Shown here in pieces: positions 1 to 64,000 of a stretch of DNA of 64,000 bases. The stretch covers positions 5,296,006 through 5,360,005 of the forward strand of contig OZ244937.1 in NCBI GenBank assembly GCA_965222075.1, written 5' to 3'. The position numbers and the translations under genes were made by a program. The notes under the pieces are model-generated. The model ran no database searches. It was not told where the DNA came from and was given only the letters and a program-made list of their open reading frames with translations. The stretch comes from Candidatus Latescibacterota bacterium. GTDB lineage: Bacteria; Latescibacterota; UBA2968; GCA-2709665. Numbering within the stretch: the stretch's first letter is position 1; each line of letters begins with the position of its first letter.

Positions 1-123
1 GTGCGAACCTGCCGAGCGGGCGCGGCGGTTGCAACAGGGGTTTCGATTAGCAAGCGCCGTGACCGCGAAGGAAGGTTGGGCGATGGGGCGAATGCCCCAA
101 AGCCGCAGCCGGTCGTATTAGCC
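1..123 (-). repeat. attC-like site (partial, cut by window edge)
   Basis: Same architecture as the other sites: AACCT...AGGTT hairpin, GGGCGAT linker, GGGGC-GAAT-GCCCC hairpin, CGCAGCCGG-TCGT-ATTAGCC end. Confidence 0.7.
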
Positions 124-181
124 GTCCGAGCAGCCCACAGACTGCCCTTGCCAGGGTCGGCAAGGCCATCGTCTTTGACCT

Positions 182-739
182 TCACGCTCTTCGAGTCTGT
201 TTCATATCATGAGCGAATGGGTATAGTTCCCCGAAGTCCGCAGATTCTGGGCCAAATAGCTCTGCCGCTTGTCTGAAATGGACGGCCCGAACTTCCACAA
301 TCCTGCTATTCGGATCCGGATCAGCTCTGTCCTCGGTTTTTCGAACCACATCAGCCCACGATACGACTCGCACATGCTCTGGGTGCGGGAAGTGGGGCAA
401 CCTGGGGCGGTCGTTTCGAGAGACGCAGTAGTACATCCCTATCGGATGAAGTTCCCCCAGATTGCTTCTCGTTTCCTCCAATAGCTCGCGACGACCAGCC
501 TCCTCCCAATTCTCGTTGGGTTCGAGGGTGCCTCCCGGCAAGACCCATTTCCCGTTGGACCGCTTGGTCACGAGACAATGACTGTCGGAGACGAAAGGAA
601 TGATATAAGAGGAGCCACAAATAGTCGAAGCCAGTTCATTTTCGAATTTGCGGAAGTGGACATTGGGACGTAGTTGCCCATGCTCCTCACTCAGGGTGGG
701 GTATTTCGAGATGAGCTTGTCGAACTGCGTACGGTCCAT
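182..739 (-). CDS. NUDIX hydrolase (cassette gene)
   Basis: Nudix box PGGTLEPNENWEEAGRRELLEET. Confidence 0.88.
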   Translation of the reverse strand: MDRTQFDKLISKYPTLSEEHGQLRPNVHFRKFENELASTICGSSYIIPFVSDSHCLVTKRSNGKWVLPGGTLEPNENWEEAGRRELLEETRSNLGELHPIGMYYCVSRNDRPRLPHFPHPEHVRVVSWADVVRKTEDRADPDPNSRIVEVRAVHFRQAAELFGPESADFGELYPFAHDMKQTRRA

Positions 740-806
740 GTTAAAGGCTACGTGTGGTTTTCTGGCGGCGCGTCCTGCGCCGCCCCTGTCTTGCGGGCTG
801 CTTCGC

Positions 807-887
807 GGCTAACGTATCGCCGTGCCCGAGCCGCGCAGCGGTTGCGCGAAGGGCGTAAGCCCGAAGCCGGGCACGGACGTGTTAGCC
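807..887 (-). repeat. attC-like recombination site
   Basis: + strand: GGCTAAC-GTATCG-CCGTGCCCG-[AGCCGC GCA GCGGTT]-GCGCGAA-[GGGC GTAA GCCC]-GAAGC-CGGGCACGG-ACGT-GTTAGCC. Confidence 0.88.
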
Positions 888-898
888 GAAGTATGAAT

Positions 899-1564
899 TC
901 ACTTGAGGTTGCGTATTGTGCTCGGCAACTCGTCAAGATCGTCAACAACCGCATCCACAATCTCAGGCACCTCCCAGTACTCATCTCGCTTCCAAATCGC
1001 TTTCATCCCGAAGGACTTGGCGCCCCGAACGTCGGCCTCCGGGTTGTCGCCAATCATGATAGCCTGATCTGGTGAGACGCCCAGGTTGTCGGTCGCACGA
1101 CGGAAGATCTCCGCATCCGGTTTTGCGACCCCTTCTGCTTCCGAGATCAACATTGTGTCGAAATAGCGAGAGATTCCCAAACCATCAATCTTCGGCTGCT
1201 GCGAATCAACTCGCCCGTTCGTAACGAGCCCCATCTTTAAACCTTGTTGCCTGAGTATGGTAAGAGTCTGATGTGCCTTAGGAAACGGAACGCATATATG
1301 GGGAAAGTATGTCAGGAAGTCCTCCAGCAACCTCTGCCAAATACCGGGTGAGAGAGCAAAGTCGCGTTCAATGCTCCTAAACAGCCCCTCCTTCTCGGCG
1401 TGGCCATGTGCGTCCAACTCAATGACTCGCTCCATGTATTCGGCAAATGGAAGAGATTGAAGATCATTTGCTAGTCGTTCGACCTGAATATGCAGGTACA
1501 CTCTAAGGCTACTGATCCGATCCAATAGCGTTCCGTCAAGATCGAAGAGCGCTGCTTGAAACAT
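899..1564 (-). CDS. HAD-superfamily hydrolase (cassette gene)
   Basis: Motifs FDLDGTL, LVTNG, KPD and IGDNPEADV. GGAGG RBS upstream. Confidence 0.92.
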   Translation of the reverse strand: MFQAALFDLDGTLLDRISSLRVYLHIQVERLANDLQSLPFAEYMERVIELDAHGHAEKEGLFRSIERDFALSPGIWQRLLEDFLTYFPHICVPFPKAHQTLTILRQQGLKMGLVTNGRVDSQQPKIDGLGISRYFDTMLISEAEGVAKPDAEIFRRATDNLGVSPDQAIMIGDNPEADVRGAKSFGMKAIWKRDEYWEVPEIVDAVVDDLDELPSTIRNLK

Positions 1565-1590
1565 TTGTACCTCCAGTCGGACTCCATTTC

Positions 1591-1660
1591 GGCTAACGGT
1601 CTCGCGGGCTGCGAACCCGCGCAGCGGGTTGGTGCGGAGGCGCAGCCCGACGTGTTAGGT
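1591..1660 (-). repeat. attC-like recombination site
   Basis: GGCTAAC-GGTCTCG-CGGGCTGCG-[AACCCGC GCA GCGGGTT]-...-CGCAGCCCG-ACGT-GTTAGGT. Confidence 0.88.
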
Positions 1661-1686
1661 GCAGTGGCATTCAGATTCGTGTCTGG

Positions 1687-2133
1687 CTATTTCAGGCTCT
1701 TCCGAAAGAAGACCTCACTTGCAGGACCCGTGGGAGTCCCTGTCAGAATACCGCAGTCTTCGAAACCCATATGGCGGTGCCATTTCTGAGGGTCCAATTC
1801 ATCCAGCTGAGAGGAACTAAGTAGATATGTGAATCCCTTCTCTCGGAGATAACATTCTAGAAAACCAAGCATAGACCGCCCCACACCCTGTCTTTGATAC
1901 TTCTTCAAGACTATGATCCCGCTGATGTAGGGCGCGCTATAGTGATGGCCCTGCCAGATGAACTGAAATTCCAGGACACCAACCGGCTCTCCATCCAATT
2001 CCGCAACGATAAACTCCTTTAGCCGGATCTTCGTTTCCACTACATCCACGGTTTCTATTGAAAGCGTATGCTTGCACCATTTGGCGTCCTCGTCCTTCGC
2101 AAACCTCACGACCGTGTCACTAGACCTTGTCAT
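1687..2133 (-). CDS. GNAT family N-acetyltransferase (cassette gene)
   Basis: Acetyl-CoA motif YQRQGVGR and C-terminal WHRHMGF. Confidence 0.85.
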   Translation of the reverse strand: MTRSSDTVVRFAKDEDAKWCKHTLSIETVDVVETKIRLKEFIVAELDGEPVGVLEFQFIWQGHHYSAPYISGIIVLKKYQRQGVGRSMLGFLECYLREKGFTYLLSSSQLDELDPQKWHRHMGFEDCGILTGTPTGPASEVFFRKSLK

Positions 2134-2195
2134 GAAAGTACCAGCCTTTGTAAGAGATGGAGGACTTCGCCGAGAGGTCGAGACTGCGCCATTGC

Positions 2196-2293
2196 GCCTA
2201 ACGTTCCCGCCACTTGCGAGCCCCGAGCTTGTCGAGGGGTTGCCGACAGGACAAGGCGCCGTAGGCGACGCAGCGCAAAACGCTGTGTTGGGC
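2196..2293 (-). repeat. attC-like recombination site (more degenerate)
   Basis: GCCTAAC...GTTGGGC with an internal AGCCCC...GGGGTT hairpin in the conserved position. Confidence 0.75.
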
Positions 2294-2321
2294 GAAGGAG
2301 CACGTCTTTTAGGGTATCATC

Positions 2322-2546
2322 CTATGCTTCGAGAAACTCCTCTGTTGTTACCCCAGCTTGCTTCAAGATTGCAGACAAGGTTCCTTCCGGTAAATCCCCA
2401 GGATGGTTGGGGATCGTCGTTCGGCACCGGGTAGCAGGATTCCACCAGATTTCATGGCTCCCTCGTGCATGCCGATCAAACTCAAATCCCAACCGTCTCA
2501 GTTTTCCAGTTATTTGTCGATAGGTGAAACCTGCAAGACGTCCCAT
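2322..2546 (-). CDS. hicA: HicA family type II toxin (mRNA interferase)
   Basis: LRRLGF...RGSHEIW...TTIPNH...GTLSAILKQAG. Coupled to the upstream hicB. Confidence 0.92.
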   Translation of the reverse strand: MGRLAGFTYRQITGKLRRLGFEFDRHARGSHEIWWNPATRCRTTIPNHPGDLPEGTLSAILKQAGVTTEEFLEA

Positions 2547-2791
2547 CAGGCTCCTACCAGTATGTCCAGTTCAACAACCTCAGTATCCAGCGTTTGCAAT
2601 CCTTCTGGGAGAGGATCACCGTGTTCACGGTAGGATTCAATCAGTTTTCGTGCCACATCCTGTGCAATCTCAGTTGTTTCGGCCACTGTTCTGCCTTGAG
2701 CAACTAAACCAGGAAAGCTATCCGAAGTAGCTAAAAATTGGCCGTTTTCAACTTTCTGCACTTGAAGATGCAATCTATATTCTTCTGACAC
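2546..2791 (-). CDS. hicB: HicB family antitoxin (short, no C-terminal DNA-binding domain)
   Basis: FLATSDSFPGLVAQGRTVAET...GDPLP HicB-like motif. Overlaps the hicA start by 1 nt. Confidence 0.88.
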   Translation of the reverse strand: MSEEYRLHLQVQKVENGQFLATSDSFPGLVAQGRTVAETTEIAQDVARKLIESYREHGDPLPEGLQTLDTEVVELDILVGA

Positions 2792-2858
2792 GGCTCATGC
2801 TCCTGTTTGGTGAATAAGGTTAGCTTTTTCGCGTCAACAAACCCTGAGAATATTGACG

Positions 2859-3254
2859 TTAAGTTTTTCTATGCATAACTACCTGTTGAGTAACCCGAAA
2901 TTTGCAACTTTTATAGAGAGAGGTCAATTCGGGGTCACAAAATAAAGAGACGATATCGATATCAGCTAGTTCCTCAAGAAGTCGCCTGAGCACAGCTTTT
3001 GCAATACCTGTACGATGATCGGGGTGTACTGTTACATCTTCTATATAAGCACGGAAATGCCCGTCTAGCACCGCGCGCGCAAATCCGATCAAGTCCTCTT
3101 CCTTCCAAGCACCCACTGCAGGATTACGGTTAAGAACGTCAGTAATATCCTGTAGAGAACGCTCCGGACACCACTCATTGGCAGCATAAAGACGACGTAC
3201 AGCATCTGCCGGTATAGGATGCTCTTGATGAGTGCGAATCACGTAATTTACCAT
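2859..3254 (-). CDS. GNAT family N-acetyltransferase (cassette gene)
   Basis: LIGFARAV.DG..AYIEDVTVHPDHR.GIA. Start moved to ATG 3254 (3281 also possible) because the longer ORF runs into the attC site. Confidence 0.82.
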   Translation of the reverse strand: MVNYVIRTHQEHPIPADAVRRLYAANEWCPERSLQDITDVLNRNPAVGAWKEEDLIGFARAVLDGHFRAYIEDVTVHPDHRTGIAKAVLRRLLEELADIDIVSLFCDPELTSLYKSCKFRVTQQVVMHRKT

Positions 3255-3309
3255 TTCAGCGCAGGTATTAATGGAAACCATGGTTGAACAAATATTGGTT
3301 TGCTCTTTC

Positions 3310-3395
3310 GCCCAACGTTTCCGCGGGCTGCGAACCTGCGAACCAGGTTGGGTCGGAGGTGCGAATGCGCCGCAGTGCAAACTGATGTGTTAGCC
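3310..3395 (-). repeat. attC-like recombination site
   Basis: GCCCAAC-GTTTCCG-CGGGCTGCG-[AACCTG CGAAC CAGGTT]-...-CGCAG...-ATGT-GTTAGCC. Confidence 0.82.
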
Positions 3396-3416
3396 GAAGT
3401 CGATCTATTTCCAAGG

Positions 3417-4154
3417 TTACATTTTTCTGACTATGAAGTATGCACGTCTGCCCAGCTCATAGGGCTCGCAATCCAGTGACGAAAAAGTATCGCACACCTC
3501 GAAACCCACCTCGGAAAAGAGAAATGTCAACTCTCGAAACCCGTAGACCCGCATAGAGCTTATCTTCGTCTCGGAAATTCCGTTCGCAACCAAAGTCCAT
3601 TCAGTATCGATCCGGCTCTCCACGTGTCGGTAGTTCGTGTCCTCCAGGACAACTGTTTCACCTGCTTTGCTCCAACCGCGGAACCGGAGTCTTGGGAGTA
3701 TTGTTTCAGCGACGTTGGGAATATCCAGAGCAAACCTCGAACCAGTCTTGAGCGCTCGATGCACTGCCTCAAGGAATCGCCTATTTCCGTCGTCGTCGAA
3801 GTATCCGAAACTTCCCCAAAAACAGAATGCCGCATCGAATGTCTCAATCCAGGACAGATCCCTCATATCCGTCTCGACAAGCTCAAGATCAAGATTCGCT
3901 TCTTGTGAAGCGGATTGCGCCTCTTGAAGAAGGACTGTCGTGATGTCAACGCCAGTTACTTTATAGCCTCTCTCAGCCAGCGGAATCGCCAATCTACCAT
4001 TGCCACACGGCACATCGAGAACCCGACACCCTGGCTTCAAATTGAGCGCGCGCACGAGAAAGTCTACCTCTTCTGAAGTACGCCCTGCTCGCGAGTTTCT
4101 TTGAACGTCGAGCCAGTTTCCCGCAAAAAAAGTGGTCCACCACTCAGTACTCAC
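3417..4154 (-). CDS. Class I SAM-dependent methyltransferase (cassette gene)
   Basis: VLDVPCGNGR, VTGVD, DMR, FDAA, SFGYF. GTG start after GGAGG. Confidence 0.9.
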   Translation of the reverse strand: MSTEWWTTFFAGNWLDVQRNSRAGRTSEEVDFLVRALNLKPGCRVLDVPCGNGRLAIPLAERGYKVTGVDITTVLLQEAQSASQEANLDLELVETDMRDLSWIETFDAAFCFWGSFGYFDDDGNRRFLEAVHRALKTGSRFALDIPNVAETILPRLRFRGWSKAGETVVLEDTNYRHVESRIDTEWTLVANGISETKISSMRVYGFRELTFLFSEVGFEVCDTFSSLDCEPYELGRRAYFIVRKM

Positions 4155-4194
4155 GTTTAACCTCCAATCTCGGGTCACTCCAACATTCGATTTC

Positions 4195-4278
4195 AGCTAA
4201 CGTTTTCGCCGTGCCCGAACCGCGAAGCGGTTGGGCGAAGGGCCGTATGGCCCGTAGCCGGACACGGACGTGTTAACC
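4195..4278 (-). repeat. attC-like recombination site
   Basis: AGCTAAC-GTTTTCG-CCGTGCCCG-[AACCGC GAA GCGGTT]-GGGCGAA-[GGGCC GTAT GGCCC]-GTAGC-CGGACACGG-ACGT-GTTAACC. Close relative of the 807-887 site. Confidence 0.9.
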
Positions 4279-4365
4279 GCAGTGGGCATGACACCAATGA
4301 AGCTCGCAAATCAAAATGAGTGCCAAACAGAAAACACGCCAAGAAACTACCCTGGAGATATTGCT

Positions 4366-4884
4366 TCACAAGGTAAAGGAAGTATGCTTTCTCCACTTGC
4401 CGTTGCGCTCCATCATAAGCCAAACCTCTTCTGCGCGACTCTTCATCGGCAGGTATGATTCAGCATTCGATTGAAATTTCTCGACGATTGCTTCCAACGC
4501 AACTGCATCATCCGCATGTGCTACGGTAAGGTGAGGGTTGACGGAAGAATAAGCCCCTTTGTAGGGTGGGTGGTCCGGAAATTGATTTACCAGAGCTTGA
4601 GTCATTCTTTTGAACTCATTATCGGGCTCCGGATGCAAATAGAGGACACCTGGAAACCTACGCACCTCGACAAGGAAAAAGTCGAACGGATGGAAACTCT
4701 GAATCACCTCCCGGACTTCAATGACACTGTTTCTGGTGATGGCCTCTCGATCCAGAAACGGATAGAGTAGAGTGATATGGGCAGGGATCCCCGCCTTGGC
4801 TGCGGGATCGTATCTACTTCGATACGCCCCAACCAATTTCTCCGCCTTGGGCACCGGAATTAGGATTGCCGATTCGTCTGGCAT
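4366..4884 (-). CDS. 2'-5' RNA ligase / 2H phosphoesterase family protein (first cassette)
   Basis: Two HxT motifs: AHITLLYPF and PHLTVA. Confidence 0.88.
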   Translation of the reverse strand: MPDESAILIPVPKAEKLVGAYRSRYDPAAKAGIPAHITLLYPFLDREAITRNSVIEVREVIQSFHPFDFFLVEVRRFPGVLYLHPEPDNEFKRMTQALVNQFPDHPPYKGAYSSVNPHLTVAHADDAVALEAIVEKFQSNAESYLPMKSRAEEVWLMMERNGKWRKHTSFTL

Positions 4885-4920
4885 TTTGCGAAATCACTGG
4901 ATGGAAACATCTTACCCATT

Positions 4921-4995
4921 GCGGTTAACTACGGGATTACCGAACAGTTACGGTAATACGCGCCAGATCTGAGGATTTCCGAACGTTCGGGAACA
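4921..4995 (-). other. attI-like primary recombination site
   Basis: GCGGTTAAC (4921-4929) is the exact complement of the first cassette's far end (GTTAACCGC, 4272-4280). It is not followed by an attC stem, but by two related palindromes, TTACCGAACAGTTACGGTAA and TTCCGAACGTTCGGGAA, about 40 bp apart. Confidence 0.6.
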
Positions 4996-4997
4996 TT

Positions 4998-5394
4998 TTG
5001 TTAATATTGGTTTTTGCAAGCCCGGTCAAACGCTTTCTGTACCGACCGCCCGGTCACCCGGTCTGGCGCCCGGGAACAGCCATGTTCGGGGTTGATATTG
5101 GCGCCTGTAGTCTTGAACCGCCTTCTGTGCGACTGTGGAGAGCATCGTGTAACGATCCTTCCGGTGCTTGCCCTGGCGGATATGGAGCAGTTTTCGATCC
5201 CCGTCGATGTCTTCGACCTTCAACCGGACCACTTCACCCAGCCGAAGGCCTCCGGAATAGGTCAACAGCATGATCGCCTGGTGCTTCAGGTTTTCTACTG
5301 CATCCAGTAACCGAAGCACTTCTGCCCGGCTCAACACAGTGGGCAATTTGTGCTCCTTTTTCGGACGGGGCAGGTTTTCAAGAGGATATTCCAT
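4998..5394 (-). pseudogene. Truncated, frameshifted tyrosine recombinase/integrase
   Basis: LPRPKKEHKLPTVLSRAEV...YSGGLRLGEVVRLKVEDID...IRQGKHRKDR...WLFPG. Continues after frameshifts as RSVQKAFDRAC / TNINK. The N-terminal domain and the HxxR/H/Y catalytic end are absent. Confidence 0.88.
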
Positions 5395-5772
5395 TGAGGT
5401 CTTCTCTCGGCATTGCGGCTGAAAAAAGTGGATTGGCTTTGCTTTCAAACAAATCCCGTGCCGTAGAGACCGCTAACGGAGAACAATAAATGAACCTGTT
5501 GTGAAATTAGTGTCAGATGGGAGAATATCCTTTTTTAAACAGACCTTTCAGGTTGCTGATTTGTTTCAAAACAGACCGTTCAACGCATTCAGAAAGTACC
5601 ATATCCGAAGCGCTGAGAACGTGAACCTATTGTATTTTCAGGTCGTCGTATTGCCCCAATAAGGCGCTCACGGGATGGCGGAAGAGGGGCTGTGGGCGCG
5701 TTATCAAGCGCAGACGGTGATACAGGCGGCTCCGGCGGGTGTAGAGGCGTAAGCGCTGACTGAAGTAAAGGG

Positions 5773-5801
5773 TTGACCGGGGGTGCCCTGCAATATATAT
5801 T
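5773..5801 (+). promoter_or_regulatory. Sigma70-type promoter (copy 1 of a duplicated element)
   Basis: TTGACC-N17-TATATT upstream of the 5876 ORF. Confidence 0.6.
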
Positions 5802-5875
5802 TTTCATGACCCCCGTGTTGAGGAACGGTGTCAGTCCGGCGATAATGAACCGATAGCACGCAGAAGGAGCCACCA

Positions 5876-6706
5876 ATGAATGCGAACAAGCCCCCGCAGA
5901 CGTCCACGCCCACCTACACCATGGGGTACAGCGACGAGTTTCAGGAGATGCTCAAACACCGCAGCGCGGGCACCCATGCCGCGCACCTGCTCCCATACCT
6001 CAAGCCCGGTCTCCGCGTTCTCGACTTCGGGTGTGGGCCCGGTACGATTTCGGTGGGGCTCGCACAGGCGGTGGACCCCGGGGAATTGCACGGCATCGAT
6101 ATGGAAGCGTCGCAGATCGAGATGGCCCGAACTGCGGCGGCGGCGGGCGGGCACGACAACGCGGTATTCCATACCGGTGATGTGACCGATCTGCCCTTTG
6201 CCAACGACTCGTTCGATGTCGCCCACTGCCACGCCGTGCTCACACACGTTCCGGATACGCAGGCCACCCTGGCCGAGGCGAAGCGGGTGTTGAAACCCGG
6301 GGGGCTCATCTCCAGCCGGGAACTGATTGGCGCCGCGTCGTTCGTCGATCCCGACCCCGGCGACCGCGGCGAGATGTGGGCGACGTTCTTGAAACTGCTC
6401 GCGGGCAACGGGGGCCATCCCCAGATGGGGAAGGAACTCAAGCGGGCGTTTCTCGACGCCGGATTCTCGGATATCCGTGCAAGTGCTTCATTCGATTCCT
6501 ACGGCACGACCAGTGACATCGACAGGTTTTATGGGGTCGCCATCGGCTGGTTCTTCGCCCCCGATACTGTGGAAGCGGCCACGAAACACGGGCTGGCATC
6601 TCACGAGCAGTTCGATGACTGGCGCCGGATGCTCGACCAGTGGAAGGATGCCCCTGGTGCATTCGCCACCGTCGCCTGGGGAGAGGCGATCGGACGTAAG
6701 CCGTAG
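5876..6706 (+). CDS. UbiE-like class I SAM-dependent methyltransferase
   Basis: VLDFGCGPGTI, LPFANDSFDVAH, RVLKPGG. AAGGAG RBS. Confidence 0.92.
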   Translation: MNANKPPQTSTPTYTMGYSDEFQEMLKHRSAGTHAAHLLPYLKPGLRVLDFGCGPGTISVGLAQAVDPGELHGIDMEASQIEMARTAAAAGGHDNAVFHTGDVTDLPFANDSFDVAHCHAVLTHVPDTQATLAEAKRVLKPGGLISSRELIGAASFVDPDPGDRGEMWATFLKLLAGNGGHPQMGKELKRAFLDAGFSDIRASASFDSYGTTSDIDRFYGVAIGWFFAPDTVEAATKHGLASHEQFDDWRRMLDQWKDAPGAFATVAWGEAIGRKP

Positions 6707-7053
6707 CCGCTCGGGTTACTGAAGCTTTCAACTGCGCCCTCTGGGGTGCCTTGAGCATCCTCGATGAAGAACGCGCCCGCCTGCTCCGCGCCTGACTCGT
6801 GCTGCGCCAGCGCCAGTACGCCGCCGCCCAGGTCCGCCTCGTGGTCGAAAAAAATTCCCGTCTCGATGTAGAGCGCGAAACTCTCCCGATTGCCTCAGCG
6901 CCACGCTTTTCGCGTCTTGCGCTTCGGTTTCCCCTTCAGTGCAACGGCCACTTGTGGCGCGATTGCCGCCCAGTCTATTTCCGCTGGGGAGACATGGGCT
7001 GCATCATCGGCAAATTCAAGCGGGCAGCATTCAACAGAGAAAGGAGTGGACCG

Positions 7054-7461
7054 ATGAGCGGTGAAACAGTGAAGTGGCCGATTGTAGAGCGGTGGGACAG
7101 CCATCCCCTGGACCTGAAGGATCCCCTGGAGCGTTTCAAGCGCTCGGAGTGGAACTACTTTTTGGTTGACCAGGAGTCGGGGGTGCTGATGGGCTACTGG
7201 CTGGCGGAGGAGGGAGCCGAAGATTTGGGCGGAGACGAGTTCGACGAGGTGATGCACGTTATCGAAGGGAAGCTTTACGTGACCTGTGAGGGAGAGGCGT
7301 ATACCGCCGGGCCGGGGGATACGATCGTGGTGCGTCCCGGCCGTCCGACCCGGATCGCCGCACGGGAGTTGACCCGGGCGTTCTTCGTCTGCTACTCGAT
7401 GTCGGACCCGGAGGCGTTCGAGGCGAGGATGCATAAAAGGATGGCGGAGAAGGGGCTGTAG
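7054..7461 (+). CDS. Small cupin (EutQ/DUF861-like)
   Basis: MGYW...DEVMHVIEG.L.V...YTAGPGD. AAGGAG RBS before ATG 7054. Paralogue at 48361. Confidence 0.8.
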   Translation: MSGETVKWPIVERWDSHPLDLKDPLERFKRSEWNYFLVDQESGVLMGYWLAEEGAEDLGGDEFDEVMHVIEGKLYVTCEGEAYTAGPGDTIVVRPGRPTRIAARELTRAFFVCYSMSDPEAFEARMHKRMAEKGL

Positions 7462-7615
7462 ACCCGTTCTCAGTGTGACATCCAGCGCGAATATAGGCCC
7501 AGAAATCGCCGCATCGCTGAAGTTAATTTTTCTACGATTTAGGGGGGGGTATAAGCCTTTGTTTTTAATGAGACTATGCGCCCCCATTTTTACGATGATC
7601 CAGGCTGAAAAAAGC

Positions 7616-7644
7616 TTGACAGGATAGGCGAAGCTGTTTATCTT
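7616..7644 (+). promoter_or_regulatory. Sigma70-type promoter for TonB receptor operon 1
   Basis: TTGACA-N17-TATCTT in an AT-rich intergenic region. Confidence 0.6.
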
Positions 7645-7826
7645 TAGTAGTGAGAGATTGTCACTTGTACGAATCATCCCGTCAACACTGAAAGGGGTGG
7701 TGCTTGCCGAGTAGATGGCTAAGGTCGTGAGGCACTGAATCGGAGGTGAAGAGGTGTCTGATCCAGAGCCTCGATCTGACGATAGGGTTCAAAAGTAGCC
7801 GGGGTTTCTCACCAGGAGGTTGTAGT

Positions 7827-10800
7827 ATGAGACGTGTATACTTGTTGTTTGGCATTGTTCTGAGCCTCTGCCTGCTGGCCGGTCCGGTGTGGTCGCAGAC
7901 GACCGGTAAGATCACCGGTAAGATGACCGATCCAAACGGTGAGCCTCTGCCGGGCGCCAACGTGGTGATCGAGGGCACCCGCTTTGGGGCGACGACCGAC
8001 GCGGAGGGCATCTACGTGATCCTGGGCGTAGAGCCGGGCTTCTACGAATTGAAGGCTTCGATGGTCGGTTACGAGGCAGTGATCCGCACGAACGTGCAGG
8101 TGGCTGCGTACCGGACCACGGAGGCGGATTTCACGCTGCGGGAGTCGGCGATCGAGGCGGCGGAGATCGTGGTGACGGCGGGGCGGCCGCTCATCGAGGT
8201 GGACCGGACCGGGAGCGAGGCGAAGATCTCGGAGAAGGAGATCGAGCAGCTCCCGATCCTCCGGGAGACGAGGGATCACCTCCACTATGTGGCGGGGGTG
8301 GATCCGGTGAGGAATAGTGGTATTAATGGGGTGATCATCCGGCGCTCAGATAACTTTCGGATTCAGCAGTTACAGGCCTGGACGTTTGACGGCATCGAAT
8401 TGACGCTCCTGGACAACGGGACCTCGGGGTCGCTTCTGTGGGGTCAACAGTACAACAACACGAATGTGACGGCTATCGGCGAGATGGCCGTTGTGAGAGG
8501 GGGACAATCCGCCTCGCAGGCCCAAAATGCCTTCGGTGTGGTGAACATCATCACCCGCGAGGGGACGCGGGTTCTCCACGGCGGCCTCGACGTCCGGATC
8601 GAGCCGTCGGGCAAGCGGCACCACGGGCCGAACGTCTACGACGCCACCCCCGGGCAGCAGGGGGGTGCGAACGGGATGTGGCGGGACAAGCTGAAGTGGA
8701 ACGATCCGGACTGGGTGAACGAGGCCGACCCGGTCACCGGGAAGCAGATCCACGTGAAGCAGGACTACGAGGGCGCTGTCGGACACTTAGTGGAGGGGTG
8801 GCTCACCGGGTCGCTGGGTGAGAACGCCACGTTCGTCTTGAGTGCCAGAACCGGCCGGTCCAAGCAGACCTTCCCGGCTCCGCAGAGGACCAGCCTGCGC
8901 CAGCGGCACATCTTCGGGAAGCTCAGTTTCACGCCGTCCGACAACCTCAAGTTGAAGTTCGGCTACCACGACTCGTATGAGCCCACCTGGGGTCGAGGTG
9001 ACCAGAGAGGGGTGAACAGCAACCTCTTCCTGGTCCGGGACCGGGGGCATACGGGGTATGAGAGGCGGTGGAAGAACCGGATCGTCTACCTGACGGCCAC
9101 CCACACGCTCGGCCCGAAGACGTTCCACGAATTCCAGATCGGGTTCTACGGGACGAACGTCGATACAACAGAGGAGACCGACGGGGCGACGAGTTCCTGG
9201 CGGAGGGACGAGAGCGGGAACTTCAACGTGGATCGGAAGATTCGGAATCTGCAGGTTGACCACAACCGGCGCTACAACTTCCGCTACGCCATCACCAGCC
9301 AGATGAGCCGGTGGAACCTGGTCAAGACCGGGTTTACCCATCAGATCTTCCACAACGCCAACTGGCATTTACAACAGGGGAGCCCGAGCGGTGCCACGAT
9401 CTGGGTCATGGGCAAGGACGGCGTGCCGGGCACGCGGTATGTCGTCCACCGGTTTGCGTGGTACGCCGAGGACAAGATCGAGTTCCGGGGCATGGTCGTG
9501 AACGTGGGGCTCCGCTACGACGCGATGTGGGGCGGGCCCAGGAAGACGCTGGCGGGGTTTTACAAGGCGACGCCGCAGCATCGGACGTACAAGGCATTCC
9601 TGACGCGCACGCCCCGGGCGCAGGGGAAGGCGCTGGCCTACTGGTCGCCCCGGGTCGGCGTTTCACACCCGATCACGGCCAGGTCGGCCATCCGGTTCTC
9701 GTTCGGCCGCTACTACAAGCCGACGTCGTTCGGGCAGATATATTCCGAGTCGTGGGCCACCAACGACTTGCTCAACCACCCCAACCTGGACGGTACCTGG
9801 GGAAATGGGGGCAAAGCGGGCGGGGGCTGGTATCTGGACCATATAAACCGCAGCCCGTCGGGGAGCCCGAATTTGACTGAGTTCGAGGTGTCCGGGGCCT
9901 GGAACTTTTTGAGCAACTACGTCTTAGACATGGCCACCTACTACCGGCGGACGGAGCGCGCGACCGGCGGGAATAACCGCTATTACGTGGACCCGGTACG
10001 GGGACAGGGTCAAGAACGGACGCAGGGGCCTTTTGCCCGTGCGGAGTCCAAGGGCTTCGAAATGGCGGTCTACAAGCCCCTGTCCCAGAACTTCGCCTTC
10101 CGGTTCTCGGTGGACGTGGGCTGGTCTTTCTACTATTTCACGGGCGCCGCCCCGGTCCTCACCCACATCTACCCCGACTCCACCTACATCGCCGGCCCGA
10201 ACTACTTCTTAGTGGATACGAACGACGACCCGGTGCTGTTGACGGACACACAGATCCGCGATCTCGGCCACAAGGCCAACGAGACCATCCGGAAGGTGCG
10301 GGAGCAGTTGACCAGGCAGGAGCAGGTCACGGATATCTTGACGCCGCTTAAGCCCCTCTCGGAGTGGCCGGGCATAAGCGGCGAGGATCGGAGTCGGCCC
10401 GAAATCCAGGGCCTCTGGTATTCATCCACCTGGAGATCGCTCAAGAACGCTGCGTGGGGTCCGCCCGCGCCGACCACACAGGCGACGTTCCAGTTCCTCT
10501 GGTCCACCCCGTCCGACTGGGGGCCGGGGCCGACTGTGGGCGGGTCGAAGCTGTTGGGCGGCATCCAGGCGAACCTGGTCTGGCGGTTCAACAGCGGGGT
10601 CAACTTTGCGCATACGCCGCCGGACAACCCGAAGGTGGTCGATGCCTTCCGCTCTGGACCGATGTTCGTCCGGGCGGACCTCAACTTCCAGAAGACGTTC
10701 GAGGCGGGTACGGGCCGGCCCACGCTCTACGTTGAGGTCTTCAACCTTTTCAATACCTATCTGGACCAAACCCGCAACGCCAACTACGTCCGGTGGGGGC

Positions 10801-10910
10801 TTAAACTGCCGACGCCGAACGATTCGAACTACAACAGGTACGGCGACCCGAGCCCATTTCGGGGCGGCACGCCGCGCTACGTGAACCTCGGGGTGCGGGT
10901 CAGGTTCTGA
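7827..10910 (+). CDS. TonB-dependent receptor with N-terminal carboxypeptidase-regulatory-like domain
   Basis: Signal peptide, GKITG...PLPGANV..EGT..GATTDAEG, plug GVVNIITREG, EDKIEF..MVVNVGLRYD, SPRVGVSHPIT, C-terminal Phe. GGAGG RBS before ATG 7827. Confidence 0.9.
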   Translation: MRRVYLLFGIVLSLCLLAGPVWSQTTGKITGKMTDPNGEPLPGANVVIEGTRFGATTDAEGIYVILGVEPGFYELKASMVGYEAVIRTNVQVAAYRTTEADFTLRESAIEAAEIVVTAGRPLIEVDRTGSEAKISEKEIEQLPILRETRDHLHYVAGVDPVRNSGINGVIIRRSDNFRIQQLQAWTFDGIELTLLDNGTSGSLLWGQQYNNTNVTAIGEMAVVRGGQSASQAQNAFGVVNIITREGTRVLHGGLDVRIEPSGKRHHGPNVYDATPGQQGGANGMWRDKLKWNDPDWVNEADPVTGKQIHVKQDYEGAVGHLVEGWLTGSLGENATFVLSARTGRSKQTFPAPQRTSLRQRHIFGKLSFTPSDNLKLKFGYHDSYEPTWGRGDQRGVNSNLFLVRDRGHTGYERRWKNRIVYLTATHTLGPKTFHEFQIGFYGTNVDTTEETDGATSSWRRDESGNFNVDRKIRNLQVDHNRRYNFRYAITSQMSRWNLVKTGFTHQIFHNANWHLQQGSPSGATIWVMGKDGVPGTRYVVHRFAWYAEDKIEFRGMVVNVGLRYDAMWGGPRKTLAGFYKATPQHRTYKAFLTRTPRAQGKALAYWSPRVGVSHPITARSAIRFSFGRYYKPTSFGQIYSESWATNDLLNHPNLDGTWGNGGKAGGGWYLDHINRSPSGSPNLTEFEVSGAWNFLSNYVLDMATYYRRTERATGGNNRYYVDPVRGQGQERTQGPFARAESKGFEMAVYKPLSQNFAFRFSVDVGWSFYYFTGAAPVLTHIYPDSTYIAGPNYFLVDTNDDPVLLTDTQIRDLGHKANETIRKVREQLTRQEQVTDILTPLKPLSEWPGISGEDRSRPEIQGLWYSSTWRSLKNAAWGPPAPTTQATFQFLWSTPSDWGPGPTVGGSKLLGGIQANLVWRFNSGVNFAHTPPDNPKVVDAFRSGPMFVRADLNFQKTFEAGTGRPTLYVEVFNLFNTYLDQTRNANYVRWGLKLPTPNDSNYNRYGDPSPFRGGTPRYVNLGVRVRF

Positions 10911-10914
10911 GCAA

Positions 10915-10943
10915 GTAGGGGCGAGTCATCGACTCGTCCCTAT
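10915..10943 (+). repeat. GTAG-type REP-like hairpin between receptor and partner gene
   Basis: GTAGGGGCGAGTC-ATC-GACTCGTCCCTA. Confidence 0.5.
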
Positions 10944-10966
10944 ACTACAATCGGGAGAGGTTCGAT

Positions 10967-13498
10967 ATGCGTATGAGAGCCATTTTAGGCGTAGCCCTGC
11001 TCCTCGCGCCGGGGGCGCTGTGTGCCCCCGCAGAGGCGCAGCAGATGACTGTTGGAGGGACGGCCAATATTGCGCTTCCTCCCCGGCAGTTGACCCGGGG
11101 CAAGCTCTGGCAGAGCTTCATCAACACCGGCGCCGAGGGGGCGCGGCTGGTGGAGATCAACTACGGCGGCCTCTACGCCGACGTGGCCTATCCGGGCATG
11201 ATCATCGCCGGCGGAAACGACTACGTCGAACACTACGGGGGGGCCACCGATTGGACGGACTTCCAGACCGATTTGATGACGCATCAGGGCCGGGGGCACG
11301 GGTGGTATATCGCTGCAAAGGTGGACGGCACCCCGGCCGTCAGCTTTGGCGACGCCCTGATCAAGGGCAAGGAGGAGAGCGACGATATCATCGCGATGGC
11401 GTTCGATCCGACGGTTGACCTGGGGGGCCGCTTTGCGAACTTAGGGAACGAAGTGATCAATCCCAGATCGGGCCGGTCGATGGGCAACTGGTGGCCCGGC
11501 ACGACCATCCCTCTGGACGCAAGCGAGCCGAGGGAGATCCTGAACTACAGGATCGGGCAGTATACTGACGCCTCCGTGGACAACTTTCCGGAAGATATCA
11601 TCCTGAGCAAGTGGACGACGAAGACGGGCATCACCGGAAACAAGGCGGCCTACGCCTGGAACCATCCGGACTACGACGACTTTATCATCGTGGAGTGGGT
11701 GTTTGAGAACACCGGGGATACGGACGGGGACCGTGCCGCCGACCTGCCGGGCGGGGGTCACAACTTGGAGAACGTGTTTTTCGCCTTTCACCACCGCTTT
11801 ATGACCTCCGGCGCGGGGACCTCCCGGAGCAGCTACGTGGCCTACTACTGGGACTGGGGGCCGTTAGATGGGTGCGTCAGCATCTTTGGGGCTAACGTGG
11901 ACAACGGCCAGGACGACAAGATCAAGTATACCGAGTCGCCCAACTACGATGGTCCGACCGATGCCAGGGGGCTGAAGCTGACCTACCAGTACGACTGGGA
12001 CAACTTCTGCTACACCGGCTCGTTTGCCGACGACGTGGGCGACCCGTTTCGGGTCGGAAACCGATCACGTTCTGTGTCACCGCCTGCGATCACCCAAGAC
12101 GGCGACCTCCTGTCGCCGGCCTGGATCGGGTGGACGGAGATCGACGTAGATCCGACGGATGGGTTCATCGGGGATAACGAGGTGTATGTGGCCCCGGATG
12201 TGGTGCAGCAGCCGTTTGCGCACAACCTGTTCCACTTCCAGTATCGGCAGCAAAACGTCCAGGTGCACAGCGACCTGCGGGGGGAGGAACCGAATCCGAC
12301 CGAGATGAGCGACGAGACGATGTACCAGATGCTCACCCGGTCGCCTGACCCATCCTACTTTGAGCCGTTGAACAGCCATGCCGCTGCCACCACGCGTCCC
12401 ACCCGGGCGTCGGGCGACCCGAACTTAGGTGTACCCCTGCTGCCGCTGCCCGACAACCCGACCGGGCCGATGCCCTATGTGCCCGACCCCGAGTGGGAGT
12501 GGGTGGGCCGGAACGGGGTCGCTGCGGCGTATACGCCGATGGACACCTACGGGCCTTACGACATGGCGCCGGGCGACAAGGTGAAGTTAGTGTTCGCCTA
12601 CGTGGCGGGTGCGCCGGTCACAGAAAACGTCCGGAAGTGGCAGAGGGCGGGGGACAACAGCGAGCTGCGGAAGGAAGAGAACGGGGCGGCGTGGGCGAAC
12701 CTGGTCAACCACGTGAAGAGGGCGAAGGAGGCCTACGCCCTCGGCTACGACCTCCCGAACCAGCCGCCCGACGTGGATGTGAAGCTCGAGTCCTCGACCA
12801 ACGCTCAGGTCCTGGCCACCTGGAAGGGCGACCTGGAGAAATCGAACAACCCGGATGCGGGCCAGCCCGATGTGGCGGGCTACCGGGTCTACCGGGCGGA
12901 GACGATTCCCGACGAGTGGGTGCTGGCGGGCGACGTCAAGGCGAACGGCTCGGCGACCTACGAGTTTGAGGATCCGCAGTCGCTGGCGGGCTTCCGGTAT
13001 TATTACAGCGTGCGGAGCTATCAGGGGAGCGCGAATACGGGATTTGTGAGCCGTGTCACGGGCCAGACCGTGGCGGGGGGGGTGTCTGCGTATGAATCGG
13101 GGGCGGGCGACCCTTCGACGTTCTACCTTGCCCCCACAGGGATGACGCCGTTCAGTCCGGCGCAGGTGGCCTCGACCGAGGCGGACCGGCTGGAGAAGGA
13201 TATCCTGATCGTGCCCAACCCCTACATCGAAGACGGTCTGCACACCTACGAAGCTTCGACCAAGATTCGTATCCTGAACATTCCGAGGAGATGCAAGATC
13301 CGGATCTACAACTTCGCCGGGGATCTGGTGGCGGAGGTGGACCACGACTCGGCGACGGAGGGCGAGGCGGCCTACTTCCAGCTCAACCGGACGGCCACCT
13401 CTCCGTTGATCTTCGGCACCTATCTTGTGGCGGTGGAGTCCCTGATGCCGGAGAGCCGGGGCCAGGTTAAACGTGGTGCCTTCGTCGTTATTCGTTAA
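10967..13498 (+). CDS. Secreted protein with FN3-like region and C-terminal T9SS-CTD/FlgD-Ig-like domain
   Basis: Signal peptide, PPDV...VAGYRVYR...YYYSVRSY, and IVPNPY...IRILNIPRRCKIRIYNFAGDLV...G.Y...G.F.VIR. Paralogue at 30258. Confidence 0.72.
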   Translation: MRMRAILGVALLLAPGALCAPAEAQQMTVGGTANIALPPRQLTRGKLWQSFINTGAEGARLVEINYGGLYADVAYPGMIIAGGNDYVEHYGGATDWTDFQTDLMTHQGRGHGWYIAAKVDGTPAVSFGDALIKGKEESDDIIAMAFDPTVDLGGRFANLGNEVINPRSGRSMGNWWPGTTIPLDASEPREILNYRIGQYTDASVDNFPEDIILSKWTTKTGITGNKAAYAWNHPDYDDFIIVEWVFENTGDTDGDRAADLPGGGHNLENVFFAFHHRFMTSGAGTSRSSYVAYYWDWGPLDGCVSIFGANVDNGQDDKIKYTESPNYDGPTDARGLKLTYQYDWDNFCYTGSFADDVGDPFRVGNRSRSVSPPAITQDGDLLSPAWIGWTEIDVDPTDGFIGDNEVYVAPDVVQQPFAHNLFHFQYRQQNVQVHSDLRGEEPNPTEMSDETMYQMLTRSPDPSYFEPLNSHAAATTRPTRASGDPNLGVPLLPLPDNPTGPMPYVPDPEWEWVGRNGVAAAYTPMDTYGPYDMAPGDKVKLVFAYVAGAPVTENVRKWQRAGDNSELRKEENGAAWANLVNHVKRAKEAYALGYDLPNQPPDVDVKLESSTNAQVLATWKGDLEKSNNPDAGQPDVAGYRVYRAETIPDEWVLAGDVKANGSATYEFEDPQSLAGFRYYYSVRSYQGSANTGFVSRVTGQTVAGGVSAYESGAGDPSTFYLAPTGMTPFSPAQVASTEADRLEKDILIVPNPYIEDGLHTYEASTKIRILNIPRRCKIRIYNFAGDLVAEVDHDSATEGEAAYFQLNRTATSPLIFGTYLVAVESLMPESRGQVKRGAFVVIR

Positions 13499-13508
13499 GG
13501 AGATCGCT

Positions 13509-14501
13509 ATGCGGAGCACCTATTCGATCGGATTAGCGGCGGTGTTTGCCGGACTCGTCCTCTCCGCCCCCCCGGCGCTGGCCGACATCGAGGACACGGG
13601 CGGCATCTCGAATCAGACGCCGGTGGGCGAGACCTACGTCACCTTCTTAGAGGTGGTGCAGGGGGCGCGCGGTGCCGGGATGGGCGACGCCTTTGTGGGC
13701 GTGGTGGACGACATCAGCGCCGTGTTCTGGAACCCGGCCGGGCTGACGGCCATGCCGAAGAACCGGCTCCAGTTCACGTTCACCAACACGCAGTGGTTCG
13801 TGGATTCGCAGTTCAACTCCGGGGCCGTGGGCGTGAACACCGATTACGGGTCGTTCGCCTTCAGCGTGGTGACGGTCCAACCGCCTGACATGTTGGAGAC
13901 AACGATCCTCCAGCCCGCGGGAACGGGACGCACCATAGATTCCGGGAGCTGGGCGGTCGGCGGGGCCTACGCCAAGCAGTTCACGGACCTGTTCTCCTTA
14001 GGCGTCCAGTTCCGGGTGGTCCAGGAAAGGCTGGACACGGGCTTCGACTTCCGGGTGTTTGACATGGCGATCGGGACGAAGTATTACACCGGCTTCCGGA
14101 ACCTCCGGGTGGCCATGTCGATACGAAACTTCGGGAGGGATAAGGTCCTGTTTGACAACGGGAGGATCCGGGGCAAGATGCCCGTCATTTTTAGCGTCGC
14201 AACGGCTGCGGAGGTGATCGGAGAGAAGGAGGACCCGGCCTACCTCACAGGCGCCTTCGAGTACCTCTACTCTGTCAGCGTTGAGAGGCGGCTCCATTTC
14301 GGGGGAGAACTCTGGCTCCGAAACCTCCTGGCGCTGCGAGGGGGGTACAAGTGGAACTACGACGTGCAGGACTTCACGGCCGGGGCTGGGGTAAAGCTCC
14401 AGCGGGGCGTGCACTACATTCGGGTCGATTTCGGCTGGCAAAACATCAAAAACAATCAGTTTGACCCTCCTCTGAGGTTCTCCGTTACGGGGTCGTTCTG
14501 A
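13509..14501 (+). CDS. PorV/PorQ (FadL-like, UPF0164) outer-membrane barrel
   Basis: GARGAGMGDAFVGVVDDISAVFWNPAGL N-terminal motif, amphipathic strands, C-terminal Phe. AAGGAG RBS. Confidence 0.85.
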   Translation: MRSTYSIGLAAVFAGLVLSAPPALADIEDTGGISNQTPVGETYVTFLEVVQGARGAGMGDAFVGVVDDISAVFWNPAGLTAMPKNRLQFTFTNTQWFVDSQFNSGAVGVNTDYGSFAFSVVTVQPPDMLETTILQPAGTGRTIDSGSWAVGGAYAKQFTDLFSLGVQFRVVQERLDTGFDFRVFDMAIGTKYYTGFRNLRVAMSIRNFGRDKVLFDNGRIRGKMPVIFSVATAAEVIGEKEDPAYLTGAFEYLYSVSVERRLHFGGELWLRNLLALRGGYKWNYDVQDFTAGAGVKLQRGVHYIRVDFGWQNIKNNQFDPPLRFSVTGSF

Positions 14502-14548
14502 CGTTACGGGTGCGGGAGGGGGGAGTGGTACGCTCTGAGATGAACCCG

Positions 14549-14590
14549 ATAGGCGGCTTTTGTTGATTTCGACAGGCCGCCTATTTACTT
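14549..14590 (+). terminator. Putative intrinsic terminator
   Basis: ATAGGCGGC...GCCGCCTAT followed by TTACTT, downstream of the PorV-like gene. Confidence 0.55.
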
Positions 14591-14655
14591 ATGTTAATCT
14601 TTTAGATGTCGTTTTCCGCAGTTTACCCGTTTCACACCAAAGGAAGTGATGGTAT

Positions 14656-17409
14656 ATGGTCGATCGGATATCGGTTTTGCGATGGACGGTGGGAGGCGTC
14701 CTGTGCGCTGTTGTTTTGGGCCTGTGGACGGGGACAGATCTGGCGGCTGAGCGGTTGTCCCCGGCGGCCATTGATTCGCTTTACAGCCGGGCGAAATATC
14801 TGGATGCCCGGGGCGTTCGTGCGCTGGCGAGGAGACTGGAAGGCGCCGTACCCTACTACCCCGAGAGTGCGGGCCTGCTGACCCGGATCGGGATGCTCTA
14901 TTTGCGGGTGGGAGAGGCCGGCAGCGCGCGCTCGGCGTTTCAGCGGGCGATCGAGAAAGATCCCGGGCGGGCGACTGCACACTGTGGATTGGGGCGCATC
15001 CACCTGGAACTGGAGGACGATCCCAGGGGGGCGCTGCCCCACCTGCAGGCGGCTGTGGCGGCCGATTCCACGTATACCTGGCCCCCCTATTTCCTGGCAC
15101 GGGCGCTGGCGCAGATCGGTCAAGGCCACCTGCAAGAAGGAGCGGCCGACAGCGCACGCTCGACGTTCCAACAGGCGGTCGGGTACGATCCGAAGCTAAC
15201 TGCTACGCACTTCGGCTTAGGACGCGTCTACTTAGAGCTGGAGGAGGACCCGAAGGGGGCGCTGCCCCACCTGCAGGCGGCTGTGGCGGCCGATTCCACA
15301 AATGCCGACGCGCACTACTTTCTGGCCCGGGCCTACCGGGAGATTGGGCGGCCGGAGGCGAGGAAGGCGGCGGACCGGGCGATCCGGTACGACCCGATGT
15401 ATGCGCCGGCTTATCTGCTGCTGGCCCAGTCGTATCAGGAGGAGGACAACCGGCTGGCGATGATGGTCTACTATAAAAAATACCTGGATCTGTTCCCGAA
15501 GGACCAGGAACCGGCGTATGCGTTTGCCCTGGATCTGATGCAGAAGAGGCGGTTCAAGGAGTTGGAAGAGATCACCTCTCTGATGATGGACAGGCGAGCG
15601 CTGCCCCTGCTGGCGCAGGCGCTGATGCGGCGGGGGGACTACGAAGGGGCGGTGCGGGCGTTTGGACACTACGTTGAGACTTTAGATCCGAAGGAGCAGG
15701 AGCTCTACGACGATATTTCGCTGGTGGGGCTGCCCCACGAGGTCGAGGCCTACAAGGCGGCGCCTCCGGAGAAGCGGGAGGCGTTTCTGCGGCAATTCTG
15801 GCTGCGCCACGATCCGTTCAAGGCCTCCGGAGGGGCCTTGCGCCGTGCAGAGCACTACCGGCGGGTCTGGCACGCCCGGACCTATTACGGGAAGGTGAAG
15901 TCCCCGTGGGATCGCCGCGGAGAGGTCTACACCCGCTACGGGGAGCCCGACTACCGCTCCTCTTCGGAGGATATGAATGCCAAGATCCCCCCCGCTGTAC
16001 AGCGCGTACAGGATCAGATGGCCTACGAACTCTACGGCGCGCAGGGGTTGGGAATCACGTTCGTGGGGCCGGTCTTCCCGATTCGGACAGGCGTCGGAAG
16101 CTACAGGGGCCTTCCTGGGGACCTGCGGATAGCAGGGTCCGATCCCGAAGGACCGATATCCGATCCGTTTAGTGCTATCTCTCCCGGGGAACGTCAATAC
16201 GAAGCTGATGACATCGCCCCGCAAGAGATCTTCCCCGAGACGGTTGTGAAGCTGGACCCCGAGTTTGTGGTGGGACTGAGCGGGTGGAAGCCGGTGACCG
16301 TCGGAAACAACTGGGCGACAGTGCCCTGGGAGGTGTGGGTGTATGCCGACGTGGGGAAGGGGCTGGAGATCGCTTTTACGGATGAGTACCTTTCCGGCGT
16401 TTACGACTACGCCCCGATCCCCGGTGTGGATGAGCGGGACCTGAAGCGGTTGGATGAAGATCGGTTCGTTGGGGAGACCGCTTACCTGCGCCTGATGCAG
16501 CGGCTGACGGAGTTGGCCCCCGCGATCCGGGTGGCCAAAGTGGTGCGGGAGGAGCCCGAGCGCTACGACATCTCCGGCTTCGAGCCGCTCGACTTCTACT
16601 ACGATGTGGCCTCTTTCCGGGGGCGGAAGGGCCTGACGGAGGTGCAGGTGAACATCGGCATCCCGATCGACCATGTGATCCAGCCGGGGGATACCGATAC
16701 CACGGTGGTGGTGGATCGGCGGGTTGCGCTGATCGGCAGCCGGTACACCCATCTGCTGCCGGCGCAGCGAAGCCTGGAGGCGCCGATCTCCGGACTCGGC
16801 CGGAACCGGGCCCTGCTGGACCGGGTGCTTATGGAGGCTTCTCCGGGGAACTATGAGCTGGCTGTACAGGCGGGGCGCCGGGGCACGCGTCTGCTCCAAT
16901 CCTACCTGCAGGACTTGAAGCTCCAGGATTATTCGGGCAAGGACCTGGGACTGAGCGACCTTTTGGTGGCAAAGCGGGTGACCGCAGCAACCGAGGCCAC
17001 GTCGGATCCGAGGTTTGTACGGGGGAAGTGGCGCATCACGCCGCTGCCGTCGCACGTCTTCCAGGTTGGGCAGCACGTGTTTGTGTATTCCGAGATCTAC
17101 AACCTGATGCGGGATGAATTCGGGGCCACGCGCTACGAGGTGGCCTACGAGCTCCACGCGACCGGCACGGAAGGGACCGTATTGTCGCCCATCCTGACGA
17201 GGATTCTGGGGCGACAGTCGGAAGCGGCAGTGACGGTCCGCTACGAACAGACGGGCACGGAGGAGTCGGTCTCGGATTATGTGGAGCTGGACATCGGCAA
17301 GGCCGAGTCGAGGCGCTACCGGGTGCGGATGACGGTGAAGGACCTGAACAGCGGGCAGGAGGTGAGCAAGGAAGGGATGTTCTGGGTGGCGACATCTGAA
17401 TCCAGATGA
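14656..17409 (+). CDS. TPR + GWxTD domain-containing secreted protein
   Basis: Signal peptide, tandem TPRs, FLRQFW...EHYRRVWHAR...PWDRRGEVYTRYGEPD, VPWEVWVY, C-terminal Ig-like region LSDL...YSEIYNL. Confidence 0.82.
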   Translation: MVDRISVLRWTVGGVLCAVVLGLWTGTDLAAERLSPAAIDSLYSRAKYLDARGVRALARRLEGAVPYYPESAGLLTRIGMLYLRVGEAGSARSAFQRAIEKDPGRATAHCGLGRIHLELEDDPRGALPHLQAAVAADSTYTWPPYFLARALAQIGQGHLQEGAADSARSTFQQAVGYDPKLTATHFGLGRVYLELEEDPKGALPHLQAAVAADSTNADAHYFLARAYREIGRPEARKAADRAIRYDPMYAPAYLLLAQSYQEEDNRLAMMVYYKKYLDLFPKDQEPAYAFALDLMQKRRFKELEEITSLMMDRRALPLLAQALMRRGDYEGAVRAFGHYVETLDPKEQELYDDISLVGLPHEVEAYKAAPPEKREAFLRQFWLRHDPFKASGGALRRAEHYRRVWHARTYYGKVKSPWDRRGEVYTRYGEPDYRSSSEDMNAKIPPAVQRVQDQMAYELYGAQGLGITFVGPVFPIRTGVGSYRGLPGDLRIAGSDPEGPISDPFSAISPGERQYEADDIAPQEIFPETVVKLDPEFVVGLSGWKPVTVGNNWATVPWEVWVYADVGKGLEIAFTDEYLSGVYDYAPIPGVDERDLKRLDEDRFVGETAYLRLMQRLTELAPAIRVAKVVREEPERYDISGFEPLDFYYDVASFRGRKGLTEVQVNIGIPIDHVIQPGDTDTTVVVDRRVALIGSRYTHLLPAQRSLEAPISGLGRNRALLDRVLMEASPGNYELAVQAGRRGTRLLQSYLQDLKLQDYSGKDLGLSDLLVAKRVTAATEATSDPRFVRGKWRITPLPSHVFQVGQHVFVYSEIYNLMRDEFGATRYEVAYELHATGTEGTVLSPILTRILGRQSEAAVTVRYEQTGTEESVSDYVELDIGKAESRRYRVRMTVKDLNSGQEVSKEGMFWVATSESR

Positions 17410-17420
17410 GGAAAAACGCC

Positions 17421-17621
17421 CGGTTTCTGACGAATGAGGGGCTGCCGCTGCCGAGGGTCCGGAATGGCGAAATAAAGGACAAGAACTGGCACCGGTACGG
17501 ATGTCCGGCCGGGAACTACGCGGCGGAGGGGCTCTACAGGGCGCTGGAGTGGAGCGTGTTGACGATGGACATAGAGGTGGGGACATCCTACAGAGTAGAG
17601 GGAACCTATGGGCCGTGCTGA
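17421..17621 (+). pseudogene. Internally deleted remnant of a paralogue of the 45510-47330 gene
   Basis: RFLTNEGLPLPRV / YG...GNYAAEGLYRALE / EWSVLTMDIE..SYRVEGTYGPC match three separated parts of the 606-aa protein. Confidence 0.85.
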
Positions 17622-19638
17622 TGACCACCCTGTTGTCCCCTCAACTGGCCAGCCCATCGCCTCTCCTAAGATCCAGCCCTCCTGCGCGGTTACCCCCCGC
17701 GCCCTCGTCATCGGCCTCCTGCTGGTCATCGCGATCGATTTCTGGAATATCTATACCGAAACGGTCGCCCGCGGCTCACGGATCAATTTGACCCAGTTTC
17801 CCGTCTCCCTTGTCGCGCCCTTCGTGCTCCTTGCCCTCGTTCTCAACCCCGGCCTGGCCGCTCTGCGCCGGAGGTGGACACTCACCCGCGCCGAGTTGCT
17901 CGTCATTCTGGGCGTGGGTCTGGTCGGCGCTGTCATCCCTTCCTACGGCATGACCAGCATCCTCCTCGGCATGCTGGCCACCCCCTTCTACCACGCCTCT
18001 CCGGAGAACCAGTGGGACCTCTACTTCTTAGATCATATCCCGCCCTGGCTGGCCCCCCGAGATACCGGCTTTGCCCTCACCTACCTGTTCGAGGGACTCC
18101 CCCCCGGGGCCGCCATCCCCTGGGGCGCCTGGCTGGTCCCCCTGTTCTGGTGGGGCAGCTTGATCGCCGCGGTGGTGGCCTTTAGCTTCGGGATCGCGGT
18201 GATCCTCCACCGCCAGTGGGCCGAACACGAGCGCCTCGTCTATCCGCTTCTGAGGCCTGCTATCGCCCTCACCGAGCGGCCCCAGCCCGGTACCTTCTGG
18301 GCCGACATCGTGCGGACCCGCCTCTTCTGGGCCGGCTTCGCCCTCGCCTTCGGATTCAGCGGCTGGCTCTACTTCTCCTCTATCTTTTCAATGGTCCCTT
18401 CCCTTCCCCGCATCCTGTGGCCGGGCCAGTGGTTCTACCTCGACCGATACATGCCTCCGCTCTGGACCAGGCTCAACCTCTACACGTTCGGCTTCGGCTA
18501 TTTCGTCAACCAGGATGTCCTCCTTAGCTTCTGGGTCTTCAACCTGCTCCTGACTGCAGAGGTCGGGCTGTTTCAACGGGTGGGCTACCAGATCAGCGGC
18601 GAGGCCGGCGTCTTAGGCTACATCGGCGCAAGCGGCATCTGGGGCAGCGCCGTGATGGCCTGGCAGTGCTTCGGCGCCCTGACTGTGCTGGTGCTTTGGG
18701 GTTTCTACGTGGCCCGGCGACACCTGACCGACGTGGTCCTCAAGGCCCTCCGACCCAGCCACTCCATTGACGACACGGGTGAATTGCTCTCCTATCGGGC
18801 CGCTGTCTGCTGCACCATCGGGGGCCTGGCCTACACGTTCTTCTGGTTTCACGCTGCCGGCCTGGAACTCCGGATGCTCCTTCCCTTTCTGTTTGCCCTC
18901 CTCATTGTCTACGTCGGCCTGTCGCGCTTCGTGGCCGATGCCGGGGTCCTTTACGCCTACAGCCCCATGAGCCCCCAGGAGTTCATGGTGCGGATCAGCG
19001 GCACCGCCTCCATCTCCGCCTCCAGTATGACGCTTCTCACCTACTCCTTTGTCCTCCGCGCCAACGCGCGGGGGTTCCTCCTGCCCGCGCTGGCCCAGGT
19101 GGTCCGCCTGGGCGACCTGATCCGGGGGCAGGGACGACGGCTCTTCGCCGCGATCGCCCTTGCCATCTTCGTCGCTTTTATCACCTCGATTCTCATGACC
19201 CTGTACATGGGCTACACCTACGGCGGTTCCAATTTCCGCGACCTTCCCTTAAGATACTACCCACCCTTGCTTTTCGACCGGACGCTGAGTCTCATCAAGA
19301 GCTACGTTGAGACCGACCCGGAGCGCCTGATGTTCTTCGCCATCGGCGGAGGGGTTATGGCCCTCCTCACCTACCTGCGCTACCACCTTCCCCGGTGGCC
19401 TCTGCATCCCATCGGTCTCCCCATTGCCGGCACCAGTGCCCGAAGCTCGATTGTGAGCATCGTCCTGATCTGGGGCATCAAGTCGATCCTCCTGCGGATC
19501 GGCGGCGTGGGCCTCTACCGCGAGGGCATCCCATTTTTCACAGGCATCATCGTGGGCCACGCCGTCGTTGCCCTCCTCGGCCATCTGGCCGATCAGGTCT
19601 GGTTTCCCGGCCAGGGGCATTATATTCACGGATGGTGA
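17608..19638 (+). CDS. DUF6785/DUF6784-like polytopic membrane protein (putative transporter), copy 1
   Basis: Many TM segments; ASPENQW, IPW..W.VPLFWW, ILHRQWAEHERLVYP, WPLHPIG, WFP..GH. Start uncertain because it overlaps the remnant. Confidence 0.78.
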   Translation: MGRADDHPVVPSTGQPIASPKIQPSCAVTPRALVIGLLLVIAIDFWNIYTETVARGSRINLTQFPVSLVAPFVLLALVLNPGLAALRRRWTLTRAELLVILGVGLVGAVIPSYGMTSILLGMLATPFYHASPENQWDLYFLDHIPPWLAPRDTGFALTYLFEGLPPGAAIPWGAWLVPLFWWGSLIAAVVAFSFGIAVILHRQWAEHERLVYPLLRPAIALTERPQPGTFWADIVRTRLFWAGFALAFGFSGWLYFSSIFSMVPSLPRILWPGQWFYLDRYMPPLWTRLNLYTFGFGYFVNQDVLLSFWVFNLLLTAEVGLFQRVGYQISGEAGVLGYIGASGIWGSAVMAWQCFGALTVLVLWGFYVARRHLTDVVLKALRPSHSIDDTGELLSYRAAVCCTIGGLAYTFFWFHAAGLELRMLLPFLFALLIVYVGLSRFVADAGVLYAYSPMSPQEFMVRISGTASISASSMTLLTYSFVLRANARGFLLPALAQVVRLGDLIRGQGRRLFAAIALAIFVAFITSILMTLYMGYTYGGSNFRDLPLRYYPPLLFDRTLSLIKSYVETDPERLMFFAIGGGVMALLTYLRYHLPRWPLHPIGLPIAGTSARSSIVSIVLIWGIKSILLRIGGVGLYREGIPFFTGIIVGHAVVALLGHLADQVWFPGQGHYIHGW

Positions 19639-19689
19639 GAACTGTAAAGCGAGGATTCCGTTTCAGAGTTGCCAGCAGGGTAGTGTGGG

Positions 19690-19929
19690 ATGTATATTGA
19701 GAAGGATTTTCCAGCCCACACGGGTGAGGAGCGGTATGCGGAGGCTGCGAAGGTCATCGTGGCGTCGTTTGCCGAAGGCCCCGACCCGCTGGCGGCCAGG
19801 GCCCCGGTAGGGGTGAAGCACGGCTATCAGGCCGTTGTGAGCACCGGCAACAGTATCAGTATTCTCTGGCGGGATAACCTGCGATTCTTCTGGTACGCGG
19901 ATAAGGCCGGGCTGCTGCGGGACTTCTGA
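19690..19929 (+). pseudogene. C-terminal, internally shortened remnant of a PcRGLX/YetA-like paralogue
   Basis: TGEERYAEAAKVIV and RDNLRFFWYADKAGLLRDF resemble TGDERYLEGCRKIV and RGNFRFLYWADRAGLLKDL of the 20137 protein. Confidence 0.7.
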
Positions 19930-20136
19930 TGAACCATCGCAAACTGTCATAAAGAGGTTACACAGGAAGGGGGATGGGCATGCGTGAGCTCAAGCTCGAA
20001 TTTTGAGCAAGGGCTATACCGAACCAGTTTCGGGGTGCCGGCGTTTGCTTACGGAAAAGTGGTGAAATGAACGACCCTAACTACAAGAGGTTCTTACGCG
20101 GGTAATGTCTTAGTCCAAACATAAGGAGAGGTTTCA

Positions 20137-22425
20137 ATGACTGTTCAAGGACGTGGTGCCAACACTCGAGATGAAGCTGAAGTACCCGCGACCGGCGGCC
20201 GTGTGCCGCTCGACTTTGAGGAGCCGACCGGCACATCGCGCAGGGCCTGGCCGGTGACCGAGGGTTTTCCCTTCCCAAAGGGTGCCCTGAATTCTGTCGG
20301 GCAGATTCGGATTGTGGAGGAGGACGGCCGGGCGCTGGCCTGCCAGGTTCGCCCTTTGGCAGAGTGGCCGGATGGGTCGCTGCGCTGGGTGCTGCTGGAT
20401 TTTCAGACGGATATCGTGGCCGGAGAGAACAAACGCCTCTACTTAGAGTACGGGCCCGATGTGAGCCCGCCCGCACCGGAGCGGGCCATCCGCATCGAGG
20501 AGACCGAGAAGACAGTTACCGTTGATACGGGGCCATTGCAGGTCAAGATCGAACGGGGCTTTCTTTCGCAGGTCGTGCTGGATGGCGAGCCGATGGTTGC
20601 GGAAGGTGAGCCGATCGGTCCCTGGCTGATGGGGGAGGACGGGAAGCGTTTTCGGGCGACGGGCGATCCCGACTGTGAGGTGGCGGTTGAGGCGTCCGGT
20701 CCGCTGCGGGCGGTGATCCGGATGGCCGGGCGCCACACGGCTGACGACGGCGAACAGGTCTTCGGGTTTATCGTTCGGGTGACGCTGTGGGCCGGGCGCA
20801 GCGATTTGCAGGTGGAATACACGTTTGTGAACGATGCGGACGCGGAGGTGACAGAGCTTCAGGAGATCGGCGTTGACCTTCCGCTGCGCCTGGGGTCGGA
20901 GCGGGTTGGGACCTATGGCGCCTACGACTCTGTTCAGCAGGTGAAGGAAGACTTCCATCTGGTTCAGGACAAGCCGGTGATGCGTTCGCGGTCTATCTTC
21001 AGCGAGCCGCGCGCCGCCGATGGAGAACCGCTGGCGGGACGGGGGCAGGGGTGGGTCGATCTGAGCGACGGGGTGCGGGGTGTGACGGCATCGCTGCAGA
21101 CGTTTGGGCAGAACTATCCGAAGGTGGCGGCGGTCGAGGGAGATACGATCGGTTTCCGGTTGTGGCCTGCGGAGGGGGGGATTTTGAAGTTTGTGCAGGG
21201 GATGGCGAAGACGCACCGGCTTTATTACCACTTCCACGCGGGCGATGGGGCAGCGGCACAGGCTAACGAGGCAGCGGTGAATTTTGAAGAGCCGCTGCTT
21301 TTCGCCTCGCCCGATTGGGTGCTGGGCAGCGGTGCGCCGGGGGAGGTGTTCCCGTGTATGCCGGACCGGTATCCGGGCATCGAGCGGGCGTTTCGGGATG
21401 CATACGTGCATTACGCATACGACAACCTGGCATTCGGGATGATCGACTATGGCGACTTTCCACAGCTCGGCACGGAGGGTCGGGAGAGGTATATGGGGAA
21501 CAACGAGCACGATCTGGCGCACGGTCTGCTGCTCCAGTTCGCCCGCACGGGAGACCGGATGTATTTCATAAGCGCGGATGCGGCGGTGTGGCATACGATG
21601 GATATCGATACGATCCACCACACGACGGATTCGCCCGAGGTGCTGGGCGGACAGCGCGCGCACGGGGACGACCACGGGAAGGCGGCGATCTATCCGTCGC
21701 ATATGTGGAGCGAGGGGCTGGTGGAGTATTACTGGATGACGGGTCATCCCCGGGCGCTGGAGATCGTGCGGGGGCTGGGGGATTGCTATCTGCGAATGGT
21801 GGAGTTAGGTCGGTCTCTGCGGGGTGACCGGGAGGGGGGATGGTCGTTGATCGCGCTGACGGCGATCTACGAGGCGACGGGGGACGAGCGGTACTTAGAG
21901 GGCTGCCGCAAGATCGTGCATGCGGTGCAGGGGCAGCAGAGAGAAGATGGGGGATGGTTGATTAAGGTAGGATTTCGCCAGGCCATCTCGCCGATGCACG
22001 TGTGCATCCTGCTGGCCGGGCTGCGCAAGGTGCACGCGCTGACCGGGGATGAGTCGGTGCGCGAGACTTTCCTGAAAGGGATGGATTGGGTCTATGCGAA
22101 GGGGCGTTTCCCGGACGGGACGCTCCGCTACATTGACCATCCGGACCCGGCCTTCCGGCGGTCGCGTTACGGCGGGGATCTGCGGGAAGCGTTCGGGTAT
22201 GCCTACCACCTGACGGGCGATCCGAAGTACATCGAGATGGGTCTGGTCAACAACAAGTGGGCGTTTGGGGTGGACTGTCTGCGCGGTTCCTGGATGTTCG
22301 GGATCACCCAGGATCTCCGCTTAGTGATGGTGTTCGGATCGAATCTGGCGAGCGAGTACCGTGGCAATTTCCGCTTCCTCTACTGGGCGGACCGGGCCGG
22401 ATTGCTGAAAGATTTGCCAGAGTGA
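20137..22425 (+). CDS. PcRGLX/YetA-like (exo-rhamnogalacturonan lyase-like) protein, copy 1
   Basis: WPVTEGFPFPKG...LAEWPDGSLRWVLLDF N-terminus, G.IDYGD, NNEHD, HTMDID..H, helical-barrel YWMTG/YEATGDERY repeats. No signal peptide. Confidence 0.68.
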   Translation: MTVQGRGANTRDEAEVPATGGRVPLDFEEPTGTSRRAWPVTEGFPFPKGALNSVGQIRIVEEDGRALACQVRPLAEWPDGSLRWVLLDFQTDIVAGENKRLYLEYGPDVSPPAPERAIRIEETEKTVTVDTGPLQVKIERGFLSQVVLDGEPMVAEGEPIGPWLMGEDGKRFRATGDPDCEVAVEASGPLRAVIRMAGRHTADDGEQVFGFIVRVTLWAGRSDLQVEYTFVNDADAEVTELQEIGVDLPLRLGSERVGTYGAYDSVQQVKEDFHLVQDKPVMRSRSIFSEPRAADGEPLAGRGQGWVDLSDGVRGVTASLQTFGQNYPKVAAVEGDTIGFRLWPAEGGILKFVQGMAKTHRLYYHFHAGDGAAAQANEAAVNFEEPLLFASPDWVLGSGAPGEVFPCMPDRYPGIERAFRDAYVHYAYDNLAFGMIDYGDFPQLGTEGRERYMGNNEHDLAHGLLLQFARTGDRMYFISADAAVWHTMDIDTIHHTTDSPEVLGGQRAHGDDHGKAAIYPSHMWSEGLVEYYWMTGHPRALEIVRGLGDCYLRMVELGRSLRGDREGGWSLIALTAIYEATGDERYLEGCRKIVHAVQGQQREDGGWLIKVGFRQAISPMHVCILLAGLRKVHALTGDESVRETFLKGMDWVYAKGRFPDGTLRYIDHPDPAFRRSRYGGDLREAFGYAYHLTGDPKYIEMGLVNNKWAFGVDCLRGSWMFGITQDLRLVMVFGSNLASEYRGNFRFLYWADRAGLLKDLPE

Positions 22426-22590
22426 CAAGGCCAGCGGCGATAGAAGAGAAGTCCTGGAGGATTTCCGCTCTGAGGTTGTCGTGTCAGGAGAATCTGCAGG
22501 TGACGACGCAGGAGGGAGCGTTCCTGGTGCTGCGCTCTCGGCGGGACGAGGAATCGAGGAAACCTGATCAGATACGTGTCCAATAAAGGG

Positions 22591-22619
22591 TTGACCAGGG
22601 GTGCCCTACAATATATATT
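22591..22619 (+). promoter_or_regulatory. Sigma70-type promoter (copy 2 of a duplicated element)
   Basis: TTGACC-N17-TATATT within a ~45-bp near copy of 5766-5810. Confidence 0.6.
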
Positions 22620-22663
22620 TCCCATGATCAAGCACTGGGTTTACGGCCCGGAAGTCGCCTACG

Positions 22664-22800
22664 GTAGGGGATTTGGGGCAACCGCAGGGGGGCAATCACA
22701 GGGGGGCAACCGCAGGCGGGCAATCACAGGAGGGCAACCGCAGGGGGGGCAATCACAGAGGGGCAACCGCAGGGGGGCAATCACAGGGGATTGCCCCTAC
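22664..22800. repeat. GTAG REP-like element with 8 tandem ~15-bp units
   Basis: GTAGGGG start, alternating GGGCAACCGCAGG / GGGCAATCACAGG units, ending GGGCAATCACAGGGGATTGCCCCTAC. Confidence 0.8.
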
Positions 22801-22826
22801 GGGACGCTGTCTGTCGGAGGTTTGCG

Positions 22827-25289
22827 ATGAAAGCTTCAGTCGGATACCGAGATTCGGTTTTCTCCCTCAGGGGTCTCTGCCGGGTTCTGGCGCTGGTCTC
22901 TGTGTCTGCGACTCTAACGGCATCGGCGGCCTTCTCCGATGAGGGCGGAGCGGTTTCGGGTTCCCAGGTCGAGCGGCAACTGGATGAGGGGGAGCTCGAC
23001 GAGGCCGTGGGTCTGTTCACCCGCCTGGTCGAGGCCTACCCGGAGGACGCCCACCTGCGGATCCGGCTGGGCTATGCCTACCTCAAGCGGAAGGACTTTA
23101 AGTTGGCTACAAAGACCTTTAAAGAGGCCAAGAATCTGGATAGGACCCGCCCTGAGGCATACGTGGGGCTTGGGCTGGCCCATGCAGAGCGCCCTGCCAG
23201 AGGCCTGGAGGCCTTCTATAACTTCCGACGTGCCATAGGCGAGGCCAAGCGGGCGACCAGGCTGGACTCGACCTACGGACCCGCGTACCGCCTCCTCGGC
23301 GAGATCTACGAGCGCTATGAGGAGAATCATAAAAAGGCGATTGTATATTTTACGAAGTATGTCGAGCTGGAATCCGATAACCCGGACGGTCTCTACTATT
23401 TCGGACGCGCCTGCGTACAGGCCAAGGAGTACGAAAAGATCGCCCAATACATCGCTCCCTACGTGAAGGCACATCCTGAGAAATCCCGGCTCCTTCCCTT
23501 AGTGGCGCAGGCGCATTTCTTTCTGGAGCGGTTTGATCTGGCTTTAGAATACTTCGAACACTACCTGCGGACGCTGGACGAGGCGGAGCATCAGCTTTAT
23601 ACCGATGTTTCCTTAGTTGCTTCCAAAAAGGAACTCGAAGACCTCCAGGCGACGCCCGAAGCGGAACGCGTGGCCTACCTGGAGCAGTTCTGGCTGAGGC
23701 GGGATTCCGATATTCTAACCAAAATCAACGAGCGTATTATCGAGCACTACCGCCGGGTCTGGTTCGCCCGGACTTTTTTTTCCGACAAGGTCCATCCCTG
23801 GGACAAGCGGGGGGAGGTCTACATCCGGTATGGGGAGCCCGACTACCGCTCCCGGTCCACTGAGAGGCAGTTCGTTCAGAGTCCCGAAGTGGAGGCCATC
23901 CGCAACCGGATGGCGGTGATTATGTATGGGGCCGAGGCCACCTTTCTGACCTTTACGGGTCCTGTGTTTCCGATTCGGTCGCATCGTGATCCATTTGCTG
24001 CTACCCTCTACGACCAGGAGGATGCACTCGTAGATGTACTGGGTCCCGTCAATGAAGAGGGAGACCTCGCGGACGAGTTCGCGGAAACGACGCCGAACCT
24101 CAGTCTCCCTGCCAGCAGTGACGAGGAGGCCATTATTAATAAAGAGGACAGCCGCTTTGACGAAATTGGCAACCCGAAGACGCAGCTCAATTTTGGCGGG
24201 TACGCCCCTGTCACGATGGGCAACGAGTTCGGGACCGTGCCCTGGGAGACCTGGACCTACACGAAGATCGGGGGCGGCATCGAAATCACGTTCACAGACG
24301 AGATGGGCAGCGGGGTGTTCGCCTTTGCTCCCATCCCTTCACTCGATGTTGACCCGGACCTTCGCAAGGTTTCCCAGGTTACCAGGTTTGCCCCCAGCAC
24401 CATCTTCGAAAATGCCGTCGCCCAGGTACCTGACTACTACCGTCCGGGCTTTCTGCATCCCCCCCTCGAGTTCTACTTCGACTTGGCCGACTTCCGGGGT
24501 TCCGACGATCAGACCACGCTGGAGGTCTACTACGGGATTCCGGCTGAACAGATCGAAGTTTTTCAGAAGGCGGACTCGACCTTTGTGGAGGTGCAGTGCG
24601 CGGCGGCTCTGGCGAATGCGGACCATACCTCCGTCTACCGGACCGCATCGAAACACACCTATCGGGTTGTGGACCGTTTTACACAGGCCAGGGGGACGTT
24701 CCAGCCCGAGCTCCTTAAGGTCCAGGCGCCTCCCGGCAGATACGAACTCCAGGTTCAGCTCAAGGACCTGACCTCGGGCCGCACCGGGATCTACAGGCAG
24801 TCCGTAGAGGTGAAGGCGTATCCTGAAGACGTGCTTCGGATCAGCGACATCCAGCTGGCCGCTGCGATCGAAGACACGGGGTCGATCGACAGGTTCAGGA
24901 AGGGGGATATCTGGGTTGTGCCGATGCCGACCCGCAACTACAGGGGATCCCAGAAGGTTTACTTCTACTGCGAGATCTACAATCTCAATAGGGACATCTT
25001 CGGTCGGACTCGCTACAGCATAAAGTACCTCGTCAGATCTGTTTCAAAGTCCACGATCGGGTTCGGTGAGGCGGCTGCAGCAAGACTCCGTTCTCTGCTC
25101 AGGAGCGGTAAACCTCAGGTTTCGATCGCCTACGAACAGACCGGGTCGGAGACGACCGTGCAGGAATACGTCGAGATTGATCTGACTAAGCTCAAGCGCG
25201 GGGCTAAAGTGTTTGAGCTCAAGATCAAGGATCTTGTCACCGGCAAGACCGCGACCCGCGAGATTCGTTTCCGGTACGGAGAAGGTTGA
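22827..25289 (+). CDS. TPR + GWxTD domain-containing secreted protein, copy 2
   Basis: TPRs, EHYRRVWFAR...PWDKRGEVYIRYGEPD, TVPWETWTY, ISDIQLA...YCEIYNL. GGAGG RBS before ATG 22827. Confidence 0.82.
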   Translation: MKASVGYRDSVFSLRGLCRVLALVSVSATLTASAAFSDEGGAVSGSQVERQLDEGELDEAVGLFTRLVEAYPEDAHLRIRLGYAYLKRKDFKLATKTFKEAKNLDRTRPEAYVGLGLAHAERPARGLEAFYNFRRAIGEAKRATRLDSTYGPAYRLLGEIYERYEENHKKAIVYFTKYVELESDNPDGLYYFGRACVQAKEYEKIAQYIAPYVKAHPEKSRLLPLVAQAHFFLERFDLALEYFEHYLRTLDEAEHQLYTDVSLVASKKELEDLQATPEAERVAYLEQFWLRRDSDILTKINERIIEHYRRVWFARTFFSDKVHPWDKRGEVYIRYGEPDYRSRSTERQFVQSPEVEAIRNRMAVIMYGAEATFLTFTGPVFPIRSHRDPFAATLYDQEDALVDVLGPVNEEGDLADEFAETTPNLSLPASSDEEAIINKEDSRFDEIGNPKTQLNFGGYAPVTMGNEFGTVPWETWTYTKIGGGIEITFTDEMGSGVFAFAPIPSLDVDPDLRKVSQVTRFAPSTIFENAVAQVPDYYRPGFLHPPLEFYFDLADFRGSDDQTTLEVYYGIPAEQIEVFQKADSTFVEVQCAAALANADHTSVYRTASKHTYRVVDRFTQARGTFQPELLKVQAPPGRYELQVQLKDLTSGRTGIYRQSVEVKAYPEDVLRISDIQLAAAIEDTGSIDRFRKGDIWVVPMPTRNYRGSQKVYFYCEIYNLNRDIFGRTRYSIKYLVRSVSKSTIGFGEAAAARLRSLLRSGKPQVSIAYEQTGSETTVQEYVEIDLTKLKRGAKVFELKIKDLVTGKTATREIRFRYGEG

Positions 25290-25401
25290 TTTCGTCTGTG
25301 CGATTATCGCTGCGCAAGGAGCCGAGTAAACGGTCTTATAATGTATGTGGTAGAAATTTAAGGGTATCTAATTGGAAAATTTAAGATTCTTAAAATAAGG
25401 C

Positions 25402-25470
25402 TTGACAATGGTGCCAAACGGTTGTAATTTGGTTTTAGATTGGAGGGTTTGTTAGCGCAAACGTTCCCGC
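25402..25470 (+). promoter_or_regulatory. Promoter and LacI-type operator candidates
   Basis: TTGACA-N17-TAATTT (25402-25430). GCCAAACGGTTGT lies inside the spacer, and GCGCAAACGTTCCCGC (25455-25470) is a CG-centred LacI-type palindrome. Confidence 0.6.
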
Positions 25471-25527
25471 AACACGACGTTTGTCTCGTCAAGGGGGCTG
25501 AGTCTTGGGGAAAAGAAGATTTGAAGG

Positions 25528-26580
25528 ATGAAACGGCAGAGGCGAGTCACGATTAAAGACATCGCGCGGTATTTGGGGATTTCGTCTTCGACGGTGTCGC
25601 GGGCGCTGAGCGGTGGTCTGGAAGACCGGATCAGCCTGGCCACACAGAAGAAGGTCCTGAAAGCTGCCTCGGCGCTGGAGTACTACCCGAACTTAATGGC
25701 GCGCGCGATAGTCAAGCGGAAGAGCGGCGTTCTGGGCCTGCTTACCTGTGAGATCTTCTATCCTGGCCAGTCCAGCTACGTCCAGGACATAGTGATGGAG
25801 GCGCACCGGCACGGCTATCAGGTTACGCTGGGGGTAGCCACCTCTTCCCGCTCTGAAGATGTGCTGGACGACCTGCAGGTGCAGGTCCGGCAGATGATCT
25901 CAATGAATGTGGATGGACTGTTGATCCACATGCGGGGGATTGCCGGTGAAGAGAGGCAAATCGTCGATTCGGTTGGGGATGTGGTGCCTGCGGTGGCCTT
26001 TAGCCACCCCATAGAAGGGATTAGCAACGTGGTCCTGGACCGGGTTGCGGGCGCGTACGCGGCCGCGGAACATCTGATCCGGTTGGGACATCAACGCATC
26101 GGGTTTGTGGGGGTGGATTGGGCGCGGGCGCGGATGTCCGCGCGGCAGGGTTACCTCCGCGCCGTACAGGAGTACGGCCTGACGCCGGAGGAGGTGTTTG
26201 TGGATGGCGAGACCCTGGAGGAGGGCTACCGGCTGGGTGTACAGATGGGGCGCGCGTCCGACCGGGCAACGGCCCTCATCTACTGCAGCGGCGTCTTGCT
26301 CGGGATCGGGATCTGCCGGGGTCTCCAGGAGGTCGGGGTTCGGGTTCCGGAGGAGGTCGCGGTCGTGGGGGGCGACACCAGCGGGCTCGGGGCCTATTGC
26401 ACCCCTCCTATGACGGCGGTCACTCCGTCTGTGGAGGAGGTTTGTCGGTATGCGATCCGACTGCTTATCGATCAGTTAAACGGGGAACCTGAGGTGAGGC
26501 GCGTGACGATTCAGCCGCGCCTCATCGTCCGGAAGTCCTGTGGGGCGGATCTGAGGCTGCAATCGGCTGTTTCAGTTTGA
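25528..26580 (+). CDS. LacI family transcriptional regulator
   Basis: VTIKDIARYLGISSSTVSRAL, YYPNLMAR, EHLIRLGHQRIG, RVPEEVAVVG, LIVRKSC. Confidence 0.95.
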   Translation: MKRQRRVTIKDIARYLGISSSTVSRALSGGLEDRISLATQKKVLKAASALEYYPNLMARAIVKRKSGVLGLLTCEIFYPGQSSYVQDIVMEAHRHGYQVTLGVATSSRSEDVLDDLQVQVRQMISMNVDGLLIHMRGIAGEERQIVDSVGDVVPAVAFSHPIEGISNVVLDRVAGAYAAAEHLIRLGHQRIGFVGVDWARARMSARQGYLRAVQEYGLTPEEVFVDGETLEEGYRLGVQMGRASDRATALIYCSGVLLGIGICRGLQEVGVRVPEEVAVVGGDTSGLGAYCTPPMTAVTPSVEEVCRYAIRLLIDQLNGEPEVRRVTIQPRLIVRKSCGADLRLQSAVSV

Positions 26581-26603
26581 CTATGGCCTGATCGGCGGCC
26601 CAT

Positions 26604-26699
26604 AAGAAAGCCGTTAGCCACCGACCTGACGAGAAGGGGCTAACGGCTTAGAAGGGGATGTAAAGGGGCACCACAACCCTTTCATATCCCTTTGCAGAA
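26604..26699 (-). ncRNA. Candidate ~95-nt small RNA (two hairpins)
   Basis: Minus-strand TTGACT-N17-TATATT promoter (26734-26706), then a hairpin, then a 12-bp terminator stem AAGCCGTTAGCC/GGCTAACGGCTT with a TCTT tail. Confidence 0.5.
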
Positions 26700-27023
26700 G
26701 GTGCAAATATAGAAACTATTCGCAATAAAGTCAAGACCTAACCTCAATGTCGTGGTGGTCGAGGCCGTGGGACTGGTGGATGCGATCTATCGCTTGCAGA
26801 TCTGACCTCATCAGGCAGGGAGAATCGCAGATGGGAGGTCTGAGTACCAAGCAAGTTTCGTTTTACGTGGAGGGGTTGAACTCGAAACCGGGGTGGTGTT
26901 GGGAAGTGCAGGGACCCTGAGCCGGGAGAAAGGAGGAAGAATGCGATATAGAGGATTCCGCTACAGTTTTGGGATTTTCGGAGGGATGAGGTGATACCTT
27001 CAACCCGAAGGAGAGGAGGAGAG

Positions 27024-30000
27024 ATGATGAGCAGGTTAAAGATAGGTATAGGCGCTGTCCTTGCGCTCGGGGTGGTTTTGGCGATGGTCAGCACGGCGAC
27101 CGCCGGCTCGGTGGGAAAGGTGACCGGCAGGGTGACGGACGAGAGGGGAGGGCCGCTGCCGGGGGCCAACGTGGTGCTGGAGGGGACGCAGCGGGGCGCG
27201 ACGACAGATACGGACGGGTCCTATGTGATCCTGTCGATTGATCCGGGGGTCTACTCGGCGACGGCCTCGATGGTGGGCTACCACCTGGCGGCCAAGGAGC
27301 GGGTGATCGTGCAGGTGGATCTCACCACGACGGTGGATTTCCGGCTTCGGGAAGAGGCGCTGAAGATGGAGGAGATGGTGGTGGTGGCGGAGCGTCCGGC
27401 TGTGGAGCCGGACAAGACGGAGAGCCGGTATGTGGTGAGCTTCCAGGATATCCAACGGGTACCGATTTTAAGGAATGTTGGGGAGTTTATGGAGATGGAG
27501 GCGGGGATGGCGGTGGACGGCAGCGGACAGATCCGCTCCGGCATGGTCCTGGACAACGCATACTACGTGGATGGGGTTCGGCTGGTAAACAACGATGTAA
27601 GGGGAATGACGGGCACACCCGCGGCCCGCCGTCCCGTCTCCTGGTACGCCCCGACGGCCGAGGTCCAGTGGTCGGGAGTCAACGTCAAGGCGGTGCAGGA
27701 ACTCTCTCTCATAACGGGCGGCATGAACGCCGAGTACGGGAACGCGTCCGCTGGCGTGGTGCAGATGGTGACCCGGGATGGTGGGAACACGTACCACGGC
27801 GAGGTTGAGTATCGGCTCACCCCGGCGGGCAAGAAGCACTGGGGAAAGAACGTGTATGATTCGCCCGAACACCGGGGCCGTGTGCGGTGGGACGATCCGG
27901 AGTGGGTGTCGGAGGTGGATCCTGTGACGGGCCGTCTGGTTCACCAGCGGAAAAACTACACGGACTGGCGGGGGCACTACTTCGACGGTCACTTTAGCGG
28001 GCCGATCACCCGATCGGCGTCCTTCTTCGGCAGCGCCCGGCATAACCGGGATGCGGCCCCTTTTCCCAATACGTGGGATGAGCATCGGCCGTTCAACTTC
28101 CGGACCACGGCGAAGCTGACTGTGTCGGCCACTCCGAATGTGAAGGCGCGGTTCGGTTGGGTCTTCGACCGTTGGAAAACCTTTGAACTCGCCGCTTATC
28201 GCAACATCCTCTGGGGGGCGGGACTGACGCGGGAAACAGAAAATAACGTGAAGAGGGGCCCCGGGCGGGACATCTTCTTGCCAGCAGGGTCGTCCGCCGG
28301 ACAGAGCATCAAGGCGGAGAACGTGCTCTACGCTGTTCTGACCCACACGATCGGTCCCAGGACCTTCTACGAGCTGAGGGTGTCGAATTACCAGAGCAAG
28401 CAGGACACCAGCGGAGTGTCGGACAACACCTCAGCAGAGATCAGGACCGATAAGGCTAACTGGTTCTACCTGGGTTACGATAATGCGTCGAACTATACCG
28501 TCGGGGAGCAGAATCGCCTCGGCCTCAAGTTCGACCTGTCCAGTCAGGTAACCAAGGGGCATTTCGTCAAGGCCGGGATCGATTTCACCCGGTACGACAA
28601 CTACTATGTCACCCAGACCAGTTCACCCGGCAATAAGACGAGGGCAATCGTCTACCTGGGCCCCGAACCGGGTGCAGGGGTCAAGCCCAAGCAGTTCGCA
28701 GTCTACGCCCAGGACAAAATGGAGTTTGAGGGGCTGGTCATAAACGCCGGCATGCGCTTCGACCGCTTCTGGGGTCCGCCCATACCGATAGCTACCGGCT
28801 ACAGGCAAAAGCTGTATAATTCTCTGCATCGCTTTCTTCAGGCACCCCGTTTCCCCATGGAGCCGATCGTCAACTGGAGTCCGAGGCTGGGGATCTCGCA
28901 TCCGATCACGGACAGATCGAAGATGCACTTTTCCTACGGCGTCTTCAACCAGGTGCCGAGTTTCCAGGGGATGTTCCAGGACAATTGGCGGTCCGCCGGT
29001 CCTCCAACGGAGGTGAAGTGGAGCAACTACACTGGAAATTCCTACCCCGGAGACGCGTCCGTTACGAGGCCGATATGGCAGAACACCCCGCGGATGATCA
29101 ATTTTGAGGTGGGCGGGGAGTGGAACTTTGTCAGCGATTATACCGCCTCGATGGCTACCTTCATCAAGAGCGGCACATTTCAAGTGACCTTTGGCGGTGG
29201 AGCCTGGTTCGACCCAAAGACTGCGGGGTTGACGTATGGGACCGGCTACCCAACCAATTCGCACGCCCATGACGTCCGGGGCTACGAGTTCAGCCTGAGG
29301 AAGGACTTCAGCCACCAATTCTCGTTCAGGGCTGCCTTCAATATGGATTGGATGGAATTTTCTTACGGAGGGAATGATGGCGCCTGGAACGGCAGTACGC
29401 TCATCCCCGACTCCACCTACGTAGCCAGCGGCAATTACCACACCAGTTGGGAGATCGTCGGTGGGGTTGAGCGGCCGGTGAAGCTTACGGACGCGGAGAT
29501 CAGGGAGATCGGGGCTCAGGCCAACGTGAACATAGCAAAGGTCTATGCGAATCCCCAGGCCTATGCCGGCGGTTGGGCGGCAAGTGATATTGTTAAGCTG
29601 TGGGAGCGGCCCTGGCTTACGGATGAGGAGAGGTCGAAGGTACAGGGCCTGCATATGCTCTACCTATCCTGGCGGGGCACTTCCCAGCGTACGCGTGGGA
29701 GGGGGCCTCGCAAACAGGCCAGCCTGCAGGCGTTCTTCTCGTCCCCGACGGACTTCGGACCGGGTCCGAAGATGGCCGGAGGCACGTTCTTAGGCGGCGT
29801 GAACGTGAACCTGATTTACCGGCTTTACTTCGGAACCGAGTTCAGGTACACCACTATCGAAGGGCTCCAGGACAAGTCGAGGGGGCCCGTGCACACCACG
29901 GTTGACCTTAACATACAAAAGCGTCTTCACCTGGGTCGTGTGAGCGCCGACCTGTTCTTTGAGGCGTTCAACCTTTTCCAACAGAGGGACGCGCAGGTCC

Positions 30001-30164
30001 AACTGTATGGTTCGACGACAACGGGGCCATACATGTGGTGGGGTCTGGGGTCGGCGCCGGGTCCCGACGATGCGAACTATCTGAAGTATGGGGATCCCCG
30101 GGATCGAGAACGCTACAGGGGAGATCCTCGGGTCACGCACCTGGGGATCAGGCTGAGGTTCTAA
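27024..30164 (+). CDS. TonB-dependent receptor, copy 2
   Basis: Signal peptide, PLPGANV..EGT.RGATTD, TGGMNAEYGNASAGVV, QDKMEFEGLVINAGMRFD, SPRLGISHPIT, C-terminal Phe. Confidence 0.92.
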   Translation: MMSRLKIGIGAVLALGVVLAMVSTATAGSVGKVTGRVTDERGGPLPGANVVLEGTQRGATTDTDGSYVILSIDPGVYSATASMVGYHLAAKERVIVQVDLTTTVDFRLREEALKMEEMVVVAERPAVEPDKTESRYVVSFQDIQRVPILRNVGEFMEMEAGMAVDGSGQIRSGMVLDNAYYVDGVRLVNNDVRGMTGTPAARRPVSWYAPTAEVQWSGVNVKAVQELSLITGGMNAEYGNASAGVVQMVTRDGGNTYHGEVEYRLTPAGKKHWGKNVYDSPEHRGRVRWDDPEWVSEVDPVTGRLVHQRKNYTDWRGHYFDGHFSGPITRSASFFGSARHNRDAAPFPNTWDEHRPFNFRTTAKLTVSATPNVKARFGWVFDRWKTFELAAYRNILWGAGLTRETENNVKRGPGRDIFLPAGSSAGQSIKAENVLYAVLTHTIGPRTFYELRVSNYQSKQDTSGVSDNTSAEIRTDKANWFYLGYDNASNYTVGEQNRLGLKFDLSSQVTKGHFVKAGIDFTRYDNYYVTQTSSPGNKTRAIVYLGPEPGAGVKPKQFAVYAQDKMEFEGLVINAGMRFDRFWGPPIPIATGYRQKLYNSLHRFLQAPRFPMEPIVNWSPRLGISHPITDRSKMHFSYGVFNQVPSFQGMFQDNWRSAGPPTEVKWSNYTGNSYPGDASVTRPIWQNTPRMINFEVGGEWNFVSDYTASMATFIKSGTFQVTFGGGAWFDPKTAGLTYGTGYPTNSHAHDVRGYEFSLRKDFSHQFSFRAAFNMDWMEFSYGGNDGAWNGSTLIPDSTYVASGNYHTSWEIVGGVERPVKLTDAEIREIGAQANVNIAKVYANPQAYAGGWAASDIVKLWERPWLTDEERSKVQGLHMLYLSWRGTSQRTRGRGPRKQASLQAFFSSPTDFGPGPKMAGGTFLGGVNVNLIYRLYFGTEFRYTTIEGLQDKSRGPVHTTVDLNIQKRLHLGRVSADLFFEAFNLFQQRDAQVQLYGSTTTGPYMWWGLGSAPGPDDANYLKYGDPRDRERYRGDPRVTHLGIRLRF

Positions 30165-30257
30165 TGTGGGTAAATCCCCCTCGGTCTTATAAAAAGGGGC
30201 CAGGGAGGGATTTCCGGAGTTGTCGGGCCTTATGGATCATTCATTGAGGAGGTTAGA

Positions 30258-32558
30258 GTGATGAAAAAGCTTTACACATTCGGGACGGTTACCGTCCTTC
30301 TCGGCCTGCTGCTGTGGTACTCGGTCCCTGTGAGGTCACAGACGCTCGAGATCGCGGATAAGCAGCGATTCCAGACCCGTGCAAAGGTCTGGGATATATT
30401 CTGGAACAACGGCATCCAAGGGGTGTGGGAGCAAAATCGCATTAGTTTCCACCGGCACGTGGGCATGCAGTACCCCGGCCTCTTCACGGTCGACTATGCG
30501 GAGGACTTCGTAAACTACTGGGGTGTGCGGTTTTGGAGAGGATTTGGATCTCAGACGAGGGCCTGGTACACCCAATTCACGGCCCTTATGCCGGGCTTCC
30601 ACACCTTCGTTTCGACGGTGGTGGACGGGGATTACCACGTTTCGGAGTCGAAGGCGGCTCACGCGTCGGATGATATTACGCTAATGGCCTACGATCCGTC
30701 GGTGGGGCCGGAGGCGAACATCGGCTATGCGAACCGTTCTCCCCTGGGTCCTGTTATGTCCAACTGGTGGCCAGGCCAGCCTCTGCCGGGAAGTAAAGAG
30801 GTGGTCGAGATCCACAACTTCCGGTACGGCCAGTATATGGAGCCGGACAAGGACATGTTTGCGGAAGATATCCTCATCATACACTACACCACAAAGCGGG
30901 GGATCACGGTAACCAAGAAGGTCTACGCGTGGAGCTACTTAGACTACGACGATTTTGAGATTATGGAGTATACGTTCGAGAACACCGGGGACTCCGACGG
31001 GGATGGGGTCGCGGATCTGAACGGTGGGGCGGGACTGCAGCTCAACGATACCTTCCTTGTCTTCGGGACCCGCTTCTTTATGTCGCAGGCCGGGCACGTG
31101 TGGCGGAACTACAGTGGCTGGTATCGAACTGTGACTACTGAGGTGCTGGATGACGTGTACAAGTTTACGGAGGCGGACAACTACGACGGTCCGGCGTCCG
31201 GACAGGGGCTGAAGATGTGGTATTCGTTCGACGGAGACAACCCGCTCTTTCCGGGGGACGACCTGGGTCAGCCTTTCAGCTTTGGGAAATCCATTTGGCA
31301 AGAGATAGGTCCATTCCGGAGTGAGGGCGAGATCACGGCCTACCAATATGCGGGCGTTGCGCCGATCGCCTACACACCCGGGGCCGCCAACGATCCGGCC
31401 ACGTGGACCTACGACACCGGAGGTGACGCGAGCTTTGTGGCGCCCAGAGTGGCCGACCAACCCCATACCGTGAGGTGGTGGCCATTTCGTACCCGGTACG
31501 ACTACGACGAGCCGGACTCAAAGACGAATACCTGGGAGGAGATGTACAACCAGTTCGCCGGTCCCGCGCCTTCGATCAAGGCCAATTCGATGGAGCCCGG
31601 GGCGCTGCACGGCTCGTTTGCCTACGGCCCCTACGACCTGGCGCCCGGAGACAAGGTCAGGATCGTGTTGGCTTTGGTGGCGGCAGCTCCAGTTGAAGAG
31701 AATTTCCTGGCGTGGGCGAAACTGGGGAAGCAGGAGGAGATGCGCACGGACAAGGCATTCAACAACCTGGTCAAGCACCTCAACAAGGCCAAAGAGGCAT
31801 TCCAGTGGGGTTACGACCTCCCCGATCCTCCGCCTGACGTGGGTGTGACTGTGGACGTCACGCCCGATGCGAACAACCTGTTGATCTGGAGCGCCGAGTC
31901 GGACGACACGACCGATCCGGACTATTCGGACGGTACGGGGAAGGACGTGGCGGGCTACCGGGTGTATCGGTCGGATTTCAATCTGTACGATTGGAAGCTT
32001 ATCCAAGAAATTCCCGTGAAGGATCCGAAGTATCTTAAAGGGGACAAATACGAGTACGCCGACCCGAAGTCCCAGGCCGGATTTGAGTATCTTTACAACG
32101 TCCGCAGCTACGACACGGGTCACGCCGATTGGAACGGGACCGGAATCGCCATTCCCTCTTTAGAGAGCGGGAACGGCTCCCCCGAGCAGTGGGCAAACGG
32201 TGTCCAAACCAATAGTCCCTTCGCGCCTGTCACCTCTGAGGCGGACCGATTGCAGAGGAAGGTGGTCGTGGTCCCCAACCCGTACAAAATCGACGGCGCC
32301 CATTCCTACCCGGGGGGAGGGGCTATCCGGTTTACCAATATCCCGCGCAAGTGCGAGATCAGGATCTTCACGATGGCCGGGGAGCTTTTTGCGACGATCC
32401 CACACGACAGTCCGACGCAGGGCGAGGTGACCTGGACCCAGCTCCCCGATACCTGGATTGAGACCGCTCCTGCCGGGATCTATTTCTTCATAGTCGAATC
32501 GCGGGTGCCAGGGAGCGAGGGGCAGGTGCAGCGAGGCACTTTTGCAGTCGTCAAGTGA
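30258..32558 (+). CDS. Secreted FN3/T9SS-CTD-like protein, copy 2
   Basis: Paralogue of 10967: YGPYDLAPGDKV, VAGYRVYR, VVPNPY...IRFTNIPRKCEIRIFTMAGEL...GIYFFIVES...GTFAVVK. Confidence 0.72.
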   Translation: MMKKLYTFGTVTVLLGLLLWYSVPVRSQTLEIADKQRFQTRAKVWDIFWNNGIQGVWEQNRISFHRHVGMQYPGLFTVDYAEDFVNYWGVRFWRGFGSQTRAWYTQFTALMPGFHTFVSTVVDGDYHVSESKAAHASDDITLMAYDPSVGPEANIGYANRSPLGPVMSNWWPGQPLPGSKEVVEIHNFRYGQYMEPDKDMFAEDILIIHYTTKRGITVTKKVYAWSYLDYDDFEIMEYTFENTGDSDGDGVADLNGGAGLQLNDTFLVFGTRFFMSQAGHVWRNYSGWYRTVTTEVLDDVYKFTEADNYDGPASGQGLKMWYSFDGDNPLFPGDDLGQPFSFGKSIWQEIGPFRSEGEITAYQYAGVAPIAYTPGAANDPATWTYDTGGDASFVAPRVADQPHTVRWWPFRTRYDYDEPDSKTNTWEEMYNQFAGPAPSIKANSMEPGALHGSFAYGPYDLAPGDKVRIVLALVAAAPVEENFLAWAKLGKQEEMRTDKAFNNLVKHLNKAKEAFQWGYDLPDPPPDVGVTVDVTPDANNLLIWSAESDDTTDPDYSDGTGKDVAGYRVYRSDFNLYDWKLIQEIPVKDPKYLKGDKYEYADPKSQAGFEYLYNVRSYDTGHADWNGTGIAIPSLESGNGSPEQWANGVQTNSPFAPVTSEADRLQRKVVVVPNPYKIDGAHSYPGGGAIRFTNIPRKCEIRIFTMAGELFATIPHDSPTQGEVTWTQLPDTWIETAPAGIYFFIVESRVPGSEGQVQRGTFAVVK

Positions 32559-32648
32559 GCCTGCACAGGGCCATTCTGCGAGTGCATAGAGGCATCCGGA
32601 AGACCTTCCGCGATGTTCCGAATCGGATTGGAGAGAGGAGATAGGGCC

Positions 32649-33605
32649 ATGAAAAGATTATTTTGGACAGGCGTGACGGTAATCGCGATCTGCGCGTGGC
32701 TTTTGCCGCAGTATGCCCAGGGGGCATCCCCTCAGAAGCGGCTTGGACGGGTGGTGTTCCCTGTGTTGAAGATAGACCAAGGAGCGCGCAGTGCAGGCAT
32801 GGGCGGGGCATATGTGTCGGTCGCCAACGACATTAACTCCATTTTTGTGAATTCAGCGGGACTGGCCTACATTGAGAATGGAGAGTATACGGTCTCCTAC
32901 ACTCGATGGCTGGTGGATTCTCAGTTTTACTCCGGCGCGGTCGCCTATAACATCGGGAATGGGGTTCTGGGGGTGAGCGTGCTGGCCTTTACGCCGGAGA
33001 AGGTCGAAGAGACGACGATCTTCCAGCCACAGGGAACGGAGAGAATGTTGAGCTTGGGGGACCTCAGCATCGGTTTGGCCTACGCCAAGAAGATGACGGA
33101 CAGGCTCACGTTCGGTGTCCAGTTCCGTTGGACGCAGGAGACGCTGGACCTGGATAGGCTAAGCGCCTATGATGTGAGCATGGGGACCTTTTTTGACACG
33201 GGATTCAGAAGCCTGCGGTTGGCCATGGCGATCAAGAACCTGGGAAGCAAGCAGAAGATTTTCGAACTCAATTACCACATGCCAACCACCTTCACTTTTG
33301 GGTTCGCTATGGAGGTGTTTGGGGTGAAGGGCGAGCCGGCGTATTTGACGGTTACGGGAGAGAACTTCTTGGCCCCGGATTATGCGTCTCCACAGTATCG
33401 GCTGGGCGGAGAATTGTGGTTTCAGGATACACTGGCGCTTCGGGGGGGACGTAAGATCAACTTCGATGCGGAGACTTACAGCCTCGGAGTGGGGATCAAA
33501 TTCCGGCCGGTGGAGGGGAAGGAGATGCGTGCGGACTTCGCCTACACCAGTTTCGGCAATACGTTCAATGCGCCCTTGCGGTTCTCTCTGAGCGGATCGT
33601 TCTGA
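32649..33605 (+). CDS. PorV/PorQ family outer-membrane barrel, copy 2
   Basis: GARSAGMGGAYVSVANDINSIFVNSAGL. Ends PLRFSLSGSF, like copy 1. Confidence 0.85.
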   Translation: MKRLFWTGVTVIAICAWLLPQYAQGASPQKRLGRVVFPVLKIDQGARSAGMGGAYVSVANDINSIFVNSAGLAYIENGEYTVSYTRWLVDSQFYSGAVAYNIGNGVLGVSVLAFTPEKVEETTIFQPQGTERMLSLGDLSIGLAYAKKMTDRLTFGVQFRWTQETLDLDRLSAYDVSMGTFFDTGFRSLRLAMAIKNLGSKQKIFELNYHMPTTFTFGFAMEVFGVKGEPAYLTVTGENFLAPDYASPQYRLGGELWFQDTLALRGGRKINFDAETYSLGVGIKFRPVEGKEMRADFAYTSFGNTFNAPLRFSLSGSF

Positions 33606-33635
33606 ACAGCAGAGGGTTGTGTGTAGAGCCAGGTT

Positions 33636-33701
33636 AAGCCGTTTCTGGGAGCCATTCTTCGTTGTGAAGAGTACACAAGGAGGCTCTCAGAACGGCTTTT
33701 T
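33636..33701 (+). terminator. Putative intrinsic terminator
   Basis: AAGCCGTTTCTGGGAGCC...GGCTCTCAGAACGGCTT followed by a T run. Confidence 0.65.
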
Positions 33702-33740
33702 GTTGAAGTGCAATGATGTGACGGATGCACGCCGGAAGGG

Positions 33741-33824
33741 GGGAGTCGTGGTGTGCTGGAGGTGTCGGCGGTGAAGGGGGTGACGCTGAAGGAGGTGCGG
33801 GAGGCATTCCTGGCGACGGAGTAG
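33741..33824 (+). pseudogene. 3' remnant of the 41745-42722 deacetylase-like gene
   Basis: Near copy of 42582-42701 lacking the 39 bp between two GGTGAAGG repeats. Confidence 0.85.
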
Positions 33825-33852
33825 ATAACCCATTTTTAAGGAGATCTTACCG

Positions 33853-34692
33853 ATGGGAAGGGAAAAAACGGAGACACCAGCGGCGTGCGGTCGTACGCAG
33901 CGAACAGTCACGACGTGGAACGAGTTCCGTCAGGCCTTTGACGGGGTGCTCAACTTCCTGATGGCCGGCGAATGCGTGCCCTTCTCGTTCGATATGCCGC
34001 CGGTGGAGCAGGTGATCGACGAGATCCGGCGCGACCCCGACGCCCGCATCGTCAGTGGGGTCAAGGGCGGCAGCCTGGACAGGACGGATACCTCGGAGCA
34101 ATTCCGCAAGCTCCCGATCGAAGAGGCTGCGAATGCGCAATTTCAGATGTCGCACTACAGGCTGCCCAACTTATACGGGTCGGGCAAGCTGTTTCACGGC
34201 TTTGAGGCGCAGGTGATGGAGCCGTGGCGGCAGGCGCTTGTGGCTGCCGGATTCACCTGGACGCGCTGCTACCCGATTGTCTTCAGCAGCGGGCCTCACT
34301 CCGCCACGAACTATCACATGGACCCCTCGAACGTGCTGGCCTGGCAGCGCTGCGGCACCAAGCGCTTCTGCGGGATGAAGGACCCGGACCGCTGGGCCCC
34401 GTTCGATGTGCGCATGGAGGAGCCTGGTGACCAGGTACAACGTCCCGAGGAGATTACCGATGCCGACATACTTTGCTACGAGATGGCGCCCGGCGATGTG
34501 CTCTGGAACGTGCTGCTCACCCCGCACTGGGTCGAGGCCTCCGACCATGTCACCTACAGCATCAACATTTCCCACGGCGGGCTACGCCTGGACGGCAGGC
34601 TCTGCCCACACGAGCAGGAACTCAAAGACTTTCAGAAGGACCACCCGGAGGTATTCAGGCGAAAAACCTATCCCAAAACCTATTTTAAGTGA
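33853..34692 (+). CDS. JmjC/cupin-like Fe(II) oxygenase-family protein
   Basis: TNYHMD, GTKRF, MAPGDVL, PHWV, SINI: an HxD...H triad. Confidence 0.72.
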   Translation: MGREKTETPAACGRTQRTVTTWNEFRQAFDGVLNFLMAGECVPFSFDMPPVEQVIDEIRRDPDARIVSGVKGGSLDRTDTSEQFRKLPIEEAANAQFQMSHYRLPNLYGSGKLFHGFEAQVMEPWRQALVAAGFTWTRCYPIVFSSGPHSATNYHMDPSNVLAWQRCGTKRFCGMKDPDRWAPFDVRMEEPGDQVQRPEEITDADILCYEMAPGDVLWNVLLTPHWVEASDHVTYSINISHGGLRLDGRLCPHEQELKDFQKDHPEVFRRKTYPKTYFK

Positions 34693-34729
34693 GTAAAAAT
34701 GCAGGTATGGCTGGCACAGAAGTCTGGGG

Positions 34730-34768
34730 GCCGAAGCCGAGGGACAACCGGACCGGGGGGTAACGCTA
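34730..34768 (+). pseudogene. 5' remnant of a DUF6785-like transporter gene
   Basis: Encodes AEAEGQPDRGVTL, compared with AEAQPERGVTL (36724 gene) and EAKAEPERGVTL (51021 gene). Confidence 0.6.
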
Positions 34769-34780
34769 AAGGAGGGCGCA

Positions 34781-35662
34781 ATGGACACAAGCTGTCTGGA
34801 CTATCTCATAACCGATGAACAGCGTCAGCATTTTGAGGAGCAGGGCTATCTGATCGTGCGAGACGTCCTTTCCTCAGAGCAGATAGAGGAACTCACGGCG
34901 GCTGTAGATCGGATCTGGGAAGTAGAGGCGCCCAAGAGCCCGGAGGAGCTCGAATTGTTTGAGCAGCAGAGGGGGTTTATTCCAAAGGGCATTACCCCCA
35001 CGACCTTCCACGTGCCTTTCGTCGGCCGCGAACAGGTCTTTATCGACCTGATCGACCACCCGAAGACCTTTCCCATCATCTGGGGCATCTTAGGCTGGAA
35101 CATCCATATCTACGTCACCCACCTGGGTGTCAAGCTTCAGGATGCCCCCGAATCCGAACCGATGAAGGTGCCGCTCAGGTTCCACCAGGACAGCGGTCGG
35201 GTCAACCGCGATATCGAAACGCATCCGAGGCCCCGCCTCTCGCTCAAGGTCAGCTACTGGCTGAACGATGTGTCCGAACCCGGGCGTGGGAATATGTACA
35301 TTATCCCCGGCGGCCATCTCAAGGACACGGTAGAGATCCCCGAAGACCGCAACCCGGACGGTGCGATACCGATTCTGGCCAATCCGGGAGATGCCGTGTT
35401 TTTTGACCGGCGCCTCTGGCACGCGGCAAGTCCCAATCACTCTTCCATCGTCCGGAAGGCCATCTTCTACGGCTATGGCTATCGCTGGATCCACAACAGG
35501 GACTTCGTTCCCACGCGGCCCGATCTGTTTAAGAGGTGCGACCCGATCCGGCAACAGCTCCTGGGCGCCCAATCCGACTCCGAAGGCGTCTATTCACCCT
35601 TTGACGAGGATGTGCCGCTGAAACTATGGCTGCAAGCGCATGGGGTGGAAGTTATGGAATAG
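34781..35662 (+). CDS. Phytanoyl-CoA dioxygenase (PhyH) family protein
   Basis: FEEQGYLIVRDVL, FHQD, IPGGH, PGDAVFFDRRLWHAASPN...R. Confidence 0.9.
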   Translation: MDTSCLDYLITDEQRQHFEEQGYLIVRDVLSSEQIEELTAAVDRIWEVEAPKSPEELELFEQQRGFIPKGITPTTFHVPFVGREQVFIDLIDHPKTFPIIWGILGWNIHIYVTHLGVKLQDAPESEPMKVPLRFHQDSGRVNRDIETHPRPRLSLKVSYWLNDVSEPGRGNMYIIPGGHLKDTVEIPEDRNPDGAIPILANPGDAVFFDRRLWHAASPNHSSIVRKAIFYGYGYRWIHNRDFVPTRPDLFKRCDPIRQQLLGAQSDSEGVYSPFDEDVPLKLWLQAHGVEVME

Positions 35663-35741
35663 GGTTCAACGCCTGTCTCCTTTCCCAAAAAGCGGGCTGA
35701 CAATTGGGGTTTGGACAAACTCTGATCTGAAAGGGCAAGTT

Positions 35742-36560
35742 ATGTTTAAAGTCTCTTACGACGGCACCAACCGGAAGGTCCTCTGGCAGGAGATGTGGCG
35801 GCACGAATTCGAGGAGGCGCTGAAGCACGACCCCGTGGTCATCCTCCCCACCGGATCGGTAGAGCAGCACGGCCCCCACTGTCCGGTGGACGTGGACATC
35901 TCCGGGCCCTTCTACATGGCCGTGCAGGCGGCGCAGGCTGTCACGGAGTTCCCCGTCATCGTGGCCCCGCCCGTCTGGTCGGGTTTCACTCACTACAACA
36001 TGGGCTTCCCCGGCACCCTCAGCCTGCGTCTTGAAACTTATCAGAACCTTATCTTCGACATCTGCCAGAGCATCTACGCCAACGGCTTCAAACGGATCGT
36101 CCTGATCAACGGGCACGGTGGGAACATCTCCCCCAACGACGCGATCATGCACTCCATCTCGGAGGAGAATATCTTCATTATCGCCTTCGGCTGGTGGGAT
36201 ATTGCGCGGGAGGAGATGGTCCGACTGAGCGAGGCGGATGGGGGCAGCGAGGGGCACGGCGGGGAGTGGGAGACCTCCATACAGCTTTATCTCCGCCCAC
36301 ACCTCATCGATCACTCCCGCATGGTCGCGGACACTCGCCCCTACCCCTTCAGCCCGGAACTCCGATCGTTTGCCCAGTTGGCGGAGCGTCGGCGGGACTC
36401 CGCAAAGGTCACAGGGACCCACGGCAACCCGTTCGTCGCCTCCGCGGAGAAGGGCGAAAAGGTCGTCTATACCATCGTTCAGAAACTCGTCCAACTGGTC
36501 CGGGAATATCACACACAGCCGGTGCAGGACTACCGGGAATTCGGAACGCACTGTCCATAA
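35742..36560 (+). CDS. Creatininase family amidohydrolase
   Basis: PTGSVEQHGPH..VD, NGHGGN, HGGEWETS, ASAEKG. Confidence 0.92.
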   Translation: MFKVSYDGTNRKVLWQEMWRHEFEEALKHDPVVILPTGSVEQHGPHCPVDVDISGPFYMAVQAAQAVTEFPVIVAPPVWSGFTHYNMGFPGTLSLRLETYQNLIFDICQSIYANGFKRIVLINGHGGNISPNDAIMHSISEENIFIIAFGWWDIAREEMVRLSEADGGSEGHGGEWETSIQLYLRPHLIDHSRMVADTRPYPFSPELRSFAQLAERRRDSAKVTGTHGNPFVASAEKGEKVVYTIVQKLVQLVREYHTQPVQDYREFGTHCP

Positions 36561-36603
36561 GCGCCATAGAACCCCTGACAGAATGACCGTGGAAGGCAGG
36601 CGA

Positions 36604-36671
36604 TTTCACCATCAGCCGTGGGGCAAGGTAGACATTGGTTTCACCATCAGCCGTAGGGGCGAGATAGACAT
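36604..36671. repeat. Two-copy ~35-bp tandem repeat
   Basis: TTTCACCATCAGCCGTGGGGCAAGGTAGACAT and TTTCACCATCAGCCGTAGGGGCGAGATAGACAT. Confidence 0.7.
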
Positions 36672-36723
36672 CGAATGGGCCTTCTTCTGAGGATCAAGAC
36701 AACCTATTCTAAGATAACGAATT

Positions 36724-38697
36724 ATGCCAAAGATTACGAGAATGGCCGAGGCACAACCGGAGCGGGGGGTGACGCTCCGGGCGGTCGCCTTCGGACTCTG
36801 CCTCTGCGTCGCTGTGAGCCTGCTGGACAATACGATCCTCTACCTCATGCGTGGGTCGCGTCTGAACGAAAGCCACATGCCGATGGCAAACCTCATCATC
36901 TGCCTGCTGTCGATGCTGGTATTCGCTGCGCTGGCCCGGTGGTTCGGCCGTTGGTTTGTCTTCTCTTCGACAGAGTGGATCACGGTCTTCTGCATGGGGT
37001 TCATGAGCACGCCTGGGTCTACCTACGGCGGCGGCGGCGCCCTCATTGGCCAGATCGCAACCCTGTATTACTTTGCAAGCCCGGAGAACCAGTGGGCCGA
37101 GTACCTCCACGCCCACCTGCCGACGTGGTTCGTCCCCACAAACAAAGGTCAGGTGATGACGTGGTTCTACGAGGGGCTCCCCCAGGGGATGTCCATCCCC
37201 TGGGAGGTGTGGATCGTTCCGCTTTTCTGGTGGTTTTCGTTTTACGGTTCCCTGGCGCTGGCCGCGGCGTGCGTCTCAATCATCATACACCGGCAGTGGT
37301 CGGAGAACGAGAGACTGGTATATCCGGTGATCACGCCAGTTGTAGAGATGATGACGCAGGCGGGGACGGGGAAACGGGTGTTGCCGGAGTTTATGAGAGG
37401 GAAGGCGTTCTGGGCGGGGTTCACGCTGACGTCTTTCGTGTTCTGGTGGAACATGATCTCCTGGTTCTACCCGGGATTCCCAACCTTTCCGACGGTGAAG
37501 AACATATGGATCCATTTGCCGCAGCCCTATCCTCCCTTCAGGTTCATTCTGAACACGGCGGTCATCTGTTTTTCCTACTTCGCCAGCCTGGAGGTGCTGT
37601 TCAGCATCTGGTTTTTCGATCTTGTGTTCATCCTGGAAGGGGGCTTTCTGAACCGGATCGGCATCCCGGCCACGACTTCGTATCGTGTACTCATTAACGG
37701 ACCCTATATGTGGCAGACGGCCGGGACCTTCATCAGTCTGGTCCTCTGGTGGCTGTGGATCTCCCGGCGGTATCTCCGGGACGTCTTCCGGAAGGCGCTG
37801 CACCCGGACCGTTCCCCGGTCGACGACAGCCGGGAGCTGCTCTCCTACCGGGGGGCGACGATCGGCCTGATCTGCAGTGTTATCTACATGGCGTTCTGGC
37901 ACGGACGGGTCGGCATGGAGGTCAAGTTCATCCTCGTGCTGGTTCCCGCTACGTTGTTCCTCTACCTCGGCGTGGCGAAGTTTCTGGCCGATTCGGGATT
38001 CATCTATGTCCGGACGCCGTGCTACCCGGGGGATTTCTCCCTGTTTGCCTTCGGCCGCGCGGACCTGCATGCCTCTACGCACGCGGCCCTTGGTATGTCG
38101 TGGTTTGTCCTCACCAGTACGAGAGGGTTCGCGATGCCGGTGATGACCCACGTCAATCGTTTAGCTGACTTCGTGCCGAAGGACAAGCGTCGGCTCTTCT
38201 GGGCGATTGGCGCGGCGTTCGCTGTTGGGTTGACCACCTCCACGTTCTACACGATCTGGCTGGGTTACACGGTGGGGGGCTACAACTTCCGGCCCGACTG
38301 GCTGCCCTTCGCGGGCTGGTGGTCCTACCAGTGGGCCGTAGACCAGATCAGGGATCCCAAGCCGGTGGAGATGATCAACTACTGGTTTTTCTTAGCCGGA
38401 GTGGGGTTCATGGTCTTCCTGAACCTGATGCGCTACCGCTTCACCTGGTGGCCGTTGCATCCGATCGGGTTCATCATCTCCGGCATTTCGGTTTCACGGC
38501 TGACCAGCGTTACCATCCTGATTGCGTGGTTGATCAAATTCGTCATGCTTAAGTTCATCGGGCCGTCGTTCTACCGGAAGTCGAAGCCGTTTTTTATCGG
38601 CATGCTGATCGGCTACATCTTAGTCGTGACCGCAGGGATAGCGGTAGACGCCATCTGGTTTCCTGAGCGGGGGCATGTGGTGCATAAGTGGTATTGA
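36724..38697 (+). CDS. DUF6785/DUF6784-like membrane protein, copy 2
   Basis: Same motifs as 17608: ASPENQW, HRQWSENERLVYP, WWPLHPIG. Confidence 0.8.
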   Translation: MPKITRMAEAQPERGVTLRAVAFGLCLCVAVSLLDNTILYLMRGSRLNESHMPMANLIICLLSMLVFAALARWFGRWFVFSSTEWITVFCMGFMSTPGSTYGGGGALIGQIATLYYFASPENQWAEYLHAHLPTWFVPTNKGQVMTWFYEGLPQGMSIPWEVWIVPLFWWFSFYGSLALAAACVSIIIHRQWSENERLVYPVITPVVEMMTQAGTGKRVLPEFMRGKAFWAGFTLTSFVFWWNMISWFYPGFPTFPTVKNIWIHLPQPYPPFRFILNTAVICFSYFASLEVLFSIWFFDLVFILEGGFLNRIGIPATTSYRVLINGPYMWQTAGTFISLVLWWLWISRRYLRDVFRKALHPDRSPVDDSRELLSYRGATIGLICSVIYMAFWHGRVGMEVKFILVLVPATLFLYLGVAKFLADSGFIYVRTPCYPGDFSLFAFGRADLHASTHAALGMSWFVLTSTRGFAMPVMTHVNRLADFVPKDKRRLFWAIGAAFAVGLTTSTFYTIWLGYTVGGYNFRPDWLPFAGWWSYQWAVDQIRDPKPVEMINYWFFLAGVGFMVFLNLMRYRFTWWPLHPIGFIISGISVSRLTSVTILIAWLIKFVMLKFIGPSFYRKSKPFFIGMLIGYILVVTAGIAVDAIWFPERGHVVHKWY

Positions 38698-38717
38698 TGA
38701 GGCGCTGGAGGTTTGAG

Positions 38718-39725
38718 ATGGCAGATTACCACGTTATCCTGAGCCACTATCTCGGTTACGGACCCTACGAGGAGGAGCGGGACCGACTTGCTGCAAACGG
38801 CGCGGCGTTGACCGTGGTTGAGGGAAGCCCCGAGACGGTCAATGACGGGGTGATGGGCCGGTGCGACGTGCTGCTCAACATCGGCTGGGAAGTGACGGCG
38901 GCGTTGATGGATCGGATGCCGAAGTGCCGCCTGATTACGGTGTATGGCATCGGCACCGACAGCGTGGATCTGGAGGCGGCGACCAAGCGGGGCATTGTGG
39001 TGAGCAACATCCCGCTGGCGGCGGTGGACGACGTTGCGAACCACGCGGTTATGCTGATGCTGGTCTGTTTGCGACGGGTCGTGGACCTGGATGCTTCTGT
39101 GAGGCGCGGCGATTACGACTGGGAGGTTATGCGGCCCTCGCACAACCCACGGGGCAAGACGCTCGGGCTGGTGGCCTTCGGCAATATTGCGCGCGCGGTT
39201 GCCGCAAAGATGTCGTCCGCGTTTGGGATGCGCGTGATCGCGTACGATCCCTATGTCGCGCCGGAGGTGGGCGAGCAGCAGGGCGTCCGGCTGACGACGC
39301 TGGAGGAGGTGATGCATGCGTCCGATCTGATCTCCGTCCATGTGCCAATTACGCCAGCGTCGCGTGGGATAATCGGCGAAGCGGAACTTCGGACGATGAA
39401 GGCGACGGCCTTCCTGATCGTGACCAGCCGGGGTAGTGTGGTAGACGAGGCGGCGCTGGTCCGTGCGCTGAGGGAGGGATGGATCGCCGGGGCCGGGCTG
39501 GATGTGCAGGCCCACGAGCCGCTCCCGCTGAACGACCCGCTGTTGGGTGCGCCGAACCTGATTCTGACGCCGCACTGCGCGGGCCACTCCGAAGAGTGTA
39601 TCGCCGAGTTGAAGCGGCTGGCGTGCGAGGCGACGTGCCGGGTGCTTGAGGGGCGCTGGCCCCGCTGGGTGGTCAACAAGACGGTGAAGCCGAAGGTCGA
39701 ATTAACCGAAGGGTTGGAGAGATGA
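38718..39725 (+). CDS. D-isomer 2-hydroxyacid dehydrogenase (CtBP-like)
   Basis: GIGTDSVD, TLGLVAFGNIA, SRGSVVDE, AGLDV..EP, TPHCA. Confidence 0.92.
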   Translation: MADYHVILSHYLGYGPYEEERDRLAANGAALTVVEGSPETVNDGVMGRCDVLLNIGWEVTAALMDRMPKCRLITVYGIGTDSVDLEAATKRGIVVSNIPLAAVDDVANHAVMLMLVCLRRVVDLDASVRRGDYDWEVMRPSHNPRGKTLGLVAFGNIARAVAAKMSSAFGMRVIAYDPYVAPEVGEQQGVRLTTLEEVMHASDLISVHVPITPASRGIIGEAELRTMKATAFLIVTSRGSVVDEAALVRALREGWIAGAGLDVQAHEPLPLNDPLLGAPNLILTPHCAGHSEECIAELKRLACEATCRVLEGRWPRWVVNKTVKPKVELTEGLER

Positions 39726-40732
39726 AACCTGTAGGGATCGGAGTCGTCGGGTTGGGTAACTTCGGCGAGGTGCATATCCGGGCGATCAGCCGGATGCCGG
39801 AATTCGAGCTGGTCGCGGTCTGTTCGCGCTCGGCGGAGCGGGCCGAGCAGATTGCAGAGACGTATGGCGTGCGCGGGCGGTATACCGACCCGCACGAGCT
39901 GGCGGCCGACCCGGAGGTCGAGGCGGTGGATGTGGTGACCGGGGTGGCGCGGCACGCCGAGGTGATGCAGATCGCGCTGGCCGCAGGGAAACACGTCCTG
40001 GTGGAGAAGCCGCTGAGCGCGCGGATGGACGAGACCGAAGCGGTGCTGAAACTGGCTGAAGAGAAGGATCGCATCGTGATGGTCGGCTATGTCGAGCGCT
40101 ACGATCCGAGGCGGGCGATGATCCGGGAGCGGGTCGCGTCGGGCGAACTGGGGGAGATCGTGTCGCTCTACGGGCGCCGCAATTGCGGCGTGGAGTATCT
40201 GAGTTGGCCACGCTTCCAGCGCTGGCCTCTCATTATCGAGCCGGGCATCCACACGGTGGACATGATGAGCTGGCTGACCGAATCGCGTGTGGAGAAGGTC
40301 TACGCGGTGGGCCGGTGCCACAACGAGTGGAATGTTACCGATACCTGGCTGGCCACTCTGGAGTTTGCAAGCGGGGCGGTGGGCGTGATCGAGCAGGTCT
40401 GGCAGATGCCCGAAGGGAGCGCATCCGAGTTCGACCAGGACAATGTCCTGGAGGTGATCGGCACGAAGGGCACCGTACAGATGCACGATCCGACCGATGC
40501 CTTCTGGGTCTGGGCCTCGGGGAAAACCCTGAGTCCCGATTTCTACCTGCTCCCCGAAGTGGCCGGGCAGGTCGTGGGCGCACTGCGCAATGAGCTGAGC
40601 TACTTTGCACGATGCGTGGTGAGCGGCGAGTGGCCGGCGCTGGGCACACCGGACGAGATCCGGCATACGACGGAGGTTGGATTGGCTATCGTCGAGTCGG
40701 CAGCACAGGGCCGGCCGATTGAGCTGGATTGA
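39722..40732 (+). CDS. Gfo/Idh/MocA family oxidoreductase
   Basis: GVVGLG, AGKHVLVEKPL, GIHTVD. Confidence 0.92.
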   Translation: MKPVGIGVVGLGNFGEVHIRAISRMPEFELVAVCSRSAERAEQIAETYGVRGRYTDPHELAADPEVEAVDVVTGVARHAEVMQIALAAGKHVLVEKPLSARMDETEAVLKLAEEKDRIVMVGYVERYDPRRAMIRERVASGELGEIVSLYGRRNCGVEYLSWPRFQRWPLIIEPGIHTVDMMSWLTESRVEKVYAVGRCHNEWNVTDTWLATLEFASGAVGVIEQVWQMPEGSASEFDQDNVLEVIGTKGTVQMHDPTDAFWVWASGKTLSPDFYLLPEVAGQVVGALRNELSYFARCVVSGEWPALGTPDEIRHTTEVGLAIVESAAQGRPIELD

Positions 40733-40786
40733 TTCTCCTGATTAAAGAATGACCGTTAACCCGGGTGGTGAGAAAGGAGCTATGAA

Positions 40787-41728
40787 ATGCCATCGAATTT
40801 TCTCGAACGTCTGGCCGAAGGTCCGCTGCTCTGCGACGGGGGGTACGTCCTGGAGCTTGAGCGCCGTTGTGTCGGCAGCGGCGTGACCGGCGGCGTACCC
40901 ATGTCGGTCCTGAATTACCCAGAAGGGGTGCTGGAACTCCACAGGGAGTTCGCACGGGCAGGCGCAGAGGTGCTGCAGGCGATGTCTTGGGGTGTGCGAC
41001 CGATGGAACGAGATGAAGAACTCAACCACAGGGCCGTGGAATTGGCCCGGGAAGCGGCCGGTCCGGACCGATTTGTTGCAGGCACCCTCAGTTCCTACAC
41101 GTATAACGGCAGAAAGTTTGAGAAGTTGACCAGGAAACAGCAGGTCGAAGCCCAAAAACTCTTCGATCGATATATCGGGTCGCAGGTGGAGGCAGGCGTC
41201 GATCTTATGATCGCCGAGACGTTTCTCTCGGTAGACGAGGCGATTCTGGCCATTCCGTTCATCAAACAGGCCGGTGTTCCGGCAGTGGTGACAGTGAGCT
41301 TCTGGGTGACTGACTTTACCCGAGAGGGGTATACACCGGCTGGAGCTGCGAAGCGGCTGGTTGATCACGGTGCCGATGTGGTGGGTGTGAACTGCGCGCG
41401 GCCGTGGCAGACGACGGGGCATCTTATGCGCCAGATGCGAGATGCGGTGTCCGCACCCCTCTGTTCACAGCCCACTGCATATGAGCTGGCGCCGGGTGAG
41501 GTACGCAACCGTTCGATGGCTTCGGCGGGGACGCTGCAGAACCGGGTGGAGCCCAGGTACCTTCCCCGGCTAGAGATGGCCAATTACGCTGCTGAGGCGA
41601 AGGGCATCGGCATCGGCCTGATCGGTTCGTGCTGCGGCTCACTGCCGTACCACGTCCGTGCGATGGCCAGGGCCCTTGACAAGCCGGTGGAAGTGCCGGA
41701 CGTGGACCGGGGCCATTATCCTACTTAA
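40787..41728 (+). CDS. Homocysteine S-methyltransferase (BHMT-like) family protein, copy 1
   Basis: DGGYVLELERR, HREFARAGAEVLQ, AETF, GVNC and GSCCG zinc ligands. Confidence 0.9.
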   Translation: MPSNFLERLAEGPLLCDGGYVLELERRCVGSGVTGGVPMSVLNYPEGVLELHREFARAGAEVLQAMSWGVRPMERDEELNHRAVELAREAAGPDRFVAGTLSSYTYNGRKFEKLTRKQQVEAQKLFDRYIGSQVEAGVDLMIAETFLSVDEAILAIPFIKQAGVPAVVTVSFWVTDFTREGYTPAGAAKRLVDHGADVVGVNCARPWQTTGHLMRQMRDAVSAPLCSQPTAYELAPGEVRNRSMASAGTLQNRVEPRYLPRLEMANYAAEAKGIGIGLIGSCCGSLPYHVRAMARALDKPVEVPDVDRGHYPT

Positions 41729-41744
41729 ATGAGAGGAGAATAGA

Positions 41745-42722
41745 ATGGCGCGCGCGCCGCTTTATGTGAGTATGACGATGGATGTGGAGCGGATTATCGA
41801 ACTCTCGCCGACAGGGGGTCCCCCTTCATGGGAGTTCGCCGAGCGATCGGTGCGGTCCTTCTGCGGGTTGCTGGCCGAACACGATCTGCCCGCCACGCTG
41901 TTTGTGGTGCCCGATACGGCCACCGAACAGGCGAAGATGCTGCGGGAGGTGGCCAGCGAGACGGGGTCGGAGGTGGGGATGCACTTTCACGCACAGAGCT
42001 GGCGGGATCACTACCGGGAGCCAGAGGCGTACGATTACTTTGGGGGGTATGCTGCGGAGGAGCAGTATAAGTTTTTGTCTGCGGGCAGGGAGCAGGTGGC
42101 GGAGGCGGTGGGTGAGGCTCCTGTGGCGTTTCGGCCTGGGAATTTTTCGGCGAACGATGCGACGTTTGGTGCGCTTGTGGACGCCGGGTTCACCCACGGG
42201 AGCGTGAGCCAGCCCGGTCGGGCGTTAACGCGTATGAAGGCGGTCTGGGCCGGGGCGAGCAGTCCCCCTCGCCCGGGGTCGCGCGCCGTGAGGGAGGGCT
42301 GGCGGGATACGCATCTGGACGTGCACCGGGCGAACCGAACGTTCCGGATGGTGCCGGGGGACCTGGACTTCATCGAGGTGCCCCTGGTGAGCGACCAGAC
42401 CCGGTCGGATCACTGGGTGGGGGTGGGCGATGTGCGGCTGGAGGAGGCGAGCGTGGAGGAGGTGGAGCAGACGGTACGGCAGCACGTGGCCCGTCAGGTG
42501 TCGGAGGAGGTGGTTTTCAAGCACGTGTGTCTGTTTGGTCACAACACGGGCAATTTCTGGTCGTCAGACGAGTCGGAAGATGGGAGTCGTGGTGTGCTGG
42601 AGGCGTCGGCGGTGAAGGTTCGGGAGGTTGCGGAGGCGTATGGGTTGGAGGTGAAGGGGGTGACGCTGAAGGAGGTGCGGGAGGCGTTCTTATCGGCGGA
42701 GGGAGCGGGGCGGTTTGAGTAG
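41745..42722 (+). CDS. Polysaccharide deacetylase-like (NodB/CE4-like fold) protein
   Basis: MTMDVE, ATLFV, EVGMHFH, FRPGNF. Confidence 0.7.
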   Translation: MARAPLYVSMTMDVERIIELSPTGGPPSWEFAERSVRSFCGLLAEHDLPATLFVVPDTATEQAKMLREVASETGSEVGMHFHAQSWRDHYREPEAYDYFGGYAAEEQYKFLSAGREQVAEAVGEAPVAFRPGNFSANDATFGALVDAGFTHGSVSQPGRALTRMKAVWAGASSPPRPGSRAVREGWRDTHLDVHRANRTFRMVPGDLDFIEVPLVSDQTRSDHWVGVGDVRLEEASVEEVEQTVRQHVARQVSEEVVFKHVCLFGHNTGNFWSSDESEDGSRGVLEASAVKVREVAEAYGLEVKGVTLKEVREAFLSAEGAGRFE

Positions 42723-42760
42723 AGCCTGACCTGTCATGCAATTTCACACCCGGAGGAAGT

Positions 42761-44035
42761 ATGGTGACGACAGAGCTGGCCCTCCACGGAGGGCCGAAGG
42801 CGGTGACGATCGAGGACCCGGAGGGGTGGCGCGCGTTCGGGAGGGAGGAGGTTGACCTGGTGGGGCGCATGGCGGCGGACGCGGAGCTTTCGGGAAATGG
42901 AGCGGGGATTACGAAGGAGTTTGAGGAGGGATTTGCCAGGTATGTGGGGCGGCCCTATGCGCTGTCGCAGATGAGCGGGACGACGACGCTGTGGGCGGCC
43001 TACTTTGCGGTAGGGGTGGGACCGGGGGACGAGGTGATCCACCCGACCTACGCCTGGATCGGGTCGGTTGCACCGGCGGTGTTCTTAGGCGCCCGGCCGG
43101 TGTTCTGCGAGGTGGATCCGCAGACGCTGACAGCCGATCCGGAGGACATCGAGCGGCGGATCACGGTCCGCACCCGGGCGATCTGCGTGGTGCACCTGTT
43201 TGGCAATCCATGCGATATGGACGCGATTATGGAGATCTCCCGCCGCTATGGGATCCCGGTGATCGAGGATTGCTCGCACGCGCACGGGGCGGAGTGGGAC
43301 GGGAAGGTGGTGGGATCGATCGGGGAGATCGGGTGTTTCTCACTGAAGGGAGAGGGGAGGGGGGCGTTGAGCGTGGGAGAGGGAGGGATCGTGGTGACGG
43401 AAAAGCGGGAGTATTACGAGCGACTTCTGATCTGCGGGCACCTGAACCGAGTGGGGGTGATCGAGGAGCTGACGCGGCCGGAGTATCGGGCGTTGCGCAA
43501 CTCGTGTCTGGGCATCAAGCTTCGGGCGCACGCGCTGGGGATGGGGCTGGGACGGGAGCAGGTCCGGAAGTTAGATGAGGTCAACGAGAAGCGGCGGGCG
43601 GTGCACCGACGGTTGAACCGGATCGCGGAGGAGATTCCGGGTCTGGAGCCGGTGGTGGTCCTGGAGAAGGCGACGCCGGGGGGCTTTTACGGGTATCGGC
43701 TGCTCTACCGGCCGGAGGCGTTGGGCGGGCTTTCGGCCGAGACGTTTGTGGAGGCGCTGCAGGCGGAGGGGGCAGAGGTGGCGGGATGCGATTTTCCGCT
43801 GCTGCACACCCTGCGGCTGTTTGCAGAGGGGTTCGATCTCTACGGGGAAAACCGGGGTCCGCTGGCGGGGGACTACCCGGGCTACAAAGAGGGGGACCTG
43901 CCGGTTTCTGAGGCGGTGCACAAACGGGTGCTGGCGCTGCCGGGGTTCACGGATCCGAAGCCTGGGGTGTTGGAGGCGTATATGGAGGCGTTTCGGAAGG
44001 TAGCGGCAAATGCGGGAGCGCTGAAGAACGTTTGA
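42761..44035 (+). CDS. DegT/DnrJ/EryC1/StrS family PLP protein, copy 1 (atypical Lys motif)
   Basis: SGTT.L, GPGDEVI.P, VHLFGNPCD, IEDCSHAHGA, FSLKGEGRGALSVGEGG. Confidence 0.92.
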   Translation: MVTTELALHGGPKAVTIEDPEGWRAFGREEVDLVGRMAADAELSGNGAGITKEFEEGFARYVGRPYALSQMSGTTTLWAAYFAVGVGPGDEVIHPTYAWIGSVAPAVFLGARPVFCEVDPQTLTADPEDIERRITVRTRAICVVHLFGNPCDMDAIMEISRRYGIPVIEDCSHAHGAEWDGKVVGSIGEIGCFSLKGEGRGALSVGEGGIVVTEKREYYERLLICGHLNRVGVIEELTRPEYRALRNSCLGIKLRAHALGMGLGREQVRKLDEVNEKRRAVHRRLNRIAEEIPGLEPVVVLEKATPGGFYGYRLLYRPEALGGLSAETFVEALQAEGAEVAGCDFPLLHTLRLFAEGFDLYGENRGPLAGDYPGYKEGDLPVSEAVHKRVLALPGFTDPKPGVLEAYMEAFRKVAANAGALKNV

Positions 44036-44121
44036 ACGTTGGAGTGTACCCGGGGCAGGGCGTTTGGAACTTCCACAGGACCAAATTTCAATATGGATTG
44101 GATCATTTGGAGGACAGGGTA

Positions 44122-45438
44122 ATGGCACGGGCAAACGGAAAGCTGGCAATCCTGGGCGGGCCGAAGGCGGTGACGATCGAGCGGCTGGACCGGTGGGAGG
44201 CGATGCCGGAGGAGATGGTCCAGCGGGTGATGCAGGTTGTGGAGGGGGGCGATATTTCGACGCAGAGGGATCAGATTGCCCGGGAGCTGGAGGAGGCGTT
44301 TGCAACGTTTATCGGGGCGGAATATACGCTGGCTCAGCACAGCGGCACCTCGACGTTCTGGGCGTCCTACTTTGCGGTAGGGGTGGGACCGGGAGACGAG
44401 ATGATCCACCCCAATACGACCTGGATCTCTGCGATTTCGCCGGGGATGTTCCTGGGGGCGCGGCCGGTGTTCTGTGAGCTGGATCCGAAGACGTTTCTGA
44501 TCGATCCGGAGGATATCGAGAAGCGCATTACGCCCCGGACAAAGGCCATCTCCGTGGTCCACTGGGGGGGGAATGTGTGTGACATGGACGGGGTTATGGA
44601 TGTGGCCAACCGGCACGGCATCCCGGTGGTGGAGGACTGCTCGCACGCCCACGGGGCGAGCTTTGACGGGAAGGCGGTCGGGACGATCGGGGCGGCCGGG
44701 GGGTTCAGTTTCCAGGGGATACCGGGGCCTGGGAAGCCGGTCTGCGGGGGTGAGGCAGGGATGCTGGCGACGATGGACCGGCACCTGTACGAGCGGGCGC
44801 TGCTGTTCGCGCACATCGGTCGGCCGGGCCTGACCGACGAGTTGCAGGAGCCTGAACACGAGAAGCTGGCGCCCTACGGGCTGGGGCTGATGTTTCGGCC
44901 ACATCCGCTGGCGCTGGCGATTGCGCAGATGCAGATGGGGCGGATCCGGGAGCAGAATGCGAAGCGGACGGCGTACGTGCAGTTGTTGAACAGGGGACTG
45001 GAGGAGATTCCGGGAATCGACCCCCTCTATGTCTACCCGAAGGCGCAGCCGGCGGGGTGGTTCATGGGGTTAACGGCCCGGTATCGGGCGGAGGATCTGG
45101 GGGGGCTGCCGAGGGAGAGGTACTGCGAGGCGTTAAGGGCCGAGGGGGTCGAAGTGCTAGAGGCCGGCCAGTCCCACGTGAGTTGGGATCACCGAGGTCA
45201 TGGGGTGCCGTATCACATGTTGCCGTTGTTTGCCAGGGGATTCGACTTATACACCCACGGACGAGGTCCGATGTGGGAGGGGTATGAGGGGTATGCGCCG
45301 GAGGATTTTCCGCAGACCCGGGAGGCGCTTTCGAGAATGCTGCGTCTGCCGATGCTGACGGATCCCGATGAGGGGGCGGTGGAGCAGTTCTTGGAGGCGT
45401 TCCGGAAGGTGGCGGAGAGCTGCAAGTCGCTCCTGTAG
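44122..45438 (+). CDS. DegT/DnrJ/EryC1/StrS family aminotransferase, copy 2
   Basis: VEDCSHAHGA, FSFQGIPGPGKPVCGGEAG. GGAGG RBS before ATG 44122. Confidence 0.92.
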   Translation: MARANGKLAILGGPKAVTIERLDRWEAMPEEMVQRVMQVVEGGDISTQRDQIARELEEAFATFIGAEYTLAQHSGTSTFWASYFAVGVGPGDEMIHPNTTWISAISPGMFLGARPVFCELDPKTFLIDPEDIEKRITPRTKAISVVHWGGNVCDMDGVMDVANRHGIPVVEDCSHAHGASFDGKAVGTIGAAGGFSFQGIPGPGKPVCGGEAGMLATMDRHLYERALLFAHIGRPGLTDELQEPEHEKLAPYGLGLMFRPHPLALAIAQMQMGRIREQNAKRTAYVQLLNRGLEEIPGIDPLYVYPKAQPAGWFMGLTARYRAEDLGGLPRERYCEALRAEGVEVLEAGQSHVSWDHRGHGVPYHMLPLFARGFDLYTHGRGPMWEGYEGYAPEDFPQTREALSRMLRLPMLTDPDEGAVEQFLEAFRKVAESCKSLL

Positions 45439-45509
45439 GCGCTCGCCTGCTCGAGGCGGTCCCGAGCAGCTACAACGAGGTCTGCTTTTGCAATGGAGGA
45501 TAGACAGCC

Positions 45510-47330
45510 ATGTCAGCGGAGGCGAAACAGCCGGTGCTCGTGCTGCTGCGGCGGTGGGCAGGGGCGCCGTTTAATCCGTATCTGGAGGAGATCCTCCGGA
45601 TGGAGGGGTATTTCTGCTACCGGGCCGAGGATGTGACAGATCGGACGATCGGGGATGGGGTGCTGGGCGATGCGCCTGTGGCGGTGCTGGCGCGGATGGA
45701 ACTGTCGGCGGAGGAGATGGAGGCGCTGGGGCGCTACGTGGAGCGAGGGGGGCGGTTGATCGCATTTCGGCCCCCTGCGGCGCTGGCCGAACTGTTCGGG
45801 TGCCGGGTGCTGGAGGGGGCGTACAGCCTGGCATACAACAACTTCGTGGTGGTGGACCGGGAGCACCCGGCGACGCAAGGCTTTCCCGAGCGGGGATTTC
45901 AGTTCAAGGGGGAGGCGGAACTCTACATGCCGGAGGAGGCAAACCGAATTGCCTCCTTCTGCGCGGAGCCGGATGAGCTGCTGCCGTTTGCGGGGGTGGC
46001 GCTGTGGTACCGGGGCAGAGGCGCGACGGCGCTGTTTGCGTACGACCCGGTGGAGACGGTGGTGCAGCTGCACCAGGGCAACCCGGAGCAGGCGTCGACG
46101 AGCAGCCGGCCGGACATAGACCGGGACAATATGTATAAGCCGAACGACCTGTTCGTGGGGGAGCTGGACGCGCGGATGAGGCTGGTGCCGCAGGCGGACC
46201 TGCATCAGGACCTGCTGGTGCGGGTGCTGCGGTTTCTGACAGATGGGGTGTTGCCGCTGCTGCGGGTGTGGCACTATCCAGGGGCGAAGCCGGCGCTGAC
46301 GCTCCTGAACGGGGACAGCGATAGGATGGTGGATGGGGACCTGCAGCGGTTGGTGGAACTGGTCCGCCGGTATGGGGCGAGGTTCACGGTCTACGTGAGA
46401 CGTGACGTACAGGAAGATCACTTCCCTCTGTTTCAGCCGGAGGCGATTCCGGATCTGAAGCGATGGGGATTCGACTTTGGGCCCCACCCCTACTGTGGGA
46501 GTTTGGCCCCCACGGTAGAACAGATGGCAGGGCACCTGGAGGAGATATCGGCGGGGTTCGAGAGACACTTCGGGTATCGGGCGACAAGCACACGGCACCA
46601 TTGCGTGATCTGCCCGGGGTGGACGGAGACGTTCGAGACGCTGAGCCGGCTGGGCTACAGGATGGACACGAATCACATCGGGTGTCGCTATTTTTACCCG
46701 GGGTATCTGTCGGGGAGCGGGCTGCCGTTCAAGTTCATCGACCGGAACGGCGAGATGATCGACCTCTACGAGCAGAATACGCAGCTGATGGATTTCCCTA
46801 CGATGAATAAGCTGCTGCGGCTGACCCTTTCGGTGGATGAACATCTGGAGGCGGGACGACGGATCTTCCAGGAGTGTGTGGAGCGGTATCACACCGTCTT
46901 CCATCACTGTTTCCATCCAGCCATCCAGGGGGATGGGAAGTGGCAGGTATACGGGAGCTCGGGAGGAAATTACGGGGCAAAGGGGCTCTACAAGGCGCTG
47001 GAATTGACGCGGGACTACGGCATCCCGACAATTACGGGGGAATCCTGGTTGGCGTTCAACGATGGGCGGCGGTCGGTGCGGGTAAGGGTGGTCAATGCAG
47101 AGGACGGTCGGTGTGGGTTCGAGCTGGAGGCTGGGCGCGCCGTCGAGGGGTTGACGTTGATGCTGCCGGGCCGAAGCAACGGGATGACGCTGTCGTCGGT
47201 AATAGTGGACGGGCAGCCGGTGGAGGTCGAGGTCGTGGGGTGGGAAGGGCTGGAGTGGGGAGTCTGGACGATGGACGTAGAGGCGGAGAGGTCCTACAGG
47301 GTGGAGGGGAGCTATGGGCCGTGCTGGTGA
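45510..47330 (+). CDS. Uncharacterised two-domain protein (GATase-like/trimerisation-type N-terminus; deacetylase-like C-terminus)
   Basis: YVERGGRLIAF in the N-terminal part. NGDSD, FGPHP, RHH, GYRMDTN, GSGLPF, CFHP in the C-terminal part. Confidence 0.55.
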   Translation: MSAEAKQPVLVLLRRWAGAPFNPYLEEILRMEGYFCYRAEDVTDRTIGDGVLGDAPVAVLARMELSAEEMEALGRYVERGGRLIAFRPPAALAELFGCRVLEGAYSLAYNNFVVVDREHPATQGFPERGFQFKGEAELYMPEEANRIASFCAEPDELLPFAGVALWYRGRGATALFAYDPVETVVQLHQGNPEQASTSSRPDIDRDNMYKPNDLFVGELDARMRLVPQADLHQDLLVRVLRFLTDGVLPLLRVWHYPGAKPALTLLNGDSDRMVDGDLQRLVELVRRYGARFTVYVRRDVQEDHFPLFQPEAIPDLKRWGFDFGPHPYCGSLAPTVEQMAGHLEEISAGFERHFGYRATSTRHHCVICPGWTETFETLSRLGYRMDTNHIGCRYFYPGYLSGSGLPFKFIDRNGEMIDLYEQNTQLMDFPTMNKLLRLTLSVDEHLEAGRRIFQECVERYHTVFHHCFHPAIQGDGKWQVYGSSGGNYGAKGLYKALELTRDYGIPTITGESWLAFNDGRRSVRVRVVNAEDGRCGFELEAGRAVEGLTLMLPGRSNGMTLSSVIVDGQPVEVEVVGWEGLEWGVWTMDVEAERSYRVEGSYGPCW

Positions 47331-47390
47331 ACGCGTCCCATCCGTCGAGACCGTGAAAACCGTAAGAACTTATCGAGTCGGAGGTGTGAG

Positions 47391-48209
47391 ATGGGGTCTC
47401 TGGAATTAACGGTCCGTTATTACCGGCTCTACCCTTATCCGGCCAGGTCTTTTCTGGGAGAGGCCGAGAAGACGTTGTCTCTTAAAGCGGACGAGACCGC
47501 CTTCGTGTCGGTGCATTGCTGGAATATTGATACCCCTGAAGGGCCGAAGCCCATCCCTGAGCATACCGATTGTATGGGGTGGACGGAAGCCTATGCCCGG
47601 TCCATTCCGATCACTATTGAGCGCATAAAGCCGGCCATAGAGGCGGCACGGTCTGCGAGCATCCCCATTGTGCACGTCGCGTCTCCTTCTTACGCCTACC
47701 TCTATCCCCAGTGGCCGGTGTTGATGAAGCTGTCTCCCCCAGAACAGCCAGAGCCGGGTTCGGTTGAGGGCGGAAAATGGCATGAGGAGTTCACCGAGGA
47801 GGTCTTCGGCAAAGGCTACAACGAGGTCTGGGCGAGTATGTTGGAACCGGATGCTCAGCCCAAGCTGGACATTGCTGCTGTTGTCAAACCCCTGCCCCAG
47901 GATTACGTTGTCATTCACGGCACCCATCTGAACAGGATTTTGCGGGGCCTGGGGATCTGGAATTTGATCTACGTCGGTTTTGGCACGGCCGAGTGCTTGA
48001 TGAATTCCCCGTCCGCCATGAGAGAGATGGCGCGTTTCAAGTATCGCTGTATTCTTCTCCGAGACTGTACAACTGCCTTAGAGGACCCGGACACGGTAGA
48101 CCAGCTTTTGCGCACCAAAATGGCCATTCGACAGGTGGAGTGGGATCTGGGCTACACGGCCACTTCCGAAAACTTCATTGCGGCCTGCCGGTGTGCAGGT
48201 GGAGGATAA
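47391..48209 (+). CDS. Isochorismatase/cysteine hydrolase-like protein
   Basis: TAFVSVHCWN, AAR...IPIVH, LIYVGFGTAECL, ILLRDCT. Confidence 0.7.
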   Translation: MGSLELTVRYYRLYPYPARSFLGEAEKTLSLKADETAFVSVHCWNIDTPEGPKPIPEHTDCMGWTEAYARSIPITIERIKPAIEAARSASIPIVHVASPSYAYLYPQWPVLMKLSPPEQPEPGSVEGGKWHEEFTEEVFGKGYNEVWASMLEPDAQPKLDIAAVVKPLPQDYVVIHGTHLNRILRGLGIWNLIYVGFGTAECLMNSPSAMREMARFKYRCILLRDCTTALEDPDTVDQLLRTKMAIRQVEWDLGYTATSENFIAACRCAGGG

Positions 48210-48213
48210 GCAG

Positions 48214-48345
48214 ATGGCGGGTGAAGAATCCGAGTACGGGATCGCCATTTTCAAGGACGTGATGGTGCCCATGCGCGACGGGGTGCGCCTGGGCACCGAC
48301 ATCCACCGCCCTGCCCTCAACGGAGAGGTGGCGCCCGGCAAATAT
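48214..48345 (+). pseudogene. N-terminal remnant of a CocE/NonD hydrolase
   Basis: KDVMVPMRDGVRLGTDIHRPA...GKY, compared with DVKVPMRDGVNLSSDIYLP of 49314. Has its own GGAGG RBS. Confidence 0.8.
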
Positions 48346-48360
48346 CAGAGGAGGTGCACC

Positions 48361-48765
48361 GTGTCAACTCAGCAACCGGTCGTCGTCCGCTGGGGTGATG
48401 TACCCCTGGACATGACCAGCATCGTCGGCAAGTTCAACCGGTCGGAGTTCAATGCATTCTATACGGACCCGGGGCGCGGTATGTCCATGGGCCACTGGTC
48501 GGTCGAGGAGGGTTACGAAGACTACGGCATGTTCCCCCAAACGGAGATCTTTTACATTGTTGAAGGGACCGCGACTGTACAGACGGATGACAGCGAGTAT
48601 ACCGTTGGGCCGGGCGACACTGTGTTTGCGATTCCTGGCCGGCGATTGCGCCTTCTCGTCAAAGAACCCATGAAGGCCTTCTATGTCTGCTCGGGTGCGG
48701 AGGACATCGTGAAGACACAGGAGGTCCGGCGACAGGCGGCAGAGCAGGGGACCGGAGAGAGATGA
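48361..48765 (+). CDS. Small cupin, paralogue of 7054
   Basis: PVVVRW..PLD...KFNRSEFN...MGHW..EEG...EIFYIVEG...VGPGD. GAGGAGG RBS and GTG start. Confidence 0.78.
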   Translation: MSTQQPVVVRWGDVPLDMTSIVGKFNRSEFNAFYTDPGRGMSMGHWSVEEGYEDYGMFPQTEIFYIVEGTATVQTDDSEYTVGPGDTVFAIPGRRLRLLVKEPMKAFYVCSGAEDIVKTQEVRRQAAEQGTGER

Positions 48766-48990
48766 AGGGGAATATTCAATTTTGGTGGTCAATTTCGCAA
48801 ATACACATGGGGTTGTGTAGAAAGAGAAATAGGGTTATGTTATACACCTCATTCCAATGGGTAAAGGAGGTGTATAATGTCAGGTCCGCTTCCCCAATAT
48901 CAACCCCGCTTCACAAAAGCTCAAGTTGCCCAAGCCTGAAAAATCATTCGTCAGCGTAACGCACCTCAAAGTCAGGTGCAACGGGCCCGG

Positions 48991-49060
48991 AAGGGTGGGC
49001 GGTGAAGACGCTGGGAGTTGGGGCCGATACCGGCAAGGGTGGGCGGTGAAGACGCTGGGA
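48991..49060. repeat. Perfect 26-bp direct repeat with an 18-bp spacer
   Basis: AAGGGTGGGCGGTGAAGACGCTGGGA at 48991-49016 and 49035-49060. Confidence 0.85.
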
Positions 49061-49313
49061 CCAACGGCGATTTGGAGTGAATCCTGAGGAGATTGATCCG
49101 GATACACCCTACATTGCGCTTGAACACATGCCCAAGCGTTGCATCGCGCTTTCGGAATGGGACACGGCCGATGCTAGTGGTCGATTTCGCAAGTTCGTAT
49201 GAGTTTCCGTGGATTCCTTCTGAGTGATTCCGTGTGATTCTGAGACGTTTTCCCTCATGTGGACTTCTGAAACTGACCATTAGAGCCCATTTACGCATCC
49301 AGGAGGAGGCCTC

Positions 49314-50996
49314 GTGCAGCCCAATTACGATGTGGAAATGCGTTTGGATGTGAAGGTGCCGATGCGTGACGGGGTCAATCTGTCCTCAGATATCTATCTC
49401 CCTAAGGCACATGGGAGGTTCCCAGCGGTACTGCAGCGCACGCCCTACAGCAACAATGCCGGTGAGTTGATTGAAGAGGGACGGCGGCTGGCGAACAACG
49501 GCTACGCCTGTGTGATACAGGACTGCCGGGGGCGCTGGGATTCGGACGGCGGATATTACCCTTTCCACAACGAAGGGGGGGATGGCTACGACACGCAGGA
49601 GTGGATCGGCAGGCAGAAGTGGAGCAACGGCAAGATCGGTATGGCAGGCGGGTCGTATGTCGGATTGGTGCAGTGGCAGAGTGCGCCATACCGCAGTGAG
49701 TTTCTGACCTGCCTTGCGTCCCGTGTCATCTGTGGTGACCTCTTCAGTGGATGGAGCTATCGCGGCGGCGCGTTTCAACTCCACCAGTTGATCACGTGGG
49801 GGATGCGCAGGAGCGCACGCACTGTCCAGGACGTTGCGTATCACAACTGGACGGAGATTTTTCATACGCTGCCGCTGATTGAGATGGCCGAACGCGCCGG
49901 ACGCAGCCTCCCATTCTGGAAGGACTGGATTCAGCATGCGACCTACGACGACTATTGGGCCGCGCTTAACGTTGAGGAGAAGTGGGGTGAGATCGCCGTG
50001 CCTGCACTCAACATGGGCGGCTGGTACGACATTTTCATCCAGAGTACGTTCAGGAATCTCAACGGTTTGCGCCAGCAGGGGCGCACACCTGAAGCTCGGC
50101 AGAGCAGACTTATTGTCGGGCCGTGGATACACAACTTGAGTGAATCCCCCCGTACAGGCGAGATCGATTTCGGTGCCGGTTCGATGGTTGACCTGCAGAC
50201 GCTGGAGCTACGCTGGTTCGACTACTGGCTGAAGGGGATCGACAACGGCATCGTGGATGAGCCGCCCTTGAGGCTGTTCATCATGGGGATCAATGAGTGG
50301 CGCGATGAGCACGAATGGCCGCTGGCACGCACGACGTGGCAGGCGTGGTATTTTCACGGCAACGGCGAGGCGAATTCCGTGCTTGGAGATGGACACCTTT
50401 CAATTGAACCGCCGGCGCACGAACCCCCGGATCGCTATGTCTACGATCCGAATTATCCTGTCCAGACGATAGGCGGCAACACTTGTTGTTCACCCTCCCA
50501 TATCGTCCCCTGGGGGCCGTATGACCAGCGCCCTGTGGAGATGCGAAGCGATGTGCTCTGCTACACCAGCGAGCCTCTGGAGGCAGATATGGAGGTGACG
50601 GGGCCGATTGTGGTTGTTCTCTATGCGGCCACCGACGCACCCGATACCGACTGGACGGCGAAGCTGGTGGATGTCTTGCCGACGGGCTACGCGATGATCC
50701 TGTGCGATGGCATCATCCGTGCCCGCTACCGTGAGAGCCGTACGAGTCCGACGTTGCTCGACCCCGGTAAGGTCTATGAATACGAGATTGAGGTGGGCGT
50801 GACGGGAAACGTGTTCCACAAAGGGCATTGCATTCGCGTCGAGATTTCTTCCTCGAATTTTCCACATTTTGACCGCAATCCGAATACAGGCCATACATTC
50901 GGCATAGATGCTGAGATGCGTCCGGCACATCAGACGGTTTATCATACTCGCGAGTATCCGTCGCATATCTTGCTTCCCGTCATTCCCACACGGTGA
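49314..50996 (+). CDS. CocE/NonD family hydrolase (peptidase S15)
   Basis: MRDGV, RTPY, QDCRGR..SDG, GGSYVG nucleophile, GGWYD, GPWIH, SSSNFPHFDRNPNTG. Confidence 0.95.
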   Translation: MQPNYDVEMRLDVKVPMRDGVNLSSDIYLPKAHGRFPAVLQRTPYSNNAGELIEEGRRLANNGYACVIQDCRGRWDSDGGYYPFHNEGGDGYDTQEWIGRQKWSNGKIGMAGGSYVGLVQWQSAPYRSEFLTCLASRVICGDLFSGWSYRGGAFQLHQLITWGMRRSARTVQDVAYHNWTEIFHTLPLIEMAERAGRSLPFWKDWIQHATYDDYWAALNVEEKWGEIAVPALNMGGWYDIFIQSTFRNLNGLRQQGRTPEARQSRLIVGPWIHNLSESPRTGEIDFGAGSMVDLQTLELRWFDYWLKGIDNGIVDEPPLRLFIMGINEWRDEHEWPLARTTWQAWYFHGNGEANSVLGDGHLSIEPPAHEPPDRYVYDPNYPVQTIGGNTCCSPSHIVPWGPYDQRPVEMRSDVLCYTSEPLEADMEVTGPIVVVLYAATDAPDTDWTAKLVDVLPTGYAMILCDGIIRARYRESRTSPTLLDPGKVYEYEIEVGVTGNVFHKGHCIRVEISSSNFPHFDRNPNTGHTFGIDAEMRPAHQTVYHTREYPSHILLPVIPTR

Positions 50997-51020
50997 TGAA
51001 CCACTGAATATAATTGACTT

Positions 51021-53045
51021 ATGGCAGAAGGGATGAAGGGACAGGTCGAGGTGCGAAAAGGCATACCGGAGGACGTCGGGTGGACCGAAGCGAAGGCAGA
51101 ACCGGAGCGGGGGGTGACGCTCCGGGCGGTCGGCTTCGGGCTCTGCCTGGCGGTCGCCGTGTGCCTGCTGGACAATACGGTCTCCTACGTGATGCGTGGG
51201 TCGCGGCTGAACTACAGCCTTATGCCGATGGGGAACCTGATCGTCTTTCTGCTGTCGGTGCTGGTCTGCGCGGCGCTGGCCCGGTGGGTCGGTCGCTGGT
51301 TCGTCTTCTCTCCGACGGAGTGGATTACGATTTTCTGCGTGGGATTTATGAGCACGCCCGGGTCCACCTACGGGGGCGGGGGCATCCTCATCGGCCAGGT
51401 CGCAAGCCTGTATTATTTTGCGAGTCCGGAGAACCAGTGGGCGGAGTATCTGCACGCCCATCTGCCGGTGTGGTTTGTTCCCAGGGACGAGGGTGGTGTG
51501 ATGAAGTGGTTTTACGAGGGGCTTCCTCGTGGGATGTCTATTCCCTGGGGAGTGTGGGTTGTGCCGCTTTTCTGGTGGTTTGCATTCTATGGTGCGCTGG
51601 GGTTGGCCGGGGCGTGCGTCTCAATCATTCTGCACCGGCAGTGGGCGGAGAACGAGCGGCTGGTGTATCCGGCGATCATACCGATAGTGGAGATGACGAC
51701 GCAGGCCGGGACGGGGAGGCGTGGGTTGCCGGAGTTTATGAGGGGGAAGGCGTTCTGGTCTGGTTTTGCGCTGACGTCTTTTGTGTTCTGGTGGAATATG
51801 ATCGCCTGGTTCTACCCGGGGTTCCCGACGTTTCCGACGGCGCAGGGGACGTGGATCGATCTACCGCTGCCCTATCCGTCCATCCTGATTTTTCTGAGCA
51901 CGGCTCTTCTCTGTTTTTCCTACTTTGCCAGCTTAGAGGTGCTGTTCAGCATCTGGTTTTTCGATCTTGTGTTGTTTACCCTCGAATCGGGATTTCTGAA
52001 CCGGGTCGGCATCCCAGCCACGGAGCGCTATTTTGCGCTGATGAACGGACCTTACGAGCGGCAGACGGCCGGTGCGTTCGTGGCCCTGGTCCTCTGGTGG
52101 CTGTGGATATCGCGGCGGTATCTCCGGGGTGTGTTCTGGAAGGCGCTTCGGCCGGAGCGTTCATCGGTTGACGACAGCCGGGAGCTGCTCTCCTACCGTG
52201 GGGCGTGCATCGGCCTGATCTGCAGTTGTGTCTACGTGGCGTTCTGGCTTGGGTGGGCCGGCATGGAGGTCAAGTTCATCCTCGTGGTGGTCTCTGCCAC
52301 GTTTTTCATCTACCTCGGCCTGGCGAAGTTTCTGGCCGATTCGGGGTTTATCTACGTCCAGACGCCGGGCTATCCGGGGGACCTCTCCCTGTTTGCCTTC
52401 GGCCGCGCGGACCTTCAGGCCTCCACACACGCGGCCCTGGGTATGGTGTGGTTTACCCTTCAAAATACGAGAGGGTTTGTCCTGCCGATGATGTCCCACG
52501 TCAATCGCTTAGCTGACTTCATTCCAAAGGACAAGCGCAGGCTCTTCTGGGCGGTCGGTGCAGCCCTGGCCGTCGGGTTGGTCACTTCCACGCTCTATAC
52601 GATCTGGCTGGGCTACACGATGGGGGGCTACAATTTTCGTCCCAACTGGCTGCCCTTTGCAGGTTGGTGGTCCTACCAGTGGGCTGTGAACAGGATCCAG
52701 GATCCCAGGCCGGAGGAGATCTATCACTACTGGTTCTTCTTAGGCGGGGCTGTGTTCATGGTCTTCCTAAATCTGATGCGCTACCGGTTCACCTGGTGGC
52801 CGTTCCATCCGGTTGGGTTTGTTGTCTCTGGGGTCCAGGTTATACGGCTGACCAGTTTTACCATCCTGGTTGCGTGGATGCTCAAGTTTATTATGTTAAA
52901 GATTATCGGGTTGTCGTTTTATCGGAGGTCGAAGCCGTTTTTCATCGGCATGCTGATCGGCTACGTTCTGGCTGTGGCCGCAGGCGTGGGGGTAGACGCC
53001 ATCTGGTTTCCCGAGCGGGGGCATGAGGTGCATAAGTGGTATTGA
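51021..53045 (+). CDS. DUF6785/DUF6784-like membrane protein, copy 3
   Basis: Close paralogue of 36724 over its full length. Confidence 0.8.
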   Translation: MAEGMKGQVEVRKGIPEDVGWTEAKAEPERGVTLRAVGFGLCLAVAVCLLDNTVSYVMRGSRLNYSLMPMGNLIVFLLSVLVCAALARWVGRWFVFSPTEWITIFCVGFMSTPGSTYGGGGILIGQVASLYYFASPENQWAEYLHAHLPVWFVPRDEGGVMKWFYEGLPRGMSIPWGVWVVPLFWWFAFYGALGLAGACVSIILHRQWAENERLVYPAIIPIVEMTTQAGTGRRGLPEFMRGKAFWSGFALTSFVFWWNMIAWFYPGFPTFPTAQGTWIDLPLPYPSILIFLSTALLCFSYFASLEVLFSIWFFDLVLFTLESGFLNRVGIPATERYFALMNGPYERQTAGAFVALVLWWLWISRRYLRGVFWKALRPERSSVDDSRELLSYRGACIGLICSCVYVAFWLGWAGMEVKFILVVVSATFFIYLGLAKFLADSGFIYVQTPGYPGDLSLFAFGRADLQASTHAALGMVWFTLQNTRGFVLPMMSHVNRLADFIPKDKRRLFWAVGAALAVGLVTSTLYTIWLGYTMGGYNFRPNWLPFAGWWSYQWAVNRIQDPRPEEIYHYWFFLGGAVFMVFLNLMRYRFTWWPFHPVGFVVSGVQVIRLTSFTILVAWMLKFIMLKIIGLSFYRRSKPFFIGMLIGYVLAVAAGVGVDAIWFPERGHEVHKWY

Positions 53046-53171
53046 GTCCAGTAGGCAGTAGGCAGAAGTGAGGCAGAGTAGCAAGGAGGGTGAGGGTATG
53101 GAGGTGACGCTTGTTTTGCCGATCGGGAGTAAATAGCCCTATCACCGGAGACTGACTAAAGGAGAGAGAGG

Positions 53172-54374
53172 ATGGGAAATATCTACGAGCGGCTGGGGGT
53201 TCGGACGATTATCAATGCAACGGGGCCGGCGACCCGGTTGAGCGGGTCAATTTTGCCGGAAGAGGTGGCGGAGGCGATGCGGGAGGCGTCGCAGTTCTGC
53301 GTGGATATTGAAGAGCTCCAGGCGTGGGCGGGGGGAGTGATCGCGGAGATTACGGGGGCGGAGGCGGGGTATGTGACGTCGGGGGCGGCCGCGGGCCAGA
53401 TGCTGGGAATCGCGGCGTGTGTGACAGGGCTGGATCCGGGGAAGATGAACCGGCTGCCCGATACGGAGGGGATGGTGAACGAGGTGATTATTCCGCGCAG
53501 CCACCGGAATTTTTACGATCACGCGATCCGCGCAGTCGGAATCAGGCTCATCGAGGTGGGTATTTCGGACCGGTTCACCGGGGCCGGGGTGCGGGATACG
53601 GAGGCCTGGGAGATCACCGATGCGATTACGGACCGGACGGCGGCGGTGGCCTATGTGGCAAATGCGCATGCGCTACCGCCGCTGCGGGAGGTGGTGGCGG
53701 CGGCGCACGAGCGCGGGGTGCCGGTGGTTGTGGATGCGGCCGGGCAGCTTCCGCCGGCGTCCAATCTGACACGGTTTGTTTCCGAGGGGGCCGATCTGGT
53801 CTGTTTCAGCGGGGGGAAGGCGGTCCGGGGACCGCAGAGTTCGGGTATTCTGTGCGGGCGGCGGGACCTGATTACGGCGGCTGCGCTTCAGCATTTAGAC
53901 CAGGATATGTTCTTTGAGTTGTGGGACCCACCGCCGTCGCTGATCGATAAAGAGAAGCTGCCTGGGGCGCCGCAGCACGGGATCGGGCGGCCCTGCAAGG
54001 TGGGCAAGGAGGAGATCGTAGGGCTGATTACGGCGCTGAGACTGTTTGTGGCGGAGGGGGACGAGGCGCGAAAGGCCGCGTGGGAGGCGACGATGGCCGC
54101 GCTGGCCAACGCGCTGGGTGACCTGCCACACGCGCAGGTAACGGTGGTGATCAATCCCGGGCGACCGGTGCCGATGGTCCGGCTGGAAGTGGATGAACAG
54201 GCGGCGGGGATCACGGGAGTGGACCTGGTACGGCAGTTGATAGCGGGCGACCCGAGCATCCATGTAAATACGTCCGGTGTGTACGAGGGGACGCTCGGTT
54301 TCGGGCCGATGTGTCTGAAGGAGGGCGACGTGGAGGCGATTTCGGGGCGGCTTCACGAGCTGATTGGAGGATGA
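53172..54374 (+). CDS. SelA-like PLP-dependent enzyme (DgaE-like)
   Basis: IINATG..T.L.GS, VDAAG, GADLVCFSGGKAVRGPQSSG, GIGR.CKVGKEEI. Confidence 0.88.
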   Translation: MGNIYERLGVRTIINATGPATRLSGSILPEEVAEAMREASQFCVDIEELQAWAGGVIAEITGAEAGYVTSGAAAGQMLGIAACVTGLDPGKMNRLPDTEGMVNEVIIPRSHRNFYDHAIRAVGIRLIEVGISDRFTGAGVRDTEAWEITDAITDRTAAVAYVANAHALPPLREVVAAAHERGVPVVVDAAGQLPPASNLTRFVSEGADLVCFSGGKAVRGPQSSGILCGRRDLITAAALQHLDQDMFFELWDPPPSLIDKEKLPGAPQHGIGRPCKVGKEEIVGLITALRLFVAEGDEARKAAWEATMAALANALGDLPHAQVTVVINPGRPVPMVRLEVDEQAAGITGVDLVRQLIAGDPSIHVNTSGVYEGTLGFGPMCLKEGDVEAISGRLHELIGG

Positions 54375-54560
54375 GTAAATGCGTTACAGGAGCCGCGCCC
54401 TCAACTCCATCGCCTCCAGGAAACCGCCGAAGTCCCCGGCAGCCTCGAATGGAACAGGACTGGCCCCGGCAGAGCATCCCCCCGGGCGCAGACCACCGGA
54501 AACTCCTCGAAGAGGTCGCCGATAGCCTTAACGTCGACATACCCTGGAGGAGCAGCGAAA

Positions 54561-56126
54561 ATGCCTGAGAAACCGTTGGACAAACAACAGATCGTAGACG
54601 GCCTGAACGCCCTCGGCCTCCCCCGGGGGGCCGTGCTGATGGTCCATTCCTCCCTCAGCAGCCTGGGGAAAGTCAATGGCGGAGCCAGCACCCTCATCGA
54701 CGCCCTGCTGGAGGCCCTCGGACCGGAGGGCACCCTCCTGATGCCCACCCATCCGGCCCGTGACGGGCGCACCTTCCACCCCAAAACAATCCCCTCCGAC
54801 ATGGGCCTCATCTCCGAAACCTTCCGCCTGCGTTCCGGCGTGCTGCGCAGCCGCCATCCCTACCACCCGGTGGCCGCCTTTGGCGCCCGTGCACAGGAGA
54901 TGCTGCGCGACCACGAGCAGAGCGCGGTCCCCGACGGCCCGGAAACCCCCTACGGCCGCCTCATTGCCCTGAAAGCTCTCGTCCTGCTCATCGGCTGCGA
55001 CCTGGATACGCTCACCCTGCTCCACACCGTGGAAGCGGAACTGGACCTGCCCTACCTGCGGGAGTTGGAGATGAAATACGTGGATGCCCAGGGAAAGGTC
55101 CGCACCCTGCAGATCAAACGCTGTCCCGGCGGGCACCGGGGCGGCGTCTGGAAATTCGACCGCTTATTCCGAGAAGAGGGCGCCATGTCCCTCGGACGGA
55201 TCGAACGCGCGGTCTGCCGATTGATCTCTGCGCCGGAAGCAGCGGCGGTCATGCGCCGGGAAATGGCCCGGGACCCCGCCTTTGCCTTAGACGACAACCC
55301 CCACTGCGCCGACTGCGTCCGCTTCCGGAGCAAAATCGGGCCCCGTTCCCAAACCGGGCGAAAACCGCGTGTGCAGATCAACAACAAGGCCGGCCGCCTG
55401 GCCCGTGAGGACTTCCGGCTCACCGCCCCCCTCTGGGCCGTCGCCCGGAATCCCGAGCAGGCCCTGGACCTGATTCGGGAGGAAGGCATCGCGCACGTAG
55501 AGCTGCACACAGAACATCTACCCGAACCGGACGGCCTTAACAGGCAGCTCACGGACCGGGGGATGGACATCGCCGTCCTGCGCACCGACCTCGGCCCGCC
55601 CGATGTAATCGCCGAACAAGCAGCCCGGCTAAAGGTCGCCTGTCTGCACGTCGGCGCCCCAAACCGAACCGAAATGAACCATCCCCAACTCGTAGACGCA
55701 CTCTGCGCCCTGGCCCAAGCGGCTGGCGGCCGGGGAATCACCGCGCTTTTGGGCAACCGGCCGGACAGCCTCGCAGAAACCGCGGAGGAACTGGCTGCGC
55801 TCGTAAAAGAGGTCGGCTCGCCAAACCTGAAGGCGAGCTACAACCCGGCCCATATCGCGCGGTCCGGAGGCAGTCCTTTCTACGGTGGACTCTACAAAGG
55901 ACCGCTGCGCCGCAACCTGCGCCACGTGGATCTACAAGATGTGGTCGTCGCCGACAGAAGGAGGGTATCCCCGGGCATGGGCAACGCCGAAATCATAGAG
56001 ATCATCTCCAGCCTGCGCTGCCGCAGCTTTGATGGATACTTCTGTCTCTGGCCGCTGCCAAAGCAGGGGGATGAGGGATTTCGGGAAGCGGCGAGAGGCT
56101 TCCGGGAGAGCATGGAGCGCATCTGA
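54561..56126 (+). CDS. AAC(3)-family N-acetyltransferase fused to a sugar-phosphate isomerase/epimerase-like TIM barrel
   Basis: VHSSLSSLG, GTLLMP, RSRHP, TLLHTVE. C-terminal V..PNLK..YNPAH, HVDLQD, G.G.AEI..I...L....FDG. Confidence 0.8.
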   Translation: MPEKPLDKQQIVDGLNALGLPRGAVLMVHSSLSSLGKVNGGASTLIDALLEALGPEGTLLMPTHPARDGRTFHPKTIPSDMGLISETFRLRSGVLRSRHPYHPVAAFGARAQEMLRDHEQSAVPDGPETPYGRLIALKALVLLIGCDLDTLTLLHTVEAELDLPYLRELEMKYVDAQGKVRTLQIKRCPGGHRGGVWKFDRLFREEGAMSLGRIERAVCRLISAPEAAAVMRREMARDPAFALDDNPHCADCVRFRSKIGPRSQTGRKPRVQINNKAGRLAREDFRLTAPLWAVARNPEQALDLIREEGIAHVELHTEHLPEPDGLNRQLTDRGMDIAVLRTDLGPPDVIAEQAARLKVACLHVGAPNRTEMNHPQLVDALCALAQAAGGRGITALLGNRPDSLAETAEELAALVKEVGSPNLKASYNPAHIARSGGSPFYGGLYKGPLRRNLRHVDLQDVVVADRRRVSPGMGNAEIIEIISSLRCRSFDGYFCLWPLPKQGDEGFREAARGFRESMERI

Positions 56127-56162
56127 GTTCGCACCGCTTACTTTTTTAAGGAGGACCACATT

Positions 56163-57083
56163 ATGCAGTATCGGACTCTCGGACGCACCGGTTTGAAGGT
56201 CTCAGAACTCGGTTTTGGCGGGATGGAAATCGGCTGGGCACGCCCGGAGGAGAGAGATGAAGTGGGAAGGCTGCTCAACCGCGCGCTCGACCTCGGCATC
56301 AACTTTATCGATACCTCAGCGTCGTATTTTTGGAGCGAGGAACTTATCGCCAAGTACGTCGGTCACCGTCGCGACGAGTTTATCTTCGCTACCAAGTGTG
56401 GCTCGTGGCGCGTGCTTCAGTCGAACGGCGAATGGGTGCAAACGCTGGACTATTCCGCCAAGGCCATCGCGCCGCAGATTGACCGTAGCCTTCAGCGGTT
56501 GAAGACCGACTACATTGACGTGATCCAACTGCACAGCCCCGCGTACAACGACGTGGAGTCCGGCGATGGGTTGGAGGGATTGAAGAAAGCGCAGGCACAG
56601 GGCAAGGTGCGCTTCATCAGTCTGTCGGGAGACGGCGACGTGGCGCGCAAGGCGATTGAGATTGGCGAATACGACACGCTGCAACTCACCTACAACGTCC
56701 TTCTGCAGGAATCCGCCGACGTCATTGCCGCTGCCCGTGGAAATGACATGGGCATCATCATCAAAGGTCCCATCGCCAACGCCCACTACGAAAAGCCGCG
56801 TCCCAGCAACGACGAAAGCATGTCAGGCATCGGGATGCCAGCCTTGTGGGACCGTGCCCAGAGGATTTTAGCGCCCGAAGTCGTGGGCGATCTCCCCCGC
56901 GTCGAAGTCGCTCTGAGGTGGCTGCTGGGTGACGCCAACATCCACACCGCCATCGTCGGCACAACCAACATTCATCACCTTGAGGCCAACGTCGCCTCCG
57001 CCGAACGCGGCAGGTTGCCTGAAGAGATGCTGACAGGAATCAGATGGGAGTATGAGCGGGCGGCGGCAGGCATCGCGGATTGA
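56163..57083 (+). CDS. Aldo/keto reductase
   Basis: YRTLGRTGLKVSELGFG, GINFIDT..SY, ATK, SLQRLKTDYIDVIQLH. Confidence 0.95.
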   Translation: MQYRTLGRTGLKVSELGFGGMEIGWARPEERDEVGRLLNRALDLGINFIDTSASYFWSEELIAKYVGHRRDEFIFATKCGSWRVLQSNGEWVQTLDYSAKAIAPQIDRSLQRLKTDYIDVIQLHSPAYNDVESGDGLEGLKKAQAQGKVRFISLSGDGDVARKAIEIGEYDTLQLTYNVLLQESADVIAAARGNDMGIIIKGPIANAHYEKPRPSNDESMSGIGMPALWDRAQRILAPEVVGDLPRVEVALRWLLGDANIHTAIVGTTNIHHLEANVASAERGRLPEEMLTGIRWEYERAAAGIAD

Positions 57084-57179
57084 GTGGAATACCGATTCAG
57101 AGGCTGCGGCGATGGCGCGGGGCTACCGGCAGGTATGGAGGCGTAAGCGTCGACTGAAATCGATAGATGGGAGGTTGCT

Positions 57180-59471
57180 ATGGGTCGTCGAGAACAGACT
57201 GCCGACATTCGACAGGAGGCGGGAGCGCCAGCGGCCAGCGGCCCTATTCCGCTCGATTTTGAAGAACCGACGGGGACGTCGCGCAGCGCCTGGCCGGTGA
57301 CCGAGGGGTTTCCCTTCCCGAAGGGGGTCCTGTACGATGCCGGGCAGATCCGGATTGTGGAGGAGGGCGGAGAGGAACTGGCCTGCCAGGTTCGCCCGCT
57401 GGCAGAGTGGCCGGATGGGTCGCTGCGCTGGGTGCTGCTGGATTTTCAGACGGATATGGTTGCCGGAGAGGACAAGCGGCTCTATCTGGAGTACGGCCCT
57501 GACGTCCGTCCGTCCGCGCCGGAACGGGCGATCCGAATCGAGGAGAGCGAGAAGGCTGTTACCGTGGATACGGGGCCGTTGCAGGTGACGATCGAACGGG
57601 GTTTTCTCTCGCAAGTTGTGCTGGACGGTGAGCCGATGGTTGCAGAGGGGGATCCGCTCGGTCCCTGGCTTGTGTGGATCGAAGGGGAGCGTTTTCGGGC
57701 GACGGGCGATCCCGACTGTGAGGTGGCGGTTGAGGCGTCCGGTCCGCTGCGGGCGGTGGTCCGGATGGCGGGATGTCACACCGCTGATGATGGCGAACAG
57801 CTTTTCGGATTTGTCGTGCGGGTGACGCTGTGGGCCGGGCGCAGCGATATGCAGATCGAATACACGTTTGTGAACGACGCGGATGCGGAGGTGACCGGGC
57901 TTCAGGAGATCGGCGTTGACCTGCCGCTACGCCTGGGGTCGGGTCGGGTTGGGACCTATGGCGCCTACGATTCTGTTCAGCAGGTGAAGGAAGACTTCCA
58001 TCTGTTTCAGGACAAGCCGGTGATGCGTTCGCCGACGCATATCTTCAGCGAGCCCCGCGCCGCCGGTGGAGGACCGCTTCCCGGACATGGGCAGGGGTGG
58101 GTCGATTTGAGCGACGGGGCGCGGGGTGTGACGGCATCGCTGCAGGCGTTTGGGCAGAACTATCCGAAGGTGGCGGCGGTCGAGGGAGATACGATCCGTT
58201 TCCGGTTGTGGCCTGCGGAGGCGGGGGTTTTGAAGTTTGTGCAGGGGATGGCGAAGACGCACCGGCTTTATTACCACTTCCACGCGGGCGATGGGACAGC
58301 GGCACAGGCCAACGAGGCGGTGGTGAATTTTGAAGAGCCGCTGCTTTTCGCCTCGCCCGATTGGGTGCTGGGCAGTGGTGCGCTGGGGGAGGTGTTCCCG
58401 TGTATGCCGGACCGGTATCCGGGCATCGAGCGGGCGTTCCGGGATGCATACGTGCATTACGCCTACGACAACCTGGCGTTCGGGATGATCGACTATGGCG
58501 ACTTTCCACAGCTCGGCACGGAGGGTCGGGAGAGGTATATGGGGAACAACGAGCACGATCTGGCGCACGGTTTTCTGCTCCAGTTCGCCCGCACGGGAGA
58601 CCGGATGTATTTCGTAAGCGCGGATGCGGCGGTGTGGCATACGATGGATATCGATACGATCCACCACACGACGGATTCGTCCGAGGTGCTGGGCGGACAG
58701 CGCGCGCATGGGGACGACCACGGTAAGGCGGCGATCTATCCGTCACATATGTGGAGCGAGGGACTGGTGGAGTATTACTGGATGACGGGTCATCCCCGGG
58801 CGTTGGAGGTCGTGCGGGGACTGGGGGATTGCTATCTGCGGATGGTGGAGTCAGGTCGGTCTCTGCGGGGCGACCGGGAGGGGGGATGGTCGTTGATCGC
58901 GCTGACGGCGATCTACGAGGCGACGGGGGATGAGCGGTACTTGGACGGCTGCCGCAAGATCGTGCAGGCGGTGCAGGGGCAGCAGGGAGCGGACGGGGGA
59001 TGGTTGAAGAAGATGGGATTCCGCCAGGCCATCTCGCCGATGCACGTGTGCATTCTGTCGACCGGGCTGCGCAAGGTGCACGAGTTGACCGGGGATGAGT
59101 CGGTGCGCGAGACCTTCCTGAAAGGGATGGATTGGGTCTATGCGAAGGGGCGTTTCCCGGACGGGACGCTCCACTGGATTGACCATCCGGACCCGGCCAA
59201 CCGGCGGTCGCGTTACGGCGGGGATTTGCGGGAGGCGTTCGGGTATGCCTACGGCCTGACGGGCGATCGGAAGTATATTGAGATGGGGATGATCAACCAT
59301 CGGTGGGCGTTTGGGGTGGACTGCCTGCGTGGTTCCTGGACGTTCGGGATCACCCAGGACCTCCGCCTGGTGATGGTGTTCGGATCGAGCCTGGCGGCCG
59401 AGTATCGGGGGAATTTCCGGTTCCTCTACTGGGCGGACCGGGCCGGGTTGCTGAAGGATTTGCCGGATTAA
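57180..59471 (+). CDS. PcRGLX/YetA-like protein, copy 2
   Basis: Near-identical to 20137-22425 except at the N-terminus and a few loops. Confidence 0.68.
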   Translation: MGRREQTADIRQEAGAPAASGPIPLDFEEPTGTSRSAWPVTEGFPFPKGVLYDAGQIRIVEEGGEELACQVRPLAEWPDGSLRWVLLDFQTDMVAGEDKRLYLEYGPDVRPSAPERAIRIEESEKAVTVDTGPLQVTIERGFLSQVVLDGEPMVAEGDPLGPWLVWIEGERFRATGDPDCEVAVEASGPLRAVVRMAGCHTADDGEQLFGFVVRVTLWAGRSDMQIEYTFVNDADAEVTGLQEIGVDLPLRLGSGRVGTYGAYDSVQQVKEDFHLFQDKPVMRSPTHIFSEPRAAGGGPLPGHGQGWVDLSDGARGVTASLQAFGQNYPKVAAVEGDTIRFRLWPAEAGVLKFVQGMAKTHRLYYHFHAGDGTAAQANEAVVNFEEPLLFASPDWVLGSGALGEVFPCMPDRYPGIERAFRDAYVHYAYDNLAFGMIDYGDFPQLGTEGRERYMGNNEHDLAHGFLLQFARTGDRMYFVSADAAVWHTMDIDTIHHTTDSSEVLGGQRAHGDDHGKAAIYPSHMWSEGLVEYYWMTGHPRALEVVRGLGDCYLRMVESGRSLRGDREGGWSLIALTAIYEATGDERYLDGCRKIVQAVQGQQGADGGWLKKMGFRQAISPMHVCILSTGLRKVHELTGDESVRETFLKGMDWVYAKGRFPDGTLHWIDHPDPANRRSRYGGDLREAFGYAYGLTGDRKYIEMGMINHRWAFGVDCLRGSWTFGITQDLRLVMVFGSSLAAEYRGNFRFLYWADRAGLLKDLPD

Positions 59472-59519
59472 AATGGATTCCGGCTAAAAACGATAACCTT
59501 ATTGAGTGAGGTGAGACCT

Positions 59520-60791
59520 ATGAGTGAGCAGATCCTTGCAGGCTTCGGGAAGGTCGATATTACCCCCGAACTGGACGACCCGCCGACTTTTGAAATCTTC
59601 GATCCGATCTTCTTTCGCGCCCTCCACGTGCGCCAGGCCGACCGGCAGGTTACGTTTCTGGCAGCCGACCTGTTCGTGCTCGACGACGACCTGCACGAAC
59701 GGGTCAGCCGAAAACTGGAAGGCACCGACATTGACCCCGAATGGATTTTGCGCGGCGCCTGCCACCTGGGAACCGGGCCGACGCTGTTTCAGTACTACGT
59801 CAATCAGCCGACCGAGGCGCTCAAAGAGTTCGGCAACGACCAGCACTACGCAGAAGCCGCCGCAGAAGCCATCCGCCTCGCCCGGGCGGATGCCGCGCCT
59901 GCCCGGGTGGCAGTTGGCACCGCAGACGCAGAACCCGGATTGCAATACAACCGGCGTGCCCACGACGATCAGGACAATTTGAGGATGGTCTCTTTGACCG
60001 AATTTCCCAAGCTGCCGGAGGACCTCCGCTACGATGCCGCCGATCCCCAGGTGGGGGTGGTCCGCTTCGACCGGCAGGGGAAGCGTCCGGTCGCCCTGAC
60101 CAATTTCGGCTGCCACGCCCTGTCGCTGTGGGATGTGCGGGGCAACGTTTCGGGGGATTACCCGGGCCGGATGGCGGCGATTCTGGCCGACGAAGGCATC
60201 GATGCGCTGTTTTTCCAGGGGGCGCTGGGCAATGTGCACCCGGTCCGGGAGGGTGACGATCCTTGCGGGCGGATCGGGAAGTCCCTGGCCGACACGGTGC
60301 TGAAGGTCTACGGTTCTCTGGAGCCTTCAGCAGACGTGGACCTGAAGTTCACCACGAAGACGATCGATATGGCGCCCCAACCCGTGCTGGAGGTCGAAGC
60401 GGCCAAGCAGCAGTGGGAGGCCCAGCCGCCTTCCAGCGAAGGACTTGCGCGCTACAAGTACTGGCTCGCCCAGTACTACCAGGATCGTCCCGCCTATCCG
60501 TTTGCGTTCCACGCGATCACAATCGGCGACGCAGCGCTGCTGCATATGCCGGGTGAGCCGTTTGCCGAGACCGCTCAGGCGATCCGTGAAGCGGTGCTAT
60601 TAGATCGGGTGTTGACCCTCTGCAACGCCTGTCCGGAGGCGGGCTACCTGCCCACGCCGGAGGCGCACAAAGAGGGAGGGGACGAGCCGCTGTTCGCCGC
60701 GTTGCACGACGAGGCAGAGGCCGAGATCCGACGTGCGGCAATCGAGCTGTTGAACGATGCCGCTACGCAGGGAAAATTGGATGGCGGTTGA
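59520..60791 (+). CDS. Neutral/alkaline ceramidase-like metal amidohydrolase
   Basis: AGFGKVDITP, ACHLGTGP, NRR, NFGCHA, SGDYPG, FFQGALGN, PGEPF, GYLPT. Confidence 0.75.
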   Translation: MSEQILAGFGKVDITPELDDPPTFEIFDPIFFRALHVRQADRQVTFLAADLFVLDDDLHERVSRKLEGTDIDPEWILRGACHLGTGPTLFQYYVNQPTEALKEFGNDQHYAEAAAEAIRLARADAAPARVAVGTADAEPGLQYNRRAHDDQDNLRMVSLTEFPKLPEDLRYDAADPQVGVVRFDRQGKRPVALTNFGCHALSLWDVRGNVSGDYPGRMAAILADEGIDALFFQGALGNVHPVREGDDPCGRIGKSLADTVLKVYGSLEPSADVDLKFTTKTIDMAPQPVLEVEAAKQQWEAQPPSSEGLARYKYWLAQYYQDRPAYPFAFHAITIGDAALLHMPGEPFAETAQAIREAVLLDRVLTLCNACPEAGYLPTPEAHKEGGDEPLFAALHDEAEAEIRRAAIELLNDAATQGKLDGG

Positions 60792-60867
60792 GACGGTAAG
60801 ACACCGGATATGAATCGTTCAGGTTAGGCCGATATCGTTCTAATGACAAAATTGGAGGAACAGGCCA

Positions 60868-61749
60868 ATGGCCGGAGAGGGACTTCTGGAGAGGCTGAAG
60901 GAAGGGTTTGTGCTGGGGGACGGGGGCTATCTGATGGAGCTTCGGCTGCGGGGGTTCATCAAGGCAGGGTCGATGACGCCTGAGGTGATCGCCACGCACC
61001 CTGAGGAAGTCCGCAAGCTGACGCAAGCGTTCAGGGATGCCGGCGCGGAGGTGCTGCAGACGCTGACGTTTTTCGGCACGTCCAACATGCTCGAGCAGGC
61101 CGGGCTGGGGGACCGTGCGGAGGAGATCAACCGGACGGCCTGCCGCATCGTGCGGGAGGTGGCCGGTGAGGATGTGCTGGTGGCGGGAAATCTGAACAGT
61201 CCGACCATTGTGTATGGGGACTACGATCCGTCGGATTCGACCAAGCAGGAGCGTACGCGCGCCTGGCTTGACGAGCAGCTTCCCTGGATCCTGGATGAGG
61301 ATGTGGATTTTCTGATTCTGGAGACGTTTTCGTGGCTTGACGAGGCGCTGGTGGCCCTGGATGTGGTGAAGGATACGGGGATGACGCTGGTGACGACGGT
61401 GAGCATGGAGGGGGAAGGCGGAACGACGCTGGACGGGTTCTCGGGCGCGGAGTGCGCCAGGCGCCTGGTCGATGCCGGGGCTGATGTGGTGGGGGTGAAC
61501 TGTCTGCAGCGTCCCGGGGAGATGCTCCCCTGTGCGGTGGATATGCGCAGGGCGGTGGATGTGCCGGTGTGCTGCCAGCCGTCGGCGTGGCATTCCTGGT
61601 GGTCGGATTCGACGCCGGTGCCGCCGGAGGGGTTTGCCGAGTTTGCAAAGGAGGCGATGGCGGCCGATGTCCGGTATTTGGGGAGCTGCTGCGGGGCAGG
61701 TCCCGAGCACGTGCGTGCGATGGCAGAGGCGATGGAGAAGGTTAAGTGA
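60868..61749 (+). CDS. Homocysteine S-methyltransferase family protein, copy 2
   Basis: GDGGYLMEL, AGAEVLQT.TF, ETF, GVNC, GSCCG. Confidence 0.9.
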   Translation: MAGEGLLERLKEGFVLGDGGYLMELRLRGFIKAGSMTPEVIATHPEEVRKLTQAFRDAGAEVLQTLTFFGTSNMLEQAGLGDRAEEINRTACRIVREVAGEDVLVAGNLNSPTIVYGDYDPSDSTKQERTRAWLDEQLPWILDEDVDFLILETFSWLDEALVALDVVKDTGMTLVTTVSMEGEGGTTLDGFSGAECARRLVDAGADVVGVNCLQRPGEMLPCAVDMRRAVDVPVCCQPSAWHSWWSDSTPVPPEGFAEFAKEAMAADVRYLGSCCGAGPEHVRAMAEAMEKVK

Positions 61750-62999
61750 AGGGGGCGACAATCGCGGAAAAGGTCGAGCTCTCCAGCCCCACCGATGATC
61801 GACAGTGGACCGAATTGCGTGCGTTCTTCGAGAAGGTATTCGGCCCGGACGATGCGCGCCTCTGGCGGACTTTCCACGGACGCCCCCCTTTCTGTCGGCG
61901 CGAATGGTGCCGTGTTATCCGTCAGGACGGCCAGATTGTCAGTCACGTCTGCTTTGTGCCCCGTCCGATGCGGATCGGCTCAGCGGTGATCCGGGCCGGG
62001 ACCATCGGATATGTGGCCACGCACCCGGCCTATCGGGACGGGGGCTTTGCGGGAATGCTGATGAACTACTGGACGAGAGAGGCCACCGCAGAGGGTTACC
62101 ATCTGGCCTACATCCACGGCATTCCCGATTTTTATGAGAGGTTTGGTTATCGCCACGCCGTTCCGGATGACGGACAGGACCCGGCGATCTGGTTGGACCT
62201 GATCGGTCTGCCGGGGCTGGGGGCCGGGCTGCGCACCCGGCCCTTTCAGGAACAGGACCTGTCTGCGATGGTGCGGTTGTACGAGGAGGACAACCGTACG
62301 CGCAGCGGCAGCCTGGTCCGCACTGAAGCCTACTGGAAGTGGTTGCTCAGCGGATTGGAAGGGCGAGGATGGGTGCGTCGAGAGGACGTTGTGGTCGCGG
62401 AAAACAGCGACGGTTGCGTGGCAGGCTATGCCATGGTCAATCCGAACGACAAGGGCCGCTTCGTCCTGTGGGAGGTGGCTGCTCGGGGCCGAGAAACCAC
62501 GATTGCACTTTTGGGCGAACTGGTCAGTCGAGCAGAGCGGGCAGGGAGAAACCGGCTGTATATACGAGTGCCGTCGAACCACCCCTTTGTGGCCTTCTGC
62601 GTCTCATTGGGCGCACAGGTGACGGGCCACAGCAATGGCGTCTTCGGCCGATTGCTGGATCTGGAGGGACTGTTCCAGGCGCTCGGTTCCGAACTGGAGG
62701 CCCGGTTGGCCCGGTCTCCGCTGAGGAATTGGACAGGCACCCTGCGGCTGGAAACCGATATTGGAACGGTTGCGCTTTCGTTTGTCGGGGGAAAACTGAG
62801 GCCAGGCGAAATGCCGACTCCGCTGCGGACGGCCCAGGTGCCTCAAAGCTGGCTGGTCCGGATGGTAACAGGGTACAACGATATCGCCGCCCTCAGCGGA
62901 CGGCGGGGCATCCGGATTGCACGGGACGACTGGCCTCTGCTGCGTACGCTGTTTCCCAAAGGCAGTCCCTACATTTGGGCGGCCGACAGCGGCTATTGA
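61746..62999 (+). CDS. Eis-like GNAT acetyltransferase (tandem GNAT + SCP2-like tail)
   Basis: IGYVATHPAYRDGGFA, GIPDFYERFGY, R...YW, RLLDL..L...L, LFP. Confidence 0.8.
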   Translation: MKGATIAEKVELSSPTDDRQWTELRAFFEKVFGPDDARLWRTFHGRPPFCRREWCRVIRQDGQIVSHVCFVPRPMRIGSAVIRAGTIGYVATHPAYRDGGFAGMLMNYWTREATAEGYHLAYIHGIPDFYERFGYRHAVPDDGQDPAIWLDLIGLPGLGAGLRTRPFQEQDLSAMVRLYEEDNRTRSGSLVRTEAYWKWLLSGLEGRGWVRREDVVVAENSDGCVAGYAMVNPNDKGRFVLWEVAARGRETTIALLGELVSRAERAGRNRLYIRVPSNHPFVAFCVSLGAQVTGHSNGVFGRLLDLEGLFQALGSELEARLARSPLRNWTGTLRLETDIGTVALSFVGGKLRPGEMPTPLRTAQVPQSWLVRMVTGYNDIAALSGRRGIRIARDDWPLLRTLFPKGSPYIWAADSGY

Positions 63000-63023
63000 G
63001 CAGGTGGATACCGTTGCGTAGTT

Positions 63024-63161
63024 GTGATGGGAGAGAACCGCTGGCACGAGGCGCAGACCTGGCCTTTGCCGGAGGCACGGCCGACGGCCTACTTCTTCCA
63101 TTCCAGGGGGGCGGCAAATACGCCCTCGGGAGACGGGCGTCTCTCGCGCAGGGCGCCTGGA
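63024..63161 (+). pseudogene. Internal remnant of a CocE/NonD hydrolase
   Basis: MGENRWHEAQTWPLPEARPTAYFFHSRGAANTPSGDGRLS aligns with MGINEWRDEHEWPLARTTWQAWYFHGNGEANSVLGDGHLS of 49314. Confidence 0.8.
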
Positions 63162-63167
63162 CAGATT

Positions 63168-64000
63168 CTAAGGCTCTTTCCCCTCCTCCAAGACAACCAC
63201 CCGGTCTGCCTGGACATCCGAGAGTACCTGCATCCGTCCGCTGGGCCAGTGCACCTCGATGCGCTCAACGCGCTCCTCAGCTCCCAGCCCGAAATGAAGC
63301 CGCAGATCGCTGGCCGAAAGGTAGCTCGACCCGCTCCGTACCTCCCGGACCTGCTGCCGTCCCCCAACCCACACCGTCACCCGTGCACCGATGCCGTTCC
63401 GGTTGGACAAAGAAAGTCCCGGGTCCCGGGTCCCGGGTCCCGAGTCCCCCACCCATCTCCTTTCAGGATGACTTTGGATTCTGGATTCTGGATTCTGGAC
63501 TCCCCTTGTTCCCCCTACCAGTTTCACCATCAGCCAGTGATTCCAGTTCCTGCCGTCGTTTCGATAGATCTGGGGTCGTCCGCCCAGGATCATGACAACG
63601 AGGTCGAGGTCCCCATCTCCGTCGAGGTCTCCTACAGCCGAACCTCGGCCGACGGTGGGACCAGTGAAACTCGCTTCGCCTGTGATGTCCTCAAAGGTGC
63701 CGCCATCGTTCCGGAAGAGCTGATCGGGTTGGGCGTAGGATTCGGTGGGGGAGAAGACAGCGACGTTGGGGAAGAGATGGCCGTTGGCGACAAAGAGGTC
63801 GAGATCGCCGTCATTGTCGAAGTCGAAGAAGTGAGTACCCCATCCCATGGGCATCGTGCTGGGTCCAAAGAGGCCGACCTCTGCGGTCGCCTCGGCAAAG
63901 AGACCACTGCCCCCGTTGCGGTAGAGGGCGTTGGTCTCTAAGGAGAAGTTGGTAACGATCAGATCGGGTGCGCCGTCTCCGTTGATGTCCCCGGCGTCCA
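63168..64000 (-). CDS. CRTAC1-like FG-GAP repeat protein with ASPIC/UnbV domain (5' end outside the window)
   Basis: GDINGDGAPDL, DFDNDGDLDLFVANG, GDLDGDGDLDL, SNRNGIGARV, GSSYLS..DLRLHFGLG, WPSG. The frame is open to the window end. Confidence 0.92.
   Translation of the reverse strand, partial: DAGDINGDGAPDLIVTNFSLETNALYRNGGSGLFAEATAEVGLFGPSTMPMGWGTHFFDFDNDGDLDLFVANGHLFPNVAVFSPTESYAQPDQLFRNDGGTFEDITGEASFTGPTVGRGSAVGDLDGDGDLDLVVMILGGRPQIYRNDGRNWNHWLMVKLVGGTRGVQNPESRIQSHPERRWVGDSGPGTRDPGLSLSNRNGIGARVTVWVGGRQQVREVRSGSSYLSASDLRLHFGLGAEERVERIEVHWPSGRMQVLSDVQADRVVVLEEGKEP

Follow-up and report, generated by a model that had tools for sequence, protein, structure and literature searches.

A gene-cassette array headed by a decayed tyrosine recombinase without the IntI insertion in a Latescibacterota bacterium: probable head of a sedentary integron-like platform

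An array of gene cassettes and, directly upstream and in the same orientation, the remnant of a tyrosine recombinase lie at the start of the 64,000-nucleotide stretch of Candidatus Latescibacterota DNA analysed here (the window). With fair confidence, we interpret this locus as the head of a sedentary integron-like cassette platform whose recombinase comes from a clade of Xer/IntI-like tyrosine recombinases neighbouring IntI and lacks the IntI-specific insertion. This insertion is held to enable a tyrosine recombinase to use folded attC sites, and detection tools define integrons by it. As the original prediction anticipated, standard tools would call the locus integrase-less, and by the rule of IntegronFinder it fits the CALIN class. 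A cassette-capturing platform under a non-IntI recombinase is supported by the comparisons below, whereas catalysis by this enzyme is proposed. The features of the locus are listed here, with attC scores from the covariance model R1.

1-812, minus strand: cassette 6, NUDIX hydrolase ORF 739-182 (PF00293, E 3e-14)
124 to past the window start, minus strand: attC of cassette 6, 144 nt (R1 40.2 bits, not a training site)
813-1596, minus strand: cassette 5, HAD hydrolase ORF 1564-899 (PF00702, E 1e-27)
891-805, minus strand: attC of cassette 5 (R1 74.9 bits; DNA fold z -6.1)
1597-2201, minus strand: cassette 4, GNAT acetyltransferase ORF 2133-1687 (PF00583, E 1e-12)
1664-1589, minus strand: attC of cassette 4 (R1 64.2 bits)
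2202-3315, minus strand: cassette 3, GNAT acetyltransferase about 3281-2859, HicB-like protein 2791-2546 and HicA toxin 2546-2322 (PF00583, PF07927)
2297-2194, minus strand: attC of cassette 3 (R1 55.1 bits)
3316-4200, minus strand: cassette 2, SAM methyltransferase ORF 4178-3417 (PF13649, E 2e-19)
3399-3308, minus strand: attC of cassette 2 (R1 63.7 bits)
4201-4928, minus strand: cassette 1, 2'-5' RNA ligase/LigT-like ORF 4884-4366 (PF13563, E 1e-24)
4282-4193, minus strand: attC of cassette 1 (R1 88.7 bits)
4929-4998, minus strand: attI-like site (12-bp palindrome; TTCGG(A/T)AAT as two direct repeats; ATTACCG as an inverted pair)
4999-5394, minus strand: decayed tyrosine recombinase of non-IntI type (PF00589, E 3.7e-15)
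5449-5673, minus strand: conserved leader upstream of the recombinase start, 84% identical to the stretch upstream of the recombinase in genome G002

Window 1-4928 (minus strand) is a gene-cassette array of six cassettes bounded by canonical attC sites. It extends about 0.9 kb beyond the window start, where cassette 6 is followed by one further cassette, encoding a methyltransferase, and its attC. Neither reading of the sequence nor R1 located an attC between the GNAT and HicBA genes of cassette 3, and these therefore form one cassette, which gives six for the window. All nine cassette ORFs lie on the minus strand; the locus thus has the attC-ended cassettes, with ORFs running in the direction of the attC top strand, that are a feature of integron systems.

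The attC sites at the locus were called with R1, filters off, over window 1-4500, the model having been trained on the GC-rich attC sites of the studied genome. Seven attC sites were found in the array, one of them outside the window, although five of the array's sites had been part of the training set; on the plus strand the sole match was a 10.7-bit echo. The genome carries about 57 attC sites, and in an alignment of 45 of them base pairing is seen in 82% of cells compared with 27%–38% when the partner is slid, while covariation reaches 0.397 compared with 0.172 in shuffles, a value attained by none of 500 shuffles. The attC sites of the array are genuine and entirely canonical. A home-made scanner based on R-box complementarity and duplex energy was dropped, as it proved useless in GC-rich DNA, hit both strands, and gave 373 matches in a 300-kb control versus 32 in a 30-kb array.

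The recombinase remnant occupies an open frame at 5448-5026 with a native start (MEYP) at 5394, and homology continues past a frameshift to about 4999. The retained part is 91% identical to an intact 376-aa relative, P0001. The original prediction had described the local copy as dead, and comparison with intact relatives reveals three lesions: an internal in-frame deletion (approximately residues 5-176 relative to P0001), an 8-nt deletion after WLFPGARPG, and a 3' deletion running from inside the gene to about 60 nt beyond the stop. The frameshift is shared by four copies, and a homopolymer sequencing error was considered as its source; the 8-nt gap relative to intact relatives ruled this out. 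Four further decayed copies exist in the genome (five in total) and no intact copy was found. As every copy is broken, the arrays of this genome would now be frozen. Decay is frequent, being evident also in G018, G020, G038, and probably G002, and it weighs against the platform reading. The homology of the leader to G002 stops at about window position 5673, which marks the left edge of the platform unit. A promoter and terminator scan of window 4800-5900 gave no usable result.

The IntI-specific insertion, approximately 35 residues near patch III, is absent from the remnant and its homologues. Direct counts place 23 residues between KDR and WLF in the remnant, as had been predicted, compared with 54 in the true IntI of the kin genome G004; a regular-expression measure from KDR to HxLRH was noisy and misplaced one IntI. 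PF00589 matches P0001 with an E value of 1e-41, and the IntI model TIGR02249 scores 213 bits on intact relatives against a cut-off of 265, with the match broken into two stretches where the insertion would lie. Among solved structures, VchIntIA bound to attC (2a3v; E 4e-16, 33% identity) matches the predicted core best, although the recombinase model contains nothing equivalent to the IntI insertion. The second-best match is archaeal XerA (5hxy and 4a8e; 27%–30% identity), and the NCBIfam XerA-type model is narrowly passed (222.7 bits, cut-off 220), with XerC and XerD models at 181-189 bits. Such scores are what one would expect of a Xer-like housekeeping or regulatory enzyme, acting in dimer resolution or as an inversion switch, whose gene is a mere preferred landing place for cassettes. 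We find this scarcely credible, because two other Xer-like genes are intact in this genome and lie far from any attC, and because the recombinase is dispensable (all its copies here are dead), patchy among kin (9 of 41 genomes), and multi-copy in some genomes.

Long forms of the recombinase, to which the present one belongs, carry an extra N-terminal domain of approximately 65 residues, modelled as a beta-beta-alpha-beta-beta-alpha fold and present in neither VchIntIA nor XerA. It is possibly HARP-like: PF07443 matches below its cut-off in three of three proteins (E 0.03-0.06), Foldseek places 4o66 first (E 0.06) and returns no match at E 0.001 for the domain alone, and VIA-align gives Z scores of 5.3 for the UvsW N-domain, 4.6 for the XPB damage-recognition domain, and 3.8 for the HARP domain of SMARCAL1, all of these scores being within the range that chance can give.

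The array begins 60-150 nt past the recombinase stop, and the intervening attI-like block was identified in five copies from three genomes (two in the studied genome, where a block profile search detected only these two, one in G002, and two in G018). The boxes are invariant, and the copies are conserved up to TAGTTA (G|TTA) and unrelated beyond, such that the crossover of the attI-like site is, by this sequence comparison, the G|TT between 4929 and 4928. The block was also considered as an attC, which its direct repeats and the lack of a long hairpin ruled out. With filters off, R1 detected no attC between the block and the first attC within window 1-4500, the block itself (4929-4998) being covered by the filtered whole-genome R1 search only. 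The six attC-bounded cassettes and the attI-like end that had been read from the window are therefore upheld by R1, by pairing and covariation, and by this block comparison.

First cassettes differ among the studied genome, G002, and G018. Between the latter two, the flanks are 86% identical and the recombinase with its attI-like site is 96.6% identical, while past the crossover they have one attC in common and nothing else. The higher identity of the unit could also be taken to indicate a small mobile unit (leader, recombinase gene, and an att site belonging to it) with a preference for inserting at or next to arrays, which would recombine only its own site and move no cassettes. Different chromosomal places in the studied genome compared with G002 and G018, the five decayed copies, a tandem pair in G018, and copies inside arrays in G003 and G020 would all fit such a unit. 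However, the sequence after the crossover is different in every copy and is each time a cassette, as cassette insertion predicts, and a single inserted unit does not explain why the head position also occurs with divergent geometry in another sub-clade. A second end or target duplication was not found in an unsystematic look. We therefore judge the mobile unit quite improbable.

Across lineages, the recombinase is repeatedly seen at the head of an array. Among nine non-IS91 kin loci, which are not independent counts, five have a co-oriented array downstream (L059, L061, L063, L064, and L065), two lie inside arrays (L066 and L070), and two have no array (L062 and L073). The 15 loci from the phylum comprise six co-oriented heads, five divergent heads, and four loci with no array. 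The 80 loci from other phyla comprise 31 of IS91 type, one true IntI, and 48 others, and at least 7 of these 48 carry R1 arrays, all in head position: six co-oriented (Thermodesulfobacterium, Latescibacterota, Gemmatimonadaceae, Spirochaetota, Ignavibacteriota, and Flavobacteriales) and one divergent (Patescibacteria). In AT-rich phyla, arrays were called by repeat finding, with strand not set by the covariance model; at L101, L114, and L124 the attC-like-ended repeats are on this same side, and at L132 they are upstream. The proposed association of intact or near-intact homologues with arrays is thus borne out, and wherever the end of an array could be scored in kin, phylum, or other phyla, the recombinase was at the head and never at the tail. 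Long forms are co-oriented and a short-form sub-clade is divergent. The expectation that transcription usually runs away from the array holds for IntI, whereas in the present clade both geometries occur. Many clade members have no array (2 of 9 kin loci, 4 of 15 phylum loci, and most of the 48), and short flanks together with a model trained on GC-rich sites account for only part of this.

The main alternative is an ordinary CALIN, with arrays built by a lost or trans-acting canonical IntI and the recombinase a bystander, for example a decayed IS91-type relative. An IntI could have produced attC sites of such canonical appearance, and IntI does exist in the lineage: TIGR02249 exceeds its cut-off in 2 of 41 kin genomes (G004 and G036) and in 2 of the 20 searched platform-bearing genomes from the phylum and other phyla (G043 and G108; 1 of 10 in each set), so that three platform-bearing genomes have an IntI elsewhere (G004, G043, and G108). 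Several kin genomes with 10-16 R1 attC matches have no recombinase copy at E 1e-40. The largest arrays of the studied genome (972-982 kb, 4158-4175 kb, and most of 3446-3471 kb) adjoin no platform remnant, IS91 accessory recombinases fall within the same clade, and Cury et al. 2016 judged tyrosine recombinases without the IntI region not to be involved. However, a bystander should be found at heads and tails alike, whereas the counts are 5 heads in kin, 11 in the phylum, and 7 in other phyla against 0 tails. Nor does a bystander account for a conserved site past the recombinase stop at which genomes diverge exactly at G|TT. Furthermore, 39 of 41 kin genomes have no IntI, while 30 of the 41 have R1 attC matches, and IntI is also missing in 18 of the 20 other genomes with platforms that were searched. 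In the studied genome, no protein matches TIGR02249 over cut-off, and tblastn with the IntI-specific segment gave no match there or in the array-headed loci; a canonical intI elsewhere in the genome, which the original prediction had named as a refuting case, was thus not found. The IS91 transposase (Y2/HUH) is likewise absent from the studied genome and long-form kin loci (tblastn with two queries, E 1e-5). A CALIN with a bystander recombinase is accordingly unlikely, though it is the strongest of the competing explanations.

The tree is in line with a platform recombinase related to IntI. The four IntI rows group together (SH-aLRT 99) next to a non-IntI clade of 88 rows (92), in a quick search without bootstraps that was rooted with two Xer proteins. 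Array-headed members are scattered within the non-IntI clade, in which the IS91 partners group as a single nested clade (94). The original prediction had proposed such a phylogeny and had named an IntI patch in homologues as a refuting case, whereas residue counts and TIGR02249 scores show that homologues lack the patch. It also considered the link between recombinase and array to rest on adjacency; the block comparison, head position, IntI absence, and tree now carry it further. The IS91-family accessory recombinases are 46%–51% identical to P0001, share the same SAM-like and catalytic architecture without the IntI insertion, and lie on the same strand upstream of what comes next. However, what comes next is an IS91 (Y2/HUH) transposase and not an attI-like site with cassettes, R1 has no attC match at the 31 IS91-type loci, and these proteins are short (about 280 aa) and have no N-terminal domain.

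We propose that the recombinase would bind the double-stranded attI-like site 3' of its own gene via the TTCGG(A/T)AAT and ATTACCG boxes and would also bind folded single-stranded attC hairpins, with strand exchange at G|TT. As in integrons, circular cassettes would enter at the array head and leave by excision between attC sites. It is possible that the N-terminal domain of long forms replaces the IntI insertion as a structure-specific DNA contact. A point against the proposal is that the insertion is reported to be required for IntI activity (Messier and Roy 2001, as cited in PMC4889954). With gene and array in the same orientation, transcription reading through from the recombinase gene may aid expression of the first cassettes.

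Among the closest known arrangements is that of Treponema-type sedentary integrons with an inverted IntI, the existence of which is reported in PMC4889954. Both have an array of cassettes with canonical attC sites, toxin-antitoxin cassettes among them, and an attI-type site, crossing over at G|TT, that separates the gene from the first cassette. The present recombinase differs in that it lacks the IntI insertion, scores below the IntI cut-off, lies outside the IntI clade, and has the extra N-terminal domain instead. The locus resembles a CALIN in being an attC cluster with no nearby protein that matches PF00589 and the IntI-specific profile. However, CALINs are defined by absence, whereas here a recombinase clade and an attI-like site recur at the head across lineages. 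No earlier description of the system was found in the literature searched, which covered few subscription journals; Supplementary Figures S1 and S5 of Cury et al. 2016 list the 50 non-IntI recombinases found beside attC, which may be relevant to the question of novelty.

More broadly, and as a tentative proposal, there may be, neighbouring IntI in the tree, a second, widespread lineage of attC recombinases that work without the IntI insertion, of which the IS91 accessory recombinases would be a derived offshoot. This lineage would comprise a divergent short form and a long form that is co-oriented and has an N-terminal DNA-binding domain of structure-specific, HARP-like type, and it would head a sizeable share of the arrays labelled CALIN in environmental phyla. 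If so, cassette capture would be older than the IntI-specific domain or would not depend on it, and the IS91 link would join two single-strand-DNA mobility systems. If members of this clade do move cassettes, many "integrase-less" environmental arrays would be complete platforms, current ideas of how integrons arose and of what the insertion does would need rethinking, and the so far unexplained IS91 accessory recombinase would gain a plausible ancestry.

A single contig of 5.36 Mb ends with the 64-kb window, whose first ~5700 nucleotides stand out by a G+C content of 43–57%, compared with 60–66% beyond, and by having all sizeable ORFs on the minus strand. Pfam searches identified these ORFs as a LigT-like 2'-5' RNA ligase, a SAM methyltransferase, a GNAT protein, a HicB-like/HicA pair, a second GNAT protein, a HAD hydrolase, and a NUDIX hydrolase, which are typical and mutually unrelated cassette cargo. 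One cassette (2322–3315, minus strand) carries a GNAT gene together with the HicB/HicA toxin-antitoxin pair, undivided by any attC; no Pfam match was found for the HicB-like ORF. The ORFs are separated by elements of 75–145 nt that begin with ..TAAC and finish with ACGTTA.., and an iterated nhmmer search recovered 57 such attC-type sites throughout the genome holding the window (G000).

attC-type sites in G000
Window array, minus strand: seven attC sites, one entirely outside the window and one straddling its start
972–982 kb: further attC group
3446–3471 kb: further attC group
4158–4175 kb: further attC group
Elsewhere: several singletons

The original prediction of cassettes lying between AAC...GTT-bounded sites was borne out, as the window elements are canonical attC sites, oriented canonically relative to their ORFs, and the cassette boundaries fall at G|TT. 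In an alignment of 45 of the 49 full-length sites of G000 (four longer than 118 nt were left out), 82% of cells in the R''/R' and L''/L' helices pair, compared with 27%–38% when the partner is slid. Both-sided changes occur in 18 of the 22 helix pairs, and the covariation score was matched by none of 500 shuffles. R1, a covariance model trained on sites from this genome, was run with filters off and placed all window sites on the minus strand at 40–89 bits, its sole plus-strand match being a 10.7-bit echo. An internal insertion lengthens the attC that begins at position 124 and crosses the window start (G000 5295986–5296129) to 144 nt. Insertions at this same position are found in attC sites of 140–165 nt elsewhere in G000, in the kin genome G007, and in L092, a Gemmatimonadaceae array.

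Adjoining the array, ORF 5448–5026 matches PF00589. It scores roughly equally on the NCBIfam XerA-type, IntI, and XerC/D models, all far under cut-off because it is a fragment. In its intact relative P0001 (376 aa, 91% identity to the remnant), a ~95-residue N-terminal stretch precedes the SAM-like domain (PF13495), which is followed by the catalytic domain. The interval between KDR and WLF is 23 residues in P0001 as opposed to 54 in a true IntI of the kin genome G004 (464 bits on TIGR02249, the IntI model). P0001 reaches 213 bits on TIGR02249 (cut-off 265) in two stretches on either side of the missing insertion, and 222.7 bits on the XerA-type model NF040815 (cut-off 220). The recombinase thus lacks the IntI insertion, as had been proposed. 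The local copy is indeed dead: it retains the native leader and start, and has suffered an in-frame loss of about residues 5–176, an 8-nt gap following WLFPGARPG, and a truncation from within the gene to ~60 nt beyond the stop. Further decayed copies exist in the same genome.

Other decayed recombinase copies in G000
416 kb
697 kb
3408 kb
3535.5 kb

Every copy that spans the position of the 8-nt gap (window, 416, 697, and 3408 kb) has it, so all four stem from an ancestor that had already been inactivated. Two of the fragments (3408625–3410400 and 416071–422624) have differing 5' and 3' break points, with co-oriented attC sites 1.5 kb and 6 kb downstream, respectively. In the kin genome G002, the otherwise intact recombinase (L061 10595–10760) breaks near residue 110 into two frames that overlap, which may reflect a true frameshift or a sequencing error.

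No canonical intI that might instead recombine these sites was found in G000: it contains no TIGR02249 match at cut-off and no match to the IntI-specific segment. A search with the family profile yielded just two further intact tyrosine recombinases in G000, both Xer-like and at least 79 kb from any attC. Among 41 kin genomes, the TIGR02249 cut-off was exceeded in two (G004 and G036) and R1 matched attC sites in 30. For genomes carrying comparable platforms, IntI exceeded the cut-off in one of ten from other phyla (G043, ~1.3 Mb from the platform) and in one of ten from the phylum (G108); several of the searched genomes are single contigs of 91–98% completeness, although absence from a metagenome-assembled genome is still not proof.

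The predicted attI-like end was also recovered. A ~95-nt conserved block lies 3' of the near-intact gene in G002 and G018, and the window retains it at 4998–4929. The five aligned copies comprise two in G000 (the window and 3535.5 kb), one in G002, and two in G018. A 12-bp palindrome, two TTCGG(A/T)AAT repeats, and TAGTTA are invariant among them, and immediately past TAGTTA the copies are no longer similar. G002 and G018 share 86% identity in flanking core genes and 96.6% over the recombinase and block; their homology ends at the crossover, past which the arrays have a single attC in common. The first cassettes of the window genome, G002, and G018 are mutually unrelated. The alignments thus show a left arm that stays fixed and cassettes that turn over at G|TT, the pattern characteristic of an attI site. 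The block profile found only two copies in G000, the window copy and that at 3535.5 kb, which heads the cassettes at 3527–3535 kb and possibly the whole interrupted minus-strand series down to 3446 kb. G018 (L059 11700–14570) carries a tandem pair of platform remnants, each with an attI block, separated by a DUF-type toxin-antitoxin pair; the N-terminus is foreign in the downstream copy of the recombinase, and an IS4-like transposase lies within the L059 array (7236–8600).

Intact or near-intact homologues were associated with arrays in a number of other genomes. When 20-kb loci around matches in the 41 kin genomes were scanned with R1, the array was downstream and co-oriented at five of the nine loci not of IS91 type (G018, G002, G004 twice, and G038). 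The recombinase lay inside the array at two (G003, on the opposite strand, and G020, a fragment), and no array was found at the other two. The phylum set comprised 168 genomes, 25 with a match at E 1e-70, from which 15 loci with usable flanks were scored. The recombinase headed the array at 11, co-oriented at six and divergent at five; the divergent proteins are a short form of 293–312 aa, whose KDR–WLF interval is again 23 residues. No array was found at four loci, and no recombinase occupied a tail position. Among the best 80 of at least 595 loci from all species representatives, one was a true IntI (L164) and 31 had a Y2 transposase directly downstream, none of these 31 with an R1 match. 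R1 found attC sites at seven of the remaining 48, many of which have less than 3 kb of downstream sequence. The recombinase heads the array at all seven: co-oriented in Thermodesulfobacterium, Latescibacterota, Gemmatimonadaceae (six sites), Spirochaetota, Ignavibacteriota, and Flavobacteriales, and divergent in Patescibacteria. The Latescibacterota locus (L091) looks the same as L196 of the phylum set, with the same attC spacing, and was counted once. Repeat finding added candidate arrays with attC-like ends, located downstream in L114 and L101 (both Flavobacteriia) and upstream in L132, a Firmicutes MAG. The IntI insertion is absent from every array-associated relative in the phylum and other-phyla loci.

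The relation to IntI and to the recombinases of IS91 elements was examined in a quick IQ-TREE phylogeny of 97 rows, rooted on two Xer proteins of G000, with SH-aLRT as the only support and truncated rows (L125, L127, and the G038 fragment) dropped. Four IntI rows form one clade (99) beside an 88-row clade (92) that contains all non-IntI relatives. The IS91 partners form a single nested clade (94), whose sister is a 17-row group with the window's family (joint support 97), and array-headed members are dispersed over the remainder. The multi-copy matches of 283–314 aa in G007 and G004 are IS91 elements, with the recombinase followed by a Y2 transposase; G000 has no IS91 transposase. In G007, the ~2.5-kb element occurs in six copies (L067 8466–10980 and five more), one within an attC array and one adjoining a single attC. 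The attC consensus contains GTTC, a target reported for IS91. In G004 (L072 8504–11960, and L071), an IS91 unit of accessory recombinase and Y2 transposase lies 370 nt past the 338-aa canonical IntI. This arrangement occurs once more with a truncated IntI, and a third accessory-recombinase copy lies elsewhere; R1 found no attC within 10 kb.

The AlphaFold model of P0001 (mean pLDDT 82) best matches, among solved structures, VchIntIA bound to attC (2a3v; E 4e-16, 33% identity), followed by XerA. Its N-terminal domain, modelled alone (pLDDT 90), adopts a beta-beta-alpha-beta-beta-alpha fold, and its W...W.P motif is conserved over 23 long forms. This domain weakly matches SMARCAL1 HARP (Foldseek E 0.06), the XPB damage-recognition domain, and the UvsW N-domain (Z 5.3), with Pfam HARP matches under threshold in all three proteins searched. 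The folds of these three domains are structure-specific DNA-binding modules. The matches are weak and thematically coherent, and the modelled likeness may be taken as a lead. In the Bacteroidota long forms L097, L103, and L104, the N-terminal domain aligns at residues 85–183, which suggests two tandem copies, resembling proteins with paired HARP domains.

Earlier papers report 50 non-IntI recombinases adjoining attC sites in complete genomes, judged uninvolved (Cury et al. 2016, PMC4889954), an integron-like subgroup whose insertion is 'not fully conserved' yet 'essential for integron function' (Smyshlyaev et al. 2021, PMC8138268), and, for metagenomes from Antarctica, 2080 CALINs compared with 54 intI genes (Antelo et al. 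2021, PMC8435808). Full-text searches of incomplete coverage turned up no account of an insertion-less recombinase at the head of attC arrays. Every feature of the original observation was confirmed, and none of its three proposed refuting outcomes turned up: homologues are associated with arrays, those at array heads lack the insertion, and G000 yielded no canonical intI. The original prediction had tied recombinase to array by adjacency only; that restriction no longer holds, as head position and divergence at the crossover extend comparative support well beyond the window. We therefore consider it reasonably probable that a recombinase other than IntI operates the window locus as a cassette platform; its local copies are dead. 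Such a locus would be an integron-like platform with a different recombinase.

Follow-up and report, generated by a model that had tools for sequence, protein, structure and literature searches.

The attC sites of integrons carry the extrahelical bases G16 and T23/24, which lie opposite AAC, and a central spacer of five to six bases per arm (Nivina 2016, PMC5027507). The same article reports that attC sites of chromosomal integrons end in branched structures and that those of mobile integrons have bottom-strand purine loops of the GAA type; across 263 attC sites, it gives a bottom-strand stability bias of 2.12 kcal/mol. The extrahelical set comprises two or three bases, with a G in the L box and a T 6 bp further on. 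As for the recombinase, deletion of the additional domain kills IntI1 (Messier and Roy 2001, cited in Escudero 2020), and recombinases that lie near attC sites without the IntI-specific region have been examined and judged "not IntI" (Cury et al. 2016, PMC4889954).

Here, we describe the start of a gene-cassette array on a Candidatus Latescibacterota chromosome, at positions 1-5448 of the window (the whole stretch of 64,000 nucleotides that was analysed). This region is probably the integrase-proximal end of a decayed integron-like platform, apparently an undescribed integron variant whose recombinase lacks the I2 element of the IntI additional domain. In its layout, a dead recombinase gene is followed by a conserved attI-like site and by promoterless cassettes, co-directional with the recombinase and mostly split by attC-like sites.

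The cassette array of the window

Five full attC-like sites were found, together with one that is cut by the window edge and that is complete at genome positions 5295987-5296129 (Table 1). They were scored with R1, a covariance model of the site family, which gave E-values of 6.7e-10 to 9.6e-18 for the five full sites and 52 matches in the genome as a whole. The cassette ORFs are single-cassette ORFs on the minus strand. The listed TTG start of the second acetyltransferase ORF overlaps site D, so its true start is probably further in.

Table 1. Features at the start of the array (window coordinates).
Feature	Coordinates	Strand	Evidence
attC-like site, 3' part, cut by the window edge	1..124	+	R1 26.3 bits; repeat families D1 and D3
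Cassette ORF, NUDIX hydrolase	182..739	-	PF00293, E 2.8e-14
attC-like site A, bottom strand	806..888	+	R1 57.0 bits; DNA fold -35.3 kcal/mol, z -6.20; spacers 6/4
Cassette ORF, HAD hydrolase	899..1564	-	PF00702, E 1.2e-27
attC-like site B	1590..1661	+	R1 67.7 bits; fold z -3.46; spacers 7/4
Cassette ORF, GNAT acetyltransferase	1687..2133	-	PF00583, E 1e-12
attC-like site C, decayed	2195..2294	+	R1 53.0 bits; fold z -1.00
hicA toxin ORF	2322..2546	-	PF07927, E 3.6e-18
Upstream neighbour ORF of hicA	2546..2791	-	presumed antitoxin; no Pfam match
ORF, GNAT acetyltransferase	2859..3380	-	PF00583, E 1.2e-9
attC-like site D, decayed	3309..3396	+	R1 45.8 bits; fold z -1.71; 4 mismatches
Cassette ORF, SAM methyltransferase	3417..4178	-	PF13649, E 1.9e-19
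attC-like site E	4194..4279	+	R1 72.7 bits; fold z -1.81; spacers 7/4
First cassette ORF, 2'-5' RNA ligase superfamily	4366..4884	-	PF13563, E 9.9e-25
attI-like site (candidate)	4926..5003	-	conserved block after recombinase gene, ends at GTTA where first cassette starts
Remnant of IntI-like tyrosine recombinase, I2-less class	5026..5448	-	PF00589 positions 2-100 of 172; TIGR02249 positions 87-176, 69.5 bits; tblastn, translation, alignment A8

The block at 4926-5003 aligns with the block behind the intact recombinase genes of three other genomes (G002, G018 and G044) and weakly with that of G038, and the similarity halts at GTTA. This conservation after the gene stop, seen in four to five genomes, makes the block a candidate attI-like site. 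It has one full copy in its own genome, where the other large arrays lack both an attI-like site and a remnant of the recombinase.

Cassettes of this family have moved as units bounded by the crossover box. Two cassettes, of 1614 and 888 nt, are each present in duplicate (99.6-99.9% identical); the copies end at AAC boxes and are ordered differently in the two places. Similarly, the HAD cassette (870-1598) is about 98% identical to an 866-nt contig (coded run X2), in which it has other flanks, as the contig ends do not fit the window. The ends of the first cassette (4272-4291 and 4910-4929) are 85% complementary across 20 nt, forming the inverted repeat I1.

Folding, covariation and geometry of the sites

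The preliminary description had placed attC-like sites at these positions, with 5' spacers of 6-7 nt, 3' spacers of 4 nt and a 9-bp stem of varying quality, and this was borne out. The 5' spacer is 6 nt in site A and 7 nt in sites B and E, and the 3' spacer is 4 nt in all three. The 9-bp L stem is perfect in site A, which also has a three-way tip, and in site B, and it has one mismatch in site E. Decay is apparent in site C, in which the L arms are of two different types and the best 9-mer pairing has three mismatches, and in site D. The GCGCAGC and GCGAAGC loops that had been assigned to the + strand are indeed there, once in site A (833), twice in site B (1619 and 1640) and, as GCGAAGC, in site E (4222), and the - strand of the window sites has none.

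Folding with DNA parameters gave a more mixed picture. Against 200 shuffles of the + strand, only sites A and B of the five clearly stand out individually, and the folds of the three others are weak (z -1.81 to -1.00). Moreover, the pattern TAAC-N40-70-GTTA taken by itself is not above chance (5 observed, 5.22 expected). The case for above-chance sites lies with the family and not with single-site folds.

At the level of the family, the arms of these imperfect palindromes covary, as do those of attC sites. In an alignment of 106 Latescibacterota sites, fitted to the model, changes on both sides were found at 8 of the 9 pairs of the L stem, 6 of the 7 pairs of hairpin 1 and both pairs of a 2-bp helix, and 89.4% of cells were paired, compared with 32-41% when the partners were slid. 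An unfitted MAFFT alignment of 12 sites with a hand-set structure gave a similar result, with both-side changes at 9 of 11 pairs in the combined L stem and 2-bp helix and 90.7% of cells paired vs 32-37% when slid. The covariation among related genomes that the preliminary description had proposed to look for is present in both the stem and its first branch. The complementary boxes of attC sites (RYYYAAC and GTTRRRY) are also found here, the bottom strand carrying AAC at the presumed crossover end and GTT at the opposite one: AAC/GTT pairing is retained in 102-105 of the 106 sites, and the outer box positions are paired in only about half of them, as is expected for chimeric boxes in arrays.

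When folded, the unequal spacers resolve into a G.T pair, a bulge of 3-4 nt on the AAC arm, the 2-bp helix (which covaries, as noted above) and, on the opposite arm, one bulged base. The 9-bp stem itself has no bulge, in line with the claim that the inner stem lacks a canonical one, but the base of that stem carries the 3-4 nt bulge. The 7/4 asymmetry to which that description had drawn attention is real and conserved: among the sites that fold well, the first loop after the R box is a pure 5'-arm bulge, (4,0) or (3,0), in 59 of 62 from Latescibacterota and 43 of 55 from other phyla. By comparison with attC, neither the unpaired spacer of 5-6 nt per arm (6-7 vs 4 nt in the window) nor the extrahelical pair of G16 and T23/24 opposite AAC is present. 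Latescibacterota sites nevertheless often have a single base bulged opposite AAC, with 46 such loops counted in the 62 that fold well and 4 in the 55 from elsewhere; no site has more than one such base, which can be any nucleotide, lies 2 bp away from the bulge on the R side and could serve as an ordinary extrahelical base.

Strand bias follows the attC pattern, with a more stable bottom strand and purine-rich loops. GCGNAGC occurs in 73 copies in 53 of the 106 sites, all on the bottom strand and none on the top. Folding favours the bottom strand in 89 of these 106 sites, with a mean of -2.38 kcal/mol, and in 68 of 100. The multi-way junction had been put forward as a strand mark; it is not supported as a special feature, as branched tips and purine loops are already described for attC (Nivina 2016, PMC5027507), and the junction marks nothing new. 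Chromosomal attC sites ordinarily have such tips and loops, and it is the geometry of the junction and the recombinase partner that are unusual.

A recombinase without I2 and its distribution

The recombinases linked to these arrays are IntI-like, but about 41 residues of the additional domain, I2 among them, are missing. Their best PDB match is 2a3v (VchIntIA; 149 bits, in two pieces), with 27 residues where VchIntIA has 69. Alignment A8 has gaps of 31 and 10 columns, and the R, K, HxxR, H and Y residues are retained. Scores against TIGR02249 are 196-241 bits, under the cut-off of 265 bits, and the window's own genome has no match over this cut-off, that is, no IntI of a complete integron. 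Three IntI sequences, the only ones included, fall within the I2-less group in a quick Xer-rooted tree, in which this placement has weak support and the sampling is biased. The window remnant corresponds to about residues 73-203 of 284, without the N-terminus and the catalytic C-terminal third. Each of the three recombinase copies of the genome is a fragment, and of 100 sites analysed from Latescibacterota 38 fail to fold properly; the system in this genome is a fossil.

Arrays of sites with the same geometry, as many as 33 in one array, lie immediately downstream of I2-less recombinases in Latescibacterota, Bacillota, Spirochaetia, Gemmatimonadota and Dehalococcoidia, the first site typically lying about 350-1100 nt past the recombinase stop codon. 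Around 80 recombinase loci, 112 of 127 matches to a second model, R2, were downstream and on the opposite strand, even though the search covered 550 kb upstream and only 329 kb downstream. R2 was trained on matches adjoining these recombinases, which inflates its sensitivity there and leaves both the upstream/downstream contrast and the whole-genome contrast uninflated. Among 35 loci with no IS91 transposase and at least 1.5 kb of downstream sequence, 27 have an array and 8 do not. The same arrangement is found at 11 of 14 Latescibacterota loci, the exceptions being a divergent one (G057), one with sites on both sides of the gene (G003) and one G007 copy with no site in the fetched stretch.

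In whole-genome scans, 26 of 32, 33 of 34 and 32 of 32 matches fell in one array beside the I2-less gene. The corresponding counts were 4 of 5 in G064 and only 5 of 40 in G065, in which the rest were on small contigs. Synteny of this kind strongly supports the earlier suggestion that the sites fit a recombinase without I2. In a Desulfitobacterium array, 12 cassettes each carry one ORF on the same strand. The two systems occur together in one Spirochaetia genome (G063), where their sites differ in geometry: a true IntI (374.7 bits) accompanies an array of sites of about 145 nt, whose fold shows, opposite the AAC arm, two 1-nt bulges separated by 5 bp. These sites served as a canonical control, and none of them was matched in the R2 search of this genome.

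On these grounds a mechanism can be proposed. The cognate enzyme would be not a classical IntI but a close relative, with its catalytic residues kept and about 41 residues, including I2, gone. As in integrons, the bottom strand would fold and a single monomer would cut the R box at its AAC. The bulge would keep a central region of 6 nt on the cleaved arm and only 2 nt on the other, and may in this way identify the strand and, through DNA shape, prevent exchange of the second strand, doing the job that falls to I2 and the extrahelical bases in classical integrons. A broader and more tentative proposal, possible but doubtful at present, is that I2-less recombinases and sites with an AAC-arm bulge make up a second widespread integron lineage, capable of hairpin cassette capture without I2. 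This lineage may even be the older one, IntI having derived from it by gaining the domain and moving the asymmetry to the other arm. If this is true, the I2 domain is not required for cassette capture through folded single-stranded hairpins.

Alternative explanations and comparison with known systems

The arrays might be ordinary CALINs, assembled by a classical IntI that has since disappeared or that works in trans, with the geometry a flavour of the lineage and the I2-less gene irrelevant. True IntI is present in 6 of 61 Latescibacterota genomes searched, most arrays of the window's genome have no adjoining recombinase, the boxes are canonical, the tips branched and the strands biased, and the IntegronFinder papers describe CALINs as common, including a few in Firmicutes. 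However, no R1 site was found in the fetched flanks of true intI in G004, G054 and G060, and the genomes with the biggest arrays (G000, G003, G007, G057 and G058; 43-52 sites) have no IntI over the cut-off, which is also the case in four of the five array genomes of other phyla that were searched. In addition, the true IntI of G063 has its own array with the opposite asymmetry, and we consider this explanation unlikely. Slightly less credit is given to the hypothesis that the I2-less recombinase belongs to an IS91-type or derived element inserting at array ends, so that its position would reflect target choice and not function. Relatives do ride in IS91-type elements, so the family has a mobility of its own and could be lodging at arrays: recombinase and Y2 transposase (PF04986 and PF14319) make up a 2.5-kb unit that G004 carries in two copies and G007 in six, of which five are near arrays, and a transposase lies directly behind the gene at 13 of 80 loci. 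Yet no transposase separates gene and array in the window or in G002, G018, G038, G044, G058 and G060, and tblastn found no Y2 HUH transposase in the window's genome. Furthermore, 11 of the 14 copies linked to IS91 group in a single clade, separate from most of those linked to arrays, only 2 of 13 IS91-linked loci have any R2 match, and the gap between gene and first site holds the conserved attI-like block.

The palindromes could also be Xer-type duplex sites, terminators or REP-like elements, with recombination between double strands or none at all. Enzymes without I2 normally act on duplex DNA (Escudero 2020), and only two of the five window sites clearly beat their shuffles in folding energy. 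Against this, arms 60-130 nt apart covary, the stable purine loops are on one strand only, the cassette ends are complementary past the box and the duplicated units end at the AAC box, all of which makes such an origin very improbable.

An integron-like platform with an I2-less recombinase therefore remains our preferred reading, and its likenesses to classical integrons (class 1 or VchIntIA-VCR) are many. They include a recombinase closest to VchIntIA, boxes of the RYYYAAC/GTTRRRY type, covarying imperfect palindromes whose tips vary and are often branched, a bottom strand that is purine-rich and the more stable of the two, single promoterless ORFs in arrays, a candidate attI-like block by the gene and, as inferred here, crossover at the AAC box. 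The differences are the missing 41 or so residues, the central region folded as a bulge on the AAC arm with no G16 and T23/24 pair, the mostly shared orientation of gene and cassettes, and the occurrence in Bacillota, where complete integrons are reported to be nearly absent.

Under the IntegronFinder definition, the arrays are CALINs because no protein matches the IntI-specific profile; unlike CALINs, they have a specific recombinase class and a conserved attI-like site at the array start. Treponema provides an example of integrons in which integrase and cassettes are co-oriented. Gene and cassettes are co-oriented here too, as in the "inverted" group of Cury 2016 (PMC4889954), whose integrases, by the detection method used, match the IntI-specific region; the recombinases described here do not. 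The resemblance to IS91 elements with a tyrosine recombinase ahead of Y2 lies in that enzyme, which belongs to the same wider clade and is 42-55% identical to the array-linked recombinases and 38.5% to the window remnant; unlike these elements, the window, its genome and the stand-alone loci have no transposase. One of the IS91-linked copies in G004 sits directly behind a true intI. Finally, Xer/dif and IMEX, in which the folded single strand of CTX-phi mimics duplex dif (Escudero 2020), share with the present system an I2-less recombinase and, as would be predicted here, a folded single strand. Unlike Xer/dif, the sites described here appear to have no 28-bp dif-like core; they are hairpins of 70-190 nt with boxes at their outer ends, arrayed between cassettes and served by a dedicated gene.

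Cassettes and sites in the window

The window is the final 64 kb of a single 5.36-Mb contig. Its sizeable ORFs at 182-4884 all lie on the minus strand and encode typical cassette functions, with five full attC-like repeats interspersed among them; a sixth repeat is truncated at the window's beginning. Between the hicA pair and the GNAT ORF that follows it there is no site, and the "cassette" at 2195-3396 holds three ORFs, through either the loss of a site or the fusion of two cassettes.

Features of the cassette region and of the adjoining recombinase remnant (window positions)
Feature	Position	Strand	Content or state
Cassette ORFs	182-4884	-	NUDIX, HAD, GNAT, HicA with partner ORF, GNAT, methyltransferase, 2'-5' RNA ligase-like
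Site A	806-888	+	9-bp stem perfect
Site B	1590-1661	+	9-bp stem perfect
Site C	2195-2294	+	9-bp stem decayed
hicA pair	2322-2791	-	
GNAT ORF	2859-3380	-	
Site D	3309-3396	+	9-bp stem decayed
Site E	4194-4279	+	one mismatch in 9-bp stem
attI-like block	4926-5003	-	sole full copy in this genome
Recombinase remnant	5026-5448	-	half of a tyrosine recombinase catalytic domain
Direct repeats	5532-5582		two of 19 nt, 32 nt apart
Inverted repeat	5374-5391/5523-5540		
Inverted repeat	5440-5455/5558-5573		

In the array at 3.45 Mb, two cassettes are present in duplicate, one of 1614 nt (99.6% identity) and one of 888 nt (99.9%). The duplicates end at AAC boxes and differ in order between the two places (A-B versus B-x-x-A). 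In the first window cassette, the initial 20 nt are 85% complementary to the final 20 nt, as expected when a cassette's own boxes pair. In addition, the HAD cassette recurs in a contig of the coded sequencing run X2, with ~98% identity over 870-1598 and ends unlike those in the window. Together, these observations place the crossover box at AAC on the plus strand, which is therefore the bottom strand in integron terms. The preliminary description had assigned the strands in the same way, and GCGNAGC motifs agree with it: 73 occur in 53 of 106 Latescibacterota sites on the plus strand and none on the other. Such heptamers have been described as extraordinarily stable DNA mini-hairpins (PMC13037366).

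Comparisons with sequencing runs rest on contigs throughout. Summed contig depth in run X12 peaks at sites (1094 at 4208-4371 versus 44-62 in cassette bodies); similarly, depth at 600-5500 is highest at sites in X12, X14, X1, and X2, and the samples contain many look-alike sites. Excision was rejected as a reading of the many joints 881-889/4189-4201, which connect the look-alike sites A and E and may come from other arrays or organisms. Stretches left uncovered in X1 and X2 carry no meaning. Runs labeled as sponge or marine metagenomes contain single cassettes at 93-98% identity.

Along the plus strand, AAC and a spacer of 6-7 nt are followed in each site by a 9-bp stem, a hairpin (AACC/AGCC...GGTT), in many cases another hairpin, and the closing arm, and then by a spacer of 4 nt and GTT, an anatomy that the preliminary description gave correctly when its spacers, stems, and hairpins are checked on the plus strand of the window sites. 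Fold z-scores of this strand are -6.20 and -3.46 for two sites and -1.81, -1.00, and -1.71 for the other three, and folding energy by itself is decisive for two sites only. That the repeats exceed chance is settled, beyond folding energy, by the existence of a site family: nhmmer found 54 related sites in the window's own genome, and a covariance model built from 12 sites gave 52 matches there. A TAAC-N40-70-GTTA pattern was of no use as a test (5 matches in the window against 5.22 expected), and a strict regular-expression scan of the genome, which returned seven candidate hairpins per strand at the same seven places, three of them from the family, was superseded by nhmmer and the covariance models.

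When 23 sites were aligned plainly with MAFFT, RNAalifold recovered four pairs only, because the arms were misaligned, and it was replaced by a hand-set structure on 12 sites with equal arms. In the unfitted 12-site alignment, 9 of 11 inner-helix pairs change on both sides and 90.7% of cells are paired, against 32-37% with slid partners. Among 106 Latescibacterota sites, in an alignment that leans towards the model, changes on both sides affect 8 of 9 pairs in the L stem, 6 of 7 in hairpin 1, and the two pairs of a 2-bp helix. The branch hairpin, whose lack of covariation the preliminary description had named as evidence against its reading, thus covaries. The plus strand is the more stable in 89 of these 106 sites (mean -2.38 kcal/mol). 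The observation of attC-like sites with a branched fold is confirmed. In a search of relatives with a covariance model, a check that the preliminary description had also proposed, the Latescibacterota site model (R1) has matches in 44 of 61 Latescibacterota genomes.

Many sites are degraded, with no fold over 12 bp in 38 of the 100 Latescibacterota sites analyzed. Several, including those at 2195 and 3309, combine L arms of unlike types. In the window's genome, further chimeric sites with 5' and 3' L arms of different stem types are found, for example, at C1:975887, 3446734, 3448365, 4158595, and 4174795. Because their L arms are unlike, such sites are unable to fold, and their composition suggests homologous exchange in the conserved site middle rather than recombination at the boxes.

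The I2-less recombinase and adjoining arrays

The recombinase remnant matches the integron-integrase model at positions 87-176 only. It is frameshifted, ends before the catalytic HxxR, H, and Y, and is also missing ~70 N-terminal residues. Elsewhere in its genome there are two further recombinase fragments, one of which (at 416 kb) faces a pair of opposite-strand sites 5 kb downstream; every copy is fragmentary, and nothing in this genome matches the integron-integrase model above its cut-off. The element is decayed in this genome. The repeats just upstream of the remnant could be operator-like, or leftovers of the missing N-terminal region.

True IntI occurs in 6 of 61 Latescibacterota genomes. 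Many genomes of the phylum carry a second class, which matches model positions 1-178 and 235-315 only, and the remnant belongs there. Its reading as a classical intI pseudogene was rejected: it has 38.5% identity over 135 residues to the I2-less class versus 35.2% over 91 to IntI, and genes of genomes G002 and G018 are near-matches. Intact I2-less members keep all catalytic residues, and two blocks filled in IntI (31 and 10 alignment columns) are absent from them. The best solved relative is VchIntIA (2a3v, 149 bits), in a two-piece alignment with 27 residues against the integrase's 69, followed by XerA (123 bits). Among Latescibacterota proteins, the four closest to the remnant (from G002, G018, G044, and G003) score 196-241 bits with the integron-integrase profile TIGR02249, against a cut-off of 265, and reach no NCBIfam cut-off; one array-linked protein, at locus L049 of G060, exceeds that of XerA_Arch (234.9 bits versus 220). 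In a quick tree rooted on two Xer proteins, three IntI nest, weakly supported, among the I2-less sequences, which hints at a possible order of events. Relatives also occur on contigs binned as archaeal (L106 and L122, titled archaeon or Undinarchaeales), and L106 has one model match 349 nt after the recombinase gene.

At 11 of 14 Latescibacterota recombinase loci, the gene points with its 3' end at an array that has its bottom strands on the opposite strand; the exceptions are G057 (divergent), G003 (sites on both sides of the gene), and one G007 copy without a site in the stretch covered. Scanning one genome per species yielded 579 relatives of the recombinase, and on both flanks and both strands of the best 80 loci we ran R1 and then R2, a second model built from 44 cross-phylum matches. 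Among these best 80 of 579, 112 of the 127 R2 matches at E <=0.01 are downstream on the opposite strand, and seven are downstream on the same strand (six in one Dehalococcoidia contig). The G057 locus accounts for all seven upstream matches on the same strand, and a single match is upstream on the opposite one. The sequence searched came to 550 kb on the upstream side, more than the 329 kb on the downstream side. Within the same 80 loci, an array is present at 27 of the 35 that have no IS91 transposase and at least 1.5 kb downstream, and an upstream match at 2 of the 66 with at least 1.5 kb upstream. The R2 training set came from 16 of these loci, which are thereby favored; arrays also occur outside it, at L067, L072, L074, L078, L079, L081, L088, L094, L102, L105, L107, and L109. 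The Dehalococcoidia contig (L063) has one downstream site on the expected strand and then six on the other, and its array appears partly inverted. In 31 of the best 80 of 579 loci (L061-L140) the contig ends <700 nt past the gene, which fits assembly breaks in repeated array sites.

Whole-genome scans are a cleaner test than locus flanks. In Desulfitobacterium (G061), 26 of 32 matches form one 38-kb run starting ~0.9 kb after the gene, with one ORF on the recombinase strand in each of 12 cassettes; the corresponding runs comprise 33 of 34 matches over 61 kb in Paenibacillus (G062) and 32 of 32 over 31 kb in a member of the Spirochaetia (G063). In Gemmatimonadales (G064), four of five matches are in an array beside the gene, and in Halanaerobacter (G065) five are beside it, while small contigs hold the remaining 35. 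In four of these five genomes, no IntI exceeds the cut-off. From their positions, these arrays argue for the association with a recombinase devoid of I2 that the preliminary description had proposed.

Such a recombinase could also be a lodger at arrays, and for some members of the class this is true. A 2.5-kb unit of recombinase and IS91-type Y2 transposase is present in six copies in G007 and in two in G004, one of them directly behind a true intI, and a transposase comes right after the gene in 13 of the best 80 of 579 loci, a set drawn from all phyla. However, there is none at the window, G002, G018, G038, G044, G058, or G060 locus, nor anywhere in the window's own genome. At transposase-free loci, a conserved block follows the recombinase stop; it reaches GTTA in the window, G002, G018, G044, and weakly G038, beyond which the sequences diverge, so that it looks as a putative attI with differing first cassettes should.

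A 20-nt stretch of the window's genome (C1:3535554-3535573) matches the attI-like block exactly in its palindromic part; it lies ~570 nt past the site at 3534895-3534985 and may be the trace of a second platform. At L052 (G004:C1:2493564-2496900), the IS91-type unit lies within 400 bp behind a true intI and has the same orientation; the second copy of this unit (L053) lies behind an intI with an internal deletion.

Junction geometry of the sites

Several traits of the sites are shared with known attC. The terminal structures of chromosomal attC are often long and can be branched and complex, the bottom strand is more stable by 2.12 kcal/mol on average, and mobile-integron attC have purine-rich (GAA) loops on that strand (Nivina et al., 2016, PMC5027507). 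The multi-way junction and mini-hairpin loops of the preliminary description are therefore normal for attC. In the canonical junction, the central spacer is unpaired and five to six bases long on each arm, and the arm opposite AAC carries two or three extrahelical bases: a G in the L box and a T that a 6-bp stem separates from it (Nivina et al., 2016, PMC5027507).

When sites were folded with DNA parameters and enforced AAC/GTT pairs, 62 of 100 distinct Latescibacterota sites paired over 12 bp or more ahead of the tip. Of these 62, 59 have a pure AAC-arm bulge as their first loop past the R box (4 nt in 51, 3 nt in 8). A 2-bp helix comes next; in 46 instances the other arm then has one bulged base, whatever its identity, ahead of the 9-bp stem. 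Exactly this form is seen in the window sites at 806, 1590, and 4194. The statement that the inner stem contains no canonical bulge thus holds for the stem itself, with the addition that one base at its foot is usually unpaired. In other phyla, a 3-4 nt AAC-arm bulge is the first loop in 43 of 55 well-folded sites, and a 1-nt bulge opposite is rare (four instances).

The Spirochaetia genome G063 provides an internal control. Its true IntI (374.7 bits) is on a contig other than that of the I2-less gene and adjoins an array of ~145-nt repeats, whose folded bottom strands show, on the arm opposite AAC, a pair of 1-nt bulges separated by 5 bp, together with a 2/3 central loop, which is the canonical picture. 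In contrast, the site adjoining the I2-less gene has a 4-nt AAC-arm bulge with nothing opposite. One cell therefore holds two enzymes and two site shapes of opposite asymmetry. R2 matched none of the canonical sites over the G063 genome, and R1 had no match in the fetched flanks of true intI in G004, G054, and G060. A generic AAC...GTT hairpin scan around the relatives' true intI loci gave mostly noise and one clear canonical site (L060:9744-9835), which was given no weight, the canonical control being the G063 array. More generally, the site geometry travels with the I2-less gene across phyla. The initial interpretation is supported in part, for the asymmetry and the I2-less partner: the branched fold is ordinary, and the new elements are the AAC-arm bulge and that partner.

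Proposed mechanism and relation to known integrons

In the current view of integrons, the I2 helix, by gripping extrahelical bases, made an Xer-like enzyme a recombinase of folded single strands. Direct proof of this role is lacking, because deletion of I2 kills IntI1 (Escudero et al., 2020, PMC7790495). In the mechanism that we propose, the bottom strand would fold as it does in integrons, with cleavage at AAC by a monomer that sits on the R box. The cleaved arm would then comprise, from the cut to the L stem, six bases (C, G, and the four-base bulge), which is the usual length of the central region. The other arm would have two bases only; the helix would have to kink there, and the second-strand cut would be positioned without a normal central region. 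This arrangement could do in DNA the job of I2 and the extrahelical bases, which in classical integrons mark the strand and prevent a second exchange (Escudero et al., 2020, PMC7790495). As described, this bulge-based strand marking is a tentative proposal that we consider possible but less likely than not; more broadly, the sites probably have the I2-less enzyme as their cognate recombinase.

Recombinases of this kind have been encountered before. Cury et al. (2016, PMC4889954) reported 50 recombinases without the IntI-specific region near attC. Of these, 21 were in IntI-less genomes, and four, all with <3 sites, were placed by the tree between IntI and Xer; such proteins, the authors concluded, "are not IntI". 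Similarly, the insertion was described as "not fully conserved" in an integron-like subgroup (Smyshlyaev et al., 2021, PMC8138268). In the openly accessible main texts covered, we found no large arrays headed by an I2-less integrase, nor this site geometry; Supplementary Figure S1 and the tables of Cury et al. (2016) and the subgroup lists of Smyshlyaev et al. (2021) could be relevant to this point.

The window contains a fossil representative of an apparently widespread, undescribed integron variant, and its value therefore resides in the family that it indicates rather than in the window itself. If this reading is true, Bacillota, from which integrons are reportedly almost missing, have cassette platforms too, and part of the CALINs (attC clusters without integrase) on file would possess their own integrase; IntegronFinder 2.0 lists one complete integron and a few CALINs in Firmicutes (PMC9024848). 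Some hosts, such as Paenibacillus and Desulfitobacterium, are cultivable. Natural I2-less relatives of IntI that head arrays, with the hairpin asymmetry on the other arm, would then provide the missing comparison for the role of I2 in classical integrons.
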